Assembly: GCA_951406725.2 (NCBI GenBank)
Contig: OX597814.1
Location: 92,194,001-92,258,000, forward strand
Direction of reading: 5' to 3'
From: Octopus vulgaris
Lineage: Eukaryota
DNA length: 64,000 bases
This document shows, piece by piece, positions 1 to 64,000 of this stretch (the first letter of the stretch is position 1; each line of letters opens with the position of its first letter). The position numbers and the translations under genes are program-made. The notes beneath the pieces were generated by a model. That model worked only from the letters and a program-made list of their open reading frames with translations. It was not told the origin of the DNA and made no database searches.

Positions 1-129
1 TGGGAATGATTGCGTTTTGAGTTAGGAAGACTTGCTTTTTATTTGTTTTATTGATTTTATTTGGACTTATATGGTGCAACTTATGGTGATTTAAACTTAT
101 AGTCATTTGAAGTTGGAGTTTATTTCTAT

Positions 130-730
130 TTATGGATGCAAATATAGATCTCAGATTCGACGTGGTGGAACAAGATAGCTTTACAGAGTGTTTTTTTAAA
201 TATGGGGTAATAATTGTGGTGCTTCGGAAAAATTAAATTTCAGGATCTTACAGAACAGTTTTGGTAAATTCTTGACTCTGAGAGAAAATGGGGTTGTAGG
301 AGGGGGGGAACAAACCTAATAATTTCTCTTTTTTTCTAGATTCAGAGTGGGTTACTACATTAGGGTGTTCAGACATAGAGGGACTACATTTAATACGGTT
401 CCTAAAATTAAGGCTATGGAGTTTGGTATAGTTAAAAGGTTTTCTTATACTTTCATAATCTAAGGAAGAAATCGTATTAGTAATTTCAAGATTAGTGTCA
501 GATGAGGGATTAGCTAATTTGATTTTGAGTTTGGTATCAGGGATGTAGAAAATAGGATCATAAAAGCCACTCGATTTTAGGGCTTGATTATAAAATGGGA
601 CATGTGCATTAAAGATCTCTTCGTTTACTGATTGGTTGGAAATCATAATAGAGACAGCCGTAATAATACTATCGACGGTTAATTTTGGATGATTAGGGGA
701 AATGTTTATATATTGTAATGCGTGGTTTCA
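130..730 (-). mobile_element. Degenerate Penelope-like retroelement (PLE), RT C-terminal/linker region
   Basis: Minus-strand translation LQYINISPNHP...ISNQSVNEEIFNAHVPFYNQALKSSGF...FPPSY...VKLSCST matches the PLE post-RT pattern (YINxxSNHP...LSxISSxEExFNxxxPxYQxALxxSGY...WFNPPY...VKVSYSC); includes ORF 248-646; frameshifted. Confidence 0.7.
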
Positions 731-1239
731 CATTGATATAAATTGTCTATCGTTTTAAATATCTGTGTCTTTAAATACTAGTTAACGTGGATGCATTGTA
801 AGAGCGCTGTGATACTGAAATATTAATCATGAGAAAGTCTCTCATTTAGCGCATGAAGCACAGAGATTTTGGTTGCAGATGAGTACTGTCCGGCAACAGT
901 AGTGAAACTATTATATCACTTAATTTCGGCGTGGTGGGTTTTAGGAGGCATTCTCTGTAAATGAATTTTACGATTCATTTTTTATTCGGAGGATTGAACC
1001 CCTGAAACGGCCGTAGCAATATTTTCTTTTAATATGTAACCTAAAATATTTTTTGACGCCAATTATTTTCTCTTCACTATATTCTTCTCTCTTTTTAAAA
1101 AGCGTACAACCCTATACTTCATTATATATTACTATGTAATAAAAAATAAAAGAATATACCGTATTCGAGCCTCTTGTATAAGGGAACTCCTAATTTTGGG
1201 GGTTTAAAATTTGATAAAAAAATGTTCTGTATAAGTAAC

Positions 1240-1522
1240 TACTGAAATATATCATGCAGTTGCTCTTCCAGTATGAAGAACATTATAACTCGTAAAAATC
1301 AGCAAGTACCCCCTCCCAGATGTAACTGTCGAGACCCTGACGTTTTCCTACTTGACCAGGGATGTATGATAAACTCCGTCGTACACGAGGCCGAGGTAAC
1401 AGCAATGCTTCAATTGAAAAAAGATTTACATAGGTGTTTTGAAATTGCCTTCAAACAGTCCTATGTAAATCTTTTTTCAATTGAAGCATTGCTGTTACCT
1501 CGGCCTCGTGTACGACGGAGTT

Positions 1523-1555
<33 letters not shown>

Positions 1556-1588
1556 ATATATAGTGAGAGAGAGAGAGAGAGAGAGAGA

Positions 1589-1637
<49 letters not shown>

Positions 1638-2666
1638 ATACACAACTTAAAGAGCTACCAATAGTCGCAGGCATTTATGATACTTAGACAAATGTTTTAA
1701 AATATCTTCAAGCTATCTTTCAGGATTTGCTTCTGCGTTATATATATTTTGAAATCAACGACTCTCCTGTTCTCGCTGATTGCAGAAACTACAATAAATG
1801 CAGCTGGTATAGAGGAAAATAACAATAGATAAATCAAAGTCTGCGAGACAGCAACTTAATCCAGAGTGCTTGATGTCTTTCAATTCGACAAAAGCAATCT
1901 GTCCATGTACTTGCACCTGCTTCAAAATTCAGATCTAGAATGAAGCAGTTCGTTGGAATTCTTGGATTGAAGAAGAATATGATGTCTATCTGCCATGCAT
2001 TATTTGCGTTTCATAGATCAATTAACATATAGCTTGGAATTCTCCACTTGATTGTATGTGGTGTGGAATTGGTTTTCAAATTCTATACATGGCTAGACAA
2101 CTTGCATTACTTTTGGGGATGTACTGAAAGAAGACAGGACTGTTTGAAGGCAATTTCAAAACACCTGTCTTCTTTCCAGTACATCCCCAAAAGTAATGCA
2201 AGTTGTCTAGCCATGTATAGAATTTGAAAACCAATTCCACACCACATACAATCAAGTGGAGAATTCCAAGCTATATGTTAATTGATCTATGAAACGCAAA
2301 TAATGCATGGCAGATAGACATCATATTCTTCTTCAATCCAAGAATTCCAACGAACTGCTTCATTTTAGATCTGAATTTTGAAGCAGGTGCAAGTACATGG
2401 ACAGATTGCTTTTGTCGAATTGAAAGACATCAAGCACTCTGGATTAAGTTGCTGTCTCGCAGACTTTGATTTATCTATTGTTATTTTCCTCTATACCAGC
2501 TGCATTTATTGTAGTTTCTGCAATCAGCGAGAACAGGGAGAGTCGTTGATTTCAAAATATATATAACGCAGAAGCAAATCCTGAAAGATAGCTTGAAGAT
2601 ATTTTAAAACATTTGTCTAAGTATCATAAATGCCTGCGACTATTGGTAGCTCTTTAAGTTGTGTAT

Positions 2667-2670
<4 letters not shown>
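1240..2670 (+). mobile_element. Degenerate PLE GIY-YIG endonuclease region plus 3' end, split by an internal inverted duplication
   Basis: 1250-1459 encodes SCSSSMKNII...CNCR...C..NSVVHEAEV...(frameshift)KIYIG..EIAFKQ. 2164-2430 continues LSSF...LSSHV*NLKTNSTPHTIKWRI...CMADRHHIL...RSEF*SRCKYMDRLLL, the PLE GIY-YIG C-terminus. Confidence 0.75.
1371..1524. repeat. Inverted repeat: 64-bp arms (1371-1434 / 1460-1524), 25-bp spacer
   Basis: aaactccgtcgtacacgagg...gatttacatagg is the reverse complement of cctatgtaaatc...cgacggagttt; spacer tgttttgaaattgccttcaaacagt. Confidence 0.95.
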
Positions 2671-2707
<37 letters not shown>

Positions 2708-2733
2708 CTCTCTCTCTCTCTCACTATATATAT

Positions 2734-2766
<33 letters not shown>

Positions 2767-2768
2767 AA
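1521..2768. repeat. Long inverted repeat: ~610-bp arms (1521-2138 / 2164-2768), 25-bp spacer
   Basis: Arms are reverse complements with about 3 differences outside the microsatellites. Spacer actgtttgaaggcaatttcaaaaca is the reverse complement of the spacer at 1435-1459. Confidence 0.95.
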
Positions 2769-3039
2769 TTTTTGTCTTTCAGTGTTTAAGCAGCACTAGT
2801 GGTAGAGAAAGGAAGCGGCGGCAGAGAAGAAGAAGAAGAAGAAGAAGAAGAAGAAGAAGGAGGAGGAGGAGAATGTGAGAGTGGTATGACAGTAGCAGGA
2901 TGTTGATGGAATCCTCTTAATTGGTCAAGTGACCTAAAAGTGACTCGTTGTAGATGATAGTAGTGATTTAAATCGTTCTATATAAATTCTTGAGGTGACT
3001 GTTTTGAATATATCGTTTTTAATATTTACGTGAATCAAA

Positions 3040-3990
3040 GTTCCCATTCCTAATGAGCTCAAACTGAGACCTATCATAGCAGGTCCTGCATGCCACTCCA
3101 GACACACAACTCATGCCACCCCAGACACACTAGAATGAATATTCCTTTCAATCTAGCAAAAAAATATTTGTACTATAGTTTCTAATACGAGCACCAAGGA
3201 CACACGACTACATGATCTAAAGCACAGACTCATCATCAGGAACTACCCACCATCATTAATTGACATATGCTCTCAACATGCGCTACAACTCAACATCCAC
3301 GAACTCAGACATCCCAAATTAAAGAATGACTTGCAACCAAAATCCCTACCATGCATCTGCACATACAACCCTCTTAACAATGAAGCCTTCGACGACATCC
3401 TCCAAAATATTCCCCTACTAAAAAGGGGCCACAGAATGAATTTGATTCTCCAAACGCACACCATCATAAAAAGTAAGCAACAGCCCAAATCTATAAAAAG
3501 TCTCCTAACACAAGCTCAAATACGCTCCACAACACTGAAACTATCAGTAAAAGAAATGAGGAAGACCTAACTGTGGTATATGTGTCAACCTACTTGAGAG
3601 ATCAGAGTTCTATTTCAAACAAGGTCAACGTTTCACAGTGAAAAGCAACTTCAGATGTGGTTCCGAGAATCTGATATACGTATTAACCTGGTCTGGGTGT
3701 CGAGAACAATGCATAGCCCCCTCCCCCCCCCCCCAAAAAAAACAGTCCACGTCAAAGATGGCTCTGCACAGATCCCAGATCAAAATTCCGAAAAACAGAA
3801 AAATAGCATTCAACGTACACGTCGACATTTGCACCAATAACAAACAACCGAGCTTCAGAATCTTTCCCCTCTATCGATTCATGGACGATACATGTAGTCA
3901 GCATATTAGTAGAGTCATTCTTATCACAAAATATCAAATGTATTCACAACAAATGTTACTGTGGAATCAGGGCTTTAGTATAACACCCAC
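3040..3990 (+). mobile_element. Second degenerate PLE family (internally deleted RT, linker and GIY-YIG endonuclease)
   Basis: LRPIIAGPAC (RT start), NIPFNLAKKICTIVS...RLHDLK...NYPPSLI, TYNP, IKSKQQPKSIKSLLT, RPNCGIC, FRCGSENLIYVLTWSGC...LHRSQI...HVDIC; multiple frameshifts. Confidence 0.75.
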
Positions 3991-4304
3991 GCAAATATTA
4001 AAAACGATATAATCAAAACAGTCGCCTCAAGAATTTATTCAGAACGATTTCAATCACTACTATCGTCCACAATATGTGTCCATTTACGTATTTATTCTCA
4101 GTAGAGTTCAGCTGTATTTAAAAGTTTTCTTGCAAATCTCTTCATATTTGCGGGGAAAAATATTTTACTACTTTCCATCCTACCTAGTGAGCAACTTTTG
4201 GATTATGTTGAAGCTTTCACTGAGTATTTTCTTTGTTACATTCCTTTTTAATACTTCAGATACTCAGATGCAAATCTTATATGTATGTATAGATAAATAT
4301 ATAC

Positions 4305-4355
<51 letters not shown>

Positions 4356-4543
4356 CATATTTATATTAAATCAGAGAAAAAACCACTATTACGCAAATCA
4401 AACTGAAAAACATAAACCAAAACATAGAAATAAAATTAATTAATATAATATACAAAATATATAAAATATAAAATTCAAAATTTAAATTATTTAATTTTAA
4501 AGTTAAAATTAATTTTTTTTTAATTATTAATTTATACTTATAA

Positions 4544-4587
<44 letters not shown>

Positions 4588-5038
4588 ATTATTATTATTG
4601 TTATTTTTATTTTTATTTTTTATTTATTTAATTATATAATTATTTACTTATTTATTTATTTTTTATATTACATATATATAACTTCAAAAAGTATTAATAG
4701 CATATGTATGTATGTACGTAAGTATGTATGCATGTATGTATGTATGTATGTATGTATGTATGTATGTATGTGTGCATGTATATATTGAGTTATTTTGAAA
4801 GCTTACGGGATCAAATGGTAATATACTTATTGTACACTTTCGGAGAGAATGGCCTTCAGTAGTTTTATATATTTAAGAACTTTTCCCTATACTTTAGAAT
4901 GCTTATACACAGATGTGTGTTCACTGGATTCGCATGTGTTATTCATCCTGATATTACCAAGTTTCTACTTGAACATCGAAATAACGTTCTTTCACTTTCC
5001 CTCACTCCAATTTTCTTTCTCTCTGTCTGGTTTCCGAA

Positions 5039-5088
5039 ACACCTCATGAGATGGGCGTGTCCCACGCCTACGAAACTTTATGTGATGT
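5039..5088 (+). ncRNA. Degenerate type I hammerhead ribozyme motif (G5C core change)
   Basis: acac CTCATGA g-a-tgggcgtg-tcc-cacgccta-c GAAA c tttat gtg atgt: strong stem II, one core substitution, damaged cleavage triplet. Confidence 0.45.
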
Positions 5089-5254
5089 GGAACCTGAGTC
5101 AAATTATTATTAAATACGGGTAACTTCAAACACATATATTAAGAGCTACTTGCGTTTATTCACACACACGTTTACGTTTATGCACATATATATGTATGCA
5201 TGTAGGTAGGTAGGTGGTTTTAGAAATATAATACACAGAGAAAGATATACATAC

Positions 5255-5309
<55 letters not shown>

Positions 5310-5311
<2 letters not shown>

Positions 5312-5480
5312 TTTTATTCTTTTTTGACTGCGGTCATACTGCAGCACTGCCTTTAGTCGAACAAATCGACCCCAGGATGTATTCTTTTTCTAGCCTAGTA
5401 CTTATTTCCTAGTTCTCTTTTGCCGAACCGCTAAGTTACGGGGACGTAAACACTCCAGCATCGGTTGTCAAGGGATGGTG
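5310..5480 (-). mobile_element. tRNA-derived SINE family A, 3' fragment
   Basis: Near copy of 5640-5800 (gactgcggccatgctggagcaccgcctttagtcga...gccgaaccgctaagttacggggac). Confidence 0.75.
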
Positions 5481-5498
5481 GCGGGATAGATACAGACG

Positions 5499-5561
<63 letters not shown>

Positions 5562-5588
5562 ATGTATGTATGTATGTATGTATGTATA

Positions 5589-5621
<33 letters not shown>

Positions 5622-5625
5622 TTTT

Positions 5626-5829
5626 TCTTTTACTTGTTTCAGTCATTTGACTGCGGCCATGCTGGAGCACCGCCTTTAGTCGAGCAACTCGACCCTGGGA
5701 CTTATTCTTTGTAAGCCTAGTACTTATTCTATCAGTCTCCATTGCCGAACCGCTAAGTTACGGGGACATAAACACACCACCATCGGTTGTCAAGCAATGC
5801 TAGGGGGACAAACACAAACACACAAACAT

Positions 5830-5891
<62 letters not shown>

Positions 5892-6047
5892 GACGGGCTT
5901 CTTTCAGTTTACGTCTTCCAAATCCACTCACAAGGCTTTGGTCGGCCCGAGGCTATAGTAGAAGACACTTGCCCAAGATGCCACGCAGTGGGACTGAACC
6001 CGGAACCATGTGGCTGGTAAGCAAGCTACTTACCACACAGCCACTCC
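5626..6047 (-). mobile_element. tRNA-derived SINE family A (CORE-like body, internal microsatellite)
   Basis: Minus-strand head ggagtggctgtgtggtaag (A box)...gggttcagtccc (B box), then gcatcttgggcaagtgtcttc...gcctcgggc; related copies at 5310, 9060, 9380-9500 and 27840-27970. Confidence 0.8.
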
Positions 6048-7830
6048 AATATATATATATTGCAAGTATACATCTGTTCAAGTAGATGAATTTGTGTTTC
6101 AATTTATTTATTTAGAATCTGAGAATGCAATAACGTTTTTTAACTATATTTAGGCGGTCGTTCTTATTAAATATATTCGTATCGATAAATAGATCACACT
6201 GCTTTAAAATCAAAATTTTGATACTTTCGGAATGAATTAGCGTATATTATGAATTCTAAACAGATGAACTTCCATTGATGTTTCGTTAAAACTGCAGTTT
6301 TTCACTTTCTTTTGTACCATTATGATCATTTCTTGAGATACTTGGCGTTTATTACCCACTTTCTTGTTTGTCTCTATAAATTAATACGATATTCGTCACT
6401 TGTACAAAGTTCAAAGTACACGTTTACCAACGACATATGAACACACAGTTCATCGCCGATAACAAGATATTAGAGTTTGTTTTTCGACTTTTATTTTTTG
6501 ATTAAATACGACACATCTTTTCTGAATGTTATTGTAAAATACACTTATATTCCATTAACTATGTATTATACCCAAATGAATTTCCTTGCTTTTACTCTTT
6601 AAATTCATTTTTATATAACAGATTGAAGTATAACATTAAAGTTTCTGCAAATTTTTGTAGGAATATTAATTTGTGTTCAAACACTAAAGAAATTTTGCAA
6701 TGACTAAAAAGTAAAAGTCTGAAAAATTCAACAAACCACATCAGTAGGTTTATTAAAAGATAAAAATAAATGATCATGAAACTATAGAGTCAAAGCATAA
6801 TAGAAAATAACTACAAAAAAAGAAATATGGTACAAGAATAATGGGAAATAGCTATGCAACAAAATGTTCAAAATTTAATTAACATATATATATACATATA
6901 TCCACGATGTAAAACGAAAATGCTTTCTTACCATTACTTTAACAAAAAATTGTTTTACGACTGTTTAAATGGCTTTTAAAAGTAGTTTTTAGAAATTGAA
7001 AATATGCAAAATAAATTTGAATACAAGAAAAAAACACATGCATTATGTTCACTTATACGACATACAGAATAAAATAACATTAATCTTAACGAACACGCAA
7101 ACTCTGTGAAATAATTCTTTTTATCATGTTAGAAAATTCAAATCTGTTCCGTGATCAGCTACATCTCGTATGCTTTCAGTGATAAGCACATATGTTACCA
7201 TTGCTATAATAAATTTCTAAAGTATTACTCTTCTTTTTTGAAAAGAAACTCGCCCTCGAGTCAAAAAAAAGAGCTTCTATGTAGCCACTCGACAAGCAGA
7301 TTTAGCAATAATAACTATAGAAAGAATTGCCATCTTAACAATGATACATCAAAAGATGTAGTCTTAGAAAAATTTTTAGAAGAGAAATAGAGGAAAAGTT
7401 GCGCCTGAGGGTTGACCGAGGGTTAAACAAAATCGACAACCATGTGTCCACTATTGAAATATAAATTATTTCCAAATGAAATATAGCTTTTGTGTTGTGT
7501 CACAGTTATGTCACAGTTGCAGATTTACGAGTGAACGCTATTCAAATACAAGGAATATACTCTCACAAGTAGCATAGGTAAATATATAACTTGGCTTTTT
7601 CCAGTGAAGCTATATATGTCCACAACTCCTTGTCGATAATCCAATGTGCTCTACACATTCCGAAGATGTGTATTAAACATTATAAAGGTGATGACGCGAG
7701 TAAGCAACACGATATGCATCTAGATTTGACTAGTTTTGGCCAATGATGTGCAGTGTACTGAAGCATTTGGCATGAAGATTTTTTTATAGATGATTATACG
7801 GACCTCGATGTTCATTTCAGTCTGGTTCAG

Positions 7831-7884
<54 letters not shown>

Positions 7885-7899
7885 ATATGTATGTATATA

Positions 7900-7954
<55 letters not shown>

Positions 7955-8041
7955 AAGGGTGGAAAGGAACACACGAGTTGATATATATGAAAAAACAAGT
8001 CAAAAATAGAAAATGCTAAGAAAATTTTATAGTGAATCTTT

Positions 8042-8079
8042 CAGTACCGGTTTCGGTCATTTTGAGACCTTTTCAACTG
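8042..8079 (-). ncRNA. Minimal type I hammerhead motif, U3-A8 variant (mirror copy)
   Basis: Exact reverse complement of 8341-8378. Confidence 0.6.
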
Positions 8080-8340
8080 TAACGATTAAATAATTAAATT
8101 TAGAAAAATTAGAAGAAAAGTTTTTTTAAAAGAATATTTATGTAGTAGTGTTCAGATATAAGTAGCATTCTGCCTTTCTCTGACTCCCTTGTTTGCACTT
8201 GTGTGTTCGACGAACACACAAGTGCAAACAAGGGAGTCAGAGAAAGGCAGAATGCTACTTATATCTGAACACTACTACATAAATATTCTTTTAAAAAAAC
8301 TTTTCTTCTAATTTTTCTAAATTTAATTATTTAATCGTTA

Positions 8341-8378
8341 CAGTTGAAAAGGTCTCAAAATGACCGAAACCGGTACTG
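8341..8378 (+). ncRNA. Minimal type I hammerhead ribozyme motif, U3-A8 core variant
   Basis: cag TTGAAAA ggtc-tcaaaat-gacc GAAA c-cg-g TA ctg: stem I cag/ctg, stem II ggtc/gacc, palindromic ACCGGT stem III, GUA cleavage triplet. Confidence 0.6.
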
Positions 8379-8428
8379 AAAGATTCACTATAAAATTTTC
8401 TTAGCATTTTCTATTTTTGACTTGTTTT

Positions 8429-8632
<204 letters not shown>

Positions 8633-8813
8633 GAGGCGTTTTCCTTTAAGAACGTATTAGAGTACAAAATAGAGCTCGTTCACTTCACCCATAGAATTAC
8701 CACACACCCAGCAGTATTATGGTATAATAATACACTGATATACCACAACTTCTCTGGGCATCCCCATACATACACACAAACACTCGCGTACACACACGCA
8801 CGCACACACACAT

Positions 8814-8851
<38 letters not shown>

Positions 8852-8944
8852 GTATGTATAAACAAGGGTATAAAATAGTACCAGCATTTTATAAATTTGT
8901 CTTTACGTTTTAATTGTTCATAGACCAACTACATTATACAGCAC

Positions 8945-9050
<106 letters not shown>

Positions 9051-9059
9051 CAAGATGCA

Positions 9060-9365
9060 GGTGTGGCTCGGGCGGACCAAAGACGCGTGAGTGAATTTGG
9101 TAGCTTGAAATCGAAAGAAGCCCTTCACATATACGTGGGGCGGGATATTTGTGTCTGGAGCTTTCCTTCACCACCACTTGAAAACCAATGTCGGTGTGTT
9201 TACGTCCCCGTAACAACGGTTCGGCAAAAGGGACCTATAGATTAAGTATTAGGCTTTACGAAAGTAAATCCTAGGGTCGATTTGTTCGACTAAACCTTTT
9301 CAAGACAGTTTTCCAGCATGGCCGCAGTCAAATGACAGAAAGAAATGAGAGGTGAAAATAAAAGA
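9060..9365 (+). mobile_element. SINE family A, diverged 5'-truncated copy
   Basis: Reverse-complement similarity to 5626-5960 (gtttacgtccccgtaac...cggttcggcaaaag...ccagcatggccgcagtcaaatgac). Confidence 0.7.
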
Positions 9366-11591
9366 TAGAATGGGTTTCCGTATAATCCCCGTCTATCATA
9401 TTCCACTGCCAAAACACTAGTCGGCCGGTTCTACAGTAGAAGAAAATTGTCCAAGGTGACTTGTGGTGGAATAGTTCCAAACAGGAACCAATGCAATACG
9501 GACGTGAATTTCTTCAGAGAACATTGTCCTCAGTTCTGTTTGCCAACAAAATTTAATGATTCCTTCAGCATAACTTTCGTGACGTGGAGAACCGTTCAGC
9601 ATTTCCTATTTGTTGGAAAAAGCTGTTTAAAATACAAACGTAACTTAAGACATTTGAGGCAGATTAAGAGGGATAAAGCTTATAAAAAGTAAACGTTCCT
9701 TTGAATAAAAACTGTTTAACTTGGAAACTATAATTAGTTTAAAATATGAACAGGTAAAGTTACAAAAAATAAGCCACATGAGATAAAATATACAAGCTTC
9801 TGGAAAAGAAATGATTATTATGAAGTAACTATCCACAGTGTCACCTTATGTTCGTTACCTTTTATTTTCAGCCGCTTTAGTCTGATTTGATGCTTGGAAT
9901 ATCTCTAACAATTTTAGGCTGATCTTAGTTCATATTTTTCAATTAATTTGACAACCCACGATTTAGTTCAGGTTCCTATCTGCCTCGTTCTTTTTCAAGC
10001 AGCTAGGTAAAATATGATTCCATAATGAGACATAGGTTTAAAGTTTTAAGTTCAATGTATTGTAACGCGCGATGAAGCTGTTAGTAATATACCAGTATGC
10101 ATCCGTTCAGTCAAACATTTGAGAAGTGAATTCGTGATGTCTGTGGGCCAAATATTTTCTTAATAACATAAATTTCATAGTATCAAAAGCATTCACGTTA
10201 AAACAATTAACCAGAATATAGTATACGCAGAAATATAATTTAAATTGAACTAACCATAATTCCATAATATCACTAATATTCACGTTATAATGATTTAATT
10301 ACAATATTATATATGCAGAAATATAATCAAAATTCTAAAATATCTAATTAATTTGTGTAATAAATTTATTTCAAATTAATCAGTTTGGATGAAGTTAAAT
10401 CATTTGTGATGTTCAATTTGTCATTTAGAGAACTTTGTATAGTCTACGCCGCGTAAGTAAATGATGATTAATAGAGATGACATGTCCGTGAGGAATCATT
10501 TACTTGTATCTGCAATTATTTTAATTTCATTTAAATTTAATTATCTTAGAATCTGTGATTTTGTAATATCACAGAAATCCATAGAAGTGTAGCAGCCGCT
10601 GTTTTGTTGCTTTGAATATGTCAATGGCAAGCGTTACATTGCGTCAAACGCTATAAAGTCATTGAACTTTCACTTTGACCAGCCGCACTGTAAACTGATG
10701 CTAGAGAGACGGAAAATGGTGAGAGTGAAGCAAATTAACGAGTGATTAATTTTCAGCGATGACACTTTGAGAAGATATATTGTAGATTCTCATGCCATAA
10801 ATACTATACTTGGTCTGCAAGAAATAGTAGCAAAATGCTGTCATATTATACACTACCGACTTAAAAGAAAAGAAAACGAAGGACGTATTTGTTAATGTAG
10901 TTGGTGTTACGCTCCGCCTCAGAATTAAATGTATCATGGCCGGTCATGGAATGCCTTTGATCATACATTTGCATGATCAGGGTCTGTTTTGCGCTAAACA
11001 AGGGTATCGTCTATATATTAGCATGGAGTACACTTGCCTTTGTATGTAATGATATGAACGGCTTCATTTAAACAAGTGCACATTCCTTTCAATAAATTTT
11101 GTCAATCATCAAGTCGGCAGGCAGCCAAATATATTGTATAAAATCGTAGTTTTAATGTTGCCACTATCTCAAGTATTATTGTGTTTAAACCAACGCCGGA
11201 GCCTCCGTGTGGTTTGGCAGCCTTCTTCGCATAGCAACGAAGAATTCCTCAAATTACATTCCGGTATCTTCAAATCTGATCATGGGCACAGAGTAAAGAC
11301 AGCGTGGTCAGTGATGGAGTAAATTGTGAAGATATGTAAATTGTAAACAAGTTAAAATACTCTAAGCAAGGTTGAATTAACATGGGTTTCACTGAAACAT
11401 ATATTAGGATGGAAAAATCTTAAAAAATATATCTGGTTTTAAATGTGATAGACATTGATATTATAAATTAATACTACGTCTGTCGCATATGAATTTTTAT
11501 TCAGCCGCTGGCTAATTGGACATTAGTGATTTTTCAACCATTGTTTCGCTATACCAGATAGATAGATTGACAGACAGACAGGCAGGCAGGC

Positions 11592-11644
<53 letters not shown>

Positions 11645-12153
11645 CATAGTCTAGATGCACGTCCAAGGTAGCGTTTCAATCCCCCACTAAAAGTAAAGGA
11701 CGAGACGTTCCCAGGAAAACCTCTAAACGTCGAAAGAAATCCGGCCGACCTTTTAAGGATGGTGCATAAACTGTTATCAGTCGAAAAGTGCACCCATTGC
11801 TGCCATGGACATCCAAGACGACCAGCCTATCATCCGGCTCTAGGAATATTGCTCTTACTTTGAGATCCAGACTCTTCTGAAAATGCACTGCGGTCCTACC
11901 TCTGCCCATTCTCGGCAGACACGGAAAAAAATAAATGTCGAAATGTCCATCAAACATATCCTGGAGGGCCTATGGGCTGTTTGAGTCTGGTCTCCCTGAT
12001 GGCTGTGATATCCAAATTCTGTGACTTGATGTCATTTAACAGGTAGCTTTGTTTCCAAGGCAACCCCAAGCCACGCACATTTATAAAACCTATTCTAAGC
12101 ATGTTCCTATCGAAAGTTTTTTTACATACGAAAGAAAATGAAAAGAATGAGAC

Positions 12154-12205
<52 letters not shown>

Positions 12206-13830
12206 GGAAAGAGAGAGTGTGTCACTTATTGTTCGAAAGTTAGTTGTACTCCTGGCAATTTTCTCTTAGGAAGATTTTATTCATTTTTCTGATTAATATT
12301 TTTGAAATCTACCTTCTGCATCAGGGTAGAGATATTTCAGTATGTTGTGTAATTTTTATGTCACGTGTAGGATTTCTATGTGTTGTGGTGGTGCTGTGCG
12401 TGGATGATTGTTTGTTTTGACATTGTCTTGTGTTATGTTGGTGTATAATCTAGTGTATTGCATCAGATCTGAATTGTTTGTGTTTATTGCTGTCAGCATC
12501 GGGGAGTCACTGCAGGTTTCTGTTTTTGTTAATGTTATTGTTTTGTGCGGGTGTTTTGGCTTCCCTGATTTTTTTTTATGCTTCCCTGATTTTTTTTATG
12601 CTTCTCTATTCTTTTTACTCCCTTTTTGTCCTTCCCCCTTTGGTCACTTACCATTCCACCGTGTTGCCTTCATCGGACGACATGTCGGAGGAATCAGAAA
12701 GTGGGAGGAGGAGGGTATTGGGGGTCTATTTCTGAGTGTGTTAATGTTGATTTTGTTGTTGTTATTGGTGCTGATTGGTGACAGTTGGGATGTGGTGTAT
12801 AGGCTTTAGGGGATAGGCCATGAGTCCTTTTGTTTTTCTCTACTTCGTTTGATGCTTCTATAGTTGTTGTTGTTGATGGTGGTGGTGGTGGTGGTGGTGG
12901 TGGTTGTGGTGGTGGTCATGATGGTGTTGTTTCTGTTCTTGGTGACGCTGATGGTGGTGTTGTTTAGTTGGACTGGTTTGTTGGTTGCTGTTGCTCTTTC
13001 TTTTCTTGGCAGAGCTGTTTTATCAGCTGTGCATATGGCGGTGAGGGTAGCAGTGCTTGTTTTTTATTTGAATTTTGGTTTTCTTGTGGTGTGTCTTTTT
13101 ACTTTTTTTTTCTTCTTTTTTTTTTTTTGCTGTTGCTCCTTGAATATAGAACAATCAATTTTTAAGTGGTTTTTGCTGCCACGGAGGTGACAACCTAGTT
13201 TTCTACCTTCAACGGTGACATGTAAGTTGGTAACGTCTGGAATTTTTATCGAATCGGGTATATTTTCTATCGTTCTTCACTTGCTTGACTCAAGATTTCG
13301 AAAGTCTGGCCCATCCAGTTCTGCTGATCTAGGATGGCAATTTCCAAGATGTTAATAACATCCTCGAAATTCTAGTAGATGGGTGACACCAGCCATTGTG
13401 CTTCAATTTCAGGGGACACATCTTTGATTTTGATTTTTGTGACTCTACGCCATAAGTATTTGTGACCCTACGCCTAAGTGATTCTGTAGAAAAGATTTTG
13501 GTTTGCTCTTCTGAGTCAAACCTGACTTCGACTTTTGCTCCTTGTAATGCATTTTTATGTGCTCATATGGGCCTTAAATATTTTTCGATTATTTGTTGAT
13601 TTATGTTTTCGGTTCTTATCGTTTTTAAATTGATTGTCTTGTATATAATTGTTTTTTGTTAATATTTTCTAAAATAAGTTGTAGTGTGTTTAATTTTATT
13701 GTATTACCCTCCTTAGATAAAAAGGTGTCTTGTTTCCATTAATTGTTGTGGCGTAAATGAAACAACTCGTTTTCTTTGCCTCAAAACTGAAGCAAACTTA
13801 CTTTGTTCGTGTGGTGGATGTTGTTGCTGT
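11645..13830 (-). mobile_element. Tx1/L1-clade LINE, 5' part: degenerate ORF1 with zinc knuckle and ORF2 apurinic endonuclease domain
   Basis: MLRIGFINVRGL...DITAIRETRL and RLVVLDV...FRLITVYAP...LLLVGD*N are APE motifs (11650-12105). GRKLGCHLRGSKNHLKIDC at ~13150-13210 is a decayed CCHC knuckle. The element is 3'-truncated against a (GACA/GATA)n tract. Confidence 0.85.
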
Positions 13831-14309
13831 TGCTTAGGTAGTGGTGGTGGTGGCGGCGGCCGGTAGTAGAACAGTGGTGGTGGCAGTAGACCACCACCAC
13901 TACTTCTTGCTTTCCTTACACACTTGCTTGCTTGGAACGCTGTTGTCAATATGCATTGATGTAAATCAACTGCGCGCGCGCGCGTGTGTGTGTGTGTGAT
14001 TCAATGTTTTCTCTCCCCCTCCAACGTTCGGCAATGCAGGGAAATTAACGTGCATGAAAGACGATGGAACGCTAACCGCTTTAGACAAGTTATCCATTTT
14101 TCAAGACAGATTGAAAAAATATTTTTTAAACGAAATTTAAAAGGCGAAAATACACCCGCAGGGCGGTGATTTTCGGAAAACCAATTCAATCACACGATAG
14201 CTGATGTTACACGAAAGTTGATCACACGAAAGCTGATATAAACAAATATATATATATAAATACGAGAAATTGTTTAGACTTACGCAAACGAAAGCGACGA
14301 CAGCCAATC

Positions 14310-14416
<107 letters not shown>

Positions 14417-14824
14417 CAGACAGATAGATAGACAGATAGATACATACATGCATACATACATACATACATACATACATACATACATACATAAGAATTATAC
14501 ATATACATAAAAATGCGCAAACACACATATATACACACACACGCATGCTTGCATACTAAATACATACATATATATATACATGTATGCATGCATGCATACA
14601 TACATACATACATACACACACACACATACATACATACATACATACATACATACATACATACATACATACATAATACATACGTACATACATACATAAGAAT
14701 TATACATATATATTCGAATAACTAGATATGAGTTTCCACCAGTGAACACTATAAGTAACACTCTGTCACTGAATAGTTTCACCTTTCCGCCTCTACTTAT
14801 GTACGCAATATACATATAAATGCA

Positions 14825-14859
<35 letters not shown>

Positions 14860-14989
14860 ATACACACACGCATGCTTACATACGTAAATACATACATATA
14901 TACATACATGCATGCATGAATGTATGCATGCATGCATACATACGTACATACATACATACATACATATATACATACATACATACATACAA

Positions 14990-15175
14990 GGTGAATTTCA
15001 TTCCGAGAATTTCCATTCGTTTTCAGGAGAGAAATTTCGTATAAAAATCCGATCTCCTTCAAAGTAGGACCTTCGGACTTCAATATATCTTTTGTAGGTT
15101 TCCAGCCACTTCCTGAAAGTCCTATGAAAGTCTTCTAAAGTGAAGGTACCCAGGACCTTTGTCAAAGTCTCCTCT
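14990..15175 (-). mobile_element. Mariner transposase C-terminal fragment
   Basis: EETLTKVLGTFTLEDFHRTFRKWLETYKRYIEVRRSYFEGD matches the mariner C-terminus (W..R..KCI...G.YFE). Confidence 0.65.
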
Positions 15176-15339
15176 GTGTGTGTACGTGTGTTTCCGTGTA
15201 TGTGTGCATTCGGATGTGTGTGTGTGCGTTCAGGTGTGTGTGGTATAGGCTTGTATGTATGTATGTGAGGGTGTGTGCGTGTATGTATGCTAATCGTCAA
15301 TGTTGAATCTATATCGGCCAAGTGTTCGAAGACAGAAAA

Positions 15340-15900
15340 AGGCAAACTGTAAAAGATTTTTTGAGCAATTATAGGTGTGTAGTCGTTGTTATGGCCGGTC
15401 AGAAGTTAACATGAGCTTCACGTATATCATTGTTTGTAGCAATATACGTGAACATTCAAACCTGCTGGCCGGAGGCGCACAACTGCTATACTAACGGAGG
15501 TAAGAATACGGTCTTGGTTAACAAGTTTGTGAAAGAAAAACATAGAAACAAAATTCTTTGAATGATCCCAGAGAAGCGCAAAGTTATGTCGCAAGCCAAC
15601 TAGAGGACGAATGGAGAAGACTAGACCATACCTCAACGGGAGTAGATGATGTAAATATTGGTTGACCAAAACACCAAGGATCCTACATAATTCGCTTCAT
15701 TCGAGAGCCTACTTAAATTCCAAAACTGAGATGTTTATTCGGTGCCTCAAGAGGGGAAGTTCGTGTTGCAGACATGAACTTCTCAGATTGCTGACTAGCG
15801 AACAGATCTCGTACATAATTTAACCCATTTCGGACACAACCGGAATCGTTCGAGAGGAAATAACTCAATCTCACCCAGAGAATCTGATGAATGCACATGT
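15340..15900 (-). mobile_element. Possible Crypton (tyrosine recombinase) remnant
   Basis: Decayed NQxRxxTSV..RL..AG...LTGH resembles the recombinase H-x-x-R...TGH region; nucleotide similarity to 39728-39870 (ttttgagca...ttatggccggtcagaa...cctgct..cgga). Confidence 0.4.
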
Positions 15901-16664
15901 CAGCACTTTATGCGTAATAGGCAGAAACTGACGCGGCTACAAGCACAAACATTTTCACACATGCACAGGAAGGGTGGCCTCACCACCTATCCAAACAATT
16001 TTTCCACACACAACATAAATTTTGGCGGGAGAAAATGTCGAATACTTTTTAAACGCAGCTGGTATGTAAAGATATACGATGTGCATACATCTAGTAGTTG
16101 ATTTACATGTGTGTGTGTGTAAGTGAGTGAGTGAGTGCGCGAGTGAGTGAGTGAGTGAGTGAGTGAGTGAGTGAGTGAGTGAGTGAGTGAGTGAATGAGT
16201 GAATGTGTGTCAGTGAGAGTGTGTCGCTGTGTGTGAGTAGTGCGTGGGTGTATGTTTGTGCGTGCGCATGTGTGTAGTACGTGCGTGTTTGTGTGTTTGA
16301 AATCACGTACATTCATAGAAAGATACATACATACATACATGCTGAAATAAATATTTATGTATACATAAATCTAATGATGAAGCAAGAACAGTGATAAGAA
16401 TTTCATTAGACACCATTAAAAAAGAACAACTAAGATATTTTGGACACTTAATTAGAAAAATTGGTTTTTGGAGACTGATGAGAATCAAGAGTTAAATTAA
16501 TCGACACAGCAAAAAAAATAGCATAGATTTAAATTGGAACGAATGAAGAGAAACCAAATTTTGTGCTATGGTATTCATACTAAAAAGCAGGCGATACCAC
16601 ATTAAAAAAATGTACGCATACATGTACATATATCACAGGTATATGTAAATATAAGTGTGTAGTT

Positions 16665-16728
<64 letters not shown>

Positions 16729-17239
16729 AAGGATAGATAGATATGCATGCCTGTATATGTACTTATTTATCTGAGTATATATGTATCTACTTATCTATGT
16801 GTGTACGCATATGACTATAAACATATGCATAGAAACACATACATATGTATGATGACTATATATTTCAGCTGATAACCAAAATTAACTACAATATGAACAT
16901 TTATTGGTAAGAAACCAGTTAAACTTTGGGTTCCAGGTTTTTAATGCCTTCAGATTAAACATCTAAGAAGAACCAGTTGTGTATGAAGCCGAATCTTGCT
17001 ACAACCACTGGTCAACAAGAATAATTCCATTAGTTTTGTTGGTAGCAAATTCAGAAGTAGGTTTCGTTCTAACCATAACTAGCTTTTCAAGAGTATTTCT
17101 ACGACACTGATTTATCAACAGCAATGTGGGCGAGTTCATGACGCAGGTTAAAATATCAAATAGGTTTCCAGAGATTTTAAAGTAGGGTTTATTATGCCCC
17201 ATTCATTAAGAGTAGACGCAAAAATAATTTATAGGTCTA

Positions 17240-18560
17240 TCTCACAGTCATCACATATCAGTACTCTCGTGGAATGAATCTTTAGCAATTAATCCCATTC
17301 ATTGAAGAAGATAACTTACAAATTAACGCCCAGCATGGTTCTCGACCAGGAAGAATCTGTTTGACAAAGTTCCAACAACACTAAACCTGAATGTTAAAAC
17401 TTTGCTTAATCAACCAACTGAGGCAGTGATATGTCTCAGCTTTGCGAAAGCGTTCGATAAAATCGATCATGGAATAATATACGAGGTAACCGGAAACGTT
17501 CTCTGCTTCCGTGAAATTCTGTTATCTGCTATTGAAAATGACAGCCGAAACAATTGCCGTGCTTCAAACTGCTTACAAGGACACTGTCAAGAGTAAAACA
17601 CAAGTTTACGAGTGGTTTTCACGCTTTAGAAATGGTCACTTTTTGCTTGAAGACTAACCTCGTTCGGGGCGACCGTCGATCACCCGAAAAAATGAAAACA
17701 TCACAATTCATGGACTGATCTTAGAGGACTGTCGCCGAACAATTAACGATCTTGTTGATATAACTGGTGTATCCTGGAGCTCCTCCCAATGAATTTTGAA
17801 CGAGAAGTTGCGAATGGAAAATGCAGCAAAATTTGTGCCTCACTTGCATACGGAAGATCAAAAGCTGTCACGACTGAATGCGTCTCGTGAACTGAAAGAA
17901 TAGTTGGAAGTTGACCCGGACCTTTTTTTGAAAGTCATCACTGGTGACGAATTTGCAGACGTGAAAGGAGTGAAGAAAACAAAGACGGAGGCGTCCAAAG
18001 GCATCACTTCGCAAGAGTTCCATCACTGCTTCGAACATGGAAAACGCGTCTGGGCCGATGCATTACTTCAAATAGGGAATACTTTGAAGGCGATAAAAGT
18101 GGAAACATGTAAAACAAAGTGAATGAAATAATATTGCGGTTTCTTTTAAGTACTCCCTGGTATTTTACAAATTGTGAGACCTCAGCATAGTTGCAAAACC
18201 GGGGTAATGCCAGCATGGCTTTTTGTAAGACAAAAGTCAAGCAGTAATAGTCAATAGGATAATTTTCCAGGAAGCAATGATGACGAGTGAAGTTCTATGG
18301 GATGCTGTTGTTTATAGTGGCCCTCTCATACATGCATAAGGTTGCTCTATCGTCAATATTGCCAACTTCATTTGCTATACAGACGATATAAAAGTATCCT
18401 ATATGACAAAGATCTCTAAAGATGTTATATACCTACAATATGATTTAAGTACTGAAATTAAATGGGCTGAAGAAAATAATACGCAATTGAATGTTGAAAA
18501 ATCACAAACCCTCTTCTATCAGCACACACAGATGCATAAAAGACACACAATGTATTCGAT
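17240..18560 (+). mobile_element. CR1/L2-group LINE RT fragment interrupted by a mariner
   Basis: QHGSRPGRICLT...VICLSFAKAFDKIDHGII | ...GMLLFIV...YTDDIK; the reading resumes after the insert at a TA. Confidence 0.7.
17482..18160 (+). mobile_element. Internally deleted mariner element with TA target duplication
   Basis: ta|cgagg...ccctgg|ta ends; LED.PRSGRPSI, AKFVPHL.TEDQK, DPDLFLKVITGDE, GEYFEGD motifs. Confidence 0.75.
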
Positions 18561-18772
18561 CAAGGTGGATTGCAGTCCCTGATTCACAACTGGTACATTA
18601 ACAGAAGTAATGATTCATCTTTTGATGAGCATATCACTACAATAGTAATAAGCTTTCAAGTCAATAGGACAGAAAGGCATGATGGTTCAGCTTGCTGACA
18701 TAAGTGAAAATTGTATATAAAGATATATACATACATATTTATATATATAAATATTGGTGCATTTTTTACCAC

Positions 18773-18820
<48 letters not shown>

Positions 18821-19121
18821 TTGTATGTATGTTTGTGTGTATGTATGTATATATACATGTGTGTGTGTGCGTGTATAAATATAGTTATATAAAATTATTT
18901 CTATACACTCATACACTCACAGACCCACAGAGTTAATAAATTCTACCAAACATGTTAATGTTCATGCAAATAAAATTATATGAATTTAAATATAAAAAGC
19001 ATTACAAAACAAAATACCTGAGGTGTATTAGAAATAGTTTAAAAGGACTTGTAATCAATTCATTAAGGTGGAGTGTGTGCGTATGTGTATAGTGTACATA
19101 CATACATGCTTACATACAGGC

Positions 19122-19152
<31 letters not shown>

Positions 19153-19769
19153 CATACATACATACATACATACATACATGCTAGAACATGAATTTTAATT
19201 TAATATTCCATCTAGGTTAATCGATATAATATAATATTACTGCTTGTTTCAGTGTAATAAATTCCATTGTTTATTGCATCTAATATGCTGTTTTATGTGT
19301 GATTATATATGTTTGTGTGTGTGTGTGTATGTGTATGTGTGTGTGCGTGCACATGCATGTCTACATTGTATATAAATACGTGCAGAAACACACACATAAA
19401 TGTATGGAATTATATGTATGCACGCGTAAACACGCACTCGTACATGCATGGAATTCAATTAAGTTAGTTAATGTAAATGGTTTCATAGTAAATGAAATAT
19501 ATGTTAAACTTGGGAAAGCAATCGTATTGTGACATGAGTAAAACTGGTGGCAACATGTCGTATTAGCGTATATGCTTGTTAATTAGTTAATTAAAATTGC
19601 TGTAACTAAAGATAGCGATTTAATAATACAACCTGTTGAACGGAACGAATGAAGGAAATGAGTGTTTGGTATGAGGCCAGGCCAAATGGGCATTGAGTAA
19701 TAAAATTTTAATTAACCTCTATGCATCAATATTTCCGAAACCCCACCCCTTGTATTATTCTCAGCACTT

Positions 19770-21590
19770 TAAGACAACCGTTAGCGCACTGGACGAAATG
19801 CCGCTACGTCTTTACACTCTGAGTTCAAATTCCGCCGAGGTCAATGTAATTCAGTTTTGGGATCGATAAATTAATCGCCTGTCAAGTACTGGAGTAGATA
19901 TAACCGACTCTCACCCTCTCACAAAAAAAACACCAGTCCCGTGCCTAAATTTGAAACTATTATTCTTAGTACTTTTGTTTCCTAGTGTTAATTCTTCCTG
20001 TGATTATTCTAATTTCATATTATTGGTATTCTTATTAAAAGCAGCGAGCTGAGAGAAACGTTAGCACGCCGGGCGAAATGCGTAGCCGTATTTCGTCTGC
20101 CGTTACGTTCTGAGTTTAAATTGCGTCGAGGTCGACATTGCCCTCCATCCTTTCGGGGTTGATAAATTAAGTACCAGTTACGCACTGGGATTGTGTAATC
20201 GACTTTATCCGTTTGTCTGTCCTTGTTTGTCCTCTCTGTGTAGCCCCTTGTGGGTAGTAAAGAAATAGGCATTTCGTCTGTCTTTACGTTCTGAGTTCAA
20301 ATTCCGCCGTGGTCGACTTTGCCTTTCATCCTTTCGGGGTCGATTAAATAAGTATAAGTTACGCACTGGGGTCGATATAATCAACTTAATCCGTTTGTTT
20401 GTCCTTGTTTGTCCTCTCTGTGTTTAGCCCCTTGTGGGTAGTAAAAAATAGGCATTTCGTCTGCCGCTACGTTGTGAGTTTAAATTCCGCCGAGGTCAAC
20501 TTTGCTTTCATCCTTTCGGGGTTGATTAAATAAGCACCATTTACGCACAGGGGTCGATATAATCGACTTAATCCGTTTGTCTATCCTTGTTTATCCCCTC
20601 TGCATGTAGCCCCTTGTGGGCAATAAAGAAATAGGTATTTCGTCTTTTGCTACGTTCTGAGTTCACGTTTCGCCGAGGTCCACTTTTCCTTTCATACTTT
20701 CGGGGTCGATGAATTAAGTACCAGTGAAAAAAAACTGATGTCGATGTGTTCTACTAGTCCCCTTCCCCAAAATTACAGGCCCGGTGGCGATCTGATGGAA
20801 TCGTTAGCACGCCGAGTAAAATGCTTAGTGGCATTTCGCCCGTCTTTACGGAAATTGCTGGCCTTGTGCCCAAATTCGAAACCAATATCAAGAAGGCAGT
20901 GAACTGGCAGAATCGTTAGCACGCCGATTAAAATGCTTAGAGGCTTTTCGTTCGTCTTTATATTCTGAGTTTAAATTCTTCCGAGGTCGACTGTACTTTT
21001 CATCCTATCAGAGTCAATGAATTAGGTACTGGTTAAACACTGGGATTGATGAAATCGATTTACCTCTCCCCAAAATTTCAGTCCTTGAGCCTTTAGTAGA
21101 AATAATTATTCTTATTCTTTCTTTATTTCGATATTTAATATCTTAATATCCTAATAAATCGAATTATTTTTTTATTTAATTTATGATTTTTAATGTTGAT
21201 TTCAAAATTTGGCACAAGGCCATCAATTTCGGGGAAGAAGTTAAGTCGATTAGATCGAGCCAGTGTTCAACTAGTACTCATTTCATCGATCCTGAAAGGA
21301 TGAAAAACAAAGTTGACCCCGGCAGAATTTGAACTCAGAACGTATCGACGGACGAAATGCCGCTTAGATTTTTGCTAGGTGTGCTAACGATTCTGTCAGC
21401 TCCCTGCGTTTATGGTTATTAATATTAGTGTCTACGTTCTGAGTTCAAATTCCGCCAAGTCTATTTACCCTTCTATCCTTTTGGGTTCGATAAAATAGCT
21501 ACTAGCTGAACACGGGGACGATTCATATAACCTACAAGATCCCCTCCTCCAAAATTTTAGGCATTGTACCTATAAGAGAAAGAATTATTA
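19770..21590. mobile_element. Cluster of SINE family B (Meta-SINE-like core), including a head-less 183-bp tandem array at 20041-20760
   Basis: Repeated ttctgagttcaaattccgccgaggtcgactttgcctttcatcctttcggggtcgataaattaagtaccag; tandem unit starts at 20268, 20451 and 20634; one copy is inverted (21210-21410). Confidence 0.85.
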
Positions 21591-21744
21591 ATATTATCGT
21601 CACTATTGTTCTTATATTTGTTATTGTTGTTGATATTGATATCATCGTGGCCCTCAACACTACACACTATCCAAAAAAATAGCCCCGCTAGAAACAGCCG
21701 ACATCCTATGCAAGACACTAACAGGTCAATAATGCAATCTTAAT

Positions 21745-22142
21745 AAGTTGAGCATGTCACTTAGTGGCTGACGATATGTACATCTCTGATCACTAGCAGG
21801 AGTAGTGGGGGATAATCATAGCCATGTGTTGAGAGGAATTCTTTGGGGTTTGGATAATTCACCTTTGGAAACATGGTTGTTTCGTTCAACATTCTTAAAC
21901 AACCCTTATTCAGGGATCTTTTGAGCGGGATGGGCTACCCAACCTGAATAAAATTCTAACTAGGTTCCACCCGCAAGGTCATGCGCTGTTAATCTTGATA
22001 TGAGATCACCATGTCGCTCACATATGGTTGTGATGCATGTGCCTGATGTACCCTTCTTAGACAGGTAGTCATGATGGGTATATTGGGCTTCGTATATTTG
22101 TACCTCAGTGTCACTTTGATGGCATGCACTGATCTATCACTC
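21745..22142. repeat. Interspersed non-coding repeat ending in (AAT)n, copy 1
   Basis: High similarity to 26842-27220; both abut (AAT)n at the same end. Confidence 0.85.
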
Positions 22143-23069
22143 AATAATAATAGTAATAATAATTCTTTCTATTATAGGCACAACGCCTGAAACTTTGGAG
22201 GCGGCGGTAGTATTTTCAATTTCAATATATTTCCTGGCTTATTTTTGTTCCTGATCCTGAATTTCTTGGCTCCTTGTATTCGATTATGGATTAAGAAAGC
22301 CGGTTAATTCCTGTCAAGAAATGTATCCAACATTTCTTACGTCAAAAATGTTTGCATCGCATAAGGCACATCTGGCATTAATTGAATAGAAGATATAGTT
22401 TGGAGTCCATACATACGTACATGTATATATGTAGGTATGTTTGTATATGCTGAAAATTGTATCAAATTTCTCATTCTTTCCCGACGTCTGATGAAATGAA
22501 CTTGTACACGCATACATGAAACTAAGTTATGTGAAGCTAAGTCAAATAGTTATTAAATACACACACACACACACGCACATATGCATACATGCTTACATAC
22601 ATGCATACATACATACATAATATATACATAAATACATAATACATAAATACATTATACATACATACACACAATCATACACACATATATATGTACATACATA
22701 CCGTATCTATATATGATATTTTTAAAGTTTAATTTAAGTTCTTTTTGAGTGTTCCAACTGGTTATTAACAAAGCAAGATCTTTTGAGTGAAGTACTCGTT
22801 GTTTGTAAATATGTGGTGGAGTTGGTGTGTTGGTTGAACTGTCAATGCTCACGCCCAGGGTTTTGCGTCTATTCACATAAGAATCTCACATAGAGAATTT
22901 TTTGCAATATCTTACAAAGATTCACTGTGCCACTAACAGATTGGATTTGGTGATTCTGCTTCAGTTTCTTTTGCCCTTTTTCCGTGAAACCGAGTATTTC
23001 TAGGTCTGTGTGTAAATTTCTTGGTATATAACCTAATGAGTATTCATAGTACAAGAACTGTAAGTTCCG

Positions 23070-23455
23070 AGTTAATTTGCTATAAACGTCCAAACAGCCT
23101 TTGAATGTCGCATTGTATCACCCAGACACGACACCTGCCGAACAGTGAAGAAATAATGAGTATATTCCAGGCATACACAAAAGTGAGAGCATCAGTATCT
23201 ATAGAGTTGGAGAAGAACTACTGTGCAGGTATTCTGAAAATGCAACTGTCTCATGCGACCCAACGAAAGCTGTACAGGCCTCCCCAAACAGAAGCTTGGA
23301 GAAGAACCAGGCATCATACCAACTAAAAGTAATGCATGAATACATATCTCGTAAGTTAGAAAGCAGCAACAGTATTTACAGGAAGAGTAGCCTTTTCTGG
23401 GCCTGCGATAGATAAATTACATCGCATCTAGAAGGATATGCCTTTGCTATCCTGT
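23070..23455 (+). mobile_element. R4/Dong-clade LINE fragment
   Basis: Diverged inverted homolog of 25370-25735 (MHEYISRKLESSNSI..KSSLFWA...ITSHLEGYAFAI). Confidence 0.7.
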
Positions 23456-23700
23456 ACACTTGATTGTACCTTCGCATCCGCTGGGCAGCTGACCTCTACA
23501 ATAGTTCAGGACTTTTGTTCCCTGTCCCACAGAATATAGGTTCTGTTATGTTCGCACCGAAATGATGTTATTGGGGTGTTCCGCCAGTTTTTAAAGGTGT
23601 GAATTTCCAGTTGGTTCTAATATGCATTTAATATATATATGCAACAAGCATGACTCCAGTAATTTGGTACAATTGTTTCGCACTATATATAGATAGATAA

Positions 23701-23746
<46 letters not shown>

Positions 23747-23762
23747 CGATAGATATATAGAT

Positions 23763-25151
<1,389 letters not shown>

Positions 25152-26320
25152 TCAGGGTAGTCCTTCCTGCGGATAGCATTGTAAATAGTTTCGCAATCAT
25201 ATCGTACCTCAGGGGCAAATAGTATCCCATAGACATTTTGGGGCTGCTGATGATGTTATTGATATCTTCCACATTGTTGTAACAGAGCCGACATTCTTTA
25301 TCACAACATGGAGGTTTGGTGGTATACTTATCCCTTTTGTTTATCAGGTATTTAGTAGCTATCACCTGGTCCTGGATAGCGAAGTCATATCCTTCTATGT
25401 GGGATGTAATGTATCTACCGCAAGCCCAGAAGAGGCTACTCTTCATGTCAATGCTGTTGCTGCTTTCTAGCTTACGGCATATATAACCATGCATTGCTTC
25501 TTGTTGGTATTATGCTTGCTTTTTCTCCAAGCTCCTGTTTAGGTAGGTAAGTCCAGCCTTCTTTGGGCCACATGGGAAAGTTGCATTTTCAGAGTACCTG
25601 CATAGCAGTTCATCTACTCTGAAGGTATTGTTGCTCTCACTATACAGTATACATGGAATATACTTATTTTCCCTTCACTGTTCAGCTCGTGTTGTCTGAG
25701 TGTTACAATGCGATATTCAACGGTTGTTTGGACTAACTTTATGCCTCTACCGCCATCACTTCGTTTCACTTAATTCTTATCAGTGTCACTGTTAATATGG
25801 AAGCTGACAGTGTTGGGCAGTACCTTCCTGGTTTTGATTTGCAAGCTGCATATCTTATCGAATGCCCAAATAACACTGGTACTGCAAAAGCATTGTAACA
25901 TATGATCTTGTTGATGCAGACAGCTCTGTGTTACTTCTTTTCCAGAGTCTACAGAAGTACTCATTCGTTATTCACAGTACCAATGTATGCAAAATTCTCA
26001 TCAATTCTGAGGTAGCGTTCATCTTTAGCAATAGGGGAGATAGATAAGCTGTCGATGTACATGTCCTCTGCCTGGTTGATATTTCCTCGGTTGACTATCA
26101 TGTATGTGCACTTATCTTGCCAAAACTCCATTCATATATTTCGTGAGAATGTTGTGATTAGTTTTAATAGTCTCTTGATGCTGGTGATATTATGAGAATA
26201 TAAATGTAGTTCATCAACAAAAAATGTGTGGGCAACATTAACTTTATTCTTTTCTGCATACCCTAGCATGTAGCTTTGGTATTTAGTTAACAGGGCTGAC
26301 AAGGGATTCACTGTCAGTTC
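25152..26320 (-). mobile_element. R4/Dong-clade (restriction-like endonuclease) LINE, degenerate RT to zinc-finger region
   Basis: VNPLS...HTFFVDELHLY...FSRNI*MEFWQDKCTY (RT); MHGY...EGYDFAIQDQVIATK...CRLC...EDINNI...YLPLRYDMIAK. Confidence 0.8.
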
Positions 26321-26387
26321 TAAAATTACATATAAACTATCATTATTTACAATTGACGGATATTTGTCCTCATCTTCTTTGTTGTTA

Positions 26388-26427
26388 ACACAACGTTTCG
26401 GCTGATATACTCTCCAGCCTACATCAC
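26388..26427 (-). ncRNA. Degenerate minimal hammerhead in a PLE-LTR-like fragment (26341-26427)
   Basis: GTGATGT a ggctg-gagagtatat-cagcc GAAA c GTT gtgt; inverted homolog of 27511-27600. Confidence 0.45.
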
Positions 26428-26442
26428 TACACCACATTCCCA

Positions 26443-26680
<238 letters not shown>

Positions 26681-27220
26681 GAATTCCCTGATGCGGTACC
26701 AGACAATGGCTTCATGTCTTCTGATCTTAACTGATTGGAAGTGTTATCATGTTCATTGTTTTGCCTTGGTAGAAAAGATGGGCTACAGCAAAAAATTCTG
26801 CTCAATACCACCGATTTGCTTGTCAGTTATTTGACCATAACAAGTTGAGCATGTCCCTTAGAGGCTGACAGTATGTGCATCTGTGATCATGAGCAGAAAT
26901 AGTGGGAGAGCATCATAGCCATGTGTTGAGAGGAATTCTTGGAGGTTCGGATAATTCACCTTTGGAAACATGGGTGTTTCGTTCAACATCCTTAACGAAC
27001 CCTTATTCAGGGACCTTTTGAGCGGTATGGGCAACTTGACCAGAAGAAAATTCTAACTAGGTCCCACCTGCAAGGTCATGCGCTGTTTATCTTCATATGA
27101 GATTACCATTTCGCGCACATATGGTTGTGATGCATATGCCTGGGTAGTCATGGTGGGTATACTGGGCTTCGTATATTTTACGCCAATGTCACTTTGATGG
27201 CATGCACTGCTCTCTCAATC
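26681..27220. repeat. Interspersed non-coding repeat flanked by AAT-type microsatellites, copy 2
   Basis: Matches 21745-22142; followed by (AAT)n at 27221-27323. Confidence 0.85.
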
Positions 27221-27324
<104 letters not shown>

Positions 27325-27510
27325 GTTGATGAGTTTCTTTGCCCTAGGAGTCGGGAAGACACTCGGCAAGAAATGGAAGCAAATTTGAAAGAAGAAGAAA
27401 AAAAGTAATAATAATAATAATAATAATTATAATAATAATAATAATAGTGTTAACAACAACATCGAAAAATACCATTGGAATAAGAACCCAGGGCTCGAAA
27501 TTTCCCCAAG

Positions 27511-27553
27511 ACACTTCATGAAGGCCGAAGGGTATATATCAGCCGAAACGTGT
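27511..27553 (+). ncRNA. Degenerate minimal hammerhead in a PLE-LTR-like fragment (27455-27650)
   Basis: acac TTCATGA a ggccg...cagcc GAAA c gtgt; combined with 26388-26427 it gives the consensus acac (C)TGATGA a ggctg..cagcc GAAAC GTT gtgt. Confidence 0.45.
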
Positions 27554-28467
27554 TAACAACAAATAAGATGAGGACAAATATCCGTCTATTGTAAATAATG
27601 TAAATAAATAATGTACATAATTCCTGAGCTCTTAAATATAGAACTATATAAACTGTCACCCTGAAATATGTCTATGTATGTATGTATTAAAAGACAATAT
27701 TTATATACACCGAATACTGTGTTATTTAACTTGGGGAAACGTGTCATATCGACACATGACACACAAAAGTGTAAATATATCGTTGGAAGACGAGAATAGT
27801 CTGCTCCAGCACCTGAGCCACCGAAGTATGCTGAGGCAACGTCTTCAAAAATTTTAGTCGAATAAATCGACTCCAGTACATTTCTTAATCCTGTACTTTT
27901 TTGCTGAACTGTCATATTACGAGGTCGTAAATACACCAGTTGCCAAGGGGTAGTGGGGAACAAACACAGACACATTACTCAAAAGAGAAAATATACATAA
28001 AGCAACAAATAACCCAAAGCGAAAACTTTTGTGCAGATATTTGTCAAAATAAATTATAAATTGCGTGTGTCTGTGTATATGTAACATTTCTATTTGTACT
28101 AGAGATTTATTCAAGATCTAAGACGAAAATGAGAAGTTTCCAGTAAGTTCTTCTGCGTAGTGAAACAACGGGAAACCAACTTATATATTATTTATCTACT
28201 CATCTGTTTCTATACCGATAGATATACTCACACACACGTATGGATATACATACATATATATCTATATGTCTCTACATATAAAAAATATAAAAATATATAT
28301 ACATATATATGCATACACACATGCATAAATATACATATATACACATACGTACATATACCTACACACATATATATATATATATACATATGCATACATACAT
28401 ATAAATATATACATATATCTGTAGACATACATAAACATTTATATATATGCACATACATACATATATT

Positions 28468-28510
<43 letters not shown>

Positions 28511-28513
<3 letters not shown>

Positions 28514-29198
28514 CTTAGGGTAGCAAGAATATTCATCGAAAAATTCTTAGTTACCAATAGTCTAGCAAGAAAGAAAAAAATTAGTCAATAAACTATATAT
28601 TATTCAAAGAAGAATACAGTGTACGTTCAAACACAAAAGAGATACCCGAAGAATAGGATATCTGACAAGCCAGAAAGATCAGTTAAAACTCCAAGCCACC
28701 AATTGTTGTAATTCTGAAAGTGATTAAAAAATAAAAAAACTTTTACCTTAATCCTAGACCCTGCAAGGTTTCTGCGGACTTAAATACAGACTGAAATAAA
28801 ATAATCTCAGCCTATATCTGGCGCTGCTTCTTCAGTAGGTTGCCAGAACTAACACATAGGCACGGGGCGATATATAACCCGTCACGTGTCTATAGGTTCT
28901 AATTTTTCGAATCTACCACGCAGAAGCAGAACTGAACCAGCACTAATAAAATATATTGCCGAGTTTCTTCCAGAATTACCCAAAAAGCATTTTATCATTA
29001 ATTAAAATCTTAGGGTAGCAAGAATATTCATCGAAAAATTCTTAGTTACCAGTGGTCTAGCGAGAAAGAAAAAATTAGTCAATAGACTATATATTATTCA
29101 AAGAAGAATACAGTGTACGTTCAAACACAAAAGATATACCCGAAGAATAGGATATCTGACACGCCAGAAAGAGCAGTTAAAACTCCAAGCCACCAATT
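28511..29198 (-). mobile_element. Non-coding 495-bp unit present as a 1.4-mer (direct repeats 28511-28704 / 29006-29198) carrying a hammerhead; retrozyme or solo PLE pseudo-LTR
   Basis: Two ~194-bp direct repeats with about 8 differences, period 495; left end abuts (TA)n; HHR between them; no internal ORF in the track. Confidence 0.75.
28753..28839 (-). ncRNA. Type I hammerhead ribozyme with extended stem II
   Basis: Minus strand: ccta CTGAAGA a gc...[agatataggctgagat-tatttt-atttcagtctgtattt]...gc a GAAA ccttgcagg GTC tagg. All core nucleotides are present, with a GUC triplet and a 16-bp hairpin containing 4 G-U pairs. Confidence 0.8.
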
Positions 29199-29580
29199 TT
29201 TTTGATGATAAGGGTAAATGTTTTTATTTTCCTTTGGTTTCTGAATTACTACTATTTAGCGGTTTGAGTTTAGCTGATCTTTATAGTGGGTCCTTAATAT
29301 TGTTGAACATATATATATATATATATATATATACACATGCACAATTTATAAGAGCAATGACCAGCGTTTTTGCTGAGATTTTTCTTGAGAGCACACCCTT
29401 CGAGGCATGGTGATTTGACGTCTATCTTTGCATATTAGCAATCTACATTAGTGGTCATTCGTCTTATTAATTGTAATATAATTTTTAAATCACTTGATTT
29501 TTTAAAAATATGCATCAATTTCTACACTCATTATTTGATATATATATATATGTACATACATATATATATATAGATATAGA

Positions 29581-31380
<1,800 letters not shown>

Positions 31381-31636
31381 AAAATACCGTTTTGTTGATG
31401 TTGAAATTCCAATGAAGAAGCCTTGGATCTAGGTTAGAAACCAGCTCTTTCTCTATTGGCAAGAAAACTTGAAATAAAACTGAACAATGACATACATACA
31501 TACATACATACATACATACACACATACATACATACATATATACATACATACATACATACATACATACATACATACATACATACATACATTCATACATACA
31601 TACATACATACATACATACATACATACATACATACA

Positions 31637-31667
<31 letters not shown>

Positions 31668-31945
31668 TTGTGCTTTACGAAGCGAAGGAAAGAAGTAGGA
31701 ACGAAAGACTGAACTGCATTCAGAAATTAAATCTTGAATTACAAATCATCTATTTTATTTTTCCCAGTATGATGGATAGAATAAACTGTATAGTTCGAAA
31801 AACTTTCCCTAACATATACACTTTATACATATCTACACGTATACACACGTTTATATATGTAAATAGGCTCGCACCTATGTGCATGTGTGTGTGGTTTTTC
31901 ATGAAAAGTGCATGAGGGAAATCGATTGGCAATGGCATAAGAGTA

Positions 31946-32045
31946 TCGAAAATCATTTGTAATTGTCGGTTACTTTGCATTTAATGAATATTTTATTCGG
32001 TCACTAAATTTATTGCAGTCTTTCATGCATGATCTGTTTCTTCAT
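31946..32045 (+). repeat. 100-bp segment duplicated at 34212-34311
   Basis: tcgaaaatcatttgtaattgtcggttactttgcatt...gatctgtttcttcat recurs with about 6 substitutions. Confidence 0.93.
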
Positions 32046-32322
32046 TTCCCTCATTTACTTAAAAGTGCATTTTCAATAACATATGCATACATAGAAACTC
32101 GTACATACATACGTGTACCCAGATACATGTCTGCATGTACAAACATACCCCACCACACGACCACACATACATACACATACATACATACATACATACATAC
32201 ATGCATACATACATACATATATACATACATACATCCATACATGCATACATACATACATACATACATACATACATACATACATACATACATACAGACAGAC
32301 AGACAGACATACATAGATAGAT

Positions 32323-32823
32323 ATGTTTCTTTATTAGCCACACAGGGCTGCACACAGACAGAACAAATTACAAGGTAGAGCTTTTCTTTTGGGGGTAAAA
32401 AAGGAGGTTGGTTTTCGATCAAAAGGGATCGTAAAAGGAAAGAAAGAGGACAAAAAAAGGGGAGGATCTTTTTTAAAAAAGTGGGAGAGAGGGAAAAAAG
32501 TTGATCAATAGGGATCGTAATCACAGAAATGTCAATATGAAGTGTAAAGGGGAGGACAGGTGAGGTTTACCCGTGGAAGGAAAAGCCTACGGAAAAGACC
32601 ACGGTAACCTCGGTCAATGAAGTCACATGTTATATTTCTTTTTTTTTTTTTTTTTGCAAATAAGCAACTCTCTGTATTAATTTTTACGGTTCATAGAATC
32701 ATAGTCAAGGTGGCTTCGTCATTCATATGTGCCATCCTTGCTACATTCACCCATCTTTTTTTAAAACATTCACTAGACAAAACTTGCCTCTCTACTCTCA
32801 CTTTCCTCTTCAAGTGATACTTG

Positions 32824-32826
<3 letters not shown>
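32323..32826 (-). mobile_element. Tx1-clade LINE, copy 2 (3' end, more diverged)
   Basis: Homologous to 23763-24295; GATA-type repeats at both junctions. Confidence 0.92.
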
Positions 32827-32919
<93 letters not shown>

Positions 32920-32929
32920 AAGATAGATA

Positions 32930-34132
32930 CAGGTGCAAAATAATGGAAACATCTAACATCATTGCATCATAATATTGAAATATCTATAAAACCGTCAAAA
33001 GCTTGTTTCTTTTATGTTTTTTATTTATTAGTGTTACTTAATATGTTTTGCTAAAATTGCTGTTTCTTTTCAGATATCAACAGAAAAAGGTAATTAAAAT
33101 TCATTAAAATGACAGATCTATCGGACTTTCAAAGAGGTTCAATTGTTGCTGCTCGTTTGGCAGGCGCTAGCGTAACGAAAACAGCCGAAATATTTGGTGT
33201 ATCATGAAATACTCTCTCGAAAGTAATGACAGCAGTTGAGAAAGAGAGAAAAACCTCCTCGTCAAAACAAAATTCTGGAAGCAAACCAAAACTTTCAGAT
33301 AGGGACCGTCGGACTCTTACGTGAATTGTTGGAAAGGTTCACAAAAGCACGGGTCTCAAAATTACTGCAGAGCTTAATGACCACCTCGAGGACCCAGTTT
33401 CCACAAAAATTGTTCGGATTTCACGGGAGAATGCAACCAGAAAACCACTATTTTCAAAAACAAACGTTGCAAAGCGTTTGGAGTGGAGTACATTCCTACA
33501 GAATTGGCCCCTAGAGTAGTAGAAGCATGTTATTTTCTCGAACGAGTCATCCTTTACCTTACTTCCAACCATCGGTCGAGTATATATGTGGAAACAGCCA
33601 AAAGAAGCATTTAAGCGAGACTGCCTTCTTCCAACTGTTAAATATGGAGGAAGATCTGTGATGATCTGTTGGGGGCTATATCTTGGAAATCCGCTGGCCC
33701 AATGGCCTTCCCTTCATAGCAGAATTAATAGTCAAGTCTATTTAAACATTTTATCTGATCAAATTCATCCTATTGTTTCAGAACTGTTTCCGGAGGGAAA
33801 TGCAATCTTTCACACAGCTAAAGTTGTGACTGAATGGCCACCACAGTCTTATCTGGCCACCACAGTCTCCAGATCTCAATATTATTTAACAATTATGGTA
33901 CATTTTAGAGAAACAAGTAAGGAATCGATAATCTTCACCATCATCACTACAAGAACTGGAGACTGTTTTAGCTGAAGAATGGACGAAAATTCCTTTGGAA
34001 ACAATTCAATCTTTGTACGAGTCCATACGTCATATAATTCAAGATGTACTTACCGCCAAAGGCCGTCCTGCCCCATATTAAAATGAATTTGTTTGAAATT
34101 TTAATGCGTTCCATTATTCTGTCCAACCCCAG
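32930..34132 (+). mobile_element. Tc1 transposon (short TIRs) with pseudogenised transposase 33109-34081, inserted at a TA inside (GATA)n
   Basis: MTDLSDFQRGSIVAARLAGASVTKTAEIFGVS*...FSNESSF...PTVKYGGRSVM...WPPQSPDLNII...GRPAPY*; ends cagg..caaaataatggaa / ttccattattctgtccaaccccag. Confidence 0.9.
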
Positions 34133-34309
34133 TAGATAGATAGACAGACAGACATGCAGACAGACAAACAGACAGTAGAGATAGATATACTGTTAATAAA
34201 CTAGATAGATTTCGAGAATTATTTCTAATTGTCGGTTACTTTGCATTTAATGAATATTTTATTCGACCACTAAATTTATTGCAGCCTTTCATGCATGATC
34301 TGTTTCTTC

Positions 34310-34350
<41 letters not shown>

Positions 34351-35449
34351 CAGAGAAAAATGTGCGCGCATGTTTATGTATTACTATTTATAAGCATATT
34401 ACAGTTTATATCTGTATACATATATACACACATGCAAACACGCATACTCTTATATTCCTTGGTCTTAAGATTACAACTGAGACCAAGCCTTCCATAGTTA
34501 ACTCTTTACATATCATGCTCTATTTTGGCATTTGCTCATACATGTCCCATCGCAAACCAGATCAAAGGCTGTCGTACATTAATGCAATACAATAATTAAT
34601 ACAATAGTTCTTGTATTTTATTCTTCTAACAGGCCGCCAGCATTTTCTTTATTAAATTTTAGAGTTGGGGTTCAAAATGTTACTGAATTTAATAAGGAAA
34701 CGATATAACATAAAAGCATTCGACTTGTAGAATGATCTTGAATATCAACTTCTAATTTTTCATTCAAAAATCATGCATAAATTTAATGAAATACTTACTG
34801 AAGTAACATCTTTTCATCAAGGCATATAACATGCTATTCCGTTTTATTGAATAATTTAAAAGTATATTTGAAATTTAAAAAGAAAATTGAAACGTATGTC
34901 AGTCAGTAATATACATATCATTCACAAACTAGAATTGATTTAACAAACATTTTAAGAATTGAACTCATTTTCGTAGAATGCTTCTACTATTTATGTTTTA
35001 TTTATTAATAATTCCAGGGAATTATGATATTGTCATAATAGTTTGCAGAGCAATTGGCATTCAAGTTTAGAGATGATTTGGTGTTATTACAGTAGTCCTG
35101 TTATGTTTGGAAGTTTTTAAATTGCGTTTATAAGGGAAAATATAATTCTAAAATGATGTAGTGCAGTGAAGGAGATATTAGAAGTGTTAGTACAAAATAT
35201 ACGAGACAGCATCGGTGAAAGTGGAGTTGCGGGTATAGTAAGCTGCGATGTTTAAGAGAGCAAAGCGTCATTGTATTCAGTTCAAACGATATGCTACCTG
35301 AGCCCATCGTCTTACATCAACACAACCAGCTTGAGCCTTTACAAAACCTTGCACAATTTCATACGCAGGTACCTTCATAGTCAGGTCAGTACGCCATTCT
35401 TCGTAAAAATAAAAGATATCAATTAGTTCCACTAAAATATCAATCACTT

Positions 35450-36250
35450 GTAAATTTGGTTAACACTATTAGCTGTGAAATCCAACGCTTCTAACGATCT
35501 TACCAACGCTTTCTTACGATCAACATCAAAGAACGGATATGACGGAACACTATTCTCAACAATATAAACATACAAGAACAGATGACTAAAATAAAGGGAA
35601 TTACCTATAATATCATTGCAGCATTTACAACACTCTTAGAACACATAGTAAAGAAAAGTAAGTCGCATACCGACATACTTAGGGCAAATGCAGCACAATT
35701 AGTCAACACAAAGAAATCACAAAACTAGTTTATTAACAATGTATTAATTAACTCCATCATTGATTATGCCCATTCTTCATGACTTCCAATCTTTCGTCAG
35801 CAAACTACAAAAACCGAAAACCGTGTAATTAACCATCATGGATCACACAAAGATCATGCCTACACACAAGCCACGTTATAATACGGAAATTAGCGAACAA
35901 GCATGGAATAGAGTTTGCTGCCGCTGGAAGCAGTAATCTTCACCATCCGAGTTATTATATGTTCAGTTATTTCGAAATACCATGAGACATAAAATATCGC
36001 ACCAAAGCAACTTCTTAAACCACTAGTTCCAGGTTACTCAGTTCGAACATTCACATAAAAACAGCACAGCCCGAAACACTGTGATCGAATGTGGAACCAA
36101 AGCAGTGCACTCGCATAGAATAAAGCAATGCATGATGAGAGCTCAGAATTTCATTCCATTAGACGGAGGAATATCTAGAACAATAATTTTGTGTTTCAAA
36201 ATCTGGTCAAACGAACGAAAACTGAATTGGTGTATGTATACTGAATCAAG
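35450..36250 (+). mobile_element. Possible highly decayed LINE 3' region
   Basis: A/C-rich skew and a remnant CDR...HRIKQC zinc-finger-like stretch near 36080-36135; weak. Confidence 0.25.
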
Positions 36251-39200
36251 CTGAGCTAAACATCATGAACACAGCAACAAGAAATATCTTCAAAAAGGGT
36301 GTCAATTTTCCCGCTAGTATGTTTTATACGAAAAGAAAGCTAAGTTACACTGAGATTGTATTCTATAAATGGCATCTGCAAAGCTACTACCGTTGCAAGA
36401 TATGACGGAATTAAAAATCGTGTTATAAAATCTTTATTTTTATCACCATATCATCTATGGTGTTTGCATTCTTTATCTATTTATGTATGTAAGACCAAGA
36501 TTATAGGAGAAGGAGAGTTTACGCCAATCATACCTTATCCGATAGCTTTGCGGCATAGAAAAGTGATATGGTTTCAGCAGGAAATACCACTGGCACATAA
36601 GAAACCGGACATTATTTAGATAGTTCTTACGTCTATTCTATCACCATTGTCAGCGTTCGTGTCATCGGACAGTTGTGAAAAGTGTTATGGTTAAGGAAAC
36701 AAAATATCCTTAAGATTGTGTGTTAGCGCTGCCATGAAATTATATTTCTGGAAGATTGTACTAATTATAATTGGCTAAATTTTTCCTATCATTTAAAGTT
36801 TAACATTCTAACTTTTACCTTGGTGTATAATTTTCGACAGACAAGTCTGAAAACATAGTTCGGTAAGAATTGAAGTTAGTTCATTTGAGTTATATGAATA
36901 TTTTTCTCGAGAAAAGAAATGGGACACACTAGGTAGTTTCATTGCCCTTAAGATGCCATTATTGCACTCATAATGATAATAAACTGCACACGGTTATAAG
37001 TGAAATGTTCCGCAACATATTACGATTGAAATTTTCTTTTCGTTGCTTCTATCGTTGATGATTTTGGAATAGTAATATCTCTTATTGGACAAAAATTTAA
37101 ATATCAGGTTATAGAAGTATATTAAATAAGTAGTAACATCTTATTTTAGAAATTACCTTTTTGCAATACAATGTAACGTAACATTGAAATTGAGAGCAGT
37201 ATGGTAAAAGTGTAACGTAAAAGTCTATATAGTATAGAGAATATAATTTCATAGAGTATTATTATAGCGATTTGAGTGGTTCGAACATATTCTAACCTAT
37301 CTATAGTTGAAACAAAACTTACAATCTGCTTCAAGACATCCATAACCTGTCATATTTCAATATAGGAATTTTATTAACTGTGTCAGGTGTTGGATTGTGC
37401 AAGAGACATTGTTCGCTCTGCTTTGTTGCAATAGTTCCACTTAAAGCTGGAATGTAATGATTAATAATATAATGAAAATGGTGTAATACGCCTACGTCCG
37501 CATAGATGTATAGATGTACATATATATATATTTATGTGTATATCCATCCCTATATATACGTATGCATTACTTACACAGGTATATTTATTGACAGCAACGG
37601 ATTATTTTCGTGTTCTAAAATCATCACCTAACAGAATAATCGATTATATACTGCTATGATACCCGAATGAGATGCAGGATTTAAATTTTAAATATCAACG
37701 TAAATATCAAGCTAACAAGTGCTGGTGGTACCGCGAACTGTGAAATATTCTAAACGCGTCCAGCTCCTTCTCTTCGTGAAAGTAATTCACAAATTACACA
37801 AAAAAAAACAGTAATAATTAGTACTCATTGCGTATTAATATGATAACTTGCTAAAATTAATCCAAAACTGATATAAATGAAATCCATGTAAATCTCAAAA
37901 CTGATATGAAGTGATTAGGTAGCACTGAAATAAAATAAAATATAGAAATTGGTATACAACATCTACGAATCACTGCATACGCTCGTGTGAAAATAATAGA
38001 TGTGCTTATCCGGGATTACCGAGAATACTACGAAGCAAACGAGTATGCCTGGAAGAATATTTGATAAGATTTAGGCCTTTTCCGATCGAGCTATTGCTCT
38101 TTGTTTAAGCCGAATAACTGTCGAGGGCTCCTGACCTATAGCTAGGGTATTGCACTCATGATCGCGAGATCCTGGTTCCAGTTCCAGGAGAGTCGTTGCG
38201 TTTTGTTGTTAAGCAAACATTTCGTCTTGCGTTGCTCTGCGATTACTCCGACATCTTACATGTTGTACACCGTGCACCTGTTCAGGTAATGTAGAGAACG
38301 AGATAATGTACACCACAAACATTTCAACACTATAAACAAATAGTTTGTGCCGGTTGTTCAACAAGAAATTGCAGAACTGTCTTTCTCGGACTACGAGAGA
38401 CTAACAATTTTCCGAATAATTTATCTAATAATTTGTAGCGGATCATGAAAAAGAAATTCTGAAATTTCCTGTCATTATGTAGAAAGTATAGGATGCTTTA
38501 TAACTTATTTATAACCAGTAAAAGGAAAATTTAAACGAAATAAATAGCATAGATACTAAAAAAGAACGATGCCCCGATATGACTTTCTAGGTAATAGATA
38601 AAACAACATAAATTGTTTGTGTACTAACATTGTTTATTTCGACACATTTGAGTATAGCTATACATTTTAGCCAACACTATATGGAACTAAATTTTAGCCA
38701 ACATATTGCAGTTGGGTTTTAGTTAACTCAATGTAAGAGACAATAACTCAAAATTGTATATATTTCATTTACTTCAGACCATGATGATATTTCCTTTCTA
38801 TTCAGTATCTCTGTATTTCAACAGGATGCTCTTCCACTGATGAAATGCCAACACAGAATTAAAGATATACTACTTGATTCCTCTTTTGCTCTTTAGTCAA
38901 GATATTGCATATACAGGAAAGGTGTTTATATTTTTAATAATATATAGTGTTGGCGAAAATTTATGCATATACTCTGGAGTATGAAATAACATTAAAACAA
39001 TCTAAAGATAAAGCACTGAAAAAATCAGAAATAAAACCAACAGATGAGTTTGCAATTCATGCTTTCAAAGCACTGCACGAATATCTATGCATGTCTAATC
39101 CCTCATTCACCGACTTCTCTTTTTCTTTCTGTAATAGTAATTTATATCTTTATGCATTAATTCTATATGTAATCGGACATAAACTTTTTTGTGTATGGCT

Positions 39201-39719
39201 AATTGAATTACTCTTCCAATTAGATAAGTTTCGAGTTGTTACTCACCAAACAGGAAACTCATGAAATTATGAGCTAATAAACAAGCACCCAAATGCACCT
39301 ACTACACCTATTAATGTACCTGTTAGTTTACCCAAACCCCTATCGCACGTTTTCGTGTTTTGAATGTTATAGCAAGAACAGTTGTAAATTAATGAAATTC
39401 TTTATATAATTTCTTGCTCCCTTATTTATTTCATTTTTTATTGTTATGTCGCACGTTCTGATGCCTTCTACTCAACTCTACTCTGCTCTCCTTACCGCTA
39501 CTCTACCCTGACGTCTAGACTTCTCCCTCTATAGATCTACGTATTGGTCTAGTCTACTTCATTTCTGGGAGCGTCCACACAACACTTATTACTCGCTGTA
39601 CTTGACTAACGCTTTATTCCAGAGTATTACTATTGCTATGTTAAAGCGAAATATTAATACACACACATACATATTTATATCGGTTAGCTGTTCATTAGTC
39701 CGAAAAAGCAAAATTCTAA

Positions 39720-40290
39720 AGAATCGTTTTGAGCAGTAATATTTACTGTTGTTTTAGGTTATAGCCGGTCAGAAACTCACCATCGGTTTCGTGTCTTTTA
39801 CGCTCTTAATCATACAGGCCTGCTAATCGGAAGGGCATGACTTCTTCACTAATAGCCTGGGTTGTGAGAATCTTCGAAGCGGGTTTAGGGACGTTCATTA
39901 AAATATTTCTAAACTCGGTGCACAGCTAAATGAAAGCCTTAAGTTGCGTCTATTAAATAATCGTCTGTAGTTATGGGATTGCATGAAATGTTTGTACCCT
40001 AATGGAAGGAAAATGCTTTCCACGCAGGTCTTGGCATCGAATGAGAACAGTGGGGAAAATCAAGTGACCTTACCGTGGCACTTTCTTATGAGGGTGTTCG
40101 GTCCCAGCATAAAGAAGATGCAATTCTGCAACTCGCTGGCTGCCAAAGCCACGTTGTTAAAGGGGGTTTCAGTGTCAAAAATATATTTATTCGACGACAG
40201 ATTGAATGCCTTCTTACTGATAGCCTTCACCAGGTTGTTCCGCACAATATGTCGGTGAAGATTAAAATACATGAACTATTGTATTGTATT
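39720..40290 (-). mobile_element. Possible Crypton (tyrosine recombinase) remnant
   Basis: KAIS.....FDTETP...LQNCIFFMLG...RK and KILTTQAI...RLAG...LTG resemble Crypton/DUF3504 motifs; homologous to 15340-15520. Confidence 0.4.
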
Positions 40291-40314
40291 AGAAGAATAA
40301 AATACAAGAACTAC

Positions 40315-40354
<40 letters not shown>

Positions 40355-40385
40355 GTATGCATGTATATATAATGTATATATATAA

Positions 40386-40416
<31 letters not shown>

Positions 40417-40627
40417 GCATATATATATGCATATATATATATATATATATGCATACATATATATATATATAGGATATTGGAATATTGCATATATACCATT
40501 ATGCCTATAAAACGGATTTACAAATTCAATACCCATACATATCTTACATCTATTTTCTTCCCTCCACCTCACTCTTTATTTTGTATCACATAGAAACTAA
40601 CTATGACTTAATTTTTCCTCTTACACC

Positions 40628-40679
40628 GTCTCCGATGAAGGGATATAATTACTTAAAATCCTAGAAACAGCTGTAAGAC
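40628..40679 (+). ncRNA. Type I hammerhead motif with U4C change
   Basis: gtct CCGATGA a gggat-(13 nt)-atcct a GAAA cagctg TA agac: stem I gtct/agac, palindromic stem III, GUA triplet. Confidence 0.65.
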
Positions 40680-40916
40680 TTTCTATCTATAAATGCTCTA
40701 ATATCTATACAACTTTGGTTTTTTATCTTATTACGCAAATAATTCTTATATACACAAGCTGACATAGAACCAGCGTTGAACCCTTTATTCGCAATATTAC
40801 CGAATCTGGAACTTAACTATGGTCTTTCTATACCACTTATTCAGCATTACCTGACACCTTTGGGTCTCAATGACACCATTAGCTCTTATAACCTCAACTT
40901 CTCGTATATATATATA

Positions 40917-42657
<1,741 letters not shown>

Positions 42658-43559
42658 GATGTACATATATAGAGGGCGACAGATACATACTTATTGATGA
42701 ATTTATAATGTCTGAAAATATGTACATGTAGATGTGTGAATGTGTAAATGTGTGTGTGAAAGAGATAGAGAGAGAGAGAGAGAGAAAGAAAGAGAGAAAG
42801 TGAAAGACAGAGAGAGAATAACATACAAATGATTACAATAAAATGTAGAATTCAATAATATTTTGTATTCTTCATTTATTGGTATGTTCTTTTTGAAAGA
42901 TTTAATAAGAACACAAATGTTTCCTGAATTCAGTTTACAATTCACCAGTAACCCCTTTGACTAACACTATGTTGCTAATATTGCTGATGTTATCGTGTCG
43001 TTTAGCTAAGATATAATCGATTCAGCTATAAGAAATGAATGTTTTTGTATCCAAATTACCACGTTAAATTGTTATATCCAAACCGAGCTTTGAGAAGTAT
43101 TATAGTTTTGTACTTTAAATGTTCAATTCAATAATTTTTGGCGTATAAACTTTTCAAAAAAATATTATAGATAGTTTCTTGATTTTCAAAAAACAGCTGC
43201 TATATCTACCTTTAACACGCCGTATTACCATCGCGTTCAGAGCGACGGAAATAATACGACGTCGTATTTGTTCTGATTTACTGTTTTCTGAGTGCAGAAA
43301 TTTTATCAATGTTACCTAGACATTTTACTTAACAAATTTAAGTAAACTAATCATACATTGTCTTATCTTCGGATAATCATGATTTCATTCTAATATTGAA
43401 ATATTTTCTCTGGACATTCTTTTCTTCACCCAGCCATCTTTTTTGTCTCTTAAATACCAATACAAAACATTTATCATAATCGCTTTGTTGAACAAATAAT
43501 ATGCAAATTGCTTTTGAATTTTCACATAGAATCAAGAACCGATTACTTTCTTGCTTCAG

Positions 43560-44720
43560 AACAATTCAATCCATTTTATCAATTAGTTTAACTCTATCAA
43601 CTACAAACTCGAGCATCTTTTCTCCAATTTGATTCTAAATGATGTCTTTACTTTTGCATATACCAGCATTACAATATAGTCAACAGATATGGAATCATCT
43701 GGGCAAGTATATAGATTGTCTACTTCAAGAAACTTTGGATTAAAAAATAGAAATAAATCGAAAATTTACACGTCACAATTGGATCAAAAGGTGTGACCGA
43801 AATTAGCAAAGAGATTGAACTATATATATTATAGTTGTATCAGTCGGCGTATATAGAGATGATGGCCATATTATTTTTCCTTACTTCAAGTGAAAAAAAA
43901 ATAGGATAAATTTATGAAGGATTGCACATATCTTGTAAAATATGTTTAAAACTCAATGTGTACACACTGACAAATAATCAGTTTCTTCGATATTGCCATA
44001 AAGTTAATGACTTGATCAACTGCACATACAAGACAGTTACTGATCAAAAGTTATCAACGTAATCAGACAACTTGAAAACTTCTATCACTGTAACGAGGCA
44101 TTAAATAGGCGGTTTCACAACAGAGATTAGTATTTCAATAAATTCATCACACAAGCTAAGTGAAAAACATAAATTTAAACTGAATGGTATAATTCACCAA
44201 TAGATCTAGAATCTGAAAACTTATCGCAAACCTATCATAACACACGTAAGTTCACTCGGTTTCAGTTACCCTAGCAAAAACATATTCTCTGTAGTAGGAA
44301 AATATTTAACAAATGCTATAGTGTATAATGCAACATTTAAACCTAAGCCTTTATTCTCCTGTAAAAGCACTCTTTCTCATACTCTTCACATATATGGCTG
44401 ATGGCAAACAAATAAATCGCTCCACTCGCTACAACCAATCATTGAATATCGTATATGAAGCGAGTGTAACATAACTATCTGAATAAATATGTCGTCTAAA
44501 CTTCTACAACATAGACAACATTACTCGGAATATCCTTTCAAAAGACAAACCTTATTAAGTCATGAAATTTACATGGCAATGCTTCTCTTACGAAACACTA
44601 TTCTCTAAATTCAAACAATTAAATCTATGAATATTCTGAATGAATACCTTCCTATAAAGTTTGAGCATACAAAACCCTGCTGCGTTATACGCAATTAAAT
44701 TTAGTAACATGATAATTTCC
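43560..44720 (+). mobile_element. Old, highly degenerate PLE (RT core to endonuclease)
   Basis: HVTIGSKGVTEISKEIELYIL (cf. [22 protein letters not shown]), GVYRDDG at ~43846-43866, KTYRKP at ~44216. Confidence 0.6.
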
Positions 44721-44935
44721 CTTAAACTTAAATCTCATTTAATATGTATATATGCCTAAATGGGTTGACGCATAGTTATACAGATATACATATTTACACT
44801 AAGATATATCTGATTTCATGGTACGTATATTTCTGCGATCAGGTAAATGATTTTCGTTTGAATACACATGCACAAGTATTCCGTACACCTCATACAGTAT
44901 ATTCACGTGTACATGCGTATATGTATGTATGCATG

Positions 44936-45014
<79 letters not shown>

Positions 45015-45432
45015 TTTTTTTTTAAATATATATATATATACATATAGTGCATGCGTGTGTGAGTATATAACGTTGTGTTTGTGTATGTGTGCGTATGTGT
45101 GTGTGTGTGTAAACCTAAACTACAAGTAAAATAAAAGCATCGAATGTCAAGAGGTCGTATACAGTGATTGTATTAACTTGACGATTTTAAACAATAAACG
45201 TTTCATCTACAACAGAAAATTATACCAAAATACAGACTATCATACTCAAACGATGTCTTAGCACGCGAAGTCATGTCAATATGATTCAAGTTAAAGTATA
45301 GTATCTACTAAGTTAAAGTGTAGTATCTACAAAAAGTACTAAGTAAAAGTAAACGTTTAATTTAATGGGAAAATGTTTATCATAAATTAACATAACAACA
45401 AACATTATTATATATATATATATACACACACA

Positions 45433-45507
<75 letters not shown>

Positions 45508-45640
45508 AATGAAACATAGGCGTAAAGCAGTGTTTAGGCATGAGCAGAATTTAGGTTAGTTAAAATGTTTTGACACTGAAGTATGACAAACATATTTCAG
45601 CTAACCTATATGTGTGTGTTCGTGTGTGTGTGTGTGAGTA

Positions 45641-45683
<43 letters not shown>

Positions 45684-45756
45684 TATAATTGTATGTTACA
45701 TGGTGTATACATGTATATGCGTGTTTTACATAGATTCACGTGAATATTTATATAAA

Positions 45757-45787
<31 letters not shown>

Positions 45788-46047
45788 GGTCACGTGGGAG
45801 CCACGTGAGCAAGCGAGGAGGAGTGAGGGACAGAAAGTGACAGAGTAATAGCATAGAATAGTGGGAGAAGGAGAGGTAAATGTATAACAGAGAGAAAAAG
45901 AGAGAAAAACGAAAGAGTAAAAAGATCGTATAGAGTGCGCATCAGAATTATTAAGATAAAACTTTGTTTGAAGAGGATGCATGGTTTTCAATCACATAAT
46001 GATATAAATAATCCATAAATATATGTGCATATATACATACATCTATA

Positions 46048-46091
<44 letters not shown>

Positions 46092-46302
46092 CATACATAC
46101 ATACATACATACATACATACATACATACATACATACATACAAACAAACAAACAAACAAACAAACAATCATGCATACATACATACATACATAAATATATAT
46201 ATATATTTATAAATGAGGGTGAAAAATTGATATTAATTTAATAATACCATTAATTTAACACCGAGTGGCTTAGCACAAAAAACTACGGAGAAAATACAAA
46301 TT

Positions 46303-46553
46303 TATACATAAATTTTTAGAGAGTTAACCATTATGTGGATAACTCTAGTGCTAAAAATAGCCCCGATAGTACAGCCACAGAAAAAGATGTTTTCAATTAG
46401 ATATAACATACATTTAACGGAAGGAAAGTGAAATATAACGAATAAATAGATTGACCCTGAACAAATTGTTTCATTACTAATGGCTGTACTATCGGGGCTA
46501 TTTTTAGCACTAGTTATCCACATAGTGGTTAACTCTCTAATAATTTATGTATA
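46303..46553. repeat. Inverted repeat: ~75-bp arms (46303-46377 / 46481-46553), 103-bp spacer
   Basis: gagagttaaccattatgtggataac(tc)tagtgctaaaaatagccccgatagtacagcca and its reverse complement. Confidence 0.93.
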
Positions 46554-46574
46554 TATATATATATATATATAAGA

Positions 46575-46975
46575 AAGTAACTTCGATTTGTTCGTGTTAA
46601 TAGTTGGGTCTTTTTTCATACATCTTTCTGGCAACGTTATGATTCTGCGCTAATGGAACGTCTGATCTTTTCAACGAAAATTGAAGTGCGTTTTCAGGTT
46701 GCCATAATTATTGAAATTTCTACCATTCAAAGAATTTTGCAAATTTCGAAATAAGTGGTAATCTGATGGTGCAAAATCAGGGCTATACGGCGGATGTGAC
46801 ATCACGTCACAGCCATGCTCCAATAATTTTTTCACGAGTTAGCAAAGACGTGTGATCGAGCGTTGTCACGGTGGAACCCGATTTTTTTACGATTTGTCAA
46901 TCCTGCCAGTTTCATTAGTTGTTGACTGGAAACATCTGAATTGATCGTTTGGTTCCTTGGAAGCAGCTCCAAGTA
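46575..46975 (-). mobile_element. Mariner (DD34D) transposase fragment
   Basis: FHRDNARSH...VMSHPPYSPDFAPSDYHLFRNL. Confidence 0.85.
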
Positions 46976-47069
46976 CACAATCATATATACATGTATGTAT
47001 ATATATAAATATATATACTATTTAGGGGAAGGGGTATGACCTCCGATTAGTTACTCAAAAAATAAATCT

Positions 47070-48295
47070 CAGTTTCTTTGCACCTTATGTAACACATTTA
47101 TGAATCTCCATATTGTACGGTGCTCCATTCCCAGCTTTGTTTGGAATTTTCTAATTGCTGCTTCAGCATGGCTATTTGTTCAGTCTTCCCCGAACAACGT
47201 CCTCTCGGAAACATTCCACATTTCATGGGGGAAGAATAAATGTATTCTACTATTTCCCCATCGGTTTCGTCTTCCAATATTGGTATATTCGAACCAATCC
47301 AGCTGTGCTGCAAGTTCTTCACACATATCTGCAGAGAGGGCGTCAATATATGTATCAATATGTGGAACAGGAACATATGGTAAACTGAATATCATCTTGG
47401 CTTTTAGTACAAAGGTAGCATCATTGTTTTGTATAGAAGTATAACTTATGGCAGATAACTTTATGTTCATACTGTGTGCTAAATGAAATAAACATCCACT
47501 TATTTCAACTTCTGAAAAAGCTTCGTTTATGGTTTTAAAGACTGCGTGTTTAAAGTCGCAAATAGTAGATGTTAGGCTTAGTGTTGGCGCGGCTTCTTTA
47601 AACATTTCAAACCTATTTGCATAAGTTAATCGCTGCTTGTTTGGCAAAAGAGTATAGATATCCAGGAAAACACCATGTAATTTCTTTGCAAGAATAATGT
47701 AAACTTGTGAAAATAATCTTGGTGCTATTTTAAAAGTTCCATCGGCATTCCAAGTATCAGATGAACATAAATGCTGCAGCCAACTTTCTCTCTTGAAAAG
47801 CAAAATTCTATGTAGTCCAGAACAACTATCACCGATCAGGAAATTTTCTTTTCTTTCTTCCTCAAAAATGTAAATTCTGTACTGGTGCAGCAACTCTAAC
47901 TCTTGAAAATCTACAGAACTGGGAGGTAGGGTGCTTAAGTCTCTCCTTTTGTGTTTTGTAGTTTTCCTCATTGCTGAAGCATCTGGCAATGATTCAAGTG
48001 TGACTTGAGATGTATTTGTTAATACTTCACCGACGACTGCACTTGGCGTTTCAACGGTGTCTTCGATACGACATCTCAAGGCTGTGTGCACTTTAGCCAC
48101 TTCTATATTAACTGCAGACGAATTATGGGGATGCTTGATAAGTGTACCGAAGTTGATATGAATCCTTGCATTGCACCTAGAACCTTGATCACAACACCAA
48201 AATTGTATATTGTCACTCTTACAAAACTTATCAAATACAATAAATGTTCTTCGTCTGCAATTTTTTTCTTTTCCTCTTTGGCTAAGAATTTCCAT
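47070..48295 (-). pseudogene. Mutator-like (MULE) transposase with N-terminal FLYWCH-like zinc finger
   Basis: MEILSQRGK...FWCC...CNARIH...HPH; WNADGTFKIAP.LFSQVY; LLPNK; CDFK; GCLFHLAH; an in-frame stop at 47180 is followed by TNSHAEA...HRTIWRFI. Confidence 0.88.
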
Positions 48296-48789
48296 TTTGG
48301 ATCTGAAGAAAAAATTCAATATATATTTGCGAATCCAACTTTCAAAATGTCTACCTCTTAATGTCGATCTCAAGAGCTGTAGCTGCCAACATCGGTGGAA
48401 AAACATGAATTCTTGATTTTCCTTCTTTGAATGGTTTAGAGCAACCTAAATACATTCGACACAAACTAAATAGGCCGTTATGACCAATAAATTGCTGTGA
48501 CAAACTGCTAAATTGAAATTGAAGAATCTTGGGCCGATCATGAATCAAGCAAATCATTGTTCCGTGACGCACACGCACGCACACACACACACATACATAG
48601 GTATATATATATATATATATAATATCATTTATAAATTACTTGCAAAAGTTCTGCATTTTTTATTTATTCAAGCCTTGTATTAAGATGATTCTTTTTTATA
48701 AATTTCTGATAATGTTATAAAACGAATAAATTATTTATTAATCGATTTATTAATCAATTATTTATTAATCAATTCATAAAGCGAGTGTG

Positions 48790-50184
48790 AAATCTTATCA
48801 GCAATTATCTATGCACGTTTTTCCCTTCCACTTCAACTTCAGTGGTAAAATGAAACAAAAACTGGCCACCAAGCAATCAGTGTAGTGCTCGTCCTGGATT
48901 AGACCTGGAAATTTTCTGGAAATTCCGCCTACTTCAATCATAACTTTGGTTTCATTTATTTTTCCATCAAACAAAAGACAGGAGAGCCCTCCTGATTCTT
49001 TTTCTTGCTGATCAGATATCTCACTCATTACTTTTCTTTTTCTAGCGTATTATGATCTATAACCAAGGATGAGTCTTGACTGTTGAGGCCTGCATCTATC
49101 TAAGCGGCAGTGTCAATTTCAGCAGCCTCACGGAGTCCAGTATGGTGACGAATACTAGCTAATGCAAAGTTTGAAATGTCTCTTGTATTGTATTTTTCTG
49201 TTTTTGGTATAGCTTCAGAAGATTCTTTAAAAGTTTCATCTGACGTTACTTCATTTTCTTCAAAAGAACTATCAAAAAATTCATAAACGTCACAACAGTG
49301 CTGTTCTTTCCTTTGCATAACTTCACTCTTCATTTTCTCTTTCTCTTCCCTCTCTCTGACAAGGTCTTCCCTTTTTTCAGTAGAAATCTGTCTCTTACTT
49401 TCTTTATAATCAGTTGAGCCGATTTGCATACTGCCTTGGCCTCCTGCCTTTGTCCTCCGTGAGGTTATGAAATCTAGCTATAGAAAAGGTATTTTCATTT
49501 CACAAGGGCAACAACAGTCTATGCGGGAATGATTTCCTCTCTTAACAGTGGGAGAACAATCCTCATTTGAACACAAAACTATGGAACACTTGCAGTTCAA
49601 AATATTGAACAGTGTATCAAGTGAGTGTAGAAAAGCATTTTTCATTGCCAAGTTTCTTTTACCAAGTGATCTGTATACTGCTTTCCGCCACAATCCCATT
49701 AGTCTAAGCTCAATTACTCGACACTTTATGATCACTGGCGGTTTGAATTGAGGATTAGCTTTTGTCCACTGGCACAACCCAAGTCTTAAAATGCCTCTCA
49801 CTATTGGAAGTTCTGATACAGGAAGCTCTTTCCCTGTACCAATTAACGTGGACTCTAGTCTTTAGCGTTGACATCTTGTGAATATCTGAAAAGAGTAAAA
49901 ATTCATTTAACCAATTCATTTAACCAAGTAAAAGATAATATAAGATTCATTTAACCAATTAAAATAAAATATAAGAGTAGTTGAGTTTAATCAGTTTTCC
50001 ATATAAATGTTCAGTTACTGATTTAAAACAACACCATTTTGAAAATTTAGGATAAAATTGATGTAGGGTAGAGTTATTTTAATCCATTTTGGTATATATA
50101 TATCTGAAATCTGAAAGTAAAAAGGCACCATAATTTCACAACCAAATTAGACTTTTAGTAAGTTATTAAAATTGACACACCCTA
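48790..50184 (-). mobile_element. hATm-like DNA transposon, 5' part with decayed transposase
   Basis: Minus-strand end TAGGGTG at 50184; LDTLFNILNCKC...C.CP.EMKIP..., MQIGSTD, NFALASIRH...AA.I..AA, LVID, LFDGK...EHY. Family assignment is from recall. Confidence 0.55.
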
Positions 50185-50258
<74 letters not shown>

Positions 50259-50260
50259 AT

Positions 50261-50600
50261 GTTAGAGCGTCGTGCTTAGGATCATGAAGTTGTGAATTCG
50301 ATTCCCAGACAGGGGCTGCGTGTCGTGTTCTTGAGCAAGATACTTTATTTCACGTTGATCCAGTTCACTCAGCTGTAGAAATGTGTTGCGACGTTACTGG
50401 CGCCAAGCTGTGTTGGCATTTCCCTTGGATAACATCGGTGACGGGGAGAGGGGAGTCTGGTATACATTGGCGACTGCTGGTCTTCCATAAAATAAACCCT
50501 AGGCTGTGTTCGCCGGTGAGGCGAGTTTCCACCCAGACTTGTACCCCAGAAGGGAACCTCTCAGGTGCACCCATGGTCATTCGTGACCGACGGAGTCGAA
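50261..50600 (+). mobile_element. tRNA-derived SINE family C
   Basis: gttagagcg...gaattcgattccc (B box)...gtgttcttgagcaagatacttta...ccagttcactcagctgta; copies at 57198-57530, 38130-38400 and 62760-62995 (minus strand). Confidence 0.8.
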
Positions 50601-50607
50601 TTATATA

Positions 50608-52375
50608 TCTTTTGTACATAAAGTTGTAACCTCTGTCCTTGGGTTTCTTATTGAACTCTTCCTTGGATTTTGGAGATAGACCCCCATAACCATATATATT
50701 CTGAAACTATATTACCCCGGGCACTTGGATAAGTATATTTCATTTAGATTAAGGAGGTCCCCGGGGAACACAACCACCCCGATCCCCCATTTTTCCCATT
50801 GATTCAAATGGAATTTAAACCATAGCTAAATGAATAGAAATGATGTCTATACCCAAAATATTAGCAAATTTCAATAACATTAAGATACTCTAATGGGGGC
50901 TAAACCCCCTTATATTGCAATTTTTGGAAGCCCATAACTTGAGTATTTGAACCTCTATTATCTCGGGCTTTTTAGCCTCTGTCTAATTGTTTGTTATTGA
51001 ACTCTTCCTTGGGTTTTGTAGATAAAGCCCCAGAACCATATATATTCTGAAACATCAACCAGGGTAATTGGTTAAGTATATTTCATTTTGATCAAAGGGG
51101 TCCCTGGGGGCACAACCCCCTTCCCTCCACTAAAATTTTTATAGGGTTTTGGAGATAGGTCCCCATAACTCTATGGAAGACCTTAACTTGAGTATTTGAA
51201 CCTCTATTTTCTCGAGTTTTACAATTAATTAAAGATAAAACAACAAAATCACCTCTCTTTTATAGAAAATTCATATTTTATCATATTTTAATTTACATAT
51301 TTTATCTATGACAAACAATTACTAGAATTATGTTAAGAAAAATTATTAGTGAATGCCTCTATTTTTAACATTTTCTTTTTCTTAACTTTTCTTCAGACAC
51401 CCATTATGCCACGGAAAAGAAAGTCCACGCGCACAAGGCATAAACCTTCCGTCAATCTAAAAGATGTGATGCAAGGGAAGAACGACTTTCTAGGCACAGC
51501 CAAAGACAAAGAGTGTATCGCGAATCTGAAAGCTCTGATACAAGGAACGAATGACTTTCTAGACAAAGACAGAAGCAAACAGAGTCTCGGCAAAATGAAA
51601 CCTTTGGCAAGCGTTCAGAAAGACAGGAGCAGGATATATTTTGCTATGTATTGGCAAGAAGCAATTAGTCTGAAGAAGAGATACAACAGCGTTTGATTGT
51701 TAATAGAAACAGGTATCAAAATTTAAGACAACGTGAGATTCAAAATGCTAAACCTTTTGCATTAATGTATGACAAAAATGACTCATGTAACAAGGCTGTA
51801 ATTGGAGAAATGGCCAAACTTTGTTAGTGTGGCGCCAAGAAATTTACTGGAGGATCACCAGGAATGTGCTGAGGAAATGGAAAGGTTATATTGGGTCCAT
51901 TTCCACCTATGCCTCAGTTATTTCTAGAATTGTTCACTGGGGAAATTCAATTCGGCAAACATTTTTTGTCAAGGCTCAGGGAGTATAACTACTTGTTTGT
52001 CATGACCAGATTTGGTCACGTAAATACATCTGTAAGAACCCAAGATCAAATTTACCATCAACTTCGGGTAAGAGAGAACATGGTCGGTGTTTTAATGCAC
52101 CAGCATGGGTTGAAGTCACAATTTTAATGTCAAAAAAGCCTCCAGGAAATAGAGATGTTTTTCAGTTGAAACCAGGTGGATTGAGAATTTCAGTTACATC
52201 GATCCTATGATCCTTTAATGTATCCATTGTTCTTTCCATAAGGAACATACGGTTACCACATATATTTGCAAGGGAGAAATTACTACCAAGGAACAGTGAA
52301 ATATCTCGATTGGAGGATTTCGCGACTCACCAGTTATGCTACTTAATCCTGAACAACGCTATGTATGCCTGCTAG
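50608..52375 (+). mobile_element. Deleted Helitron with Rep N-terminal zinc-finger fragment and internal ~345-bp repeats
   Basis: A|TC start at 50608, CTAG|T end at 52375; IGEM..LC*CGAKKF...PGMC*GNGKV...KHFL..LREYN.LF.MT.FG; HRSYDPLMYPLFFP*G..GYH; repeats at 50650 and 50994. Confidence 0.8.
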
Positions 52376-53176
52376 TATATTATATATAATGTAATGTGTA
52401 TGTGTGTGTGTTTGGTTTGTTACGTAGCAATGTTGTTTTGATATACATTTTACATTTTATTAATTGCCTTATTTCTTCCTGATTTGTTTTGACCAAAACA
52501 ATATTTGATTTACTTTCTATTCTTCAATTTATATACCTAGTGTTTCTGCGAAGATTTATTCCCTTCGGTTTGAATATGTTTGTTGCCATGTGCAAGTGGG
52601 ACAGGTCAGTTCTTTACTGATTTTTGTTTATTCTGCAGTTTATTGATTTCTGTTTTCGTAACAATTTTCCGTTTATATTCTTTAATCACTATTGTCTTCT
52701 ACATTTAATTTTGTTTTATATTAGTTATAGTTATTAGTCCTTATAGTTCTTTAGATACGAATGTGATTGCAGTTATTTCCCCCTATTTTCTACAACTCAA
52801 TTTACGCGATTTCTATATCTGTTAGCTGCAGTTTTTTGACGAATTATATATGTAGGTTTGAAGTTTGCATTTATGCTTTTAACTATTAGCAGGTGTCGAT
52901 CTAATGAACACATGGAGAATATATTTGGCTCCTACATCTTGCCATCTATTCTGAAACAAGATTTATAATTATAATGCTGTTGAAATCACCAATTTGAATG
53001 GTAAGCGCAGGTGTCGAAACACCATGATACCCGTTAGGTAGGTAAAGAATTTGTTTATTGGAAAATCATTTTTGCAGTTGTCCACTATTCAGATTCTGCT
53101 ACTAGTAAAAGCTATTCAAATTTTCAGGGAACTTATAAGTCATATTGCTGCATATACATATGTGTGCGTTTATGCA

Positions 53177-53231
<55 letters not shown>

Positions 53232-53296
53232 ACTTATCTCTATCTTCTATCTATCTGTGTGTGTATTTGTATGTATCAGACAGGTAAGCGGTATAA

Positions 53297-53527
53297 GCGG
53301 CGAGCTGGCAGAAACGTTAGCACGCCGGGGGAAATGCGTAGCCGTATTTCGTCTGCCGTTATGTTCTGAGTTCAAATTCCGCCGAGGTCGACTGTGCCTT
53401 TTCATCCTTTCGGGGTCTATAAATTAAGTACCAGTTACGCACTGGGGTCGATGTAATCGACTTAATCCGTGTGTCTGTCCTTGTTTGTCCCTTCTGTGTT
53501 TAGCCCCTTGTGAGTAGTAAAGAAATA
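53297..53527 (+). mobile_element. Full-length SINE family B copy
   Basis: gcggcgagctggcagaaacgttagcacgccggg...gagttcaaattcc...tttcatcctttcgggg...agccccttgtgagtagtaaagaaata. Confidence 0.88.
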
Positions 53528-54746
53528 TGTATAAGCAAAATCTATAAGATTACATAATATATTATACATCTCTCAACTCATCAGTTTATTTGAGCTTCAG
53601 CCTGCTCAAAGAAACAATGAGCAGTGACATGTTGATTAATCATCAAATTATATCAACAGGTGAAATTTCTAATCAGAATTACCAATATTGAAGAAATATA
53701 AGGTGAATGGGACTACAACCTCTCCAATCAATGAGGGTTGATAGCAGGGTGATGTTGTAAATTGAAGAACAGTTAAACGCATTTATATGCAACGCTGTCA
53801 ATAAACTTAGCAACCTCATTCATCGAATCTATTGCTGGCAGAATATACTTGTATGTTGGTGGATAGTAAGTACCACGAGTGACATCAAAACATGTTCAAA
53901 GAGTAACCACCGACCTTATTCATAAAAAGCATTATTGTTATATTATTTTGATGTTATCTACATTAACTATTGATCTGGTTCAAATAATCCAGCTTTACTT
54001 AGTCACTCTCTTACTTCGCTAATCGTAATAAAGGTATTTAGAATACTTGTTTCAGAAATAATAGAATATTACCTGAATCAATAAAGCATCATATAATTAA
54101 TCATTCCAGGAGAATGGCATTATGAAAACCATAGTTTAACAATGGTCCCTAGAAATTTCAGAGGAGTGAGAAGGAAAAGAATAACATACAGGAAAAGGAA
54201 AAGAATAAAAGAAACAGAAAAAAATAAATCAAATAGAGAGACAGGGATCAACTGAATACCAGGAAAGCAGTATGATCATAAACGAATAATTATGCATCGT
54301 AGACTAATGGAAGTATTATAGGCAATATTCAGTGTTCACATAAAAATATATAATTGTAAACTTAAAAAATTATTTTAAATATCAGATTTACAGATATCAG
54401 TTATTTGTCTGCGAAGATGTTACGAGTTGAAGGTCAGAAATGGTACGGAATGAAAAACAGAACCGATATTCAGAAAAGACCTTACAGAAACATTTACCTA
54501 GCATATCCAGTAACCAATACCATCACAATATTATTTAGAATAAAGCGAATCAATTAAAGCCATATATGTTCAGCAGATAGGAAATACATTTCTATAATTA
54601 TGTAAAGAGTTTGGATGTAATAAAAAAAGGAGTTTATGAGGATTAAATTATTGTATTACTGCATCGATCAGACTATCAGATATTGCTGTATACCACTGGT
54701 CACAATGCGCTTTCTCACATTGTTATAGCGTGCATGCCATATTAAC

Positions 54747-54778
<32 letters not shown>

Positions 54779-54924
54779 ATGTATGTATGAATGTATGCTT
54801 GTATGTATATATGTATGCATGTATGTATGAATGAATATGTGAATATATATATGCATGTATATGTGTATATGAATATATATGTATGTGTTTACAGGTTATA
54901 CATACATATGTATATATATATATA

Positions 54925-54963
<39 letters not shown>

Positions 54964-55354
54964 ATATATCGATTATACATACAGGCATACATGTGGTAAG
55001 TTGGGTGAGCCGGTGCAAAGTAAAAATAACATTAAGAATTAAAATGAAAATTTTGAAATTAAGGAACAAAATTATATTAACGTGAATTCGAAATTTGAAG
55101 CTCGTTTAATTGTACTCAAAAATTTGAAAATTTTTATATTTATCTTAATTCTTGTTTTTACTGTCACATTAATTTTTGAAAACGTTTCATTATTGATATT
55201 TAATCATTTTCTAATTATTCATTTTCAAATAATTAATTTCTTACCAATAATTGTTTTAACTCTGCAAATTTAGTTTTCAGTCCATTAATATTTTGATTTA
55301 TAAATTCAATTTTATTTCTTATTCTATATTCTATAATACTTTTATTCAATATCG

Positions 55355-56456
55355 TATTACGTTTAGAGCAAAATCGATAGTGTTTAGCAAAGAGTTAGCA
55401 ATAGAATGGAATAGATTAGAGGGCGAACTAATCAATAAATTAAAGGAGGCGATTAAAAGGGGCATTTCGACCGATATGTTAGCGGCGAGAAGGACCCTTG
55501 ACCATTTATTCGAAGCGAGACACAAAGGTTGCGTTTTAGGTTTGCTCAAATAGGAAGGAACTAAAGCTGTCCGATGGGCTCGACAGTGGAGGCGCGACGT
55601 GGAAACAAAACCATCGGATGGCGTCGTCGGACGCTGGACTGACGAACCAGTTAAAGTGTTCGGGATCTGATTTGATCTTGACCTCCAGGTTGATAAGACA
55701 ATGTGGCGAAAAGGGTGGCCAGTCTTACCCAGAAGTAGGCTGGAAGAAAGCTGTCCCTGAAATGTCGAGCAGAGATGGCGAATGATTACTTATCCTTTAT
55801 CGCCTGACCGTCGTGCCTTGTCCCGGTCACTCCTTGACCAGGCTGAAGCGTCTCATATTTCAATTCTTGTGGAAGGGACGCGTTCCAATGGTCAGGGGGC
55901 CAGTCTGTTGCCAGCATCCTCTGAGTGGCAGATTAAGTTTACCATGGTTCCTAATGCGCAGACACGCGCTTAGGTTACACCACCTACACCGATTTCTGGA
56001 CGATGGGCGTGTTTGGGCTCCGTTTGTGAGGCTTGTCTTTCTGCAGCTCATCTCCTTGACAGAGCTGCACTCATGGGTGACGAAAAACCCGAGACTGGGT
56101 GTCTGGCACCTAGAATGTCGTCAGGCGCTCACAACCCTCTACCAGTCGGATGGTACTTCTCTAAGTGTAGACATGTGAGTCGTAGAGAAGGAACTGGAGA
56201 GGACACTTACTCCAAGAATTTCAAGGAAATCTCGGACAGTGGGGTTCCTCGATTATCCCTGGAGGCGTTCTTGCATCAGGAGGGCCACATCTCTATCATC
56301 CTCCGCCTTTTTTTTTACCTTTTGTTTGTTATGTGTATGTCCTTTCTTTTCCAGTGTATACCGTGCATACTGCATTTTTTTATTATTATTTCACTATGTC
56401 TGTATTGTCTGTATTGTCTCCTTCATCTTTCACCCTTGTGGCAAACAAATGAAATC
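55355..56456 (+). mobile_element. Older Tx1-clade LINE subfamily, internally deleted, ending in (ATC)n/(ATT)n
   Basis: GRWTDEPVKVFGI*F, RKLSLK.RAE.AN, LKRLIFQFLWKG...RRHALRL...VWAPFVR..F.QL.S..EL.SW....P..G.WH.ECR.AL is homologous to 24840-25020. Confidence 0.85.
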
Positions 56457-56472
56457 ATCATCATCATCATCA

Positions 56473-56536
<64 letters not shown>

Positions 56537-57132
56537 CACCATCATTATTATTATTATTATTATCACCATCATTATTATTATTATTATTATCACCATCATT
56601 ATTAATCAATCAGCAAGGCTCTGGGAAGAATCGCCAGCAAAGCACTTAAAACTACAGTTACTTGGAAAGGATAATGAATGAACGGGCTGTTCAGCACACT
56701 GTTCCTAAGGAAATCTACAAATTAATAGTTCTTAGAATGTTTTCTATGTTAATTCTTTCAATCTATCCATCTATCTTTTTTACGCATCTTTCTTTCCCCC
56801 TCTTTGTCTCCCTCCCTCTCTCTCTTTTTCTCTCTCTCCCTCTCTTAATATATGTATGTATGCATTTATTTGTTTTTAAAACGACACTTCTACCTTAATA
56901 CTAGGTGAATATAAGACCAGCATTCCATAGAATATAAGCAGTAACGCTACTACCTAGAACTGAATACCAATACAGGAGGTTCGTTTCAATTAGTTCACTT
57001 CGAAAACGTATTGAGTGATGGGCCCTTGAAATTTCAGTCGAAACATATGTAGATGAGATTTATACGCTGTAGAAAACTTTTACGGTTTGGGATATCAATA
57101 AAGTCTCCACTATCTTCTTCGTTATCAACTAT

Positions 57133-57197
<65 letters not shown>

Positions 57198-57199
<2 letters not shown>

Positions 57200-57530
57200 C
57201 GCATGGCTCTGTGGTTAGAGCGTCGAGCTTACGATCGTGAAGCGAGTTCGATTCCCGGACCGGGCTGTGTGTTGTGTTCTTGAGCAAGACACTTTATTTC
57301 ACGTTGCTTCAATTAACTCAGCTGTACAAATGAATTGCGGCATCGCTGATGCCAAGCTGTATTGGCCTCTTCCTTTGCCTTGGATAACATCAGTGGTGTT
57401 GAGAGGGGAAGCTGGTATGCAAGGGCGACTGCTGGCCTTCCACAAACAACCCTGCCCGGACTTGTGCTTCGGTGGGTAACTTTCTAGGTGTAATCTCATG
57501 CTCATTCATAACCGAAGGGAGTCTCCTCCT
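57198..57530 (+). mobile_element. tRNA-derived SINE family C
   Basis: gcgcatggctctgtggttagagcg...gagttcgattccc; similar to 50261-50600. Confidence 0.82.
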
Positions 57531-57924
57531 TATATATATACACACAAATGGGGCTTAAAGTTTACGGCAACTGTTTCGGTAGAAGTTAACTGATCTATTC
57601 ATAGATTACATCATAGCATATAATCCAACATTTGATCCAATTTTCCAAATAGGTATAAAATGGTGAAGTAATAACTTGTTGATGAATCCAACCAACATTA
57701 TTCGAAAAGTGGTAATTTAGAAAGCGACTTTCGAATTTATAGAGAAATTACACGGAAAGGCTGTAACAGACATGCGAGAAGTAGAGAGATCAAACTACTC
57801 AATTATTTGGTTATAACAGGCATGTGAGAAGCAAAGAAATCAAACGGCCCTATTATTTCAAAACAGTTATCTCAATTAGTAAGCAAAACTGGCAACACAA
57901 ACCTCTTTATATCTGTTTAGAATT

Positions 57925-57992
57925 TTACCTGAAGATGGTGAATTATATACTATTATGAATACAATAAAAGTATACCGAAAGAGTTGTCGTAA
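57925..57992 (+). ncRNA. Type I hammerhead motif in a PLE-like 3' fragment (57541-58200)
   Basis: ttac CTGAAGA t ggt...acc GAAA g agtt GTC gtaa. The inverted partial copy at 57541-57581 reads accGAAAcagttgccgtaa and supplies the missing C15.2. Confidence 0.65.
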
Positions 57993-58222
57993 GTTTTAAA
58001 CCGCGTTGGTGTTTTTTTACACTTACGCCGCCCCTAGACCCGTCTCTCAGTCGGATCTGCGCTTTAAATTGGATTTAGAACTTACATGCCTACAGTAACC
58101 GACTAACACCTGATACGTTCATAATTGTTTTACCTCACAGTGACCTCTATTTTATTGCACCTGACTATTTCTGGCGTCTTGCATGTCAATGTGCCTAGAT
58201 TCTAATGAATTTTATTACTAAT

Positions 58223-58310
<88 letters not shown>

Positions 58311-58380
58311 GTAGGTAGGTAGGTAGGTAGATAGATAGATACAGCTGTAGACAGACAGACAGATAGATAGATAGATAGAT

Positions 58381-59184
58381 ATGTTTCTTTATTAGCCACA
58401 CAGGGCTGCACACAGATAGAACAAATTACAAGGTAGAGCTTTTCTTTTGAAGGTTTAAAAAAAAAAAAAGAAGGGAAGGGGGAGTTTCGATCAAAAGGGA
58501 TCGTAAAAGGAGAGAAAGAGGACAAAAAAAGGGGGGTTAAAAAAAAGGGGGAGAGGAAAAAAAAATTGATCAATAGGGATCGTTATCACAGAAATGTCAA
58601 TATGAAGTGTAAAGGGGAGGACAGGTGAGGTTTACCCGTGGAAAGAAAAGCCTACGGAAAAGACCACGGTAACCTCGGTCAATGGTGTCACATGTTATAT
58701 TTCTTTTTTTTTTTTTTTGGCGAATAAGCAACTCTCTGTTTTCAATTTCTGGGTTCATAGGATCATGCTCAAGGTGGCTTCGTCATTCATACGTGCCATT
58801 CTTGCTACATTCACCCATCTTTTTTTAAAACATTCGCTAGACAAAACTTGCCTCTCTACTCTCACTTTCCTTTTCAAGTGGTACTTGAAGAAGTTGATGA
58901 GAGATTGACCAGAGAGGAAAGTGTTTGTCTCCAATCCTTTCAGACGCGTCCACCAGATACATTCTTTCGCCATAGCCACAAGGATTATGAAAATAGCTCT
59001 TCCTTCCCGTTTGAAGGAAGGAGGCGTGACAATATTGACGATAGACTCAGCTGATAAACCGACTCGTCCCACACGTGACAGCAGTTGTTCGACATAAGCC
59101 CACAGGTCGGAAATTGTTGGACACTGCACGAGTGCGTGCAGAACGGTTCCGTCGCTCTGACCGCATCTCGGGCAGGTCGGCCCC
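58381..59184 (-). mobile_element. Young Tx1-clade LINE, copy 3
   Basis: Nearly identical to 23763-24588; translation of 58755-59129 is identical to the end of copy 1; (GATA)n at both junctions. Confidence 0.93.
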
Positions 59185-59267
<83 letters not shown>

Positions 59268-59312
59268 TAGATAGACAGATAGACAGACAGACAGGCAGGC
59301 AGGCAGACAAAC

Positions 59313-59386
<74 letters not shown>

Positions 59387-59456
59387 GCAGGCAGGCAGAC
59401 AGACTAACAGACAGACAGACAGGCAGGCAGGCAGTCAGACAGACATACAGACAGAC

Positions 59457-59500
<44 letters not shown>

Positions 59501-59820
59501 GAATTTCTCAGACGTGCGTATTTCTTATTTATGATAATATATATGTGGATGTATAGGCATATATAAGTTTTTCAATCCGAAGTCTAAGATCACTAGTTAA
59601 ACGGTAAAGTATTCCATATATATCAATATAGATTATATTAGTTTCATTCTAGGTATTAGCTTGACTGGTGTTTCAACTTTTCAAGTTTCGCAATTTCCTT
59701 CAAGTATCCCGAAGAAAAATCGTGACAGCTAAAATTCCGTGACGCTTTAGGTATATAGTTAACATCTCCATTTCTGTTTGTTAGTCCTTCGCTTATCCTT
59801 CTGTTTGTCTGTTTCTCTCC

Positions 59821-59934
<114 letters not shown>

Positions 59935-60334
59935 ATGAAATAAAAAGCGCAGCAGAAAGTGTTGCACAATTGAAATTGAAGGTGAGAACAGTAAAAACCT
60001 AAGTGAAGAATATATTAGAATAGCTGCTGCGTAGTTAGAGAATGGTTGAATATCTTGGATGGTAGTAGGAAAAAGAAATCTGCTACACTGTGCGTCAAAT
60101 AATCTGTACATTAACCGGAAGTATTCATGCTCTTTGATACCCCTAGAGAGAGATACACTCTTAGAACTGCCGAAACTTTCAATCGACAGCTGATGAAGGG
60201 ATGTTTCCATAGCGCAAGTGATATGTCAAACATTAAATAGACATACCTTTGTTTGTGTATATGTGTATATATACATATATATATGTGCGTGAGTGTGTAT
60301 ACACACACACACACACACACAATATATATATATA

Positions 60335-60415
<81 letters not shown>

Positions 60416-61189
60416 GTGTGTCTGTGTATATGTCTGTCTGTATGTGTGTTTGTGTATGAGCGTGTGGGCGTACGTGTAGCAATAAACTGTTAGAGGGCAA
60501 TTTTCCCCGGGCTGGCTTGTGTCTTGTCAGACAGTTACATGAAATGCTAGCTAAGAGCTATTACATATCTAAAGCTGTGGAGCACTTTGAAATCTGAAAA
60601 CAATGAAATGATTATTAGTGTGAACAGTACTTATTGCTAATTAAAAGCTTTAACAAAATATCAGAAAACTAACTTTAGTTGAATAAAAGAAAATCAAGCA
60701 GTTGTGTAAATATTGACTGATCGTGAATTTTGAGAGAAAATGATATTTCAACGTTAAAATGATGTAATGACATGTAATGAATCGAACCTTTGAATATTTC
60801 ATTTTTCTATATCTGAAATATAGAAAACTAAAAACAGAAATTTTAAAAGAAAATCAAAATTATATCTCAGAAGTAGCCTTTCAGATCTTGTTCCTGTAAT
60901 TAACTGCACATTGGTTATAGAATGTGTTGTGTAATATCAGAGAAATCGACTGAAATGAGTTAGTTAAAGGGAAATAAAATTTAAACCAAGGACTATTGTT
61001 GTCAGTTGACGTTATAATTAAATTGATTTGAATGACGTGTGAAATTAGTGTTAGGTGAAGATAGAGAGCAATAGTTTGAAAGTATTTAAACATCATTTTA
61101 CTCGAGTAGTTCAATAAGTAGGAAAGGAAAAGATTCATAACGATGTATTCCAAGTGTAATATTCCAATTAATAATACATAATGCCGCCA

Positions 61190-61430
61190 ACATTATGAAA
61201 CCACGAAAATTTGCAGGAATTGACAAAATCCCTTTAGAATTACTAAAACAAGTGGGACTAACACTTAAATTCGGGCTTTTCTCTGATTCTTTAAATTAGA
61301 AGGAACTGCTGAATCCCAAATGAATTTGCAGAGGCGGACAATTTTATCACGTAAAAAGAAAGCAGATGGAAAATGAGAATTATTGGCGGTTACAATTGCT
61401 TCCTACTATAGCAAAAATATCTCCAAGGAC
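61190..61430 (+). mobile_element. RTE-like LINE RT N-terminal fragment
   Basis: MKPRKFAGIDKIPLELLK...ENYWRLQLLPTIAKI. Confidence 0.5.
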
Positions 61431-61879
61431 CTTTCCGTCTGCAGACAGTGTTAGATTAGGGCAATTCGATATCGTAACCTAACAACAGCTTAAGATTCAA
61501 CACGCCTCCGAGTATATTTCAATGTTTTCTTTCTCGAGGTCTTCCACAAATCTCTTCTTTCCAACAAACTATTGTAATTATATCGGTGACATCCTGAAAT
61601 TTATTACTTTCCTTTTGGTTTTCGCTTTTCAACAAAACATTATATCACAGCAAATATCAAGAATTTTTCTTAGGATTCTTTGTAGTATAGGAGATAGCAT
61701 TTTTCTGCAGGTCAACAATGTGGGTTTCAATTCAAATCTCTTTTAGTCTTTTTAGGTTGCATTTTTGGCGTTGTGCCAAGTGAACTAATTTCTACAGGAA
61801 TAATCGTCGTCTTGGTCTTCTACAGTCCCCTGGCTGGATTCTGATATTTCTCAGTTTTTAAAATAACACTGACATTTCA

Positions 61880-62250
61880 TTTTAACAGATAGATGTACCA
61901 AAATTACATAAAAATATCTTGCAATACTAAAAGTAAATTTATTCAATAAAATCACCATTGCCTTCAACCACGGCCTTCACACACCTTCAGAATCTCCTGC
62001 AACCCTCCAGGGCGGTCTCCTTGTTTAAGTTGTGAATGCTGCCATAATCCTTGCCTTCAGTTTATCTTTGGTTTTACAAGTAGTTTTGTTGGTTTCTCAC
62101 TCAACTGTTCTTCACACATAATAATCAAGGTGGTTGCAGTCTGGAGAGTTAGATGGCCAGATGTTAGGGGTGATGTGGTCGCAGAAATTGTCTGACAGCC
62201 ATGACTGGGTTCTCCTACTTGTGTAACATGGTGCAGATCCACTAGCTATG
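61880..62250 (-). mobile_element. Tc1/mariner DD37D (maT-like) transposase C-terminal fragment
   Basis: SAPCYTSRRTQSWLSDNF.....WPSNSPDCNHLDYYV...LKARI...KAVVEGNGDFIE*. Confidence 0.75.
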
Positions 62251-64000
62251 AAACATATGTAGTTTAGGCTTTATTCTGCCATTCCCCAAACTTTGGATGT
62301 TTTTTCGCATATACATCAACCTCTGTTGCTAACTGTGAACTATGAAATTAAGTTTTTTCAGCTTACTGTACTTCCATTCGGGAAAAATTCACAAACTTCA
62401 GCGCCAATAAACCTCCATGGTACCTCAATTTTTTAAAATCTTCTACACATTGTTTGAAGCTTACTAACTTCCTATACCTTGATCCTTGGATCTTACTTCT
62501 ACACACACACACATACACATATAGCTGAAATTTGGCATAGTGGCAGATCTTGTCACGAAGCAGGTCATAGACAACGTGAAATTTCATAACATGGAAAATG
62601 TGACAGAGTTTATTGGGGTATGAATTACGCTGTGGAACCAGTCATATTTTACTAACTGTGTGAACGTAAATACAGACTTGCCTTGGTTGATCAATTGTAT
62701 GGATGAATAGTAGTCTCTCGGAGTCTGGGAAAGACGGTTTGGCAATTTATTACTGAAAAACCTGCATAGCTGATTAGTATGTAGTGATCAAATGTGCTCT
62801 ACATTAGTTCGCTCCCTCCATCATATGGAAGTTTCCTGAGCAGCTGCACGGCGTAACACAAGTCAGAAGTGGAAATGAGATGAAGTTTTTGTCCTCAAGA
62901 ACACAACGCCCCATCCGGCCAAGGAATTGAAACCACGATCTTGTGATCGTGAATGCAACATCCTGCTCTTCTAAAACATGCACACTCCTAACCAAATTTA
63001 TACCGTCTTACTATTCGCTACTTTGTGAATACATTTTTTAAGAGGTATTCTCATTTTCAGCACTCTATGTAATTATTAGTTTCCTTTATGCAGGCCACTT
63101 GTTACTTTATAATATTAATTTTATTGAATATATCAAATTATCAAAAAATACATTAGAGTAGCCTTTATACTTCTATGTATATAAATATGTATATAACACG
63201 CATATGTACATGAATATAGAACTTTGTACATATAGAGATCACTTTATACATATATAGACCGCAACATGTACATATATAAAAAAAAATTTTAAAGCATTTG
63301 TTTTGTTGAATACGATTAGTCTTTTTAGAAACAAAACATTCAGGAGAATGAAAAGCGAATACATTTTGTTTTTAAGAAAAATATTAATGTTAAATTTGTT
63401 TTCTTCTAAATATATTTCTATATAGCTCGCACGTACAATACCTATTTAGAAAATATTTGTCTCATTCTTTTAAAGCATGTGTGTATGTGAGTGCGTGCTT
63501 GCGTGGGTGTGCGTGTGTGCATATGAATATGTCTGGTTATGTGGAGGAGAAAAGCAATTATTCTTAATATATTCTGTGCTTTGGTATTCACAGCATTCGT
63601 CATGTATTACCTTAATGCTTCTTTGCTTTGTATATGCTAACTGTGAAGACAACACTCTATACATCTTTTGTTTTATATATATTTTGGATCAATTCAAAAT
63701 AATCATATTGATTACCTGGTGAATTACCAATTAAGTAAATTTGAATCGGTTTACTTTTACTCCTTATACATTTCGTGTACCTGTGTGCGCGTGTATACGT
63801 GTGCACCTGTGCAGACATAAATGAAAGAATGAATGAATAAAAGAAGGAAATCGGTATAGAAGGAAGAAAAAAACGAAGGTGAGAAGGAAGGAATGGGGAG
63901 GTGGGAAAGAAGGAAGGAAAGAATATCGCCCTCTTTATGCCTACAGATAAGAAGCATCAGAAACTACCACCGTTCTTCGCATCACTCGTTGCATGTTCAT

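Follow-up and report, generated by a model that had tools for sequence, protein, structure and literature searches.

Metazoan non-LTR retrozymes, as presented in the parts of the two surveys considered here (PMC7229834; 10.64898/2026.07.22.740005), are non-coding units of a few hundred bases that each carry a type I hammerhead ribozyme, have a GC content under 50%, occur as tandem and partial-tandem copies and co-exist with Penelope-like elements (PLEs). Their mobilisation by PLEs has already been argued for vertebrates. Homologous pLTRs were found for 24 of 57 Xenopus families, and in vitro cleavage failed for eight of nine Xenopus retrozyme dimers (10.64898/2026.07.22.740005). Insertions of the coding EN+ PLEs of the Hydra and Neptune clades show 5' truncation, partial tandems, an adjacent inverted 5'-truncated copy and a tail of 30-40 nt on one arm; these elements target (TA)n and carry a hammerhead upstream of their 3' ends, the role of which has been called unclear (PMC8557442). 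For the Anolis element Poseidon PAc, two internal start sites downstream of the hammerhead, an AT-rich target, extension of both strands and a predicted dimer have been described (PMC11167929). Cephalopods are not covered in the parts of the two retrozyme surveys considered, and the literature searched, mostly papers outside subscription, contained no paper on octopus hammerheads or on cephalopod non-autonomous Penelope ribozymes.

The element described here is a member of this known class and works like a non-LTR retrozyme moved by PLEs. It lies in a 64,000-nucleotide stretch of the Octopus vulgaris genome (assembly GCA_951406725.2, contig OX597814.1, forward-strand positions 92,194,001 to 92,258,000; hereafter the window, to which all plain coordinates refer), and it is one copy of a dispersed protein-free repeat family, family A, with at least 1,145 candidates. 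Family A shares the features of metazoan retrozymes listed above (its GC content is 35%), and differs from them in occurring mostly as stumps and 1-1.5-mers (tandems reach 3.1 turns, with one 3.1-mer among the loci seen), in an A.A apposition at the base of stem II and in a long stem-II hairpin. It likewise shares the insertion features of the EN+ PLEs, from which it differs in having no ORF and in a tail of ~95 nt. The two internal start sites, the AT-rich target and the extension of both strands recall Anolis PAc; unlike those of PAc, the start zones of family A are AT-rich, ragged and mostly join TA runs. The layout of plant LTR retrozymes, with a type III hammerhead in LTRs, a PBS, a PPT and a 4-bp TSD, does not apply, the topology being type I and the repeats being partial tandems of variable extent.

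The preliminary description had reported two ~194-bp direct repeats 495 bp apart beside (TA)n, and self-alignment of the window bore this out, with 28508-28707 and 29003-29201 identical at 190 of 199 aligned bases at an offset of 495. We numbered the unit along the minus (ribozyme) strand, with q1 at 29005, q495 at 28511 and the predicted cut at q249|250. A full 495-nt unit (28511..29005, minus strand) reaches (TA)n with its 3' end, which falls in what we call below the distal zone, and is joined seamlessly to a partial preceding turn (q299-495; 29006..29201, minus strand) that is 95% identical to it. The insertion is larger than the 28511..29198 first given, since it reaches 29307: an inverted arm, missed earlier, occupies 29204..29307 on the plus strand and belongs to a sister family, B, whose 470-nt unit has a canonical-core hammerhead. 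This arm ends in the B proximal zone at (TA)n. The repeat scan placed the left TA-rich microsatellite target at 28244..28511 and the right (TA)n target at 29309..29333. The non-coding status proposed for the unit holds, its longest internal ATG ORF being 38 aa and the indels that separate the family A and B units being non-triplet.

Several other repeats lie in the window. A 182-nt unit is tandemly repeated at 20090-20725 (3.5 copies, 85% matches), and near-perfect long inverted repeats at 1590-2714 and 7990-8430 (364 nt at 99% and 220 nt at 100%) are flanked by (TA)n and resemble further two-armed insertions. Degenerate PLE thumb and GIY-YIG fragments are present at 248-727 (minus), 1246-1563 (plus) and 3157-4012 (plus). 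A pair of 276-nt terminal inverted repeats at 29720-31386 surrounds a reading frame that we take to be transposase-like; 24159-25151 is presumably a LINE-like C-terminal fragment and 47180-48445 a transposase-like frame of 421 aa.

The minus-strand type I hammerhead was found with all its parts exactly where they had first been claimed. From stem I to stem I it spans 28753..28839 (minus strand), with the core segments CUGAAGA at 28829..28835 and GAAA at 28769..28772, GUC at 28759-28757 and stem I formed by CCUA (28839-28836) and UAGG (28756-28753). The predicted cleavage site GUC|U (28756..28757), where the 5' ends of family copies pile up, corresponds to q249|250. Stem III pairs A-U, C-G, C-G and U-G under a palindromic UGCA cap, and stem II (28773..28828) consists of the A.A base (28828/28773), a 4-bp GCAG/CYGC stem, a 4x4 internal loop and a 16-bp hairpin (28819-28782); at one position of the basal 4-bp stem, the U of the other intact copies is replaced by a C peculiar to the window copy. 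The four G-U pairs of the hairpin had been taken as a sign of selection on the RNA. The hairpin is there, and the motif region folds better on the minus strand (-38.1 kcal/mol, z -2.06) than on the plus strand (-27.7 kcal/mol, z -0.37), but most aligned copies have A-U at two of the four G-U positions (33/50 and 39/50). Structure prediction for the isolated motif gave a lowest-energy fold other than the hammerhead. Rfam scans of the window returned no hammerhead, including at the retrozyme locus, so that the covariance-model search suggested at the outset came back empty at the motif; genome-wide, six of 73 scored matches to RF00163 were above the cut-off, none at the window locus.

Family A was delimited by a DNA search of the 2.8-Gb genome, in which the 40 best candidates, those scored, lay on many different contigs and matched the full unit at 84-93% identity. 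The core, whose lack of conservation would have spoken against the first reading, is kept in 34 aligned segments picked by overall similarity, with the 5' A of the A.A apposition present in 31/34 and the 3' A in 33/34. In an alignment of 50 copies, of which 22 were picked entirely and 27 in part by motif patterns, pairing in the named stems holds for 96.3% of 1,396 cells, and 28 two-sided stem changes were counted against a shuffle mean of 10.6, with no slid control near 28. These changes concentrate in stem III (U-G to A-U, C-G to U-A) and in one hairpin pair (C-G to U-A) and are a few subfamily events, not 28 independent ones. The hammerhead region is no better conserved among copies (0.93-0.95) than the remainder of the unit (0.90-0.97), as expected where inserted copies decay neutrally. 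The first proposal, a non-coding retrozyme-like family in which the type I hammerhead is conserved, is supported. The window copy has one hammerhead, and at least two consecutive hammerhead-bearing units, the criterion by which Li et al. call a locus 'active' (10.64898/2026.07.22.740005), are found at L007/L054, L026 and L184. Pieces of family A copies also occur in assembled contigs of runs presumed to be RNA, some within longer records, though these contigs reveal neither ends, strand nor circles, and DNA-like sequencing runs under three organism codes contain the family.

The A.A apposition had been noticed at 28828/28773 and again at 40639/40663, and both were confirmed. Its proposed status as a core variant was borne out as well: it is family-wide, and the pattern with A.A at the stem II base has 2,730 matches in the genome against 14 for the reversed control, and the 100 matches listed include at least eight stem-II sequences that are unrelated. 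The canonical G-C pattern has 662 matches (control 134), the two patterns not being equally specific. Since the homologous families A and B differ at the stem II base, the change arose within one element lineage. With A.A at 10.1/11.1 the pair that is best conserved in stem II is lost, and the filter of Perreault et al. (2011) rejected hits mispaired at 10.1-11.1 (PMC3088659). Family A shares a short palindrome-capped stem III with the PLE hammerhead variants described (PMC4209133; PMC3088659); unlike them it has an unpaired A on both sides, the described departures being a single extra base after A9 (PMC4209133) and a U10.1.U11.1 mismatch (PMC3088659; PMC7229834). The main-text passages searched, mostly of papers outside subscription, contained no description of A.A at 10.1/11.1. 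Another A.A hammerhead family (L330/L331 and L304/L305) forms tandems of ~563 nt and, as the units are over 99% identical, is very young. The second A.A hammerhead of the window (40632-40675) combines the A.A base with C replacing U4 (CCGAUGA) in most copies shown, and lies in a 5'-truncated terminal region (40472-40917, plus strand) of a coding PLE family with at least 3,763 candidates.

The anatomy of family A insertions was analysed in two sets of loci, 80 anchored at the exact pattern q472-495 and 42 new ones anchored at q343-367. These anchors are exact 24-25-nt patterns without preference for long copies, and the sets were drawn from 100 of the 123 and 100 of the 130 pattern places listed, 15 places already in L001-L030 being excluded from the first. 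Also excluded were five duplicate loci in the first set, L261 (a duplicate of L260) in the second, and arms shorter than 30 nt, a threshold that removes a short L298 arm beginning at q250. The 3' ends fall in two zones ~95 nt apart, one distal (q495 to q20 of the next turn) and one proximal (about q350-412), and (TA)3 stands at the end of 218 of 284 distinct arms; no target-site duplication was readable inside (TA)n. The 5' ends are ragged and mostly adjoin an inverted arm. Arms on both strands were present at 82/122 of these length-unbiased loci, and one distal was combined with one proximal end in 72/79 two-arm loci, including 28/31 in the second set, whose anchor did not select the distal end. 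Family A insertions thus show 5' truncation, an inverted arm, a one-sided tail and a microsatellite target, and the two-armed truncated copies with two 3'-end zones in (TA)n reproduce the PLE layout of partial tandem, inverted truncated copy and one-sided tail. A random circular permutation of the copies is ruled out by the confinement of the 3' ends to two zones. Of the arrangements proposed for the copies genome-wide, partial tandems were seen; random permutation was not, nor, in the loci examined, was a contiguous PLE ORF.

The window insertion follows the same rule with arms from different families. Its plus-strand part (29204-29307) is 97% identical over 89 nt to family B, which has at least 1,778 candidates and a unit collinear with that of family A (322/447 aligned bases, 72%). 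The B arm begins at the fifth base after B's predicted cut, is without a 22-nt internal hairpin, and joins the 5' end of the A arm back-to-back with no TA spacer, one end being distal and the other proximal. The apparent ages are similar, with the A turns differing by ~4% and the B arm lying 3-4% from its closest relatives. We regard the mixed insertion as probably one event and not the chance neighbouring of two TA-targeted insertions, which suggests that it may have been built from two RNA templates in that one event. Among 213 arm junctions it is the only clear mixed-family case. A fragment of a Hydra-like coding PLE lies back-to-back with a family A copy at L223 (4099-4835), possibly a second mixed insertion; as the adjoining PLE family looks older (74-84% to relatives), this is only a weak hint. 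Two sister retrozyme families were observed at L327 (650-1123) and L345, with units of 474 and 470 nt, canonical cores and the same UGCA-capped stem III, and a stem-III pattern has 1,165 genome matches against eight in the control.

If the ribozyme cuts its RNA in the animal, copies made from cut templates would end at the predicted site, which was fixed before the second set and sister family B were scored. In the first set 13 of the 38 arms reaching q251 stop at q249-251 (p 6e-10 against the local downstream rate); in the second 3 of 23 do so, all at q250 (p 0.047 against the same kind of rate, marginal alone). Together, 16/61 arms stop within one base of the predicted cut, against 2.2 expected from the local downstream stop rate (p 5e-10), or 14/61 without two microhomology-ambiguous junctions (p 4e-8). 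The cut site is the top-ranking 3-nt window of the unit, and at L031 and L101 both arms begin at the cut. In sister family B, 5/59 arms stop at +1 to +3 (p 0.008 against the global rate), a weak footprint with p about 0.03-0.08 against B's higher local rate and with A-run ambiguity at some stops. So many copies ending exactly at the predicted cut suggest that the ribozyme really cuts in the animal, and the q250 peak likely means that part of the template pool carries a ribozyme-cut 5' end.

The same pile-up could have come from polymerase stalling at a structure, microhomology-driven fold-back or a transcription start, which would leave the element retrozyme-like but the peak unconnected with cleavage. 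Two q250 junctions (L066, L110) do show TAGGA microhomology; the remaining q250 stops have heterogeneous junction partners. There are other pile-ups besides q250, at q262 and q323, the latter (q322-324, 7/60 in the second set) comparable in count, and the stop rate across q252-300 is raised (0.012 per nt), partly from arm overlap. Eleven stops nevertheless fall on q250 itself, a single base that had been named beforehand, the rate upstream of the cut is back at background (0.003-0.005 per nt), and at the 3' base of the stronger 16-bp hairpin, where stalling should be evident, only one stop was seen in 530 arm-positions. A spurious pile-up at q340 stemmed from changes private to the window copy and vanished with column-wise scoring. 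In Anolis, cleavage was unnecessary in vitro and RNA-seq had no reads ending at the PLE hammerhead cut (PMC11167929), whereas in the octopus it is genomic copies that end at the cut. On this balance we consider an origin of the peak other than cleavage improbable.

A further question is what the uncut templates look like. In the preliminary description, as in the retrozyme model in print, copying requires a ligated 495-nt circular RNA that is traversed more than once, and the 1.4-mer would be a record of such a circle. Circular RNAs have been shown for coral, mussel and axolotl retrozymes (PMC7229834). In family A, 95/284 arms cross an intact cut site (two cross two sites and one crosses three) and 28/284 are longer than one unit with seamless junctions, both counts including similarity-selected loci, which favour long copies. 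Turns within a locus differ at 34/249 polymorphic sites against 94 expected between loci, inverted arms being similar (56/343), and the two turns of the window copy differ at eight sites, none of them among 11 family-polymorphic ones (0/11, with 2.5 expected against other loci). One RNA template per locus is therefore likely, but the likeness is predicted equally by a circle and by a young, homogeneous, uncut tandem. Five natural units are predicted to fold well as circles (z -2.6 to -4.6), and the opposite strand does so about equally well (z -1.5 to -5.3), without strand specificity. About a quarter of the arms that reach the cut stop there, for which a linear 5' end is needed, and the main PLE substrate in vitro was unprocessed RNA (PMC11167929). 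Three multi-turn arms (L054, L267 and L222) pass intact cut sites and then stop 13, 7 and 9 nt before reaching another; with five arms at risk at the second site this is a weak signal, which leans towards linear multimers with a cut 5' end. The X3 joint, described as one that 'goes back 493', was rejected as evidence for a circle, as it is a partial-tandem copy. The 1.4-mer as the record of a circle is thus not established: an uncut tandem transcript gives the same product, explaining it equally well, and the permutation of the copies is not random. The template may have been circular without having to be, and we think it rather unlikely that a circle was obligatory.

PLE machinery had been named as the probable mobiliser, and the insertion anatomy supports this as likely. 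In the family A loci examined, the arrangement of an ordinary pseudo-LTR, with a PLE (RT/GIY-YIG) ORF contiguous as the unit's own upstream sequence, was not seen, and among the coding PLE loci sampled, which cover part of the genome's PLE families, no autonomous element or pLTR with sequence similarity to the unit was found, in contrast to the Xenopus homologues mentioned above. The mobiliser is consequently assigned by anatomy only. The unit could still be just the terminal repeat of a coding PLE whose longer copies fell outside the sample: the genome searches score the best 40 candidates only, and the other A.A hammerhead of the window is such a pLTR, its family continuing upstream into a PLE ORF at L174 and L211. 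Upstream of q1, however, family A copies continue as q495 of another 495-nt unit, end truncated or invert, the PLE protein matches near family A copies (L221, L222) are separate insertions, and the sister families likewise form closed units of 470-474 nt, which makes this origin very improbable.

Several PLEs were rejected as parents of the unit. L176 and L221 are separate insertions, L221 having its own hammerhead and a TA run and SINE-like repeat lying between; at L192/L222 the unit interrupts a PLE 3' UTR and is absent from 24/24 other copies of that PLE; the 784-aa and 717-aa PLE families bear no sequence resemblance to it; and the 806-aa family and the L223 PLE family were rejected too. 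The young intact 784-aa family (L156-L164) has RVT_1 and GIY-YIG matches and a CX4CxxC linker, by which we read it as Neptune type; in its 3' region a hammerhead-like motif, its core bearing U3/A8, was recognised by eye. The 717-aa family is marked as Hydra-clade by RWK and CxCX5C and has at least 150 identical endonuclease matches. It is very young (L470-L499, e.g. G000:C3:37227704-37238313) and occurs in whole-element tandems with a period near 2,585 bp, and its hammerhead has CCGAAGA and a G-U at the stem II base. Both families end in (TA)n at two sites, and of 28 ends scored in the Hydra family 16 were distal and 12 proximal, back-to-back pairs being mixed in 4/4 cases. A mobilising enzyme of the Hydra clade is more likely than one of the Neptune clade, solely because a related coding family (L174) carries an A.A hammerhead in its terminal region and because (TA)n targeting is typical of that clade.

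Taken as a whole, the evidence makes it likely that the window element is a dispersed, protein-free 495-nt hammerhead repeat, probably a non-autonomous PLE of the non-LTR retrozyme kind, whose insertion into (TA)n was carried out in trans by the reverse transcriptase/endonuclease of a PLE. Tandem copies would be read through in transcription, and the enzyme would nick both strands of a TA tract. Priming inside the RNA would use the distal zone, ~245-265 nt past the cut, for one strand and the proximal zone, ~100-160 nt past the cut, for the other. On templates that the ribozyme had already cut, copying would run off the 5' end and leave a ribozyme-less stump; where the site was intact, in an uncut multimer or a re-ligated circle, copying would pass through and might exceed one unit, as in the 1.4-mer. 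Because the two arms of the window insertion come from different families, an arm is probably able to draw on an RNA molecule of its own. More tentatively, and at slightly less than even confidence, the scars may record the PLE mechanism in vivo, with the A.A hammerhead cutting at least a quarter of germline templates (stump versus regenerated unit) and two-site, two-strand arms made from two RNAs.

What appears to be new, as read from the genome, are three things: the footprint at the cut site, the insertion built from two families and the A.A core found across the genome; the literature searched, mostly papers outside subscription, contained nothing relevant on truncated Penelope insertions at a hammerhead cut or on template switch. 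If the A.A core is active, surveys that require the 10.1-11.1 pair undercount hammerheads in the octopus lineage. Scoring the positions at which genomic copies stop is an easy test, applicable to any PLE or retrozyme family, and in octopus family A the stop counts point to germline cleavage. The mixed-family insertion and the distal/proximal rule together give a concrete model for the inverted PLE structure, testable with the intact Hydra- and Neptune-type ORFs of the same genome.
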